Assembly (NCBI GenBank): GCA_951406725.2
Contig: OX597815.1
Coordinates: 185,318,001 to 185,382,000 of the forward strand
DNA from: Octopus vulgaris
Lineage: Eukaryota
Direction: 5' to 3'
DNA length: 64,000 nucleotides
A program made the position numbers and the translations under genes. Shown here one piece after another: positions 1-64,000 of this stretch. How positions within the stretch are numbered: the first letter of the stretch is position 1; each line of letters opens with the position of its first letter. The notes beneath the pieces are model-generated. The model did not search any database. It was not told the DNA's origin and saw only the letters and a program-made list of their open reading frames with translations.

Positions 1-11
1 CTTCTTTAAAA

Positions 12-100
12 ATAAGTTTTGGGTCGATTTGTTCGACTAAAACCCTCCAAGGCGGTGCTCCAACATGGCCGCAGTCAAATAACTGAAGACAGCAAAAGAA
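12..100 (+). mobile_element. SINE family A, 3' tail fragment
   Basis: gggtcgatttgttcgactaaa...ggcggtgctccaacatggccgcagtcaaataactgaa matches the tail of full copies such as 22697-23105. Confidence 0.8.
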
Positions 101-839
101 CAGATCTGAATTTATTGATGGTTATTGTCATAAGTTCTCTATATCATAGCTATTGATACCAACTACAACCCTGCTAACATATTCAAATATTAAGATTTAT
201 TCTTTTAACACCTTTTCAAAAGCTAGAGTTTAATGAAAAAATGCTGCCACTCGTCTTTTAAAAAGTTAACTATCTGCAACATATGGCACTCCTTATTATT
301 AATATTTTAATTTTTACCCTTTGGTAACAACTATTTTTAGGGAGACACTTTTTAAATATAAAATATGATTCTGAAAATGCTACAAGTACATTTTCCATGA
401 CTCACTTATCCCTTCACATAAGCTATAATAATTGCCTTCTGTAGGAACCTGAAAGATTTATCAAAAGGATTATTAGAAATATTTTCTAAAATTTCTCGTC
501 TAAAGACGCAATAAAGACAATCACGCTTGAATAGCGCCAAAATGCCACTCTTATTATTTACTGCAACCATCCAAAGCTGATTTATTTTCAATGATTAAAG
601 ATATCAAATTTATAAGGGACAAGAATATATTTTTCATAAAAGTGTTAAGAACTGTATAAGTTTAAATGCTAAAATCAAACAAAGATAAGTTTTAAATTTC
701 GATTCAACAAGTATAAAACAGATACGTTAACCAAATAAATTTACCACACATTTCTATCTCAAACTATATGCTCGATCTATATTTAAAAACAAAAGATATG
801 TTCTTTAAAAGTATATAAAAACAAATGACAAGAATATTT

Positions 840-1285
840 ATTTCTTCATTGCCCACAGCGGGGCAAAAGCTCGCGAGCAAAAGGGCAAAAACTCGCTCGA
901 TAGAGGAGACAAACAAGGACAGACAAACGGATTAAGTCGATTATATCGACCCCAGTGCGTAACTGGTACTTATTTAATCGACCTCAAAAGGATGAAATGC
1001 AAAGTCAACCTCGGCGGAATTTGAACTCAGAACGTAACGACAGACGAAATAACTATTTCTTTACTACCCACAAGGGGCTAAACACAGAGAGGAGAAACAA
1101 GGACAGACAAACGGATTACGTCGATTATATCGACCCCAGTGCGTAACTGGTACTTATTTAATCGACCCCGAAAGGATGAAAGGCAAAGTCCACCTCGGCG
1201 GTATTTGAACTCAGAACGTAACGGCAGACGAAATACCGTGAAGTATTTTGCCCGACATGCTAACGATTGTGCCAGCTCGTTGCCC
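840..1285 (-). mobile_element. SINE family B (Nin-domain-like), tandem units
   Basis: Reverse complement of gagttcaaattccgccgaggtcgactttgcctttcatcctttcggggtcgattaaataagtaccag, repeated; partial duplicate at 9132-9377. Confidence 0.85.
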
Positions 1286-1837
1286 TATAAATGATAAAAA
1301 CATTGTCACAGAAGCAAGTTTATAGGACAGAGACACTAGTAATCAAACAAAAGAGCCTTATTTATTTTGCAAGATCACATAGCTAACATTATCAATCGCT
1401 CTTCAAGTAGACTTAATAATTCTTTCAACAAAAATTTTAACAAAATTAGTATATATAAAGCAGTGGATTGACAGATCGTTAGCACCCTCTGAATTCAGAT
1501 TCTGCCGTATCGACTGTGTCTTTAATCCTTTCGGGATCAATAAAATAAGTACCAGTTAAACATTGGGGTCCGTTTAATCGATGTAACCCCTCCCTCACAA
1601 CTTCTGGTCGTGTGCCAATATTTGAAGCCAATACAAGTAAATGCATTTCGGATTTTATCAGCTAATCTTTAGCCTTAATCCATAATTACGTCTTTGGAAT
1701 AATTCCAATTCAGTAACAGATTTGTTTAATCTTATCCAGGATTTAAAACAACAATTTCCTTCGAATTTAATATATTTTTACTCTACAATCACTATACCTA
1801 TTGATACTTTTGCACTTAGCCATGCAAATTCGATCAC

Positions 1838-2044
1838 TTTTACTCTTTTAATGGTTTCAGTCATTTGACTGTGGCCACGCTGGAGCACCGCCTTTTAGTC
1901 GAGCAAATCGACCCTAGGACTTATTCTTTATAAGCCTAGTACTTATTCTATCAGTCTCTTTTGCCGAACCGCAAGGTGACAGGGACATAAACACACCAGC
2001 ATCAGTTGCCAAGTGATGTTGGGGTGACAAACATAGACACAAAC

Positions 2045-2079
<35 letters not shown>

Positions 2080-2245
2080 CATATATACGATGGGCTTCTT
2101 TCAGTTTCCGTCTACCAAATCCACTCACAAGGCTTTGGTTGGCCCGAGGCTATAATAGAAGACACTTGTCCAAGGTGCCACGCTGTGGGACAGAACCCGG
2201 AACCATGTGGTTCGTAAGCAAGCTATTTACAACACAGCTACTCCA
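1838..2245 (-). mobile_element. SINE family A (tRNA-derived head, internal (TA)n/(TG)n, LINE-like tail)
   Basis: Head with A-box-like and B-box-like motifs, body gtggatttggtagacggaaactgaaagaagcc, tail ggcggtgctccagcgtggccacagtcaaatgactgaaac; duplicate at 9930-10337. Confidence 0.9.
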
Positions 2246-3500
2246 ACGTTTAGAACAAAGACATTAATATTATATTGCACGTTTATTAACCTATTCTTTT
2301 GTGACAACTCTATTTCGACGAAGAAACAAAACACGGAACCCTTCGATATCAGCATGGGATGAAGATATTCAGATGAGTACTATGGTCTAATTGTATAACT
2401 TTAATCCACTACGCAAAGTATTTTCGTTGACCTCTGGTATTTTATATCGGAGTTCTTTTTTCTATACTTCCGTAATTTTAATCCAAACCACTGATACATG
2501 AGGCTCTTCATAAAGTTTTCGAAAATTCGAATTTTTCTGCCATATTTAAAGCTCACTTAATAGTCATCACCTTTCATGTTACATTTAATTTAAATGACTT
2601 TTTTTAATGTAGAAAACTCTCAAAATTCACTTTATAAACATCAAAGGAATTCTTCAATATGTTCAGGAATATACTCATCATCTCAATAGTGACGGTGAAA
2701 AGTTGGTAAAAAGTAGTTTTCCCTTTAAAAAATATACGTAGTCTTAAAACAAGCAAGTTTTTAACGAAATATTCAATTCTTTATTAGGAGTGGTTACACA
2801 GAATGAGTGAAATATACAAATACTGTTTTAAAACCTGAAGATACTTGTTCAAGGATATCTGGAAAGCGATATAATCCGTTATTCAAATTAAAATTTATAA
2901 CATTAGCAAACAGGCTTGGGAACTACTTTTAAAGTATTTTCCATAAAACTACAAAAACTAAACCATGTACAAAAAACGTACGGAAATCATTCAAGTACGA
3001 GACTAGTATAGGTAAAGTAGAAATATCATGATGGGCTAAAAAAAAAATAATAACCAGTTGTAGATTGAAAATAAAAGAGATGGCGAAGGCATTTCTTGCT
3101 GTTTAATCAGCGGAGGTTTGAAGCATACGTAATGTTTAATTTATTCGCTTTTATGGCAGCATGACATCTGGGTTGCAACCGCTTGAAGAAGGACAATATA
3201 AATATCTCGGTCGACGTATATAAATATCTCGCCGTGTAGGTTGGTAGTGGGTTGTTTTAGACGCTATAAAGCTACACTCCTTTATATTTCCACAGATAAA
3301 TACTAATCTATAAACATGATCTCGCCTTCTACATTTTTAGAATAGGTAAGGATCTTATTTAAACTTACCTTATAACCTCCAAACAGTCGATTGAACAGCA
3401 GTGACGAAACTTAATGATGCCTCTACCCTCCTGGTTTAATGTTTTCTCATACTACACACCACTCGTTCAATTCCGCTGGAATACTAATAACTTAATCTTA

Positions 3501-3525
3501 GATATATATATATATATATATATAT

Positions 3526-3594
<69 letters not shown>

Positions 3595-3710
3595 CAGACA
3601 GAGAGAGAGAGATAGATAGATAGATAGACAGAGAGATGAGAGATAGATAGATAGATAGATAGACAGACAGAGAGATGAGAGATAGATAGGCAGATAGATA
3701 GATAGATATG
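3501..3710. repeat. (TA)n/(GATA)n compound microsatellite
   Basis: Visible directly; duplicate at ~11593-11800. Confidence 0.95.
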
Positions 3711-4112
3711 TATGTATATACATACATGCATAGATAGATACATACATGCATACATACATGCATTGATATGTGAAGGTATAATATAGGTGAAAACATTTGC
3801 ATGCATATTATGAGCATCAATAGATATGCTTATATACATATGTATATATTCATAAACACACATACATACAAACATACATACACACACATATACATACATA
3901 ACCTTTCTTTAGAGATTACACTCTCTCTTGTATCTATTACCATTTCTTTTCCTTGTTTCTCCTATATCAAATGTGTTCACGGACTTTCTGTTTGTTATTC
4001 AAATCTGTACGCTCCCAGCTTACAGATTTATTCCCCATGTTCATTATCAAAGTAGATGACATTTAGGGAAAGAATATACTAGAGAAAAGCACTTATTCCT
4101 GCTGAGAATTGG

Positions 4113-4150
<38 letters not shown>

Positions 4151-5194
4151 AAAAATTTCATCTCGCCTCGCTACAGGTATTATAGATGCGTGTCTCCTTC
4201 TTGTGAATTATTAATAACGAAATACAAGACATTGCCACTCTCCCATATTATATGAGATTTAATATCAACACTTTCAAACTGAAGTGTGTGTGTGTGTGTT
4301 TGGTGTTTTGCATTCGTTTGTTAAATTTATGTGTTGATTTATGCTTGATTTTTTTTTTTTTTATAATACTGCAATACAACATTTTTCGCTTCATCCTACG
4401 AGGATTTGGAAATATTTCAAAATAAAACAAAATGCTTCTTTTTTTTCTCAAATACATTGTATTTTCCTTTTTATAATGTGTATCAAGAGAATATTACTTC
4501 AGATGCCTTCAGCGCTTTGTACGAGATTTTTTAAAATTGGATCACCATAAATGAATTTGCTCAACTTTCATACATTTACAGAATACCCTTGATATATTTT
4601 ACTGAATGGAAAGGAAACAACGCTATTATATATATATATATACATAAAGTATGTGTATGTATGGATGCGTGGATGCGTATATATTATGTTCCGTGATATC
4701 AAGTTTCCACTAAAATTTCTTGTTGTTGCCTTGAAGTCAAATGAGGATATGATAGTCTTTATATATTTTCAAAATCGCTCTCGTATTTACAAATGTACGT
4801 TTCGGTTCTATATTCCGAAAACAAATAAATACCTACAATAAATGTAAAGATAATGTTACAGATTGTTACATATACTTATTAAGATCACTTACAACATCAC
4901 TGTTATTTTGAAAAAAATTACTTAAATCTCTTTTACAGTTTTTCTTATTCATTTGATATGTTCGTGTAGAACGTGGCACGATATTATATATGATGAGCAA
5001 AAGGACGGTGCTGAGTTGTCAAACATTTAAACCAAACTTTCTCAAAACAACTTGTCCGACCGTCCCATAGGCCTCCCCATTTGAGAAACACTGATTTAAC
5101 CTACATTTGAGACACCAGCAAAAGAAGAAATACAGATAGACTTTTTTTTTATTACAAAGAAAAACGATTTTATTCACTTTATCGATCGCATTCT

Positions 5195-5337
5195 CACTTG
5201 GAATCGATTTTTGTAATTTTTTTCAAGACTGATAGCGTTGGTATTTACATATCAAATTTGAGTGCAATCGGATGGAGGATGCCCGAGATCCTAGAAGACA
5301 CACACACAGACAGACAGAACGGATTTTATATAATAGA
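5195..5337 (-). mobile_element. Non-autonomous Helitron-like 5' end
   Basis: Minus strand reads A|TCTATTATATAAAATCCGTTCTGTCTGTCTGTGTGTG...CCGATTGCACTCAAATTTG: TC terminus after A plus a (GTCT)n subterminal microsatellite, a common layout in invertebrate non-autonomous Helitrons. Duplicate at ~13286-13428. Confidence 0.55.
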
Positions 5338-5639
5338 TTAGATTTTCGCCTTTTTTTAGACTTGGTCTAAATAATAACGGTGACAGTGGATGTCATAAGC
5401 CCTTATAAGTGATGTGTTTGATGGAGTTGGTTACGTTTCTGAACAAATTCAAGTAGTCGACATAGACAACCGTAGAACAAAATATTATATTATTTAGGGT
5501 AATTTAGAATGCGTCTATGTTAAGGAGTCAAGCCTCGCGAACAAGGTACAATATTTGTAATGTAAGGGTAAGCGTCGAGTAAAACGGATGTCCTCACTTG
5601 TTGCGGTACCATTCGCCCCTGTATTGAGTACTGCTGTCA

Positions 5640-5830
5640 CAGGTGCTCCTGCGGATTGCATAACTCTGTTGGACCGCACTCAACACCGTATTTGTAATGT
5701 TATTGGTCCTGATCTATCTTCTAAATTGGATTCATTCTCTCATCGTCGTCATGTGGCTTCCTTGTCTCCTTTCTTTAAATATTTCCATGGACATTGTTCA
5801 GCTGAAATCTCTTCTCTGGTGTCTTATTCA
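5640..5830 (+). pseudogene. Non-LTR (Jockey/CR1-group) ORF2 C-terminal remnant
   Basis: LLDRTQHRICNVIG...LDSFSHRRHVASLSPFFKYFHGHCSAEI resembles the post-RT LLDRVQ...LSHRRxVASLSLFYRYxHGxCS motif. Duplicate at ~13731-13921. Confidence 0.7.
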
Positions 5831-6489
5831 AACCCCACAAAATTCCCCTCAACACATGGCTATGATGCCACCCCAATAATTTCTGCTCGTGATCAGAGAT
5901 GCACATATTATCAACCGCCAAGCGACATGCTCAAATTGTCAAACATTTGACGAGCGAATGTGTGATATTGAGCAGAATATTTGATGTATTGCATCTGTTA
6001 CACCAAGACAAGGCAATCTACATAGTAACACTACCAATAAGTTAAGATCAGAAGCCATGAGAATCATCATCATCATCATTATTATTATTATTATTATTCG
6101 TTCGAATTCATTCTGACAAACGATGAGTAAAACAATATAATTTACAATTAACTCAAATACTTTGAACAGTTTTATTTTGTAAATATTTAGGAGACATGCA
6201 ACATATTGCTTTAAAATTCTTAGTAAAATCATGAACTTCAAAAAAATTTATTACAACATTCTTATTAATTTAAAATCTCTAATAATTCCCTTTCTTGTTT
6301 TAGCTTTAATGTTATGCTTTGACCTGGGTATGTTCTCTGTGAGTTATAAAATTTAAACTAAATTTCAGTACAGAGAAGTAAATTGCCCATCAAGTTTTCT
6401 TTCTTCTCCAGTTTATCGATAATTCATGCGTAGACAATATTATGAAAAACGACGTTAACAATAGAATTATAAATTATAAACATACAGCA

Positions 6490-6490
6490 T

Positions 6491-6531
<41 letters not shown>

Positions 6532-6563
6532 TATATAGATATATAGATATATGTGTGTGTATG

Positions 6564-6594
<31 letters not shown>

Positions 6595-6927
6595 ATGTGT
6601 GTGTATATATATATGTGTATGTGTGTGTATATATATATGTGTATGTGTGTATATATATATATGTGTAAGTATGTATACATATATGCGTGTGTATATATAT
6701 ATGTGTATGTATGTATACATATATATATATGTATATACATATGTGTATGTATGTATACATATATATATATGTATATACATGTGTGTATGTATGTATATAT
6801 AAACATATATATATATGTATTTATGTATGTGTATATTTATATATATGTATGTAGATATATATATGTGTGTATATTTATATATGTATATTTTTTATATATG
6901 CATGTATATGTGTATATATATATATGC

Positions 6928-6971
<44 letters not shown>

Positions 6972-7445
6972 GCGTGTGTGAGTGTGTAAAATAAGGTTAA
7001 TGAGATATATAATACAGAAAATTAAATGAATGAAATGGAAACTTTTCGATGTTAAATATTTGCATTCGATACGTGAATAATCACCTTTCAATTTCATTGG
7101 GAAATTTTCAAAGGGAAAATGAGTTTATGCGTTTCATTTTTTAATTTCGCGAACCAGCGATTACAAATGCTTGGTGTTTCATCATATGAAGTCCGGTTAG
7201 TGATATGCTGAATCGCTTATGATTCCTATGTACGACAAGAGTCATTTGCGCTCTAGTTTCATTTCACTACTATTACCAATGCTCTTACTGTGATTATTAA
7301 TACTGCACATATCTCTAAAATTATGAATTTCCTTAGAACATTATCAAATGTCAATTAGAGATACATTAAAAACTGCTCTCTGCTATTCTAGTTGTCATTT
7401 AGAAGAAATATACATACATACATACACATACAAACACACACACAT

Positions 7446-7527
<82 letters not shown>

Positions 7528-7669
7528 AAGACTTGGCCCCCGTGCTATCCGCCCACTACAAAAAGGGAACTCGGTACACATAGCAAAATTACGTTGTATA
7601 TATCGGGGTGCCACGTATATATATATATACATCAGTATACATATATATAATGTAATAAATAAAATACAT

Positions 7670-7710
<41 letters not shown>

Positions 7711-8109
7711 TGTATATATATATGTGTATATATATGTATATATATATATATGTATATATATGTATATATATGTATATATATGTATATATATATATATGTA
7801 TATATATATGTATATATATATGTATATATATATATATGTATATAGATATATATGTATATAGATATATATGTATATATATATATATATGTATATAGATATA
7901 TATGTATATATATATATGTATATATATACGTATATGTATATATATATGTATATATATATGTATATATATATGTATATATATGTATATATATATCTATATA
8001 TACAGCAGTATACATACATATATATATACATATATATGTATATATATATATATATCAGTATATATATATATAGTATATATATGTATATATATACTATATA
8101 TATGTATAC

Positions 8110-8145
<36 letters not shown>

Positions 8146-8199
8146 ATACATATATATACATATATATGTATATATATATATATATATACAGCAGTATAC

Positions 8200-8244
<45 letters not shown>

Positions 8245-8279
8245 AAAAGCAATAAAGATTCAAGTTAATTTAAATATAC

Positions 8280-8310
<31 letters not shown>
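6490..8310. repeat. Long (TA)n/(TG)n/(TATG)n compound microsatellite blocks with short unique islands
   Basis: Visible directly; source of the I/Y-repeat ORFs; duplicate at ~14582-16372. Confidence 0.9.
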
Positions 8311-8311
<1 letters not shown>

Positions 8312-9031
8312 GGATAGGTTTTTATATATACAAGGACAGGTTTTATTAAAAGTTGCAAAAATTACAGCATATAAACATGTCCCGTACTCATCAGCTAAAA
8401 TACATGTGAGTTCTCTAGACATCCTAGTGGTTGAGGCTATACTCATGAAGTAATGTAGATAATTAAATAACATAAACAGATTTCAAAAGTTCATTAAAGT
8501 TCTTTAAAGATGATTTACAGTCTTATTACAGAATTTCAAAAAAGTCTTAATAGCATCACAGAATTTCAAAAAAGTCTTAATAGCATCACAGAGAAGGTGA
8601 CCCGATCCACAGTGCACATATGAATTTCCAGAGATATGATGAGGGGTTACATACTCACAGAAAGCAAATTTATCCATTGTCAATTATAACGAGGTGGGTT
8701 TCAATTCCTGCTTATTAGCATTACAGAGAGGGTGAGTTAATCCTTTGTATAGATGCACAATTTCCAATGGTGTAGGTGTAAATTTCCAAGGAATTTCATA
8801 TTCACCGGCGATAAATTTATCAATGGTTGAACACAATGAGGTAGGTATCAAATCTTGCTATATGAATAGGTATTTGTCACATTAATCAGATTACTGCTAT
8901 TTACAAGAGGCTGTAGCTATTTGATTTTTAAGGCTGAAGAGCTTACTAGAGCTGTATAGAATAGAAGAGGGAAGGGCATAGAAGAGAAGCGAGAAAATAA
9001 AATAGAGAGAAAATAAAAGAGGAGGGAGCAA

Positions 9032-9131
9032 NNNNNNNNNNNNNNNNNNNNNNNNNNNNNNNNNNNNNNNNNNNNNNNNNNNNNNNNNNNNNNNNNNNNN
9101 NNNNNNNNNNNNNNNNNNNNNNNNNNNNNNN
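9032..9131. other. Assembly gap (100 N)
   Basis: Run of 100 N. Confidence 1.
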
Positions 9132-10136
9132 ACAGACGAAATAACTATTTCTTTACTACCCACAAGGGGCTAAACACAGAGAGGAGAAACAAGGACAGAC
9201 AAACGGATTACGTCGATTATATCGACCCCAGTGCGTAACTGGTACTTATTTAATCGACCCCGAAAGGATGAAAGGCAAAGTCCACCTCGGCGGTATTTGA
9301 ACTCAGAACGTAACGGCAGACGAAATACCGTGAAGTATTTTGCCCGACATGCTAACGATTGTGCCAGCTCGTTGCCCTATAAATGATAAAAACATTGTCA
9401 CAGAAGCAAGTTTATAGGACAGAGACACTAGTAATCAAACAAAAGAGCCTTATTTATTTTGCAAGATCACATAGCTAACATTATCAATCGCTCTTCAAGT
9501 AGACTTAATAATTCTTTCAACAAAAATTTTAACAAAATTAGTATATATAAAGCAGTGGATTGACAGATCGTTAGCACCCTCTGAATTCAGATTCTGCCGT
9601 ATCGACTGTGTCTTTAATCCTTTCGGGATCAATAAAATAAGTACCAGTTAAACATTGGGGTCCGTTTAATCGATGTAACCCCTCCCTCACAACTTCTGGT
9701 CGTGTGCCAATATTTGAAGCCAATACAAGTAAATGCATTTCGGATTTTATCAGCTAATCTTTAGCCTTAATCCATAATTACGTCTTTGGAATAATTCCAA
9801 TTCAGTAACAGATTTGTTTAATCTTATCCAGGATTTAAAACAACAATTTCCTTCGAATTTAATATATTTTTACTCTACAATCACTATACCTATTGATACT
9901 TTTGCACTTAGCCATGCAAATTCGATCACTTTTACTCTTTTAATGGTTTCAGTCATTTGACTGTGGCCACGCTGGAGCACCGCCTTTTAGTCGAGCAAAT
10001 CGACCCTAGGACTTATTCTTTATAAGCCTAGTACTTATTCTATCAGTCTCTTTTGCCGAACCGCAAGGTGACAGGGACATAAACACACCAGCATCAGTTG
10101 CCAAGTGATGTTGGGGTGACAAACATAGACACAAAC

Positions 10137-10171
<35 letters not shown>

Positions 10172-11613
10172 CATATATACGATGGGCTTCTTTCAGTTTC
10201 CGTCTACCAAATCCACTCACAAGGCTTTGGTTGGCCCGAGGCTATAATAGAAGACACTTGTCCAAGGTGCCACGCTGTGGGACAGAACCCGGAACCATGT
10301 GGTTCGTAAGCAAGCTATTTACAACACAGCTACTCCAACGTTTAGAACAAAGACATTAATATTATATTGCACGTTTATTAACCTATTCTTTTGTGACAAC
10401 TCTATTTCGACGAAGAAACAAAACACGGAACCCTTCGATATCAGCATGGGATGAAGATATTCAGATGAGTACTATGGTCTAATTGTATAACTTTAATCCA
10501 CTACGCAAAGTATTTTCGTTGACCTCTGGTATTTTATATCGGAGTTCTTTTTTCTATACTTCCGTAATTTTAATCCAAACCACTGATACATGAGGCTCTT
10601 CATAAAGTTTTCGAAAATTCGAATTTTTCTGCCATATTTAAAGCTCACTTAATAGTCATCACCTTTCATGTTACATTTAATTTAAATGACTTTTTTTAAT
10701 GTAGAAAACTCTCAAAATTCACTTTATAAACATCAAAGGAATTCTTCAATATGTTCAGGAATATACTCATCATCTCAATAGTGACGGTGAAAAGTTGGTA
10801 AAAAGTAGTTTTCCCTTTAAAAAATATACGTAGTCTTAAAACAAGCAAGTTTTTAACGAAATATTCAATTCTTTATTAGGAGTGGTTACACAGAATGAGT
10901 GAAATATACAAATACTGTTTTAAAACCTGAAGATACTTGTTCAAGGATATCTGGAAAGCGATATAATCCGTTATTCAAATTAAAATTTATAACATTAGCA
11001 AACAGGCTTGGGAACTACTTTTAAAGTATTTTCCATAAAACTACAAAAACTAAACCATGTACAAAAAACGTACGGAAATCATTCAAGTACGAGACTAGTA
11101 TAGGTAAAGTAGAAATATCATGATGGGCTAAAAAAAAAATAATAACCAGTTGTAGATTGAAAATAAAAGAGATGGCGAAGGCATTTCTTGCTGTTTAATC
11201 AGCGGAGGTTTGAAGCATACGTAATGTTTAATTTATTCGCTTTTATGGCAGCATGACATCTGGGTTGCAACCGCTTGAAGAAGGACAATATAAATATCTC
11301 GGTCGACGTATATAAATATCTCGCCGTGTAGGTTGGTAGTGGGTTGTTTTAGACGCTATAAAGCTACACTCCTTTATATTTCCACAGATAAATACTAATC
11401 TATAAACATGATCTCGCCTTCTACATTTTTAGAATAGGTAAGGATCTTATTTAAACTTACCTTATAACCTCCAAACAGTCGATTGAACAGCAGTGACGAA
11501 ACTTAATGATGCCTCTACCCTCCTGGTTTAATGTTTTCTCATACTACACACCACTCGTTCAATTCCGCTGGAATACTAATAACTTAATCTTAGATATATA
11601 TATATATATATAT

Positions 11614-11682
<69 letters not shown>

Positions 11683-12201
11683 CAGACAGAGAGATGAGAG
11701 ATAGATAGATAGATAGACAGAGAGATGAGAGATAGATAGATAGATAGATAGACAGACAGAGAGATGAGAGATAGATAGGCAGATAGATAGATAGATATGT
11801 ATGTATATACATACATGCATAGATAGATACATACATACATACATACATGCATTGATATGTGAAGGTATAATATAGGTGAAAACATTTGCATGCATATTAT
11901 GAGCATCAATAGATATGCTTATATACATATGTATATATTCATAAACACACATACATACAAACATACATACACACACATATACATACATAACCTTTCTTTA
12001 GAGATTACACTCTCTCTTGTATCTATTACCATTTCTTTTCCTTGTTTCTCCTATATCAAATGTGTTCACGGACTTTCTGTTTGTTATTCAAATCTGTACG
12101 CTCCCAGCTTACAGATTTATTCCCCATGTTCATTATCAAAGTAGATGACATTTAGGGAAAGAATATACTAGAGAAAAGCACTTATTCCTGCTGAGAATTG
12201 G

Positions 12202-12239
<38 letters not shown>

Positions 12240-14582
12240 AAAAATTTCATCTCGCCTCGCTACAGGTATTATAGATGCGTGTCTCCTTCTTGTGAATTAT
12301 TAATAACGAAATACAAGACATTGCCACTCTCCCATATTATATGAGATTTAATATCAACACTTTCAAACTGAAGTGTGTGTGTGTGTGTTTGGTGTTTTGC
12401 ATTCGTTTGTTAAATTTATGTGTTGATTTATGCTTGATTTTTTTTTTTTTATAATACTGCAATACAACATTTTTCGCTTCATCCTACGAGGATTTGGAAA
12501 TATTTCAAAATAAAACAAAATGCTTCTTTTTTTTTTCTCAAATACATTGTATTTTCCTTTTTATAATGTGTATCAAGAGAATATTACTTCAGATGCCTTC
12601 AGCGCTTTGTACGAGATTTTTTTAAAATTGGATCACCATAAATGAATTTGCTCAACTTTCATACATTTACAGAATACCCTTGATATATTTTACTGAATGG
12701 AAAGGAAACAACGCTATTATATATATATATATACATAAAGTATGTGTATGTATGGATGCGTGGATGCGTATATATTATGTTCCGTGATATCAAGTTTCCA
12801 CTAAAATTTCTTGTTGTTGCCTTGAAGTCAAATGAGGATATGATAGTCTTTATATATTTTCAAAATCGCTCTCGTATTTACAAATGTACGTTTCGGTTCT
12901 ATATTCCGAAAACAAATAAATACCTACAATAAATGTAAAGATAATGTTACAGATTGTTACATATACTTATTAAGATCACTTACAACATCACTGTTATTTT
13001 GAAAAAAATTACTTAAATCTCTTTTACAGTTTTTCTTATTCATTTGATATGTTCGTGTAGAACGTGGCACGATATTATATATGATGAGCAAAAGGACGGT
13101 GCTGAGTTGTCAAACATTTAAACCAAACTTTCTCAAAACAACTTGTCCGACCGTCCCATAGGCCTCCCCATTTGAGAAACACTGATTTAACCTACATTTG
13201 AGACACCAGCAAAAGAAGAAATACAGATAGACTTTTTTTTTATTACAAAGAAAAACGATTTTATTCACTTTATCGATCGCATTCTCACTTGGAATCGATT
13301 TTTGTAATTTTTTTCAAGACTGATAGCGTTGGTATTTACATATCAAATTTGAGTGCAATCGGATGGAGGATGCCCGAGATCCTAGAAGACACACACACAG
13401 ACAGACAGAACGGATTTTATATAATAGATTAGATTTTCGCCTTTTTTTAGACTTGGTCTAAATAATAACGGTGACAGTGGATGTCATAAGCCCTTATAAG
13501 TGATGTGTTTGATGGAGTTGGTTACGTTTCTGAACAAATTCAAGTAGTCGACATAGACAACCGTAGAACAAAATATTATATTATTTAGGGTAATTTAGAA
13601 TGCGTCTATGTTAAGGAGTCAAGCCTCGCGAACAAGGTACAATATTTGTAATGTAAGGGTAAGCGTCGAGTAAAACGGATGTCCTCACTTGTTGCGGTAC
13701 CATTCGCCCCTGTATTGAGTACTGCTGTCACAGGTGCTCCTGCGGATTGCATAACTCTGTTGGACCGCACTCAACACCGTATTTGTAATGTTATTGGTCC
13801 TGATCTATCTTCTAAATTGGATTCATTCTCTCATCGTCGTCATGTGGCTTCCTTGTCTCCTTTCTTTAAATATTTCCATGGACATTGTTCAGCTGAAATC
13901 TCTTCTCTGGTGTCTTATTCAAACCCCACAAAATTCCCCTCAACACATGGCTATGATGCCACCCCAATAATTTCTGCTCGTGATCAGAGATGCACATATT
14001 ATCAACCGCCAAGCGACATGCTCAAATTGTCAAACATTTGACGAGCGAATGTGTGATATTGAGCAGAATATTTGATGTATTGCATCTGTTACACCAAGAC
14101 AAGGCAATCTACATAGTAACACTACCAATAAGTTAAGATCAGAAGCCATGAGAATCATCATCATCATCATTATTATTATTATTATTATTCGTTCGAATTC
14201 ATTCTGACAAACGATGAGTAAAACAATATAATTTACAATTAACTCAAATACTTTGAACAGTTTTATTTTGTAAATATTTAGGAGACATGCAACATATTGC
14301 TTTAAAATTCTTAGTAAAATCATGAACTTCAAAAAAAATTTATTACAACATTCTTATTAATTTAAAATCTCTAATAATTCCCTTTCTTGTTTTAGCTTTA
14401 ATGTTATGCTTTGACCTGGGTATGTTCTCTGTGAGTTATAAAATTTAAACTAAATTTCAGTACAGAGAAGTAAATTGCCCATCAAGTTTTCTTTCTTCTC
14501 CAGTTTATCGATAATTCATGCGTAGACAATATTATGAAAAACGACGTTAACAATAGAATTATAAATTATAAACATACAGCAT

Positions 14583-14623
<41 letters not shown>

Positions 14624-14655
14624 TATATAGATATATAGATATATGTGTGTGTATG

Positions 14656-14686
<31 letters not shown>

Positions 14687-15019
14687 ATGTGTGTGTATAT
14701 ATATATGTGTATGTGTGTGTATATATATATGTGTATGTGTGTATATATATATATGTGTAAGTATGTATACATATATGCGTGTGTATATATATATGTGTAT
14801 GTATGTATACATATATATATATGTATATACATATGTGTATGTATGTATACATATATATATATGTATATACATGTGTGTATGTATGTATATATAAACATAT
14901 ATATATATGTATTTATGTATGTGTATATTTATATATATGTATGTAGATATATATATGTGTGTATATTTATATATGTATATTTTTTATATATGTATGTATA
15001 TGTGTATATATATATATGC

Positions 15020-15065
<46 letters not shown>

Positions 15066-15539
15066 GCGTGTGTGAGTGTGTAAAATAAGGTTAATGAGAT
15101 ATATAATACAGAAAATTAAATGAATGAAATGGAAACTTTTCGATGTTAAATATTTGCATTCGATACGTGAATAATCACCTTTCAATTTCATTGGGAAATT
15201 TTCAAAGGGAAAATGAGTTTATGCGTTTCATTTTTTAATTTCGCGAACCAGCGATTACAAATGCTTGGTGTTTCATCATATGAAGTCCGGTTAGTGATAT
15301 GCTGAATCGCTTATGATTCCTATGTACGACAAGAGTCATTTGCGCTCTAGTTTCATTTCACTACTATTACCAATGCTCTTACTGTGATTATTAATACTGC
15401 ACATATCTCTAAAATTATGAATTTCCTTAGAACATTATCAAATGTCAATTAGAGATACATTAAAAACTGCTCTCTGCTATTCTAGTTGTCATTTAGAAGA
15501 AATATACATACATACATACACATACAAACACACACACAT

Positions 15540-15617
<78 letters not shown>

Positions 15618-15758
15618 AAGACTTGGCCCCCGTGCTATCCGCCCACTACAAAAAGGGAACTCGGTACACATAGCAAAATTACGTTGTATATATCGGGGTG
15701 CCACGATATATATATATACATCAGTATACATATATATAATGTAATAAATAAAATACAT

Positions 15759-15799
<41 letters not shown>

Positions 15800-15859
15800 T
15801 GTATATATATATGTATATATATGTATATATATGTATATATATGTATATATATATGTATA

Positions 15860-15902
<43 letters not shown>

Positions 15903-15909
15903 GTATATA

Positions 15910-15959
<50 letters not shown>

Positions 15960-16328
15960 TATATATGTATATATATATATATATGTATATAGATATATAT
16001 GTATATATATATATGTATATATATACGTATATGTATATATATATGTATATATATATGTATATATATATGTATATATATGTATATATATATCTATATATAC
16101 AGCAGTATACATACATATATATATACATATATATGTATATATATATCTATATATACAGCAGTATACATACATATATATACATATATATGTATGTATATAT
16201 ATATCTATATATACATAGTATACATACATATATATACATATATATGTATATATATATATATATATATAGTATACGTATATATATATACATATATATGTAT
16301 ATATATATATATATATACAGCAGTATAC

Positions 16329-16378
<50 letters not shown>

Positions 16379-17241
16379 AGCAATAAAGATTCAAGTTAAT
16401 TTAAATGAATTTACTTGAATATGGTACCTAACTTAGATGCACCAAAAAAAACTATACTGATTTAACAATACAGTAATGTGGGGTGATTATAAGCGAGAAT
16501 GAAGCAACAAGAATGGATAGGTTTTTAGTACGATCGTTTCATACAAGGACAGGTTTTATTAAAAGTTGCAAAAATTACAGCATATAAACATGTCCCGTAC
16601 TCATCAGCTAAAATACATGTGAGTTCTCTAGACATCCTAGTGGTTGAGGCTATACTCATGAAGTAATGTAGATAATTAAATAACATAAACAGATTTCAAA
16701 AGTTCATTAAAGTTCTTTAAAGATGATTTACAGTCTTATTACAGAATTTCAAAAAAGTCTTAATAGCATCACAGAATTTCAAAAAAGTCTTAATAGCATC
16801 ACAGAGAAGGTGACCCGATCCACAGTGCACATATGAATTTCCAGAGATATGATGAGGGGTTACATACTCACAGAAAGCAAATTTATCCATTGTCAATTAT
16901 AACGAGGTGGGTTTCAATTCCTGCTTATTAGCATTACAGAGAGGGTGAGTTAATCCTTTGTATAGATGCACAATTTCCAATGGTGTAGGTGTAAATTTCA
17001 AGGAATTTCATATTCACCGGCGATAAATTTATCAATGGTTGAACACAATGAGGTAGGTATCAAATCTTGCTATATGAATAGGTATTTGTCACATTAATCA
17101 GATTACTGCTATTTACAAGAGGCTGTAGCTATTTGATTTTTAAGGCTGAAGAGCTTACTAGAGCTGTATAGAATAGAAGAGGGAAGGGCATAGAAGAGAA
17201 GAGAAAATAAAATAGAGAGAAAATAAAAGAGGAGGGAGCAA
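9132..17241 (+). repeat. Copy 2 of ~8.1 kb duplication
   Basis: Begins acagacgaaataactatttc (= position 1040) and matches to ggagggagcaa (= 9031), then continues into unique sequence. Confidence 0.95.
16523..16613 (-). ncRNA. Type I hammerhead ribozyme (sense to the PLE ORF)
   Basis: Reverse complement of 19203-19293: UUUUAG-CUGAUGA-stem II-GAAA-C-GAUC-GUA-CUAAAA. Confidence 0.85.
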
Positions 17242-18161
17242 AAAAGGGAGGGGGGAAAGGGGGACTCAAAGAGAAGAGAAAAGGAAAAAGATGATAAGAA
17301 GAAGAAAAAGAAAAAAGAGAAAAGAGAAAGAAATAGGGAAGGAAGGGAAAAAAAGAGAAAAAGAAGAAAAAAAAAAAAAGAAAAAAGAAGAAAGAAGAAA
17401 GAAAAAGAAAAAAAAAATTCTACTTATACGGAAGAATTAGTAGACGACAAGTCTGGTTTTAGCTTACAGGCATCTAGGAATTAGGGAGAATATTATTCTT
17501 TGACCAGTTAAAACAGCTAATTTATTGCTGTTGAAACCAGCTATGAATTTAAAGAGAATCTAAAGAGATAACACAGTTAGGGTTTCGGGGTCAGATGCTA
17601 AAATCATCAGAAAATACATTAGGGAAAACTAGGTATGATCTTATCAAAAAGTCATTAAAATTTACTTATTTAATTTATTCATTTTATTGTCTTAAGGAGT
17701 TGCCGTTATTATTCATACATTGACGGACTACAGGTCAAGTCTTAGAAGATCATTTAAAAGGTGTTAGGGGATTGTCTATCATAATGAAGATAATCATATT
17801 ATCACCGAGGGAATAGTCTCATTTATTTAAATTTGAAGTAGAATTATGGGTCTATAGCAACTCATTCTAATTAATTAGAGTTATACTAACTAAATTAGAT
17901 TAAGTTGGGAACTAAAATTAAAAATTACAATTAAGATTTAAAATTAAGAATTTAAAAAAATTTAAAAGTTGTGAGTTTGAAATTAAATAAAGCCTCAATT
18001 AAGCAGCGAATAAGTGCTATCCATTTCCCTGTTCTCAAAAAACTGATGCAGATATAGGACAAAGATAACTGTAGTTTGAGAACTCTTATTTATCTACTTA
18101 AAGCAGTGCTATACCAGTAGAAAACAGGTTATATCAATCTATCTAGTTACAAATATTCTAA

Positions 18162-19037
18162 TCATTTAAAATATTTTAAAGTCATTAATTTAGCGTGGAC
18201 ACAAACTTGACCTAGCTCGATATGGTTATTCAATAGGTTTGTATGCTTTCTATGCTTTAGAATTTCATATGTCTCCATGGAGCATAGTTGGCAACCAACC
18301 CTACTATTTTTATACGGAATTGCTCTCCTAACTATTTCCCAATTAAGGTTATAATTTTTATTATTATTTTTGAGTTCCCAGATTTTGTTTGAAAGTGTGG
18401 TGGTACCAGCTTTATGACGTAATTTAAAAGTCGAGATGTGATTTCTAACTCTAGCTAAAAAATTTATTGTACATCCAATGTAATGATATTTGTTATTCTC
18501 CGTGGATATGGTACATTTATAGATTACATTATTTTCTCCACATAGACCAGGTGCCGGGCATTTTGATTTTATTCTACATTTACACACAGGAGGAACACCT
18601 TCAGGCTTTGGATTATTCTTGGGTAGATGTTTTAGGTTCCTATTATTTTGATTATCATTTCTATAGTTGGTTCTGATATCTAAAGTGTTGCTATTATTTC
18701 TTGATCCTTCTAATTCATTATTTAGATCTAAAGTCCTACCATGATTTCTTATATTATTGGTAATGTTAATATTATTGCTAGTCTTTTTATCCGGCTGCAT
18801 ATTGTTGTTATAGATATCACTAATATTTTCATTCTCCTTATTTTCTCTATTTTCCCTATCTCTATTATTTCTATTATTAACATTATTACTTCTACTAATA
18901 TCGGCATTGCTATTATTACTATTAATGTTAATGTTATTAGTCATTCTGTGGTTACTAATTTCACCTATGTTTTGATAGTTACTATTGCTGCTTTTATTGT
19001 TGGTAGTATTATTACAATTGCTATTGGTATTTTTCAA
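18162..19037 (-). CDS. Penelope-like GIY-YIG endonuclease domain with Asn-rich linker (no RT; open frame begins at a TTG at the inverted-repeat junction)
   Basis: CKCRIKSKCPAPGLC zinc-knuckle, NVIYKC...YHYIGCT, RVRNH, TTLSNKIWELK, WEIV, CQLCSME, LLN, CVH: typical PLE endonuclease motifs. Confidence 0.85.
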   Translation of the reverse strand: MKNTNSNCNNTTNNKSSNSNYQNIGEISNHRMTNNININSNNSNADISRSNNVNNRNNRDRENRENKENENISDIYNNNMQPDKKTSNNINITNNIRNHGRTLDLNNELEGSRNNSNTLDIRTNYRNDNQNNRNLKHLPKNNPKPEGVPPVCKCRIKSKCPAPGLCGENNVIYKCTISTENNKYHYIGCTINFLARVRNHISTFKLRHKAGTTTLSNKIWELKNNNKNYNLNWEIVRRAIPYKNSRVGCQLCSMETYEILKHRKHTNLLNNHIELGQVCVHAKLMTLKYFK

Positions 19038-19202
19038 ATTCTGTGATGCTATTAAGACTTTTTTGAAATTCTGTAATAAGACTGTAAATCATCTTTAAAG
19101 AACTTTTAATGAACTTTTGAAATCTGTTTATGTTATTTAATTATCTACATTACTTCATGAGTATAGCCTCAACCACTAGGATGTCTAGAGAACTCACATG
19201 TA

Positions 19203-19293
19203 TTTTAGCTGATGAGTACGGGACATGTTTATATGCTGTAATTTTTGCAACTTTTAATAAAACCTGTCCTTGTATGAAACGATCGTACTAAAA
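19203..19293 (+). ncRNA. Type I hammerhead ribozyme (inverted pLTR)
   Basis: Stem I TTTTAG(19203-08)/CTAAAA(19288-93); core CTGATGA 19209-15; 60-nt stem II GTACGGGACA...TGTCCTTGTAT; GAAA 19276-79; stem III AC-GATC-GT with palindromic loop; predicted cleavage after GUA (19287). Confidence 0.9.
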
Positions 19294-19321
19294 ACCTATC
19301 CATTCTTGTTGCTTCATTCTC

Positions 19322-19410
<89 letters not shown>

Positions 19411-20009
19411 CACTGCTGCATTCTTTCACCACGGCTTATTCTCACTCTTTCTTACTTTTTCTGTTGTACCTGTATTTCAAAGGGCCAGCCTTGTCACATA
19501 CCGTGTCACGCTGAATTTCCCCCACTCCGATCCGAGAACTACGTTAAGAGTACATGTGTGTGTGGAATGCTCAGCCACTTGCACGTTAATTTCACGAGCA
19601 GGCTATTCCGTTAATTAGATCACCATAAACCCTTGTCGTCGTAACCGACGGAGTACCGTAGTGTGTGTCAGCAAAAATAGACTAAACAGCTTCGCCTCTT
19701 CAGAAATTCAATGCATTAAAAAAACGAAAGTAGTCAGAGACTTTTTCTTTTCAAGTTCTTTATTTCATAATTATAAAATGAAAAACAGAAAAAAAAAACC
19801 TACTAAAACTGAAGTATGATAGGTTTTGAAACCTAGTTGCTTTAAATAGATTTAACCTTAAGCGGTAATATTAGATTTGAAAATCTTGCAGATAAAGTAT
19901 TTCTTGAGCTGTATTTGCTTTGACAATTTATTTGGTGTGAGAGTATGTCAGACCGAAATAATTGCTTTGTCGGAATCGTTGTAAGTTTTGAGAAACATAC
20001 CTTTTATCT

Positions 20010-20405
20010 TGTATCTTTTATTTGCTTCAGTCATTAGACTGCGGCCATGCTGGGGCACTGCCTTGAAGAATTTTTAATCGAATGAATCAGCTCAAGTATT
20101 TATTTTTCTTAAAGCCAGGTTCTTATTCTATCGGTCTCCGTTGTCGAACCACTACGTTACAGGTTCGTAAACAAACTAATACCGGTTGTCAAGCGGTTGT
20201 GGGGCCAAACATAGACGCACGGGGCGCACACATTTATGCAACTGGCTTCTTTCAGTTTCCGTCAACAAAATCCACCCACAAGACTTTGGTAGGCCCGAGA
20301 CTATAGAAGAAAACACTTGCCCCAGGTGCCATGTAGTGAATTTGAACCTGGAACTATGTGGTTGGAAATCAATCTCCTTACCCCACGGCTACGCTTGCAC
20401 CTATA
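20010..20405 (-). mobile_element. SINE family A, diverged copy
   Basis: cagtcattagactgcggccatgctggggcactgcc...ttctttcagtttccgtc...acacttgcccaggtgcc. Confidence 0.8.
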
Positions 20406-20472
20406 TGCTTGATCTTATATTTTTTGTAATCATTTTTATTTTATAATTTTTTAACCATTATAAATATTATTT

Positions 20473-20886
20473 AAGGCGGCGAGCTGGCAGAATCGTTAGC
20501 GCGCTGGATGAAATGTTTCGCAGTATTTCGCCTGTTGCAAGGTTCTGAGTTCAGTTCAAATTCCGCCGAGGTCGACTTTGCCTTTCATCCTTTCGGGTTC
20601 GATAAATTAAGTACCAGTTACGCACTGGGATCGATGTAATCGACTTAATCCGTTTGTCTGTCCCCTCTATGTTTAGCCCCTTGTGGACAATAAAGAAATA
20701 AGAAACGTTAGCACGCCGGGCAAAACGCTTAGAGGTATTTCGTCTGTCTTTACGTTCTGAGTTCAAATTCCGCCGAGGTCGAATTTCGAGGTCGATAAAT
20801 TAAGTACTAGTTGCGTACTGGGGTCGATCTAATCAACTGGCCCCCTCCCCAAAAATTTCGGGTCTTGTGCCTAGAGTAGAAAAGAT
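20473..20886 (+). mobile_element. SINE family B, two units
   Basis: aaggcggcgagctggcagaatcgttagc head plus Nin-like gcctttcatcctttcgggttcgataaattaagtaccag. Confidence 0.85.
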
Positions 20887-21524
20887 TATAAATATTATTT
20901 GGTAACAGTATCTTTCGTTTTGTATCCATGACCGGATCAGTGACACTCTAGTTTATCTCCGTGCGTCTAAATATACTAATAATTTCCATGAAAATTTGTA
21001 TTTCACAAATGAATTAGCTACAAAGTGACATTATAACAATATGAAACTTTAGCATCAACATATTAAAACAATGGTTTACGTTTATTATATAGCCTTCATT
21101 ATATCTTGAACATAATTGAATCCATGAAATATTCTACAATCTTCCTAGAACTCTATTGAATGCCTGCGCAAATTTCAACTCGCTCTATCTAATTCGAATC
21201 CGCTGAGACACAGCACTAATTAACTTTTCCTGAATATAGTATAGGTTGTATTTCTAAAGCTCATTTTCCTGTTCCACGTTATGTCTCTAGTGTGCTATGC
21301 CCAAAAGAGATTCTAGCACCAGAATATTATTATAAATAATGAAGGTAGTGCCAAGATACATATGCGATCATTATAATCGAAATGTTATCCTCACTGTATA
21401 GGGGTAAACATCGTTGAATAATGATTATCTCAACCAAATAGGAAAGAAGCTGAAACCCATCTGGTATTGTATTCACCTTTCGTCCGATAATTTATGTCCC
21501 CCACCCATATCTTTTTATTTAATT

Positions 21525-21895
21525 TATACTTGTTTCAGTCATTAGATTTCGGCCATGCTGGGGCTCCGCTTCCAAGAATTTTAATTGAATAAATCGACCC
21601 CACTACTTCTTTCTTAAAAGCCTGGTACTTATTCTGTCAATCTCGATGGGCGAACTGCAAAGTTATGGGCACCGGTTGTCAAGCGGTGAGGAGGAACAAA
21701 TACAAACACACACACACATACAAATATGTATATATACAACGGGCTTCCAGTTATCATCTACCAAATCCACTCACGAGGTTTTGCTCAGTCCGAGGCTATA
21801 GTAGAAGACACTTGCCCATGGTGTCACACTGTGGGTCTGAACCCCAAACGATGCGGTCGGGAAATAAACTTCTTACGACAGTCACGCCTCCGCCT
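21525..21895 (-). mobile_element. SINE family A, diverged copy
   Basis: Same tail and head motifs as other family A copies. Confidence 0.8.
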
Positions 21896-22434
21896 CTGTT
21901 TAAAAATGTTACAAATAGCTTTCTACAAACAAGGAAACAAAAAACAATCTAAAAAATGTAAGAGAAAGAAAATAATTTACATAGGCTAATGATATGACTT
22001 TAGATAAATAAACTGAAAAGTGAGGCCCAGGAAGTTGTACGATATGAATTATTAATTAATTAATTAGCTAAAATTTTATTTTTACTTGAATAAGAAATAA
22101 AAGAAGGTTAATTATTAGAAGTCTGACAGAAAAGAAGAGAGAATTTCAAGAAAATATAAATGAATCCTTCAAATTTAATTTACTTGTTTATATGGAAGCA
22201 TAATCTTTACAAGTTTTGCAGTCGTTGGTGTTTTGCCGTTTTTCACATTTTGTACCAAGTAGTCAACAGCAGAACTCAAACGGCTGACGTCAGCTATGAG
22301 AACTTTTGGATCCTTTTCAGAGATTGCACGTTGTTCATTTTATCTTTGCTGCAATACACTTATAGTTACCGGTATTTACGGAAAAAGAGTTAAGTTAGGC
22401 CGATACATCCTGCTATCCCTAAGACATTAAACTT

Positions 22435-23105
22435 TTTACTCTCTCTTTTACTCTTTTACTTGTTTCAGTCATTTGACTGCGGTCATGTGTCTGTGTATGT
22501 CCCCCAACATCGCTTGACAACCGATGGTGGTGTGTTTACGTACCCGTAACATAGCGCTTCGGCAAAAGAGACCGATAGAATAAGTACTAGGCTCACAAAG
22601 AATAAGTCCTGGGGTCGATTTGCTCCACTAAAAGGCGGTGCTCCAGCATGGCCACAGTCAAATGACTGAAACAAGTAAAAAAGGAAAGAGTAAAGAGACG
22701 CAGGAGTGGCTGTGTGGTAAGTAGCTTGCTTACAAACCACATGGTTCCGGGTTCAGTCCCACTGCGTGGCACCTTGGGCAAGTGTCTTCTGCTATAGCCC
22801 TGGGCCGACCAATGCCTTGTGAGTGGATTTGGTAGACGGAAACTGAAAGAAGCCTGTCGTATATATGTATATATATATATGTGTGTTTGTGTGTGTGTGT
22901 GTGTTTGTGTGTCTGTGTTTGTTCCCCTAGCATTGCTTGACAACCGATGCTGGTGTGTTTACGTCCCCGTCACTTAGCGGTTCGGCAAAAGAGACCGATA
23001 GAATAAGTACTGGGCTTACAACGAATAAGGCCCGGGGTCGATTTGCTCGACTAAAAGGCGGTGCTCCAGCATGGCCGCAGTCAAATGACTGAAACAAATA
23101 AAAGA
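22435..23105 (+). mobile_element. SINE family A cluster: minus-strand tail fragment (22435-22482), plus-strand 3' half (22485-22695), full plus-strand copy (22697-23105)
   Basis: Full copy: gcaggagtggctgtgtggtaag (A box)...gggttcagtccc (B box)...ggcggtgctccagcatggccgcagtcaaatgactgaaac. Confidence 0.9.
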
Positions 23106-23305
23106 GAGAAAAAAAAGAGAGAGTAATATATATATCCATTATACATTTATGTATGTTTCTATGTGTGTGTGTGTGTGTGTGGATGTATGTGTATGTATGT
23201 GTGTGGCAAATAAGTAACAGTGATTTCCAGATATCAGTGCATTACGGCCGTTTCAAACGGCTAATTTTACATACCTAATTCAACTGAATTTCAATTATTT
23301 CTCTT

Positions 23306-23351
<46 letters not shown>

Positions 23352-23377
23352 TATATACATGCATATATACATGTGTA

Positions 23378-23630
23378 TGTGTTATCCTTTCTCTCTCTCA
23401 TACACTCAACGCGTGCGCACACAGCACGCATACATAGATACACATGCACACACACACAAGTATCTGACGAATAACGGTTAAAAGCGAGATTAACCGGAAA
23501 TAACCGAGGTATTACTTTACAAATTGTGACCAGACGATAGCAGTATGTATGTATGTGTGTGTGTATCTATTATACATTTAGATATGTTTGTATATATACG
23601 TGTGTATATATGTATGTATGTAGACATACA

Positions 23631-23683
<53 letters not shown>

Positions 23684-23846
23684 GCGTGTGTGTTTTCCTT
23701 TCTTTCTCATACTCACAAGCGTGCGTACGGAGCACACAAGTAGACGCACACAAAAACACACATACGTATTTGACAAACATCGTTTAAAGCGAGATTAGCC
23801 GGAAATAACCGAAGTATTACTTTACGAATCTTGAGCAGACGATAGC
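23378..23846 (+). repeat. Diverged ~160 bp direct repeat pair separated by (TA)n; copy 1 contains a hammerhead-like motif
   Basis: 23378-23542 vs 23688-23846 share aagcgagatta(a/g)ccggaaataaccga(g/a)gtattactttac...cagacgatagc. Confidence 0.7.
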
Positions 23847-24994
23847 TTTTTAATGCTTCAGAATCGTCTCGCTTTTGCTTGATAATTATTAATTTCTGAA
23901 CTCTTCCCAAACAAGACGTCTCAAGTCAACATTAAGACGAAGTACATTTCTAAATTCTTTGTTACACCCGCCAGTGTTCATATTTTCAGTTTCCATTCTC
24001 TTCGCGAAAAATCCATTTGAAGTTTAAGCTGGATGTGCTAGAAATAGCAGCCATCATTAATAAAACTGTCGGTATTTTTAATGGCATAGCTATGCTTGTT
24101 ATATAATAAATTACGCATTCATAAATAAACGTATAGAAATGTTGTCAGACGTTAAATGAGTGTGTTCTGGTAGAAAATCATAATCTTTACATGCAAGTTG
24201 TTGCTTACGGTTTTAATAAACATTTACGAAAGAGGCATTATAAACAAATAACCCATTCGTATTTCAAATTTGTTTATATTCTTTTAACTTCAAACAGTTC
24301 ATTCTCAAGGACTAAACGTTAAGTATTTGGCTTCAACCTTCATACTTCACGTTTATTAAGAATGAAGTTTAAATCCAGCGACATAGGTTCTTGGGAGACA
24401 TAAAGATTAATCCAAGTACACAAGACAACGGAATACATTAGCTGTCGTGAATTGACATTTGCTATACTTATGGACTTTATGACACAATTGCAGCTACTTC
24501 TACTATAATTCTTGTTACATCTAACACGGCCTCTTGCCACTTATTAAAGACAAGTTGTTTAGTTTTTCTTCGTGTCTTAATTCTGTTGATTATGCAGTGA
24601 TGTTTAATTGAACGCTATTGTCTATCTATCACAGAAAAAATAAACAGTATTCCTCAGAGCTTTCATAGAATTGTTTCGCACTTAAGTGTGTAATTTATGG
24701 ATTAAAGATGCCAAACAAGTATATGACTTTAACTGACGAAGAACAGCTTCAGTTCTTATTTCCTCTGTTGTTTTGAATAAGAAGTAGTTGTTACAAAATT
24801 GAGGAATCTCATCTATATTTATTTCTTTATTACCCACAGGGGGCTAAATATAGAGGGGGTCAAACAAGGACAGACAAGGAGATTAAGTTGATTACATCGA
24901 CCCCAGTGCGTAACTGGTACTTATTTAATCGACCCCGAAAGTGAATCTCATATATATTGCACCGATTGGTATTTTAAATTCTTCATTTATTATT

Positions 24995-25198
24995 CTCTCT
25001 TTTACTCTTTTACTTGTTTCAGTCATTTGACTGTGGCCATGCTGGAGCACCGTCTTTAGTCGAGCACAACGACCTCAAGACATATTCTTTATAAGCCTAG
25101 TACTTATTCTATCGGTCTCTTTACGGTGACGTAAACACACCAGCGTCGGTTGTCAAGCGATGTTGGGGGGACAGACACAGGCACACAAACACACACAC

Positions 25199-25252
<54 letters not shown>

Positions 25253-25464
25253 TTATATGTGTATATATACATACATATATATATTTATATGTGTATATAT
25301 ACATACATATATATATTTATATGTGTATATATACATACATATATATATATATATGTATATATTTATATGTGTATATATACATACATATATATATATATGT
25401 ATATATTTATATGTGTATATATACATACATATATATATATATGTATATATTTATATGTGTATAT

Positions 25465-25507
<43 letters not shown>

Positions 25508-25513
25508 GTATAT

Positions 25514-25585
<72 letters not shown>

Positions 25586-25742
25586 GACGGGCGTCTTTCA
25601 GTTTCCGTCTACCAAATTCACTCACAATGCTTTGGTTGGCCCGAGGCTATAGTAGAAGACACTTGCCCAAGACCTGGGAATCGAAACTACGATCCTACGA
25701 CCGTGAATCCGCTGCCCTAACCACTGAGCCATTGCGCCTTCA
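24995..25742 (-). mobile_element. SINE family A body with a different (family C-like) tRNA head and a greatly expanded internal microsatellite
   Basis: Head reads gaaggcgcaatggctcagtggttagggcagcgg...gtttcgattcccagg, joined at cttgggcaagtgtc to the family A body. Confidence 0.75.
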
Positions 25743-26214
25743 CATTGATATATATATATATATTCGTTTCGAATATCTAACCCATGACATATGTTCGAGT
25801 AATAGCTGTCTTACAAATGAAGCTAATTTCTTTTGGTTCTATAAATTATTAACATAAGAAAAAAATATGGCCTAATAAAGATATATTTCAAAATTAGTTG
25901 AAGTGGTTGGCGTATAATTTCGTAAATGATATTGAATTCACGACATAGCCTAGTTCTTTGTCAACCGATTAGAGTATCATTAAGAAAGCTGAATGTTTCA
26001 ATAATGAAATTAATGCTAAGAAGACGAAAAAAAAAAACGCTTATATCATTAAGTACAACGAAATTATAGCAATTATTCTTCCATACTTGTAATTTATAAA
26101 TGTGACTCAAAGACAACTTCATGCATAGTTGAGACATATAACATTAACATTTATAATTAACTGAAATTTATCTGTGAATACTGAATAGACGATCGTTCTT
26201 ATATTCCAAGTGAA

Positions 26215-26481
26215 GTCTGAACTCAGAACGTTGCGGCGGCCGAAATACCTATTTCTTTACTACCCACAAGGGGCTAAACACAGAGGAGACAAACAAGGAC
26301 AGACAAACGGATTAAATTGATTATATCGACCCCAGTGCGTAACTGGTACTTATTTAATCGACCCCGAAAGTATGAAAGGCAAAGTCGACCTTGGCGGTAT
26401 TTGAACTCAGAACGTAGCGGCAGACGAAATACCGCTAAGCATTTCGCCCGGCATTCTAACATCTCTGTTAGCTCGCTGCCT
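26215..26481 (-). mobile_element. SINE family B
   Basis: Same motifs as 840-1285. Confidence 0.85.
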
Positions 26482-26652
26482 AATTCTTAATGCTTAATAA
26501 TGAAGCCATAAGAGTGGCGAGTAGGCAGAATCGTTAGCACGCCGGGGAAAAGCACTTAGCAGCATTTCTTTCGACGTCACTTTCTGAATTCAAGTGCCAT
26601 TGAGGACTGGGGTTGATGCAATCGACTTAACGCATTCCCAAATTGATACCAC

Positions 26653-26692
<40 letters not shown>

Positions 26693-26708
26693 ATTATTAT
26701 TATTATTC

Positions 26709-27293
26709 AGTAGTTTTATTTTTATAGCGTGCTTTCACTTCACTACCGAGCGCAGCTCTGTGTGCCTTGGGTATGTGCTGTGATTTGTTGTGATGCTCTG
26801 ATGGTTATTGTATGGAAAGTGTTCTGCGTAGGATGTGTGCAGTGCCTAGTAGTGCAATTTTCTGTATGTTATATGTGTTTGTAAGTCCTGGTGTTTTTGT
26901 TATGTATTTGTCTGAATATTTTTTTATCATGCCTAATGCACCTACTATGATAGGAATTGTTTCTGTTTTCAGATTCCACATTCTAGTTACCTCTATTTCC
27001 AGGTCTTTGTATTTTGAGAGTTTCTCCATTTCTTTTAGAGACACGTTGTCACCAGCCGGTATTGATACATCAATTAGAAAGCATTTTTTTCTTCATGATC
27101 TCTGACAACTATATCTGGTCTGTTGGCCTTAATTTCTCTATCTGTGTGTATCGGCATATCCCAGAGTATGGTTGCTTTCTCGTTTTCTGTGACCTTTTCT
27201 GGTGTGTGCCTATACCATCTTTTGTCTGTTGTTATTCCATAATGTTGGCATAGCTTCCAATGTATGTAGGTTCCAACTCTGTCATGTCTGTGA
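26709..27293 (-). mobile_element. R4/Dong-type non-LTR retrotransposon 3' fragment (REL endonuclease + 3'UTR) in (TAA)n
   Basis: RHDRVGTYIHWKLC...ILWDMPIHTDREIKANRPDIVV...LIDVSIP...EKLSKYKDL...IPIIVGALG...IQKIALLGTAHILR; flanked on both sides by (TTA)n. Confidence 0.85.
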
Positions 27294-27319
27294 ATTATTA
27301 TTATTATTATTATTATTAT

Positions 27320-27530
27320 TGCAGCCAGCTGGCAGAATCGTTAGCACGCCGGGCGAAATGCTTAGCGATACTTCGCCCGTCGCTACGTTCTGAGTTCAAA
27401 TTCCGCCAAGGTCGACTTTGCCTTTCATCCTTTCGGGGTTGATAAATTAAGTACCAGTTATGCACTGGGTCGATATAATCGACTCATCCTCTCCCCCCAA
27501 ATTGCTGCTCTTGTAGCAAAATTTGAAACC
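27320..27530 (+). mobile_element. SINE family B
   Basis: gctggcagaatcgttagcacgccgggcgaaatgc...gcctttcatcctttcgggg. Confidence 0.85.
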
Positions 27531-27531
27531 G

Positions 27532-27601
<70 letters not shown>

Positions 27602-27607
27602 CATTAT

Positions 27608-28100
27608 TGCATTTGCACAACTTCTAACGCTGGAGATGTACTACAGTGTCAACTGTTCACTAGCAGTGAACTAAAGTAACACCTCTTATTTTTTTAGCAC
27701 CTTCTGGAGTATTCGAACGGTTCCAAGCAGTGCTGTTTTTGAAAGTGCTCCACCCTTATTGCAGCCTCTATTTGTTCCACGTACTTTTCGAGATTTTTGC
27801 TCACTCTTCCCAGGGCGCCGTCAATTATTGGTACTACTGCCACCTTTTTCATCGACCACAACTGCTTAACTTCCCAAGCTAACCTGTCATATCTCTCAGC
27901 TTTTCTTTCTTCCTTATCGCATACCTTGTTGTCAGCTGAACATACTCTATCTATGATCCAGCATAGTTTGTTTTCTTATTCAATTAAGACTATGTCTGAC
28001 TTCCTATTCTCTATCTCATGGGCGCACTGAATCATAAGATCCCATAGGATCTTTGCATTTCTATTTTCGACGATGCCTTCAGGTTTGTGGTCGTACCAAT
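27608..28100 (-). mobile_element. Second, diverged R4/Dong-type REL endonuclease 3' fragment in (TAA)n
   Basis: WYDHKPEGIVEN..KILWD...ENRKSDIVL...WIID...KAERYDRLAWEVKQLW...VPIIDGALG, with a stop and a frameshift; flanked by (TTA)n. Confidence 0.8.
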
Positions 28101-28150
28101 CATTATTATTATTATTATCTTTATTATTATCATTATTATCATTTTTTTTT

Positions 28151-28514
28151 TTAGATTATATAGGACTGAGGTAACTCCTCCAGAAGTTGTAGAGAAATTA
28201 AAAAACAGAAGAGTGCCATAGTTATCATGTGAAATTGGTTGAACGATAGTTCGGCATCTAGCGTGCCTTCCACAGGTCCAAAAATTACATTTCAGTCTAC
28301 TTCATTTTTTTGTTAAGATTATATAAGACTGAGGTAAATCCTCCAGAAGTTATATTTTTTATTTCTCTATAACTTCTGGAGGACTAACCTCACTTCTATA
28401 TAATCTTTAAAAAAAATAAAGTAGACTAACTTGTAAATTTTGAACCTGTGGAAGGCACGATAGATGCCGAAATATCGTTCAACCATTTTCACATGAAAAC
28501 TATGGCACTCTCTT
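28151..28514. mobile_element. Fold-back element with partial tandem plus inverted arms carrying variant hammerheads
   Basis: Arms ~28209-28354 and ~28367-28512 are reverse complements; 28151-28198 repeats 28314-28354. Plus-strand motif TTGAAC-CTGTGGA-AGGCACGATAGATGCC-GAAA-TATC-GTTCAA at 28440-28482. Confidence 0.75.
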
Positions 28515-28559
28515 ATTCTTTATTTATTAATTATTATTATTATTGTTATTATTATTATT

Positions 28560-28602
<43 letters not shown>

Positions 28603-28731
28603 GTGTTGTTGTTAACATATTTTAAGTATATTCAAAGTGAAATCATTTTATCTTGTATCTTGTTAAAACAACTCATTTCAAGTAAACCAATAACTGTGGA
28701 TTGTCTAAATATGTGCTTTAAACAAACTACA

Positions 28732-28773
<42 letters not shown>

Positions 28774-29367
28774 GCGCGCGCATACACACGTAGAGAGAGT
28801 GAGAGAGGAAAAAGGAGAGAGAGAGAGTATTTATGAAATGTCTAAAAGGCATTGAAACATTATTAAAACTGGCGATATTATTATTATATCAATAGTGCTA
28901 GCAAAATGCATGTTTCCTTAATATAAGCGTTGTTACTAAAATAAGAGAACTGTCTTTTTAAATTGCTAGAAGGAAGATTGTATTGTGTTCAACCCATTTA
29001 AATACTTCATGACCTTAAATAGTTCTAAAGGTTATTCGTTCTTCCCGATCGATCGAATTTAATCTTTGTGAGAAAGTGAACCACGAGACTGAAATATAAT
29101 TTTGTTTATTGCAGAAGCGCTGATAGAAATGTTGCAACCACTTCAATCAATTAGGAAGAAAGAGGTGAATAGCAACTTGAAGGTCGGACTATAATGGAAT
29201 TGCATAAAAAGTTTAATATTTCAAATTACAGTGTTGTAACATGGAATATCTTAATTTTTTTTTAAAATTCATCGTAACAATTGTCAGAATTTCTCAGGTC
29301 TAATTAAATGAATTTCGAATCGTTTCAAATACTTCGGTGAACTAACTCAGCTTTTATTATTATTATT

Positions 29368-29417
<50 letters not shown>

Positions 29418-29454
29418 TATTATTATTATTATCATTATTATTATTATTATTATT

Positions 29455-29653
29455 CTCTTTGACTTTTGCTTTACATTTGTACAAGTTGGCTCCAAGTCTC
29501 ATCCAGAGACCTCAAGAGACTACCAGTTGGAATTTCATGTTGGTTTTTTGCCTAGGGTGCCATATATTTGGTTTTGTATATAGTGTTGTTCTTGAGAATG
29601 TTTAAGAAATCATAAGAAAATTATGTTTGTTTTAAAACTTGAGATTACTTGAG

Positions 29654-29655
<2 letters not shown>
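29455..29655 (-). mobile_element. Probable 3'UTR of another (TAA)n-targeting non-LTR element
   Basis: Unique 200 bp embedded between (TTA)n tracts; minus strand ends ...gtctctggatgagacttggagcc...aaaagtcaaagag(aat)n, same polarity as the two R4-type fragments. Confidence 0.5.
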
Positions 29656-29715
<60 letters not shown>

Positions 29716-30532
29716 GTTCGGTTTAGAATTTCCTGTTGTTCATACTTGATAAGTTAGCTTTCGTTTTCTCTTACAAATTCATTTCCTCAAAACTTGCATA
29801 CATATTATATATGTAATATAACACTAGTCAAAATTGTAGACCCGTCAAGGCGGTGTTCCAGCATGGTCGCAGTCTAATGACTGAAGTGAGTAAAAGATAA
29901 AATAGACTAGATTCTTTTACGACATTTAGACTCACGTCTTTAAGATTGAAGATCAAATCTTCTGGAATCGATAACATAATTATCAATCAAATAATAAAGT
30001 CAATGTGATATACTACACTTACCCATATCTGCTGCCTTGTTTCACTTATTTCACTCTTACGAAACATTACTTATGATTGCAGCGGTGTATTGTAGGTTGA
30101 AGATTTGATCTATCTACAAATTAGTGTCCCTCTTAATTACACGAAAGATTTAGTGAACAGATCCCAAATGCAAAGCTTTATAGAAGACGAGGAATAATTA
30201 CACTGTGACAAGAGGAAATCGTAAGAGATTGAGTTAATTGGATAGCTTCCTGAGGTCGATGTGTCCGAAGTTTCTGTCATACTCCTAGCATTTGCATCGT
30301 ATACGTAGGTAGGTAGTTGATTCTCTCTGCCTCAATCGATCAAACATTTACATGATTCAAAGCAGTGACTACACCAAAATTGACGCTATAGTGTCGCCAC
30401 GGATCATATCTGATCGAGCAGTGCTAAGGTATGCAGGTAATATATCGAAAAGTGACGTCTAACTCATAGATTTATCTTCCAAGGTTTAACATGTCTCCTA
30501 GTTGCACATTCCACCATGTAAGATGAATGGTA

Positions 30533-31280
30533 TGGCGGAGAAGGCGAGCTGGCAGAATCGTTAGCACGCCGGGCGAAATGCTCCGCGGTATTTCGTCTGC
30601 CGCTACGTTCTGAGTTCAAATTCCGCCGAGGTCGACTTTGCTTTTCATCCTTTCGGGGTCGATTAAATAAGTACCAGTTACGCACTGGGGTTGATATAAT
30701 CGACTTTATCCGTTTGTCTATCCTTGTTTGTCTCCTCTGTGTTTATCCCCTTGTGGGTAGTAAAGAAATAGTTATTTCGTCTGCCGCTACGTTCTGAGTT
30801 CAAATTCCGCCAAGGTCGACTTTGCCTTTCATCCTTTCGGGGTCGATTAAATAAGTACCAGTTACGCACTGGGGCTGATATAATCGACTTAATCTGTTTG
30901 TCCCCTCTGTGTTTAGCCCCTTGTGGGTAGTAAAGAAATTGGTATTTCGTCTGCCGCTACGTTCTGAGTTCAAATTCCGCCGAGGTCGACTTTGCCTTTC
31001 ATCGTTTCGGGGTCGATTAAATAAGTACCAGTTACGCACTGGAGTCGATATAATCGACTTAATCTGTTTGTCCTCTCTGTGATTAGCCCCTTGTGGGTAG
31101 TAAAGAAATAGTTATTTCGTCTGCCGCTACGTTCTGAGTTCAAATTCCGCCGAGGTTGACTTTGCCTTTCATCCTTTCGGAGTCGATTAAATAAGTACCA
31201 GTTACTCACTGGGGTCGATATAATCGACTTAATCTGTTTGTCCTCTCTGTGTTTAGGCCCTTGTGGGTAATAAAGAAATA
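30533..31280 (+). mobile_element. SINE family B tandem array (one head plus four ~170-185 bp units)
   Basis: Unit tatttcgtctgccgctacgttctgagttcaaattccgcc recurs at ~30589, 30773, 30943 and 31113. Confidence 0.9.
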
Positions 31281-31734
31281 GGTTATAGAGGAAAAGGTTA
31301 ACACTCATTCCATTTTCCAGTCTATTCTTGTACACCAAAACATTCTGGAAATATTCTCAATTCAAGAGGGCAAGGATTTTCCGGTGAAACAGCCGCTGTT
31401 CAACATGCATTAACAATTATTCCTGATATTATTCTCGTAAACGTAGCGTAGAATGGAACGACTTCTACTTGGCTGATTTATTTTTAATACAGTAAACGAA
31501 GTGGAATTTCTGGAACAGTACTTCTATTTTTCTATACATTGATCAGCGACTGAAGCATTGCCTATAACCTTCGTATGATGTTTGAAATTTTGCATTATCA
31601 ATACTGTGCAGAACTCAAAACCAATTTTAATATTTGTAATCCTTTTCGCTAACCAACTCAAACTGAAGAGATTTCAACCGCTAAGCTAATTTAATGTATA
31701 CCTACGTCTGGACCGATAATATTACTGAAATATT

Positions 31735-32233
<499 letters not shown>

Positions 32234-32316
32234 TGATGTTCTTTAGTAGTTTAGATGTATCTTTAGTATTTTCCAAAATGTTTGGTTACATGAAGCATGC
32301 TTCGATTATATTATAT

Positions 32317-32500
32317 ACATTAGCGAAGGTGGAGGTAATGTTTTCAGTTGCGTTTGTTTGTTTGTCCGTGGACAAGATATCTCAAGAACCGCTGGATGGA
32401 TTCGAATGAAACTTTCAGGGATGTTTAGCTTTATGACTGGCATGAACTGATTAGATTTTGGGATCGATCCCGTACCGGACAAGGATTCTGGATTATTGGT
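32317..32500 (+). mobile_element. Helentron/DINE-like (HINE) non-autonomous element end
   Basis: ggaggtaatgttttcagttgcgtttgtttgtttgtccgtggacaagatatctcaagaaccgctggatggattcgaatgaaactt resembles common HINE subterminal sequence with a (GTTT)n tract. The element may extend further downstream. Confidence 0.5.
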
Positions 32501-33034
32501 TATATTTACTTTACATGATTACGATCTTACGTTAACTTCCAAGTCTCTCTCAATTATCTCCCTTTAGGCTGTAACTATTTCGAATAGTGAATTGTTAACT
32601 TTGGCTTGTATTAGGATTCTGGATTCTTTTTCTCACTTTTCTACTTAATTTTTGAGAGCGGTTGGGTTTATTTTTAGTATTCTCGTTTGTGAGAGCAGTC
32701 GAGTTTATCTTAGATGTTCTCATTTTAAAAACCATTTCTCTGGCTAATTGTTGAGAAGACGTTGGTATTGCTTTGGCGAATGTTTGCACTCTCTGAGTGC
32801 CCTTCTTTTAATTGTATTGTCGCTGCTATTGTTGTAGTTCCACGTAGCAGTTACTGTTGCAGTTGTTACTTTGAATGTGGCATCAGAAGTAATAGAAGCC
32901 TTCTTACTTTCACCTGTTTTAGATGGGAGGCATTCGGGTGGTGTGTAGCAATTCATGTGTGACACCTGGGCCTTCTGTCCTCTACCGTGACGTTATGCTC
33001 AATTCAACAGTTGAATTTGATATATATATAAATC

Positions 33035-33500
33035 TACGAGGGTCGGCTGAAATATTCATACATTAACCAAGATACTCCTATCGAATGTGACCAAATGAGA
33101 TTTATTTTTAACCATAACCCCCTTGCGATCCACACATTTTTTCCATCGGTGTTGCTGTGCCTGGATTCCATTGGTGAAGGAGCTTTCATCCTGTTGGTCA
33201 AAAGAGTTATTAACAGCAGATATGACATCATTATCACTGCGATACTGGTTCCTAGCCAAGTTCTTTTATATGTTGGAAGCAGATAATTAACCTGATGAAA
33301 CAAAACCCCATTCGTCAGTTTACCTGGGCATTTGGTCTTGATAGCCTTTCGTAAGTGTCTCATCAAGTTGGCATAGTACACGCCGTTGAAGCTGTGGCCC
33401 TTTTGAAAATAATCAATAAAAATAATATTTTTGCATTCCAAAAACTGAGACCATTAGCTTCTCTGCAGTCGAAACAACAACCTTGGCCTTCTTTGGGGCA
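33035..33500 (-). mobile_element. mariner transposase remnant with one terminal repeat
   Basis: PKKAK...IIFIDYFQKGHSFNGVYYANLMRHLRKAIKTKCPGKLTNGVLFHQ, and YRSDNDVISAV...FTNGIQAQQHRWKKCVDRKG; end TA|CGAGGG at 33035; internal deletion. Confidence 0.85.
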
Positions 33501-34090
33501 GGTTTCGACACATCTAGCATCGATTCCTCTTGGGACGGACACTCAACAATTGGTTCAGGAGTATCTGGTGGTGTAGATGTATCTCATTGGGTGATAAATA
33601 AATACAACTTGTTAAAATGACTGTTCTGCAATGTAACATGCCGATTTGTAGAGAGAAAATCAGCCAGACGGAGGAAATATCTTCACATATATAGAAGATC
33701 AAAAATAAAATCACAGATTACAAAAAGAGAAACGAACACGCAATCCAGTGAGAAAAGAATTTAAAATAACCGTTTACAGATATGGATGTATAAACGCTGC
33801 ATAGCGCGAGTACACATTCTCATAAAAGCATTCGCAAAAATGTGAGCATACGCACACGTGAGGTTTAGTGCACTCATGAACACAAAGCGTGTTTGTTATT
33901 TACTTGGTGTTTGTAAGAACGGTGAGGTTAAAAGTAAACTTAAGTCATCTATACCTGAAAGTAAATTAAATTACGTCAACAGTTACTCAAAATTATTTCC
34001 TGCTGCATTGTGCGTGTAGGCAGCTCGAGAGACTTTTAGAAATTCTGTTAATTATCTTCTCATTAGTCCACAGAATATTTGTATATAAAC

Positions 34091-34099
<9 letters not shown>

Positions 34100-34153
<54 letters not shown>

Positions 34154-34316
34154 CGTCGGGCTTCTTTCAATTTCTGTCTACCAAATCCACTCACAAGGCT
34201 TTGGTCGGGCCGAGGCTTTAGCAGAAGACACTTGCGCAAGATTCCACGCAGTGGGATTGAACGAGAAGCCATGTGGTTGGTAAGCAAGCTACTTACAACA
34301 CAGCCACTTCTGCGCC
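34100..34316 (-). mobile_element. SINE family A, 5' half
   Basis: Head and body motifs up to the internal microsatellite. Confidence 0.8.
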
Positions 34317-34445
34317 TCTGATATTCCACGATATGATATGCATGTTGCCGTTGTTGCACTACTAATATGTAACCCAGTAAGTCTAGTCTTGCATAATTCG
34401 AAATTGTTAGTGTTAATATTTTTATATATGTTTGTAGATATATGT

Positions 34446-34486
<41 letters not shown>

Positions 34487-34498
34487 TATGTATGTATG

Positions 34499-34530
<32 letters not shown>

Positions 34531-36599
34531 GATATACATAGCACACCCGTTGAGAACATAATTACTTTTCTCAGATGAGGTGAAGTTCAATTAGACAAAA
34601 GATTTATACATTATTCATTGTTTCCTTTAGTATTCATAAGGAAATACAAATAATTAACGATGTCTACCTTAGATAAACCTACGAATGCGATGTAGATCTA
34701 CAGAAATGATGCATTAAAACAGAATATGAAAGAAATTATATTTCAGAATTAAAACAGCAAATCAGAAAAATTTTGTGTGTCCAGTGTAGGGAATATTTCC
34801 ATTTTTATCTTTCTCTTAACTCATTGCTGCTACAAAAAGGTATATTCATATCATTTCATTGGCTGACGCCGTCATCAATGACGACTCTGTTATCGGTTTC
34901 CTTCATTATTTTTATTTCACATATTTTTATCACACTCATTAAGTTACAGTTCTTTCTATCATTTTGTAAACGGTTATCCTCTCATTAATATCATCAGTAA
35001 TATTTGCGGTCTAAATTGAACAGTTTCCGTCTAAATATCCGCTTATCTCAGCTCCTGTTGGGACCGACATTGTCATTATATTTCGTCCTTCATGATGATA
35101 TAATTATAACACCTTCATATCATTTGCAGAAATGCATTCCAATTAGACTCATTGATGACAAGTTAAAACATTACATTTGTAAAATATACAGCATTTTTTT
35201 TTTAATGTTACACCTTTGCTGCATTGTGAAAAGCCATCAATAATGAACTTTGAGATTCTAATTCGTTAGCGCATGAATGCTTATAATTGTCGGAAATTAT
35301 ACAAAAAGAAAAATAGCTACGGATATTATTGCAAGTTGTTTTAATATCATAATAGCCTTTATCAAATAAAAGTGAAATATATTCATCCATTTAGCTTTCT
35401 TTTTCTGTTTTATAGTATCCTGCATACGCTTGATACTCGGGTTGGATATATATTTCAAATGAGCTTCACTTTAGGATCCCTTGCTGTTTTATAGCTAGTT
35501 ATGAATAAGTAATGCATTTGATGTAAAATTTCCAAGCCATGTTAAATAATAAGTAACAAGCCACAAAATTGGAAACAAGGCGCCTACGGTTTATTGCGAA
35601 TATCTAGATGTATACACCTATCATCTACTTCCATAAGTGAACATATTTCATATCAATAAAAACAGTTAATAGTATACGGAACCTACTTGTATCTTCTACA
35701 TAAATGAATAAACAAGAACCTAAATAAATCATGAAACCCAAGAAGAAAAAAAAGCTGATATTTTTACTGCCAAGAGGAATGTAATTTTCAATTTAGATTT
35801 CATTGATAATGTGTGAATAGGGAAAAAATATTGATTTTGATATCTGCAATAGATGGGGTTTGTTTTTGCTTTTTGTTGCTTTATTTTTGGTTTTGGTTTT
35901 GTTTTGTTTTGTTTTGTTTTTGCATATGGTTGCTATCGATATCTACCGTGCTGAAGTAATTTGAATGAACTGGGTTCAAAGCAGCGTATATTACATAAGA
36001 TCAGAATTGCACATAAAAGCTACAAGGAAAGATATAAAAGATATATTATTTCGGGATCCATTACATGATAGGATAGAAGGAATTGTTGTATTAGATGAAA
36101 TTATCCATGATGTATAATGCCTTTCAACTTTGACAGTGCTATTGGGGATAGGAATATGTAGTGCCACTTCTCTAACGAGTTCCTCCTTACCAAATGTAGT
36201 AAAGTGTGATTTGTGTGGAATTCGGCTGCCATAGTTATCAGCGTATTCGACAATGTTATGAAAAGGTGAGCCTCTCTAATACACTTGTTGCTGTGTGAGC
36301 TGAGAGACGTAGAGGTGAGTCATAAGAGGAGGATAGTGCACACCCGTTTAGATGTTCCGGATGTATCAGTAATTAAGGCCATTTACTGTCAACTGTAATC
36401 AATGAGAGATTGAGAATGGTATCTCACATTTAAAAATGGTTAGTTAATCCACTTTTATAAACAAAGACAAACATGGCTGGATAAAGCTGTGCTCGGTTAG
36501 TAAAAAATTAAGTGGTTTTATTTAATCAATTTTACTACGGATATCTTAGATTGGTTTACGAAGTGCTTAGCCTCGTTACAGCACGCTGAGGAGATGTGC

Positions 36600-36930
36600 A
36601 TAAATCCTAAATTTTCAGCAACTGGATTACTGGAAGCATTTAACTTGTTTCTTGCAAGAAGGGGTCCTAAGAGGGCCTGGCATCATAAGCCTTACAAGTA
36701 TGATGGACCTGTCTTTCTATATGGGCGGTGCCAAAGGCATATCCTGTATCTGGAGTGTAACTGACACCTGTCTTAACCAATGGTGGTCGGAACGCAATGT
36801 GTCCCAGAAGTGAAGTCATCCAACACTTTCCATATTGACCAAGCTGATGGGAATGGCCGCATCGGGGTCGGGTGGAAACGATCTTCTGCTTCGCCCGGAC
36901 AATCCTAAAGGAAAGATCACCGTAAGACAA
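36600..36930 (-). pseudogene. Possible decayed LINE APE-endonuclease C-terminal remnant
   Basis: Across frames: QKIVSTRPR.GH, TLRSDH, RQVHHTCKA, resembling QIVxxPTRxPD..GH / SDH / RxVWHYxKA of Jockey/CR1-group ORF2. Confidence 0.4.
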
Positions 36931-37219
36931 CTATTATCAATATAATCTGATTCCTATTTTTAATTTTAATCATATAACACAAAGTAGCAGCAAGGCTAAG
37001 AGCAAAAATACAAATTTCCAAAACTTTTTAACAAGCTTCAATAATACTATGCCATAAAGACTGAAAAAGCAAACGAATCACTATCATTTTAGTAAGCTCT
37101 TTTATTATCTTGGACAGAATTCTCTTACAGCTTTAATTTTCTCTTTTAGTGGGTCCTCATGTAATCTATGAGTATTAGTCTATTAGTCCATTAGTCCATT
37201 CCTATGTAATCTAGGGGTA

Positions 37220-37711
37220 CAGCAATCCCTCGATCATCGCGGGTGTTACGTTCCAAAACCACGCCAGGGTAGATGAAAATCCGCGAAGTAGAAACAGTAT
37301 TGTATATTTTTTAACTATTTTTATAACTTGTATTTATTTATTTTGGGGTGGCGCGTGGCTTAGTGGTTAGGATGTCAGCATCATGATCGTAAGATTGTGG
37401 TTTCGATTCTTGGACCGGGCGACGTGTTATGTTCTCGAGCAAAACACTTCATTTCACGTTGCTCCAGTCCACTCAGCTGGCAAAAATGAGTAACGCTGCG
37501 ATGGACTGGCGTCCCGTCCAGCTGGGGATCGCATACGCCATTGAAACCGGGAAACTGGGCCCACGAGCCTGGCTAGGCTTTAAAAGGGCGCATTTATTAT
37601 TTATATATATATATATTTTATTATAAAAGCAAAACAACACCACACAATAATTGACGTAAGCTTAAATAATAAACCGCGATAGGGGAACCGCGATATGGTG
37701 AGGGATTACTG
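37220..37711. mobile_element. Tigger/pogo-like MITE with TA target-site duplication, interrupted by a SINE
   Basis: TA|CAGCAATCCCTCGATCATCGCGG ... CCGCGATATGGTGAGGGATTACTG|TA: ~23 bp imperfect TIRs. Confidence 0.8.
37349..37595 (+). mobile_element. SINE family C (tRNA head, Meta/V-domain-like body) nested in the MITE
   Basis: A box tggcttagtgg, B box gtttcgattc, body gcgatggactggcgtcccgtccag...gaaaccggg; near-identical to 63570-63780. Confidence 0.8.
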
Positions 37712-38168
37712 TACAACTTCCTTAGACCTTCTTTTATTCTCTACAGTCTCTCCAATTCTCTACTGTTTCATCTCTCTTTCATACAAGTCCCTACACTACT
37801 CTTAGCTTACATCTCCAGCACATACGTAACCTTCAACTATTAGTACCACTGCATTACTAGAATCGATACTGCTATAATGTTTCTCTCTGGAATCGGTCTT
37901 CTCTCATTGAATTAATACTAAAACACAGCACGATATTCACTGAGACTAGTTTTATATAAGAGACGATTAATACTATAGCTTTGTTGTAATAAACTTGATA
38001 ATCTTAGACATGATAATAAGTACCACGATATAAGGGACAATGATATTATTATTAATAATAAATATTATGGTTTATTGTAGATATCATATTACATTTAGGG
38101 TCTAACTCTAAAATATAATTTTACTTCTGAAGATATCTTTGTAGCTATGCATGTGAGTGTGTGTGTGT

Positions 38169-38205
<37 letters not shown>

Positions 38206-38210
38206 TGTGT

Positions 38211-38246
<36 letters not shown>

Positions 38247-38989
38247 AATCGAAAACAATGAAGAGGCAAAATGGAACTTTGACTTGTGTAATATTATATC
38301 ATAACACGTGGTGTTACTTCTGCTTACAGTGTGTTTTATTAGCATAAATTATTACAAAATTTTAAAGTGGGTTTTGGAGTGCAAACTATACGTTTATAAA
38401 CAGAATAAAATTGTGCATGCTGCGTAATGATAAAATTTGAATATTCATTAATGCAATGTGTCACAGATTTCCTCAGGTAAAAATCTGTTGATTTAACGAT
38501 GGTAATTTCCGTTTCATCTTATTTTCCATAAAGCAAAGTGCTTTCTATGCCTTACATCTTCGTCTTTATTTAATCCATTAGTAATTAAATGCACTTAATT
38601 TTTTCTCCCTCTCTTATTAATAGAATTCAATGTTTTAAAATAATTTTCAATGAAAGACTGTGTCATCAAACACTCTGTAACATTCCGGTAGGTATATATT
38701 TCAAACGATAAAAAAATACTCATTCACACACACATACATGTATCCATGTATGTATGTATGTATGTATGTATATGTGTGTGGCTGTGCGTGTGTGTGCGTT
38801 ACGCATACACACGCACACAACCGTACGCATATATGCACAATCACAAAGACGCGTGTGTGTATCTGTGTGTGTGTTTGTGTGTACGTACGAGGAAATCACA
38901 ATCTTCCGATTATGAGAGCAACACTACAATTCCCTAGTTATATGCCTATATGCCTCCATGCCTCCACACACACACACACGTATATATAA

Positions 38990-39051
<62 letters not shown>

Positions 39052-39174
39052 ATGTATGTGTATATATATATAAACAAACTATTTGGAATTTGGGTATACG
39101 TCTATTAATATGTCGATTAAAGTACATTCACCGTTTGAGCTACTTGCTGTCATCCATAGTAATGTTATGATTTT

Positions 39175-39363
39175 CACTGGATCAACCTCAGAAAATCTGT
39201 AGTGTTTGCTACAGTAGATGGATGTAATACGAATCGTTATTCAACACGACAACCGTTTCGACCCATCCATCATCTGTCCCTTACGGGTAGGATATATCCA
39301 TCTTCTGTTCTCTTTACCAACTATACACTTAAACACTGCGGATTTTCTGAGGTCGATCCTGTG
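39175..39363. mobile_element. Small fold-back element with ~30 bp TIRs
   Basis: cactggatcaacctcagaaaatctgtagtgttt vs aaacactgcggattttctgaggtcgatcctgtg. Confidence 0.65.
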
Positions 39364-39421
39364 GATTTGGTAGACGGAAACTGAAAGAAGCCCTTCGTAT
39401 ATATGTATGTATATATATATT

Positions 39422-39470
<49 letters not shown>

Positions 39471-39670
39471 CTGTGTTTGTCCCCCCAACATCACTTGACA
39501 ACCGATGCTGGTGGGTTTACGTCCCCATCACTTAGCAGTTCGGCAAACGATACCGATAGAATAAATGCTAGGCTTACAAAGAATAAATCCTGGGGTCAAT
39601 TTGCTCGACTAAAGGCGTTGCTCCAGCATGGCCATAGTCACATGACTGAAACAAGTAAAAGAGTAAAGAG
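39361..39670 (+). mobile_element. SINE family A lacking its head
   Basis: gtggatttggtagacggaaactgaaagaagccc...catgactgaaacaagtaaaagag. Confidence 0.85.
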
Positions 39671-39690
39671 TATATATGCACACACTTATG

Positions 39691-39745
<55 letters not shown>

Positions 39746-40004
39746 TACATACATACACACACAAATATATATAGAAACTAACAAACGGCATGTGACGACA
39801 AACGCGGTACAATATTGGAAACAATATCGGAAACAGAGGCCTACAATTATTGAATGATACGGTTGGGGAGACACGGGATTTGAATTTCCGTACCTAACGA
39901 CGTGATCACTGCATCTCTTCAGCTGACGTAACCCAGGCATGTGTGTCTGTATACGTTTGTATATGTATGTATATGGTGTGCACACACACACACATATATA
40001 TATA

Positions 40005-40195
40005 TGATAGATCGTTAGCCACTACACACATTTTTTCTCTCCTTGTTTCTCTCCTAGTTTTTTTCTGTGTCCCTTTTTGTAGAAGAGCGTAGGCTCGAAA
40101 CGTAAAAGACTTTTTCTATTCCTGAGCGTTATACTAATACATCTGTTTGTTTTGTACATCACCTGTCTTCGTCTTTTACTTTTTTCGTAAACTCT

Positions 40196-40200
<5 letters not shown>
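40005..40200 (+). mobile_element. ~195 bp hammerhead-bearing element ending in (TA)n; second copy at 63790-63981
   Basis: Both copies: gatcg(t/c)tagcc...tttctctccttgtttct...gaagagcgtaggct(c/t)gaaacgt...gagcgttatactaatacatctgtttgtt...ctccctatata. Confidence 0.8.
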
Positions 40201-40234
<34 letters not shown>

Positions 40235-40235
<1 letters not shown>

Positions 40236-40452
40236 TTGCAGCGTGGAAGGTGTTTGTAAGCCATTTAAGAAACACACAAAAGCCGTTCGATTCACTTCAA
40301 CATTTAAGTTTAATTTGTCAAAATGTTTTCGTCGCTTTAAGACCGCGACCTGTTCACTGACTAAAATCCGTGCTGCAACTTAAATGTTGAAGTGAATCGA
40401 ACGGCTTTTGTGTGTTTCTTAAATGGCTTACAAACACCTTCCACGTTGCAAT
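40235..40452. mobile_element. 76 bp near-perfect inverted repeat with a 66 nt loop, between (TA)n tracts
   Basis: 40235-40310 is the reverse complement of 40377-40452, with one mismatch seen. Confidence 0.9.
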
Positions 40453-40606
40453 TGTTTTCGTTTCAGCACACGATCTCAGATCAAATCACTTGCTATGCAG
40501 GTACATCTCCGTATATATATATATATATAATGTTTTTATTTCAGCGATAATGCAAACATGTATGTATTTAAAATTTTATGAAAGTACACCTATGTGTGTG
40601 TGTAGT

Positions 40607-40945
40607 GAAGGCGCGTGGCTCAGTGGTTAGAGCATCGAACTTACGACCGTGAGTTTGTGAGTTCGGTTCCTGGACCAGGCTGCGCGTTGTGTTCTTGAGC
40701 AAGACACTTTATTTCATGTTTCTCCAGTTCACTCAGCTGTAGAATTGAGTTGCGACGTCACTGATGCCAAGCTGTATCGTTCTCTTTGCCTTTCCCTTGG
40801 ATAACATCGGTGGCGTGGAGTGGGAGTGCTGGCATGCATGGGCGACTATTGGTCTTCCATAAACAACCTTGCTCGGACTTGTGCCTCGGAGGATAACTTT
40901 CTAGGTGCAATCACATGGTCAGTAATAACAGAAGGGGATCTCCTC
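40607..40945 (+). mobile_element. tRNA-derived SINE (family C-like head, different 3' part)
   Basis: ggcgcgtggctcagtggttag...gagttcggttcctggacc...gtgttcttgagcaagacact. Confidence 0.75.
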
Positions 40946-40964
40946 ATATATATATATATATATA

Positions 40965-41364
40965 TCTTTACTCTTTACTCTTTACTCTTTTACTTGTTTC
41001 AGTCATTTGACTGCAGCCATGCTGGAGCACCGCCTTTAGTCGAGAAAATCGACCCCAGGACTTATTCTTTGGAAGCCTAGTACTTATTCTATCGGTCTCT
41101 TTTGCCGAACCACTAAGTTACGGGGACGTAAACACACCACCATCGGTCATCAAGCGATGTTGGCGCGACAAACGCACACACACAAACATACACACACACA
41201 CAGATATATACATATATACGACGGGCTTCTTTCAGTTTCCGTCTACCAAATCCACTCACAAAGCCTTGGTCGGCCCGAGGCTATAGTAGAAGACACTTGC
41301 CCAAGGTGCCACGCGGTGGGACTGAACGCAGAACCGTGTGGCTGGTAAGCAAGCTACTTACCAT

Positions 41365-41368
<4 letters not shown>
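40965..41368 (-). mobile_element. SINE family A
   Basis: Tail, body and partial head motifs. Confidence 0.9.
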
Positions 41369-41399
<31 letters not shown>

Positions 41400-41405
<6 letters not shown>

Positions 41406-41468
41406 GTGTATTTTCATAAATAAATAAATATATATATATATATATATATATAAAGGTGTATTTTCATA

Positions 41469-41522
<54 letters not shown>

Positions 41523-41532
41523 GTGTATTTTC

Positions 41533-41575
<43 letters not shown>

Positions 41576-41583
41576 GTATTTTC

Positions 41584-41641
<58 letters not shown>

Positions 41642-41651
41642 GTGTATTTTC

Positions 41652-41689
<38 letters not shown>

Positions 41690-41757
41690 GTGTATTTTCA
41701 TAAATATATATATATATATAAAGGTGTATTTTCATAAATATATATATATATATATAT
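41400..41757. repeat. Minisatellite: AAGGTGTATTTTCATAAATA x7 separated by variable (TA)n
   Basis: Visible directly. Confidence 0.9.
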
Positions 41758-42161
41758 ACATGCCAGCATTATTGCTGAAATAAAAATAAATTTGAAAGCC
41801 ACAAGATAAATTCCGTATGTTATGGGAGAGATATGTTGTGCGGTTCTAAAGTTGTAAGTATAAAGTAGCCTTACCCAAACAAATAAACTTTGTATCGCCA
41901 TCATTTTATCGGTTGATACGATTGCTATTATTAATCGGTTCTCTTTATCTCAGCCATTAAATATATTGATCCGTGTTTCTCTAGAATATCTGTTTTGACA
42001 TTAGTGAGTCATATTGAAACTTTAATATGACAGATTATTTTAAAATGTATAAAAATAATGCTTTATGTCTAAGTAATTATTTGTAAAGTTACTCACATCA
42101 TTCAACACAAACACACACACATACACACACATACATATCTGTATATTCACATATATATATG

Positions 42162-42193
<32 letters not shown>

Positions 42194-42517
42194 TATATAA
42201 TTATTAATAGTAGGGAATATAGAATTCCAAGGCAACAGGGGAAAACAAACTCAATTTAGTAATACTAAATCAAATTTCATGATATATTAAATATATACAG
42301 AATTAAGAGACAGAACCTCCATAAAGTAATTCAATTTATAATGAAAGATATCTATAATAAAATATAAATTTAAACATATTATTATTAACATTGTACTAAA
42401 AATTTCTATACTAAGTAATATACATTAAAAAAATACACATTCACACGACATTATTATTAATATTGTACTAAAAATGTCTATACTAACTAATGCACATTGA
42501 GAAAATACACATTAAAA

Positions 42518-42626
42518 CAACGACGCGCGTTTCGTGGCTATGTATTTTAATTTACAATATCAAACACGATATTCTCAAAAATTAATATTTCTTCGATCCA
42601 ACGATACATATCCATTCTTCAGGTCT
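42518..42626 (-). ncRNA. Type I hammerhead-like ribozyme with an 82-nt stem II, within a probable solo PLE pLTR (~42200-42720)
   Basis: Minus strand: GAC-CTGAAGA-ATGGATATGTAT...ATACATAGCCAC-GAAA-C-GCGC-GTC-GTT; palindromic stem III loop; short stem I. Confidence 0.75.
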
Positions 42627-42869
42627 CAATAACATAGAATAAATTTACAACATAAATGAAGACGTTATAATTACACTATACATTTATAAATAATTGATAA
42701 AATTTAACAGTATTAAAGAAATGTGGGATCCTGACTTTTGTATAGTCCCCTCTTTGTTTTGTCCCTCGGTGGACAATGAAGAATTAATTCTCCTTCTCAC
42801 TAATTTTGTCCATATTTTTGTAGATTATTAGGTCGTACTTCAATACAGGTTTGGCTGGAATGAAAGGTT

Positions 42870-43290
42870 GACCATTATGTAAACCTCCTCGAGGAATGTG
42901 AAGACGCAGGCTGGAAAGCGGAGCATTTTCCAATCGAAGTCGGATGTAGAGGGTTTGTTGGACACAGTGTGAGACGACTGTTTTTATCGTTAGGCCTAAC
43001 TCATCGTAAGGTAAATGCCATCATCACCAATATCCAAACAACAATGGAGAAGGCTAGCCATGGGATTTGGTTAAAAAGAGACAATGAGTGATGGATAGAG
43101 AAATATTGATCTAGCAAGAGGGGCCTCATATCAGTGCACATTGATGTCGTCGAGAGGTAGGCCCCAAAATGGCGCACATTCTCTCCTGATGACCCCATAC
43201 ACTTGCTGGCTTCTGGTATGCGGAGTTCTCGACTGGTAGCGCTTGCATGAGCAAGTTGTTTGCAAGACATTTAATGTCTTAAAATAAATA
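42870..43290 (+). mobile_element. HERO/NeSL-type non-LTR retrotransposon 3' fragment (REL endonuclease end + 3'UTR)
   Basis: Frame absent from the ORF track: YVNLLEECEDAGWKAEHFPIEVGCRGFVGHSVRRLF...MEKASHGIWLKRD; the GW...PIEVGCRGF...WLKR motif is typical of the clade. Confidence 0.8.
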
Positions 43291-44678
43291 AAAATAAATC
43301 CAGCCTCGACCTATTTCTTTGTTTCGATTCGGAGATTACTTCAGAAATCATTCAAACGCGTTATTGCTTATTTGTGTTTATGGTCAGCCAATGTTTATTG
43401 AAACATATCTGGCAATCTAGATTCACTTGCTACATTTCCAACTTTCCTAGCTTTACTCCAAAATTCTGATGAAATTTTACAGACCAAGGGTTTAGAAAAT
43501 TCATATATAAAATGAAGTTTTCCCATAGGAAGTTATGTGACTAAATTCGTTCCAAGATTCACGTATTGTGAATAAAAAGCATCTTTTTGTGTAGACAATA
43601 TAAAACTGATCTACAATGATTTATCGGTTTATTTTATAACAGAATATATATGCTTTTCAAATTCAGTCAACATTTGTCTCATAAATGTTAGATAAATTAC
43701 ATTAGGTGCATCTGAGTCCATAACGTGTGATTTCCTTAATACTCGTCGCAACAAGAATTCACTTCAAAATGTAATTTTAGTGCATCACATTAGCTAACAA
43801 TTTGTTATTAATTTTTTTTTTTGCATAGTTCTTGATGGCCGTTATGTGGGTGAACGGGATTATATTTGCAATGGCTCCCCCACCTCTATTGATTAACTTA
43901 TATATTTTCATTGTAAGATTTTATTCGCTACGCTGATCTGTGGAACTAGTTGTTACTCTCAACAGAAAAAAATCAATGCTAGAAAGTAGTCCTTCACTAA
44001 CATGGGAGATTCTTCATGGAAGGAGTGGCAGATGCATTTTATGAGAATCGGCTTTAAATTACCTAATTTCATTAACGCATAGAACAAATAATGCCACAAT
44101 GTTTTGAAGCTCCCTCTGTTGCAATAATAAAACAATTTTCACCAGCATAGCATAGCTCTAAAAATTTCTCACACGATTCAGCAGTTTATCAGTAATATTT
44201 CTAACAGGAATTAACCCTAAACCTGTGATACAATTTCATTTAATCGTTTATAGTAATATCTGAGACAAGAATAAATTTCCTTTCACAAGAAATTTCACTT
44301 TTAACATTCAAAATCAAGGCGAACTGATTATTACGTATGCCTTCAATTTGTTCTTTCATTAAGATTGTGGCAATAACATTTTTGTAACCGCTACGCTTTT
44401 TCTATGTACTTCCAAATTAGCTGTAGTTGATAATGATGGAATTCTCTCATCAAGTTCTTCTAAACGATCGATGCCACGTGCATGGCAAGCTACAAATGCT
44501 GTTAAATGCAATTATAACTGAACTATTTTGTAACTGGAAAAAAAAAAGAAAAACCACTTAAGTTGATTGTTGCGTTATTCTTTTATTTTTAGCTGGAAAA
44601 GTATGGTTTTGTTAATGCGGTGTCGTGAGTTCGTATTTCAGCGCTGCACATTTTATATAATTTCTTTATTATTATTTT

Positions 44679-45642
44679 GAAGGCGGCGAGCTGGCAGACT
44701 CGAAAGCAGGCCGGGCGAAATGTTTAGCAGTATTTCGTCTGTCTTTACTTTCTGGGCTCATATTCCGTCGAGGTCGACTTTGCCTTTCGGGGGTTACGCA
44801 CTGGGGTCGATATAATTGACTTAATCCCTTTGTTTGTCCTTGTTTGTCTCCTCTATGTTTAGCTCCCTGTGGGCAATAAAGAAATAATTATTATTTTGTT
44901 GAAAGGCGGAGAGCTGGTAGAAACGTTAGCACGCCAGGCGAAATGCTTAGCGGTATTTCGTCGGCTGTTACGTTCTGAGTTCAAATTCCGCCGAGGTCAA
45001 CTTTGTCTTTCATCCCTTTCGGGGTCGATTAAATAAGTACCAGTTACGCACTTGGGTCGATGTAATCGACTTAATCCGTTTGTCTGTCTTTGTTTGTCTC
45101 CTCTGTGTTTAGCCCCTTGTGGGTAGTAAAGAAATAGGTATTTCGTGTCTTTACGTTGAGTTCAAATTCCGCCGAGGTCGATTTTTGCCTTTCATCCTTT
45201 CGGGGGCGAAATATTAAGTACCAGTTGTGAACTAGGGTCGATTTAATCGACTGGCCTCCTCCCCCAAAACTTCGGACCTTGTGCAAAGGGTAGAAAAGAA
45301 TATATATCGTATTTTGTCTGTCTACGTTGAGTTCAAATTCCGCCGAGGTCGACTTTGTCTTTCATCCTTTCGGGATCGATAAATTATGTACCAGTTGCGT
45401 ACTGAAGTCGATCTAATCGACTGGCGCTCTCCCCAAAGATTCCAGGCCTTGTACCTAGAGTAGAAGAGAATATATCATATTTTGTCTGTCTTTCCGTTCT
45501 GAGTTCAAATTACGACGAGGTCGATTTTGCCTTTCACCTTTCGGGGTCAATAAATTAAGTACCAGTTGCGTACTGGGGTCGATCTAATCGACTGACTCCC
45601 CCTTCCCAAAAATTTCGGGCCTTGTGCTTAGAGTAGAAACGA
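44679..45642 (+). mobile_element. SINE family B multi-unit cluster
   Basis: Heads at ~44679 and ~44903, then repeated gagttcaaatt...gtcga...aagtaccagttg units with two alternative tails. Confidence 0.85.
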
Positions 45643-45703
45643 ATATTATTTTGTTGCATTTCTCTCAACCAAATTGAAAATTGAAGATTTTAAAGTATGT
45701 TTA

Positions 45704-46080
45704 AAGGCGCAGGATTGGCTGTGTGGTAAGTAGCTTGCTTACGAACCACATGGTTGCGGGTTCAGTCCCACTGCGTGGCACCTTGGGCAAGTATCTTCTA
45801 CTATAGCCTTGGGCCGACCAAAGCCTGGTGAGTGGATTTGGAAGACGGAAACTGAAAGAAGCCTGTCTTATATATGTGTGTGTGTGTCTGTATGTATATG
45901 TTTGTGTGTCTGTGCTTGTCCTCCCAACATCGCTTGACAACCGATGCTGGTGTGTTTACGTCCCCGAGGGACCGATAGAATAAGTACTAGGCTTACAAAG
46001 AATAAGTCCTGGGGTCGATTTGCTCGACTAAAGGCGGTGCTCCAGCATTGCCACAGTCAAATGACTGAAACAAATAAAAG
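45704..46080 (+). mobile_element. SINE family A
   Basis: Full head and tail. Confidence 0.9.
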
Positions 46081-47038
46081 TAATGAAAATAAAAGTATGT
46101 TAGTCAATCTTATTTAACACTCACTCGTTATTGACAATTCACTCGTTGAATAGATGGACATAATCTTGCAATAATCGACATTATTTTAAAAGTCATTAAT
46201 TTTCATTAACAACATGTTGTCAACAACCTCCAGTCCACCTTGCTGTGGTTATTTGATATGCGAGAAAGTGCCATCACACAGTCGTAAGAGGACCTGGTGA
46301 TATATCTTGGGATATTTTATCCGACGTGTTTCAGCTGATAAAATTCGAGACAGAATTTCCGGTCGATAAATAAGGGTTCCAGTCGAAGGCGGTAAACTGG
46401 TGGAGTTATCATCCGTTTGGATGTTATGCATTTTTGGTATTTGTTCTGGCTCTCAGTGTTGTAAGTTCAAATCCCGCTACAGCATAACTTCGTGATAAAT
46501 TTAAGTAGTCATGCGGTTTCAGGGACTTTACCGCATGTGGTACTGAAGAATGAGCAACAACTTCTGAAATATGCATGTATACCCATCCCCTATTTCTCTA
46601 TATTCGATCGCATTTTTTACATTGACGTATTCGTATATGAAACGTGATGACTTTCAGTACTGACTCTAATTTCTCTTGAAAATCTGAAGTAATAACTTTT
46701 AGAAGTGAAAATCTATCTGGTAAGTATTCGGTTAGGATTCCCGCTTCGTCTTGTTCTTGACCTTCCACAATTTTTGATATTTTACAAGATGTCATGGCCA
46801 CTACTGCTGCCTTCTTACTAAGTGACACCATCAGCATATGCATATATATTGACTATTGAAAAGGTTGCAAGACGCAAAGAAAATTTTAGGAAAATAAAAA
46901 TAAGGAATAAGTGGAAATTTCACCGGTGAGTGTGTTAAAAAAGGCACAAAAAGAAAATGACTCTCCCCAGACACAACAGAATATGCTTCAACACACGAAC
47001 TCATATAAAGAATCTTGCAAATCAAATCCAAAAACGAA

Positions 47039-47085
<47 letters not shown>

Positions 47086-47234
47086 AGAGAGAAAAAGAAA
47101 AAAAAAACAGGTTGGGAAGGGAAATAGGGAATAGACAGAAATATGTAGAGATAAATTCGAAAATGGAAGGATGAGTAGAATATACAATGATAGAAAGATA
47201 AATGGATGCAAACAATAACTGTAATGTAGGTATT

Positions 47235-47424
47235 AAGAAAGGAAGAAAGAAAGAAAGAAAGAAAGAGAAAGAATGAAAGGTAGAAAGACAGGGAGGGAGA
47301 AGGACAGAGAGGGAGGGAGGGAAAAAGAAAGAAAGAAAGAAAGAAAGAAAGAGAAAGAAAAAAGGTAGAAAGACAAGGAGGGAGAAGGACAGAGAGAGAA
47401 GGAGGGAGAAAGAAAGAGAGGGAG

Positions 47425-47462
<38 letters not shown>

Positions 47463-47505
47463 AGGGAGGGAGTAAGAAAGAAAGAAAGGGAGGGAGAAAG
47501 AAAGA
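47235..47505. repeat. (GAAA)n/(GGGA)n polypurine tract
   Basis: Visible directly. Confidence 0.9.
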
Positions 47506-48136
47506 GGTGTTTATACGAGAAAGAAACCAGTGTCAGAGAAACTGGGTTTAGTTACAAATAGTTATTAACGGAAAGGGCGGCCATGAGAGATTCGAGGAAG
47601 AAATTGATGAGAAAACGAAAGACGGTCACACAACAGTCGCAAGCATTTTCCAATCATTCATCAATTGTCGTTAAAATATCACGAATTTCGATATCCACAC
47701 CACCACCAGCACCAGCACCACCAACACACATAGCTACGTGTATTCTCATATGTCGCTTAATTAATGGAAGTGTTAAGAGTACAAAACTACGCCTAGATAA
47801 TACAAACACGCTCTACGCCAACCTCTAAAGTGCACCATAAAGAAATGAATTAATCCACGCGGTTGGCGACTGCCCCGATAAGCAAATTAGCTTGACCTTG
47901 TTCACGTGAGTTGTAGCTCGTTTACTCTATAAATAAATATGACCTACCAATCTCTGTTACCAGTAGACTGATATTTTCTCTCTGATGACATCAAAGTAGA
48001 TCAATATCTGTTTTGCTTTGTTCTTTTATTTTTTTTGTTTTGTTTTACTGAAAACAGGAAAACTCTTGTGTGACCAGTTTGTTTACTAATCGCAGCAAAG
48101 CTGAGATTATATGAATATGTGTGTGTGTGTATTGAT

Positions 48137-48170
<34 letters not shown>

Positions 48171-48177
48171 ATGTGTA

Positions 48178-48560
48178 TTCTTGTTTCAGTAATTTGACTG
48201 CGGTCATGCTGGAGCACCACCTATAGTCGAACAAATCAACTCCAGGATTTATTCTTCGTAAGCCTAGTACATAGTCTATCGGTATCGTTTGCCAAATCGC
48301 TAAGTTACAGGAACGTAAACACAGCAACATCGATCGTCAAGCGATGGGGAGGGAACAAAAACTGACACACAAATACATACATATATGTATATATATACGG
48401 TGGGCTTCTTTCAGTTTCTGTCTACCAAATCTACTCACAACGCTTTGGTCGACTCGAGGCTGTAGTAGAAGACACTTGCGCAAGGTGTCACGCAGTGGAA
48501 CTTAAACTGGAACCATGTGTTTGGGAGGCAAGCTTCTTACCACACAGCTACTCGTGCGCC
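48178..48560 (-). mobile_element. SINE family A, diverged
   Basis: Tail and head motifs. Confidence 0.85.
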
Positions 48561-48919
48561 TATATGTATTGTTTATATTCTCTTACTTGTGTCAGTCATT
48601 AGACTGCGGACATGGTGCTTGCATGATGGAGATAGGAAAAGAGAAAGAAGACGATAAGTGGATTAGAGATAAAGAGAATATGGGAAGACGTACCTACAAT
48701 GACTACTGGAAACAGTTGTAAGCCTAGTTTATGCTAATAAATGAAAAATATGTATGTATATATATATGTGTGTGTGTATGCACACACGTACGTACATATA
48801 TAGATGCACACAAGCACGCATGTATGTATGTATGTATGTATGTATGTATGTATGTATGTATGCATGTATGCATGTATGTATGGATGGATGAATGTATGTA
48901 TGAATGACTGTATGCGTGT

Positions 48920-48973
<54 letters not shown>

Positions 48974-48990
48974 GAAGTATAAGGAAAGGA

Positions 48991-49804
48991 GAAATTGTAA
49001 GTGTAGACGAATCTTAATTCGTAATCCAAGTTAGTACAGAAGCAATATACTTTCTACAAATTCTTTCGGAGTCTAATTAATTCCAAAGACAAAAACGAAA
49101 AACTCTTCATCAAATAAAAAATAGATTTCTCGTCAGAAATTACATGCTGCTATGAATAATTATGATCAATAAAAATATACAAAGACCTTTCTTAGCCCAG
49201 ACGGGAAAGAACAAATAAATGCGAGATAACAAGAACGGATAAAGTGAAAAAGTAGTATCATTGAAGAGAGAAGAGAGAAAATAGTAATACTGATTTACTT
49301 GCAGAAGGCTATTCTTATTTTCGTTTGATATTACCATATTATTAAGTTTAAATTGGGACATTTATTACTTTTTAGTGGAGGATATATCGGTTTGTAGTTA
49401 TTGATTTTTAATTTTTGATTAGATAACCCTAATATTTTTCTGGTTAATTTTTCTTCATTAAATGTATCTGTCTTTTTTAGATATTTACATATCGTTAAAA
49501 GTAATGTTAATAAAACGCTGAAGTGGTTTTTATATATATATTTATGGTTTTGAATATCTGACGTTCTTGTTATCTTACATTTATTTGTTCGTTCCCGTCT
49601 GGGCAACGAAAGGTCTTTGTATATTTTTGTTGATCGTAATTATTCAGGCCAGTATGTAATTCCTGACGAGGAATCTAATTTTTATCTCATGAAGAGTGTT
49701 TCGTTTTTGTCTTTGGAATTAATTAGACTCCGAAAGAATTTGTAGAATGTATATTGGTTCTGTACCAACTTGGATTATGAATTAAAGATAATTTACACCT
49801 ATAA

Positions 49805-49808
<4 letters not shown>
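48991..49808. mobile_element. PLE-like fold-back element with ~245 bp inverted arms, each carrying a hammerhead, between (TA)n tracts
   Basis: 48992-49237 vs 49562-49808 are diverged reverse complements. Plus arm: ATTC-CTGACGA(49663-69)-GGAATCTAATT...AATTAGACTCC-GAAA(49732-35)-GAATTTGTA-GAAT. Confidence 0.8.
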
Positions 49809-49835
<27 letters not shown>

Positions 49836-49837
49836 CT

Positions 49838-49889
<52 letters not shown>

Positions 49890-50076
49890 CATATGTGTGT
49901 GTGTAGATAATTTTATAATTTCGTTAAACCGAAAATTAATTTATTTAAAGAGAAGAATAAAAGTAGTACTATAAATAGAATTATTCAGGTAACACTAAGA
50001 CGAAAGGGAAAATAAATTGAAAGGTATAATGAATAAACGCCCCAATTGATCGAAAAAACTTTATAAAATTTCCCAT

Positions 50077-50486
50077 AGGAGCAGGAGTGGCTGTGTGGTA
50101 AGTAGCTTGTTTACCAACCAAATGGTTCCGGGTTCAGTCCCACTGCGTGGCACCTTGGGCAAGTGTCTTCTACTATAGCCTTGGGCCGACCAAAGCCTTG
50201 TGAGTGGATTTGGTAGACGGAAACTGAAAGAAGCCCGTCGTATATATATATATATATATATATGCATGTGTGTGTTTGTGTGTCTGTGTTTGTCCTCCTA
50301 GCATTGCTTGACAACCAATGCTGGTGTGTTTATGTCCCCGTTACTTAGCGGTACGGCAAAAGAGACCGATAGAATAAGTACTGCGCTTACAATAGAATAA
50401 GTGATGGGGTCGATTTGCTCGATTAAAGACGGTGCTCCAGCATGGCCGCAGTCAAATGACTGAAACCAGTAAAAGAGTAAAAGAGT
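50077..50486 (+). mobile_element. SINE family A
   Basis: Full head and tail, ending in (AAAAGAGT) repeats. Confidence 0.9.
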
Positions 50487-50913
50487 ATATATATCTTATA
50501 AATCTTTTAACCCGTACGATACTTACAATAATAGATTGCCTAGAGTGACTTGCACCTTAATTAAATATGAATAATAACTTTACATACTCGAATAAAAATT
50601 TACATACTAATTTTCTATTGCTTTAATATAGATGGACATATCACAATATATAACATTTATAACGAATATATCTACTTGATCTTTTCTTTGACTAAACACC
50701 TTAGAAGAATATATTAATCAATTCTTACTTTACAACTCCAATATACACTTCCTTCATCCCATTTCTAAGGTCTATTACATGTTTCATACTATGTCCTTTA
50801 TGCATAAATTTCATCAGATAAAGGTTTGCAGCCGTATAATCAACAGGCATGAATTGAGCACCTATTTTGTATATCTTCAATAGATATATATACATATATA
50901 TACATATTTGTAC

Positions 50914-50976
<63 letters not shown>

Positions 50977-51003
50977 CACACATATATACATATATTTATA
51001 TAT

Positions 51004-51039
<36 letters not shown>

Positions 51040-51040
<1 letters not shown>

Positions 51041-52157
51041 CATTAGCACGCAAATAGTGAGCGGTGTTCCACAGGGCACTGTTTTGGGACCACTACTGTT
51101 CATAATGGCCCTCTCAGACATGCCCTCAGCCACGCGGAGAGCCACGATCACAAGTTATGCAGATGATACAAAAGTTTCACAGGCAATACAGAACCCTGAA
51201 GACACTAGGCACCTGCAATATGAGCTGGACGAAATATACAAGTGGGCTGAAAAGAATAGCATGCAGTTCAATGCTGAAAAGTTTCAAGCTTTATACTATC
51301 AGCATGCAAAACTGAATGCAATACCCAAGGAATACACTGGACCCGGAGGGATTGCAATCCCGGAGGCACAGTCGGTGCGTGACCTGGGTATTCACATGAG
51401 TGATGACGCGACCTTTCATGTACATGTTGCTAAACTGACAATGAAATGCAGACGGCTGGCTGGATGGATTCTTAGAACCTTTAGAACAAGAGAACAAGAA
51501 ACCATGATGGTCCTCTGGAAGACACTTGTCCTAAGTCACTTTGACTATTGCTCTCAGCTATGGTCACCATCCAGTGTCAAGTTGATCACAGAACTTGAGG
51601 CGATCCAACGAAGCTACACGAAGAAGATAGCCTCTATGCAGAATGTAAGCTACTGGGACAGACTCAAGAGATTAAAATTATATTCCCTGGAGCGTAGGCG
51701 GGAAAGATATGCCATAATATACATCTGGAAGATCCTGGAGGGAAGTGTCCTGAACTTTGGCATCGAGAGTTACGCAAATGCCAGAACTGGGCGCCACTGC
51801 GTGGTGCCTAGGACTCCAAACTTGCCATCAAGATGTAGGACAAGATTCTGTGATAGCCTGGGCTTCCGAGGCCCACAGCTCTTCAATATCCTCCCGAAGA
51901 ACCTGAGAGACCTGCATGGGGTGGATACAGATGTCTTTAAAATGGAGCTGGATCTCTTCCTGTCAGGTGTCCCAGATGAACCAACTTCACGGCAGGAGGG
52001 GCAGATGAGGGCAGCTGCATCGAACTCTCTCATGCACCAAATAGCAGTTGCTAGAAAGCCTCCATGAAGTGAAACCAAGTAGCAACACCAAATGGCGGTG
52101 CCCCAGCATGGCCACAGCTCATAAGCTGAAACTAGAATCAATCAATCAATCAATCAA
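51040..52157 (+). mobile_element. 5'-truncated LINE insertion in (TA)n with short 3'UTR and (AATC)n tail
   Basis: ORF followed by ggcggtgccccagcatggccacagctcataagctgaaactag(aatc)n. Confidence 0.9.
51057..52067 (+). CDS. CR1/L2-group LINE ORF2: reverse transcriptase C-terminal half (5'-truncated, uninterrupted frame)
   Basis: [29 protein letters not shown]...[38 protein letters not shown]. Confidence 0.92.
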
Positions 52158-52274
52158 TATATGTACACATATATATATATATATATATACATATACATAG
52201 ATGTACACACATATATAGATATATACGTATGTATATATATTCATATATATATGCATATATATCTAACATACACA

Positions 52275-52375
<101 letters not shown>

Positions 52376-52592
52376 GTATTTATATATACGCAGGCGTATA
52401 CGCACACGGAATTCTTAAAATTGGACTAATATATATGCTGATTGACGTTATTAAGTTTTGCAGAATCTAGGAATGTTCTTAGAAATGGAATCTGGGCTAC
52501 TTGATTTTTATACTTTTTGATGTTCAGATATTCACTAATATAAGCTGATAATGAGTGTGTTGTATAGCCACACGCACATACCCACATACACA

Positions 52593-52641
<49 letters not shown>

Positions 52642-53132
52642 GGGCACGCACACGCAAGATGAAACATGGTCAAACGAAAGCAATGCGCAACAACACACAC
52701 ATGAAGACTAAACTACATATATAACAGGGAACTGTATTAAGGCTTAAATCAGAACAGGATTTCCGTAAGATTTTGCATACTTGAATCTTGACAGATAAAG
52801 GCTGATCTAATCCACAATCGTTTTTCTTGAGCTCCCTCCAAAGATGATCGATTCGGAGAAGAATTTCTCTTCTTAACAACAGCATCAATATGATGGATGT
52901 TGTGTTTTTTTAATGATCACTTGAACACAAACGTTGAAGTAGTTAACAGCTGCTGACAGAATTGCAGTCAAGCTCGTACTTGCGTCGTGTGCACAGACAA
53001 CAAGCAAACATACTAGCAAATACATACGAACGGATATACTTAGACACATACGTAATCAATCACTCATACATATACACACACACAAGCATTTTTATGAGAG
53101 TGTATTAATATTTGTGTGCCTGCAAGTTAAAC

Positions 53133-53180
<48 letters not shown>

Positions 53181-53271
53181 ACATACATGAATGTGTATAA
53201 TATGCATATTTACCTATAAAAATTACATGCATGTATTCACACACGTAAGTGTATATACACGCAAATACATG

Positions 53272-53312
<41 letters not shown>

Positions 53313-54413
53313 CCATGCATTTATATATACAAGCATACATACATATATGTATGCAAGCAAACCTACATACATGAATACATACCTACATACGCACATGCTA
53401 ACATTCATACATGATACATGCATGCATACATAAATGCGTACATACATACAGGCATAAATGCTTACATGAAAGCAAGCATACATACACTCATCCATGCATA
53501 CATACATATACACATCCATGCATGCATGCATACATACATACATACATACATACATACATGTATACATACGTACGTACATACATACATGCATACATGCACA
53601 CATGCATACGTACGTACATACATGCATGCATGCATACATACATGCATGAATGCATGCATACATACATACATACATACATACATACATACATACATACATA
53701 CATACATACATACATACATGCATATCTGCTTCAAGATTCAGAAGGCAAAATCAAATATTCCGTTGATATGACAAATGGTTTTGACTTCATTTTCAGAATA
53801 TTTTTTCATGTATTGGCTTAGCAGAAAATCTAACATTATGCCAACAGATGTGACTGAACACACCTCCTCAGAAACGCTACATTTTTATTGTGTTCATGCT
53901 GTTGGAATGAATTCGCCTGTTAAAATCGAAGACAAGATTATTCTCCATTTTGCAACAAATGGCATAGCTCGTATAAAATTATTCTCAAGGTAGTAATTTC
54001 CTCTATCAGCTGTCATCGAATTGTGACACGAGGGACTTCATCTCTTGTGAAGTGAAGCATGCTGTAAAAAGAAGGGACGTTAGATTTGATGTAGCATAAA
54101 ATGAAGAGCGATTGTATATTTGTACAATTGTAATGTCGGTGAGAGAAAGCAAAGATCCTCAAACGAAATACAACGCTGCTGAGATAGGGAAATGTCGACA
54201 AGTTGGCTGTTCCTCATTTTATACCACGCTTTCTCGCACACGCTTATATAAGTTCTCTGTCTCTCTCACAACAAACACATAAATTCAAATACATGTGTGT
54301 GTATATGTATATATATATATATATATATCTAATATATATATATAATATATGTGCATATATATATATGTATATATGTATATATATGTATATATATATATAT
54401 GTATATATATATG

Positions 54414-54500
<87 letters not shown>

Positions 54501-55234
54501 GTGTGTATATATGTATATATATGTATGTATATATATGTATATATGTATGTATATATATGTATATATATGTATGTATATATATGTATATATGTATGTATAT
54601 ATATGTATATGTATGTATATATATGTATATATGTATGTATATATATGTATATATATTTATGTATATATATGTATATATATATATGTATGTATGCATATGT
54701 ATATATATATATGTATGTATATGTATCTATGTATCTATGCATCTATGTATAGTATATGTATATATATATGTGTATATATATATATATGTCTATATATACA
54801 TGTATACATATATACATATATATATATAAATACGTCTATATATACATGTATACATATATACTGATTCTTATCTGGTATTATAGCTGGAATTAAGTGCTTT
54901 AAACACTTTTTTTCTCGATCTTATATTTTCCGACATAAACAAGTTTTCGTTACAGCGAATGTTTTTATAACGCACTAATTTCATCACATTGGAATGTCAC
55001 CTTTATACACGTGCAAGTGTGATATATACGTGTGTACGTATGACTACGTATGTTATTTGTGTGTGCGTAAACATATATATATTATTTATTATTTTGTATA
55101 ATATATATATATATTATTTATTATTTTGCACTTGCTTAATTATTGGTATATGTTTTATCGTATATTTAATTTTTTTCTATAGGGTATGATTTAATTATAC
55201 CATTGTTGAATTGCTACATGGTTGTTCTTCTCTA

Positions 55235-55276
<42 letters not shown>

Positions 55277-55279
<3 letters not shown>

Positions 55280-56236
55280 TTTATATAAATAAGGATAAAA
55301 TCGTTATTTTAAATACCGATCATAACAAGTGGCTAGCATGGGAATAAAATCCACATAAGTAATGATTATTATTAAAATTATAATTAAGGGTATCTAAAAG
55401 AAGTCATCATGCTAGATATAGCAGTCAAAACTTGACTCTAAAACCACATTAAATATTCATAAAGCACCAGGAGAGAAGACAAAATGACAAAATAAACTAG
55501 CAAAAACTTATTGCATAATTCCAGATGCCGGATTTCTGACTTTGCATAAGAAATGCTTTGTCTCATCAGTGGAATATATACAAAATAGTACATAAATGCA
55601 AATATATGTATACAACCTACGGATACTTACATATACGCACGTATACACACATATATAGGCACGTATGCACACGACCAGTTTAAATTGTCCGCCTAAACCC
55701 CACGTGCTATATAGTCAAAATACCACTGCAATGAATATAATGACGAAATAAATATATAAATTTATATAAATAAAGATAAGATCGTTATTTAAAATACCGA
55801 TTATATGAAGGGGCTAGCATGGGAATAAAAACCTTATAGGTAATAATTAATATTATTCGTCATCATATTCACTGCGGTGGTATTTTGACTATATAGCAAG
55901 TGGAGTTTAGGCGGACAATTTAAACTGGTCGTGTGCATATATATTTGTGTATACATGCGTATATGTAAGTATTCGCATGTTATATATATATATATTTATA
56001 TATGTAATTGTATTTATGTACTATTTTGTGTATATTCCACAGATGAGGCAAAGCATTTCTTATGCAAAGTCAGAACTCCGGGATCTGGCATTATCCAATA
56101 ATTTTTTACTAGTTTATTTTGTCTCTTTGTCTTCTCTCCTTGTGCTGTGTATATATTTAATGTGGTTTTAGAGTCAAGTTTTGACTGCTATATCTAGCAT
56201 GATAGTATCTTTTAGATACCCTTAATTATAATTTAA
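55277..56236. mobile_element. PLE-like non-coding element, A-B-A'-inverted B', carrying hammerheads, between (TA)n tracts
   Basis: 55277-55370 recurs directly at 55758-55848; 55373-55747 is the reverse complement of 55853-56236. Confidence 0.85.
55518..55575 (-). ncRNA. Type I hammerhead ribozyme
   Basis: Minus strand: ATTCCA-CTGATGA-GACAAAGCATTTCTTATGCAAAGTCA-GAAA-TCCGGCATC-TGGAAT; 6-bp stem I. The plus-strand counterpart near 56034-56092 has a mutated core (CAGATGA, GAAC). Confidence 0.8.
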
Positions 56237-56246
56237 ATATATACAT

Positions 56247-56301
<55 letters not shown>

Positions 56302-56884
56302 GTATAATTTCATATCCTAAATTCGAATCTTATATCGTAAATATGTAAGATTTGGATCATTTTAAGTCTTAATATACAAGCGACCCTTATATAAGAAGCA
56401 TACTACACATACCTTCACATATCCACAGGCCTAGATTGGTAAAAATATTGAAAAAATATGAGGTGCAAGAATTCTCTATCATATTTAACAATTTCAACAT
56501 ATTATTTCAGCGGGACGCTAAATTAGACGCTACCTTGGATTATACAAAAACATACGAAAAGAAAACGAAATGGATAATTAAATAAGAAACTGTAAAACTT
56601 GCTTCTCGGGTTATTACATTTTCTATTCCACTCGAATGTTTTTACTACCTTGTCACCTACATAATTATATTTTTGGAGGCAATTCTTAAACGGATTACGA
56701 ACAGCTGCTCTATTTTAGAAAGAAGGAAATGAAACGGGCAAATATAAAGTGCAAAATTCACTTATTTCAAGATTCTTATACACACATATATATGCTCTTA
56801 TAATATGTATATACGTATATATCTACATGTAAATATATATATATATATAAATAATATATATATAAATATTTATATATATATAAA

Positions 56885-56944
<60 letters not shown>

Positions 56945-56988
56945 CAGAAAGACAGAGAGAGAGTTTTTGGAGTGATGTACAGATACAG

Positions 56989-57210
56989 TATATTTAGAAT
57001 AATAAGGTTGTCAGAATGTTAGATGATTATATATACACATATATTTTTCTTTACACTTTATTTACATTTTTACCGCTTTCTATCAAAAAAGAAAATAAAA
57101 AACAGAAAATTCTTTATAAAAAGGCCAAGAAATTTAAATTTGAATCATTAAAAAAATTTTTTTTTTAATCCGAAAACGGAAGAAAGCGCTAAAAATGTGA
57201 ATAGGATGTA

Positions 57211-57258
<48 letters not shown>

Positions 57259-57300
57259 TATTTATAATCACCGAATATTCTGACTACCTTATTATTCTAA

Positions 57301-57304
<4 letters not shown>
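56989..57304. repeat. Diverged fold-back/MITE-like inverted repeat
   Basis: tatttagaataataaggttgtcagaatgtt vs aatattctgactaccttattattctaaata; inner tttacatttttaccgctttct vs agaaagcgctaaaaatgtgaa. Confidence 0.7.
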
Positions 57305-57336
<32 letters not shown>

Positions 57337-57493
57337 GTGCGTGGAATAGGTGGGCGTGTGCATACAAACTTTGTATGGAAAGACTGAGATGGGAGTACTA
57401 ATGTACAGTGTGAAAGAATTGTGTATGGGTTATTGGAACTGAATGTGCATGACAAATGCTTATATGCGTGTATACTTACATACATACATACAT

Positions 57494-57525
<32 letters not shown>

Positions 57526-57721
57526 GTATGTATATATACACATATATATATACATATACAGATACATATATGTATATATATATATATATATATATAGGTA
57601 TATTCCTATGTATATATACACACAGACACACTCACACATATGCATACTTCACATTTATGTAAACATGTGTATGTATATATATAGAGAGAAACAGACAGAC
57701 AGGTAGGTAGGTAGGTTTAAA

Positions 57722-57754
<33 letters not shown>

Positions 57755-59181
57755 AATGTGTGTGAGTGTTTGTACGCATGTGTTTGGTGGGTGAGATCAT
57801 GTGTATATAGAAAAAAGAGATTTTCGATAAGATATGGAGAGCCTCTATTGAATTCCGGATTCTGGAATCGTATCTCTTTTGAAAAAAGACTTCTCTTCCA
57901 AACAAAGAATTCTCCATAATAATGGAAGATCTCGTTTAGAACGTGTTTGTATTAAACAGAAAAACCACTACAGGTTCAGTATCGCCATCTAATGTTCCTT
58001 ATAATAATGCCTTCAATCACTATTTGACTGATTTTATGTCAATGTTCGATTTCCCCCCTCTCTCTCTCTCTCTCCATCTCTTTCTCCTCTTCCCCACTTT
58101 TCTCTCCCTCCCCCCTCTCTCTATGTCTGCCTTCCTTTCACCAGATATATACACACACGCATATATATACACATATACATATATACATATATTCATATAT
58201 ATATATATATATGTACATACATATCTATATATATAAGTATATATAATATATATGTGTGTGTGCGTGTCAACGAAACGTGAGAGAGAGAGAGAGAGAGAGA
58301 GAGAAGGAACTAAGCATTTCCTTGTTTTCTTCACCTCGCCTCCTCTTTTCTTTCATTAACGCTGCGAGAGTTCTTGTCATTCTGGTTTCATGTTGGTCTG
58401 ACACTTGTTTGTAACTTGTCTGAAAAGACACCAGAGTCGAGGCTCAACAAATAGTAAAGAAATACGGAGATCGATAATAAAACAGCGTCCATTGTTGATC
58501 TTTACCCCCCCTCCCCCGAATTGCTTATTGACTTCTCTGATGGGGTGAGGGAGGGGAGAATTGAAAAGAATTACCAAGAAAGCTGATACGTACAAACATA
58601 CTTCTGTGTATGTGAATGTATACATACACATGTGCACACCATTGCGCATATCTTATACATATATGTCTGAATATGCATCTATATACACACACACACACAT
58701 ATACACATGTGTATGTATATACATATATGTATATGTATGCATCTATACATCTATGTATAATATGAACATATGTATATGGGTATGCATTTGCATATATGTG
58801 TGTGTATGTATGTAAGTATGTATGTGTGTATATATCTGTGTGTGTACATATATATATACATATATAATTCATTCACATATATGTATGTATATATATATAT
58901 GCATATATATATGTGTATGTATATATACGTGTGTATATATGTGTGTATTTATATGTATATATATATGTGTATATATGTATATGTATGGATATATGTATAT
59001 GTGTGTATATATGCATATATATATGTAGGTATATATATATCTATGTATATATGTATATAAATATATGTATATATATATATATGTATATATGTATATATAT
59101 GTATATATGTATATATACATATATGTATATGTGTATTTATGTATATGTATATATGTATGTTTATATGTATATATAATTACG

Positions 59182-59214
<33 letters not shown>

Positions 59215-59665
59215 GTATATATATATATATACATGTGTATATATCTATATGTAAGTACATTTATATATATGCTCATACACACTCACATATACAACACACA
59301 AAATTACAAACTCTGACTTACAAATATAAACACAAAACTGGTAAATTTTTAAGTAAGGCAGATAGAGAGGAAATAGAAAATAAGATAAGAGATATGAAAA
59401 AGAACACAAAAGGAAGAATGAGTGAATGAATAAATAAATGAATGCACGAACGAACGAATAAAAGAATACAAGAATGAACGAATGAATGAATGGTTGTAAA
59501 CTCGGTGTCAGACTGGAGACCGAATTCCATTACCTGAGGATATTTGCAAGGAAGTAAAATGTGAAGAAACTGCAAGGGCGTGGAAGTGTGTTTATACAAA
59601 GATTGCGCACTCATTCATGCACTGAAACACACCAGCATATAATCAATGCACACGCACACACACGC

Positions 59666-59702
<37 letters not shown>

Positions 59703-59815
59703 CATGTATGTATTTATGTATGCACATATGCCTTTATTCCTTCGCTGTGAACGCCCCTGAATTTTTGTTTTTTTTACTATTTGAATTTGTCGTTTTCTAT
59801 TGATTTGCTGAATGA

Positions 59816-59921
<106 letters not shown>

Positions 59922-59965
59922 CAAAAATACTAGTTCTAAAATCTTCCTGAGAGATTTTAGAACTA

Positions 59966-60005
<40 letters not shown>

Positions 60006-60046
60006 TTCTATCTATCTATATATATATATCTATCTATCTATCTATC

Positions 60047-60078
<32 letters not shown>

Positions 60079-60149
60079 TAGATAGATAGATAGAAATGTA
60101 GTATATATATATATATATATAATAGATAGATAGATAGATAGATAGAAAT

Positions 60150-60181
<32 letters not shown>

Positions 60182-62063
60182 CTAGCATATATAACTAGCA
60201 TATATACACACATATCTATCTATCTGTGTGTTTGATGTGTGTGTGTATACAGATATACACTTACACATATAATTGTATGTAAGAGAAATAAAGATATAAA
60301 TACGGTTTCAAATTTATGCTTTGATTCACTTACGTTTGCGACTCTAAGTTGAAATAAAAGAAGAGGAATTGAGAAGAAAACTCTTCCTTTCAGGGATAAA
60401 TGAAAGATAATTTCATAGAGAAAGATAAAACAAAGTTAATGTGAGAGATAGAGAAAGAAATGATACGATAAGCGAGGGTAAAAATGGAACAATGTAGGCT
60501 TGCAATATCTTCTAATATCCTTTTTTTCGGGCATTTTATTTTGCCTTTTCTTAAGTCATTTTTTTTCTCTAGCAATAACTAGTTATGGACCGAGGTATTA
60601 TCTTTTCAAGTTCACTTACAGATTCACTTTTACTTGTCATTTTTCTCTTTATATGTATTTGTTTTGTTTTGTTTTGTTTTTTTTCTTTTCTTTTTACCAT
60701 TTTCTTATATTCATATTGTTTTTCTTCTACTTTTCCGTCGTAAAATCTTTGTGTTTTATAAACATTGAAATACATCTCAAAGGAATTGGGTCACAGTCAT
60801 ATTAAATTGATGAACGCTGAAACAAAACAAATATCATTTCTTATACGTTCGTTCATACATACATACATACATACATACATACATACATACATACGTACAC
60901 ACATACATACATGTATGTATGTAAGCATGCACATATATATACATGTGTGTATATTTATATGTATAGTATATATAGACAGATAGTTTTATACTGAGGTAGG
61001 GCAATAAATAGCGAGATAACTGGATAAATACAAAGATATAGATATTGTAGTAGATATTTAATTATAGCCGATTTAATATTTCGGTTGGTTGGCTGGCTTG
61101 CTGGATGGCTCTCTCGCTGATTGGTTGATTTTTCTCAGTCACAGTTTACATTGTATCAGGAGAAGAAAGAGAGAGTAAAAGAGCGATACAAGAGGTCTAG
61201 ACCTAAGAGGTACAGGAAAATACACAGTTTTAAAGTTATGTTCAACAGAAATTGGTTTTCGAAGGAACAGATGACAATCATGCTGATAAAATCTAGAACA
61301 ACATCATATGTATTGCAAATATACAATGAGCTTTAATTTAACGTTTTTATTTCAGTGTAATAAATATTTTTGTACTGAAAATTCATTTCACCATTTTGTA
61401 TATGCTCAAATAAATTTGATAGTGCTTGGGCGTGTGCCATATTTCTTGATATAACCCATGGTAGCAATGTTATACTTCAAAAGTTACCCATCACATGAGA
61501 CGTAATCTGGGTTATAACCTTATAGTGTGCTCTCCAAAAGTCCTCTCCGGTAACGGCAACCAAATGTTATTATACAGGACTTCTCCTCTTACTTATGTAG
61601 AAATCTGCAAAGATTCGTAGAATATAAACAGAACGTATTTTATTTAATACGTGAAGCTGGCTTGAGTAGGCATTGATATAAACCATTACAATTGTTTCAG
61701 TACATCATTATCAGCTGTTAATTGGTGAATGCTATATACATTATACACAATATTGTATTGATATGATTCAAATGTAGCTGCTGTCTCGGGTGACCGGAGT
61801 CAAAGCACATCATTGTTGCCGTACACATTCACTAGCTTTCTAGCAAAGGTGTCTAATGCTCTTGGCTTAAACATTTTGTGGGACAACTAGATCGAATCAT
61901 CTGTCCGAAATGGTTGTAACTTCTGGTACTTGACTGATGAAAGAAAGCCAAGAATTACCCGTCTATTTTTTGCCCGTCCTTCTAATTGTTGTATCTCTTG
62001 CCCGCCTTTGTGTCTTCTATCTGTTCGAAAGTTTTAATGCCCACTGTTGCGTTTTTATTCCAC

Positions 62064-62118
<55 letters not shown>

Positions 62119-62384
62119 GGGGGGGTGTATGTATGTATGTATGTATGTATACCAAGTTACGGTACATAGAAATGCTCGGGTTGGTGCCCGAAGTCGTAGT
62201 AAGCCCTTGGGAGTGAGGGACCCCTAGTCTTTATTAAGGCATCCCTCTAGGAGAAGGCTAACTCGTGTATAACACTCGCTGGTCTACTGAGCCGGATATC
62301 TTGCACATTGCATGTCTCTAGGACTGCCCTGACGTATACATCAAAAGCGTGTCAGAACCAGCAGGTATCCACTCCTATAAAAAC

Positions 62385-62545
62385 AATGGATACTGGTGGA
62401 ACATTCCCAATAAAAACACAAAAACACCAATTCGGTGCAAACAAAACAGACTGGATATTGTTCTGTGACGGAAAACAAATATTACGCAGTGTTGTAGAAT
62501 TCAGCTGCCCAGCAGATGTGAATGTACACTCACAAGTCTAGTAAA
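62385..62545 (+). pseudogene. REL-endonuclease fragment of an R4-like non-LTR element (frameshifted)
   Basis: YWWNIP..., KQNRLDIVL, VVEFSCPADVNV, resembling WW...HNRPDIVL...IEFSCPxDxNV. Confidence 0.65.
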
Positions 62546-62704
62546 GTAAAATAAATTAGTGTAAATTAAATAGATTGGATAAATAAATTAAATATAGTAA
62601 ATATATTAATTTAATTAGTGTTTAATTTCAAATAGAAGCTATAAGAAAGGTGAAACGGGAAAATATAAGTTGTGGCTTTTGAAAATTAGGTGTTGTTATA
62701 CAGG

Positions 62705-62992
62705 TTAAGGAATTTGAACTCAGAACATAAAGACAGGCGAAATACCGCTAAGCATCTCGCCCGGTGTGCTAACGTTTCTTCTTTCTTTATTGCCCACAAG
62801 GGGCTAAACATAGAGGGGACAAACAAGGACAAACAAACGGATTAAGTGCGTGACTGGAACTTAATTTATCGACCCCGAAAGGATGAAAGGTAAAGTCGAC
62901 ATGGACGGAATTCGAACTCAGAACGTAACGGCAGACGAAATACTGCTAAGCATCTCGCCCGGCGTGCTAACGTTTCTGCCAGCTCGCCGCCT
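62705..62992 (-). mobile_element. SINE family B
   Basis: Reverse complement of head aaggcggcgagctggcagaaacgttagcacgccgggcg plus the Nin-like domain. Confidence 0.85.
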
Positions 62993-63569
62993 TCGTTGAT
63001 TTTATATTGTACTGGATATGTCATTAAACTGCATCCGGTGGTGGGGTTCCGGTTCGAAATTTCTGGATTTGTGGTGTCTATAGAATCACCCTTTATTACC
63101 ATTACTCCTAGATCTATTCTGGTACTTATCAGTGTCCCTTTCATGGCTCAATTAGATTTTCCAGCATTAGAGGAGGCTTCTGTTGTTTTTGACGAAGCCT
63201 TGGCGAAGCAGCATTTTTAGAAGACCGATACTCTGACATAAAACTTGCAGTCAAAATAGTACCATTCTTTTATCAATACTTATCACGGAAGCTACTATGG
63301 CGATGAAAGAGTGGCAAAAGTGTTGTGCTTTTGCCACTTAAATCCAGTGACGTAGAGATGTCTGTCTGTCATTTCATTTCTTGATCCGTTTCATATCTTA
63401 TAAAGTCCTAAGGCGATGGACGCATGGCGAAAATTCATATCTGCGCACATTCAAGGATGAAAGCAAAACAGAACATTCAACGTGAATGCGAGACGGTTAT
63501 CATGTAATAATATGAAGCAATCATCATCCTCATCGTCATCATCATTAACATATATATATGTGTGTGTGT

Positions 63570-63780
63570 GGAGACGCGTGGCTTAGTGGTTAGGGTGTCA
63601 GAACCATGATCGTAAGATTGTGGTTTCGATTCCTGGACCGGGCGACGCGTTGTGTTCTTGAGGAAAACACTTCATTTCACGTTGCTCCAGTCCACTCAGC
63701 TGACAAAAATGAGTAACACTGCGATGGACTGGCGTCCTGTCCAGCTGGGGAACACATACGCCCATGAGCCTGGCTAGGCT
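63570..63780 (+). mobile_element. SINE family C
   Basis: Near-identical to 37349-37595. Confidence 0.85.
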
Positions 63781-63789
63781 ATCATTCGC

Positions 63790-63981
63790 CATGATGGATC
63801 GCTAGCCTCTATACATTTTTTATTTTCTCTCCTTGTTTCTTTCTGTGTTTCTTTCTGTGGAAGAGCGTAGGCTTGAAACGTTAAAGACTTTTTCACTTCC
63901 CGAGCGTTATACTAATACATCTGTTTGTTGTCTACACCACTTGTCTTCAGCTTTTGTTTTTTTCTGTGAATTCTCCCCTAT
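63790..63981 (+). mobile_element. Second copy of the ~195 bp element; minimal hammerhead with CUGUGGA core
   Basis: TCTTT-CTGTGGA(63855-61)-AGAGCGTAGGCTT-GAAA(63875-78)-CGTT-AAAGA. Confidence 0.75.
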
Positions 63982-64000
63982 ATACATATATATATATATA

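What the first reader, a model, noticed from the sequence alone, without database searches (positions are those of the whole stretch)
16375..19322. GIY-YIG-only Penelope-like element bracketed by two opposed, intact hammerheads
Seen: an uninterrupted 291-codon frame with an Asn-rich linker, a CxCx5CPxxGxC knuckle and a GIY-YIG domain, but no RT. It has a ~1.4 kb 3' region and ~285 bp near-identical inverted repeats, each with a complete hammerhead (GAUC palindromic loop, GUA cleavage site). The frame opens at the inverted-repeat junction. Near identity of the arms suggests a young insertion. Inference: most likely a 5'-truncated PLE (the knuckle pattern suggests a Naiad-like lineage, unverified). 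If the same structure recurs elsewhere, it would instead be a self-contained endonuclease-only, ribozyme-flanked element that borrows RT in trans.
Basis: partly seen in the sequence, partly recalled or inferred. Interest (0 to 1): 0.75.

Follow-up and report, generated by a model that had tools for sequence, protein, structure and literature searches.

The report
Truncated Hydra-clade Penelope retrotransposon copy
This is an ordinary broken copy of a known kind of jumping gene (a Hydra-type Penelope element): complete copies with the missing copying enzyme sit elsewhere in the same genome, and the two facing ribozyme motifs are the element's usual end, likely written in twice during one insertion.

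Summary
In detail: an open Asn-rich/knuckle/GIY-YIG frame, a long 3' region and two ~290-bp inverted arms, each with a type I hammerhead, inside (TA)n. The junction 30-mer occurs once in the 2.8-Gb genome. 7 of 16 fetched copies that keep the start codon encode an unbroken 949-957-aa RT + C-terminal GIY-YIG protein. Probe counts fall from 1353 (ribozyme) to 114 (endonuclease), 80 (RT) and 18 (ORF start); RT-less copies break at scattered points. So it is a 5'-truncated, 5'-inverted copy, not an endonuclease-only class. The lineage is Hydra (RWK, DKT, CxCx5C, no CCHH, hammerhead, (TA)n; Craig 2021), not Naiad. The family is long for Hydra (~4.65 kb, two Asn-rich inserts). Of residual interest: all 29 opposed pairs on contig C1 have one end with a ~117-nt tail and one without, and at least 6 are non-nested, which favours two independent priming events. 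A one-sided tail is in print, and this scan noted the rule and a tail hairpin before in other genomes.

The parts
16340..16373 (.). (TA)n target tract, left flank
   Evidence: sequence; nearly all copy ends on C1 abut (TA)n
16375..16493 (-). 3' 'tail' (~117-119 nt), the long end; in tandem copies the same sequence runs on into the 5' UTR and ATG of the next unit
16440..16485 (-). conserved bulged hairpin in the tail (8-9-bp upper stem, U-rich bulge, CACC/GGUG base), starting ~8 nt past the short end
   Evidence: 97.8% of cells paired, one U-A/G-C compensatory pair (17 vs 17 rows)
16494..16785 (-). 3' pLTR portion of the main copy (source sequence of the inverted arm), includes a 30-bp tandem duplication
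16523..16613 (-). type I hammerhead with long stem II and palindromic stem III; predicted cut between 16529 and 16528
   Evidence: cleavage not tested
16786..18161 (-). 3' UTR, shared with full-length copies, with a U-rich tract
18162..19031 (-). 3' third of the RT-EN ORF (from about residue 666 of 954): second Asn-rich insert, knuckle, GIY-YIG; no RT, no native start
18540..18584 (-). CxCx5C...C linker knuckle (Hydra type)
18195..18527 (-). GIY-YIG endonuclease without CCHH, with CxxC and CxH
19030..19035 (.). inversion junction, 2-nt overlap and one mismatched base; unique in the genome
19030..19322 (+). inverted, 5'-truncated second arm ending at the short (tail-less) end
19203..19293 (+). 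second hammerhead; antisense to the ORF; predicted cut between 19287 and 19288
   Evidence: cleavage not tested
19323..19407 (.). (TA)n target tract, right flank
   Evidence: sequence

Best explanation
The stretch is a young, 5'-truncated copy of a ~4.65-kb Hydra-clade Penelope-like retrotransposon with a short inverted copy of the element's own 3' end attached, likely made in one insertion by the RT-endonuclease protein of a full-length family member. Shown: full-length RT+EN copies, unique junction, (TA)n flanks, one tailed and one tail-less end. Inferred: the GIY-YIG domain cuts (TA)n on both strands. Each freed 3' end primes reverse transcription at one of two fixed sites ~117 nt apart, downstream of the hammerhead. 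One cDNA stopped after ~2.66 kb (inside the Asn-rich linker), the other after ~290 nt, and the two were joined head to head through a 2-nt overlap. The two ribozymes are simply the pLTR present in both arms; they lie on opposite strands, so no single transcript is bracketed by two working hammerheads. The copy is probably inert.
For: Unbroken 949-957-aa ORFs in 7 of 16 fetched ATG-bearing copies. Predicted fold matches telomerase RTs first (E 1.5e-8). Junction 30-mer 1 match genome-wide; of 40 scored candidates only the window spans it. In 3 of 4 other DNA runs laid, contigs go on at 19031 with full-length ORF sequence. Exact-probe counts 1353/114/80/18 from 3' to 5'. RT-less, EN-bearing copies break at scattered points from ref 1245 to 2533. 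Opposed-pair spacing on C1 runs from 113 to 5368 bp, median 765, window 2611. 29 of 29 C1 pairs are tailed + tail-less (27 by an automatic rule; 2 by BLAST ends). At least 6 of 29 are non-nested. An anole PLE protein cuts and extends both strands and starts at two adjacent RNA sites (PMC11167929). Inverted truncated copy and one-sided tail are described as typical (PMC8557442 section 6; PMC3846280 passages).
Against: No tree with named Hydra references was built; clade assignment rests on motifs and on a by-eye look at supplement sequences. The unit is longer than described Hydra elements (<3 kb) and the tail is longer than the 30-40 bp in print. About 6 of 29 C1 pairs have both arms starting within 5 nt of each other, some with palindromic junctions, which fits fold-back as well. 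No target-site duplication can be read inside (TA)n. No enzyme or ribozyme activity was tested. One other copy (L020) breaks 3 nt from the window's point, though with a different partner arm.
Confidence: 0.93

Rival explanations
1. A self-contained endonuclease-only, ribozyme-flanked element that spreads as a unit and borrows RT in trans.
For: The EN frame is open and keeps the residues invariant in 27 relatives. About 18 other EN-bearing, RT-less copies were seen among fetched loci.
Against: Unique junction; scattered breakpoints; no recurring pair size; hammerheads on opposite strands; open frame expected at 0.3% divergence from a sister copy.
Confidence: 0.02
2. Same identity, but the inverted arm arose by fold-back or self-priming of a single cDNA or antisense template rather than by two priming events.
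For: Proposed in PMC3846280 from palindromic junctions (passages). About 6 of 29 C1 pairs have near-equal 5' ends. The window's short arm is nested within its long arm.
Against: At least 6 of 29 C1 pairs (L047, L059, L062, L067, L074, L077) have an untailed arm reaching 35-1428 nt further 5' than the tailed arm, so neither arm can be a copy of the other. The window's two 5' ends lie 2.26 kb apart, with no palindrome at the junction.
Confidence: 0.2
3. A Naiad-lineage element.
For: Naiads also target (TA)n and occur in cephalopods.
Against: EN is C-terminal to RT; no CX2-5CxxC, no CCHH, DKT rather than DKA; canonical hammerhead present.
Confidence: 0.01

Closest known systems
Hydra clade of C-terminal EN+ Penelope-like elements (Craig et al. 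2021, PMC8557442; read abstract, introduction, sections 6, 11, 15, passages, and supplement part 2 plus search hits)
   Same: RWK, DKT, CxCx5C linker, no CCHH, CxxC and CxH near the catalytic E and N, canonical 3' hammerhead, (TA)n insertion. The supplement lists Penelope-13_HM with a 5'-truncated inverted copy attached and opposed hammerheads, and one octopus family, Hydra-1_Obim.
   Different: Unit ~4.65 kb against 2.1-2.7 kb for the complete families listed. ORF 954 aa against 589-788 aa in 29 database relatives, owing to two Asn-rich inserts. 3' UTR ~1.7 kb. Hammerhead stem II-loop region ~60 nt. Protein and hammerhead differ by eye from Hydra-1_Obim, so it is another family.
Adineta vaga Penelope elements with Asn-rich inserts (Arkhipova et al. 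2013, PMC3846280; passages read)
   Same: In-frame Asn-rich insert between RT and EN, inverted pLTRs, tail on one inverted pLTR.
   Different: Different host and clade motifs; 31-bp tail there, ~117 nt here.
Poseidon_Ac (PAc) in vitro system (Frangieh et al. 2024, PMC11167929; parts 1-2 of 4 read)
   Same: Two RT start sites whose interval is the tail; both strands cut and extended; AT-rich target.
   Different: PAc starts lie inside the ORF at sites reported not homologous to the target. Here both ends lie upstream of the ATG, next to short UA-rich words.
PLE hammerheads (Cervera and de la Pena 2014, PMC4209133; part 1 of 4 read)
   Same: Type I motif with short palindromic helix III thought to act as a dimer; pairs on opposite strands 100-700 bp apart noted in Schistosoma.
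   Different: Longer stem II; no functional difference shown.

Membership tests
EN+ Penelope-like elements | Single ORF with telomerase-like RT and GIY-YIG endonuclease | tested here: met
   Full-length sister copies; folds. The window copy keeps only the EN part.
EN+ Penelope-like elements | Partial tandem pLTRs, inverted 5'-truncated copy, one-sided tail | tested here: met
Hydra clade | C-terminal EN | tested here: met
   YRDD at 355, EN at 834-944 of 954
Hydra clade | RWK motif; DKG changed to DKT | tested here: met
   RWK at 37, DKT at 124
Hydra clade | CxCx5C linker; CCHH absent; CxxC and CxH present | tested here: met
   CKCRIKSKC at 815, one Cys between VIY and YLG, CQLC at 912, CVH at 942
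Hydra clade | Canonical hammerhead near the 3' end; (TA)n targets | tested here: met
Hydra clade | Generally short (<3 kb) | tested here: not met
   ~4.65 kb unit; a general tendency in the paper, explained here by low-complexity inserts and a long UTR
Hydra clade | Groups with Hydra RTs in a phylogeny | not tested
   Named reference sequences were seen only as text in a supplement and were not loaded; no tree built
Naiad | N-terminal EN | tested here: not met
Naiad | CX2-5CxxC and CCHH in EN, DKA, no canonical hammerhead | tested here: not met
Endonuclease-only non-autonomous class (proposed) | Same junction and size recurring at many loci | tested here: not met

The most novel reading that the evidence does not exclude
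Hydra-type PLEs integrate by obligatory two-ended priming: the two sides of a cut (TA)n tract always use different, fixed start sites on the RNA. Each site is marked by a short UA word that can anneal to the cut (TA)n end, as a telomerase template does, and by a CC...U-bulge...GG hairpin just downstream. This family, with intact ORFs and 29 of 29 asymmetric pairs, would be a ready test system.
Probability: 0.45. Interest if true: 0.55.

Novelty: new member of a known kind. Interest (0 to 1): 0.22.

Why it matters
As an element class it does not: this is the usual debris of an active Penelope-like family. It adds one long, apparently recently active Hydra family with intact ORFs that Pfam and Rfam both miss. 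The family census bears on an open question named in PMC8557442, how PLEs build their inverted ends and tails: strict tailed/tail-less pairing and non-nested arms argue for two priming events and give exact RNA start sites to test in vitro.

Tried and rejected
Rfam at gathering and E-value thresholds: no hammerhead family. Minimum-free-energy folding of the ribozyme region: not better than shuffles. Pfam: no family at cut-off for the window ORF, the full-length ORF or four relatives. PDB sequence search with the alignment: only a weak retron RT hit, E=0.01. Expression: no RNA holder listed; contigs from two guessed-RNA runs lie on the element but cannot show transcription, strand, ribozyme cuts or circles. 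No listed contig bridged the window's junction in four DNA runs, but that table was cut, so presence in other individuals is open. Covariation in hammerhead stems I and II is weak evidence: most copies were found by an exact probe on their 5' strands, and the shuffle control ignores relatedness. The second hairpin before the ATG has only two sequence types among the copies and a 2-bp base, so it is not shown. Possible EN-less elements (RT probe hit, no EN probe hit) were older subfamilies at 75-95% identity that still carry the EN region. Three literature searches showed no paper on an EN-only PLE class or on this family in the listings; the library lacks most subscription journals and Repbase/Dfam were not searchable, so the family may already be catalogued. 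Supplements of PMC11167929, PMC3846280, PMC4209133 and PMC13282606 were not read.

Full report
Observation. The region lies between two (TA)n tracts. On the minus strand a frame is open from 19088 to 18162 (308 aa stop to stop), with an Asn-rich part, CKCRIKSKCPAPGLC and a VIY...YIG domain. Pfam names nothing. A model of the last 152 aa, built on 27 relatives, matches I-TevI and T4 EndoII best (probability 0.99 and 0.92, E about 0.05), so the GIY-YIG reading holds, on weak E-values. The arms 16494-16785 and 19030-19322 are 99% identical. Each holds CUGAUGA, GAAAC-GAUC-GUA|C and a 6-bp stem I. Rfam misses the motif and its folding energy is unremarkable. A descriptor matched 1 of 20,000 shuffles, 140 of 143 homologous copies keep the core, and 99% of cells in the named structure pair across 47 distinct copies.

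What it is. A search of the own genome gave 2359 candidates, 40 scored; nearly all the long matches stop at query base 2657, the window's junction. Beyond that point the other copies continue with more ORF. Twenty longer stretches gave stop-free frames of up to 981 codons. Of 16 fetched copies that keep the start codon, 7 encode an unbroken 949-957-aa protein. Its model (pLDDT 75, two disordered Asn-rich stretches) matches telomerase RTs first. The unit is about 4.65 kb, and in tandem copies the tail runs into the 5' UTR and ATG of the next unit. The window keeps the unit from about residue 666 onward.

Test of the endonuclease-only idea. The junction 30-mer has one exact match in 2.8 Gb, and only the window spans it among 40 scored of 840 candidates. 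Exact 22-mer probes count 1353 at the ribozyme, 114 in the endonuclease, 80 at the RT active site and 18 at the ORF start; single probes miss diverged copies, so these are lower bounds, but the gradient is that of 5' truncation. EN-bearing copies without the RT site break at scattered points between reference bases 1245 and 2533 (23 rows; two are the same locus fetched twice, one is an internal duplication, one locus gives two arms; about 19 loci with the window). These loci were chosen by similarity, not at random. All 95 ribozyme probe hits on contig C1 were listed: 58 form 29 head-to-head pairs with spacings from 113 to 5368 bp, median 765; the window's is 2611. No size class recurs. The two hammerheads point outward on opposite strands, so one transcript cannot be cut by both.

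Clade. Section 11 of PMC8557442 defines Hydra by a C-terminal EN, RWK, DKT, CxCx5C, absence of CCHH, CxxC and CxH, canonical hammerheads and (TA)n targets. All are met. [quoted passage not shown] Naiad is excluded by domain order. No tree was built. The described octopus family Hydra-1_Obim is 2507 bp with another hammerhead and, by eye, a distant protein. The present family is longer because of inserts at residues 491-570 and 651-809 (29% and 34% Asn over the matching disordered stretches) and a 1.7-kb UTR; in-frame Asn-rich inserts are described in rotifer Penelopes.

How it arose. Copy ends fall at two sites about 117 nt apart, about 120 and 240 nt from the ribozyme probe. I fetched all 29 C1 pairs. 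Each has one long and one short end: 27 by an automatic rule and L062 and L069 by BLAST ends. With independent choice at most half should be mixed (chance 2e-9 if insertions are independent). Of the other 37 C1 hits I fetched 15 for this survey; three of them proved to be mixed pairs whose partner lacks the exact probe, and one tail-to-tail site is short-short. In at least 6 of the 29 pairs the untailed arm reaches further 5' than the tailed arm, so neither is a copy of the other; about 6 have near-equal 5' ends, as fold-back would give; several older ones cannot be scored against the reference. I therefore favour two priming events from the two sides of a cut, as the anole PLE protein allows in vitro. 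This step is inferred. Both ends abut short UA words in the RNA (UUAUA, GAAUAUAU); such words are common in this AT-rich unit (94 TATA/ATAT in 4752 bases), so annealing to the target is only a possibility.

Tail hairpin. I had the asymmetry before consulting earlier notes; those notes (unchecked AI notes from other genomes) report the same rule and gave the lead to twin hairpins. Here a hairpin just past the short end pairs in 97.8% of cells over 41 distinct tails, with one U-A/G-C swap between subfamilies and one U-G/U-A change (6 rows unpaired at the swapped position, partly misalignment; relatedness not controlled). A similar CC-stem-U-run-GG layout follows the long end but shows too little variation to judge.

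Age. The ORF part differs from sister copy L032 at 3 of 870 bases and the arm at 0 of 292, so the copy belongs to a very young subfamily, the one with the GAUC loop and a 30-bp duplication. In 3 of 4 other DNA runs, contigs at 19031 continue as full-length ORF; no listed contig bridges the junction, but the table was cut.

Verdict. Real but ordinary: a truncated, inverted copy of a Hydra-clade Penelope-like element. New member of a known kind, interest 0.22. The family's strict end rule is a useful handle on PLE integration, but a one-sided tail is already in print.

Noticed in passing
window 1040-8275 and 9132-16406: A 7.3-kb stretch occurs twice at 99.0% identity, separated by a partial copy of the element (8245-9031) and a 100-N gap (9032-9131). 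Probably an unmerged overlap or second haplotype; in the first copy about 100 bases of the element's tail are replaced by (TA)n.
   Followed up: partly
P0029 (database protein): A protein labelled by NCBI as an Octopus sinensis ankyrin-repeat protein begins with ~200 aa that are 69% identical to this element's N-terminus; likely a gene model fused to a related element. It also suggests the host is an octopus (inference).
   Followed up: no
hammerhead stem III across copies (alignment A3): One pair steps A-U (25 rows), G-U (19), G-C (3), always keeping the self-complementary 8-mer needed for a dimeric helix.
   Followed up: yes
short ends of young copies, e.g. L052, L055, L058, L066: Many short ends read ...TCTCGCG(TA)n although the internal sequence is ...TCTCGCTTATA; the extra G fits neither template nor target and may be inherited from a source locus or added at priming.
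   Followed up: no
L079 (G000:C1:196081316-196081644): Two arms face tail to tail across a (TA)n tract, both short-ended; probably two insertions in one tract.
   Followed up: no
L092, L094, L096, L102-L104, L106, L108, L109, L111: Older subfamilies at 75-88% DNA identity with the same layout; mostly broken ORFs.
   Followed up: partly
L048:7102-9900: A 933-codon open frame of an unrelated element beside a copy; its start looks like an AP-endonuclease LINE (recalled resemblance).
   Followed up: no
window 922-1279, 1836-2244, 22700-23135, 30543-31286 and others: Several dispersed 200-700-bp repeats at 80-92% identity, likely SINEs or MITEs.
   Followed up: no
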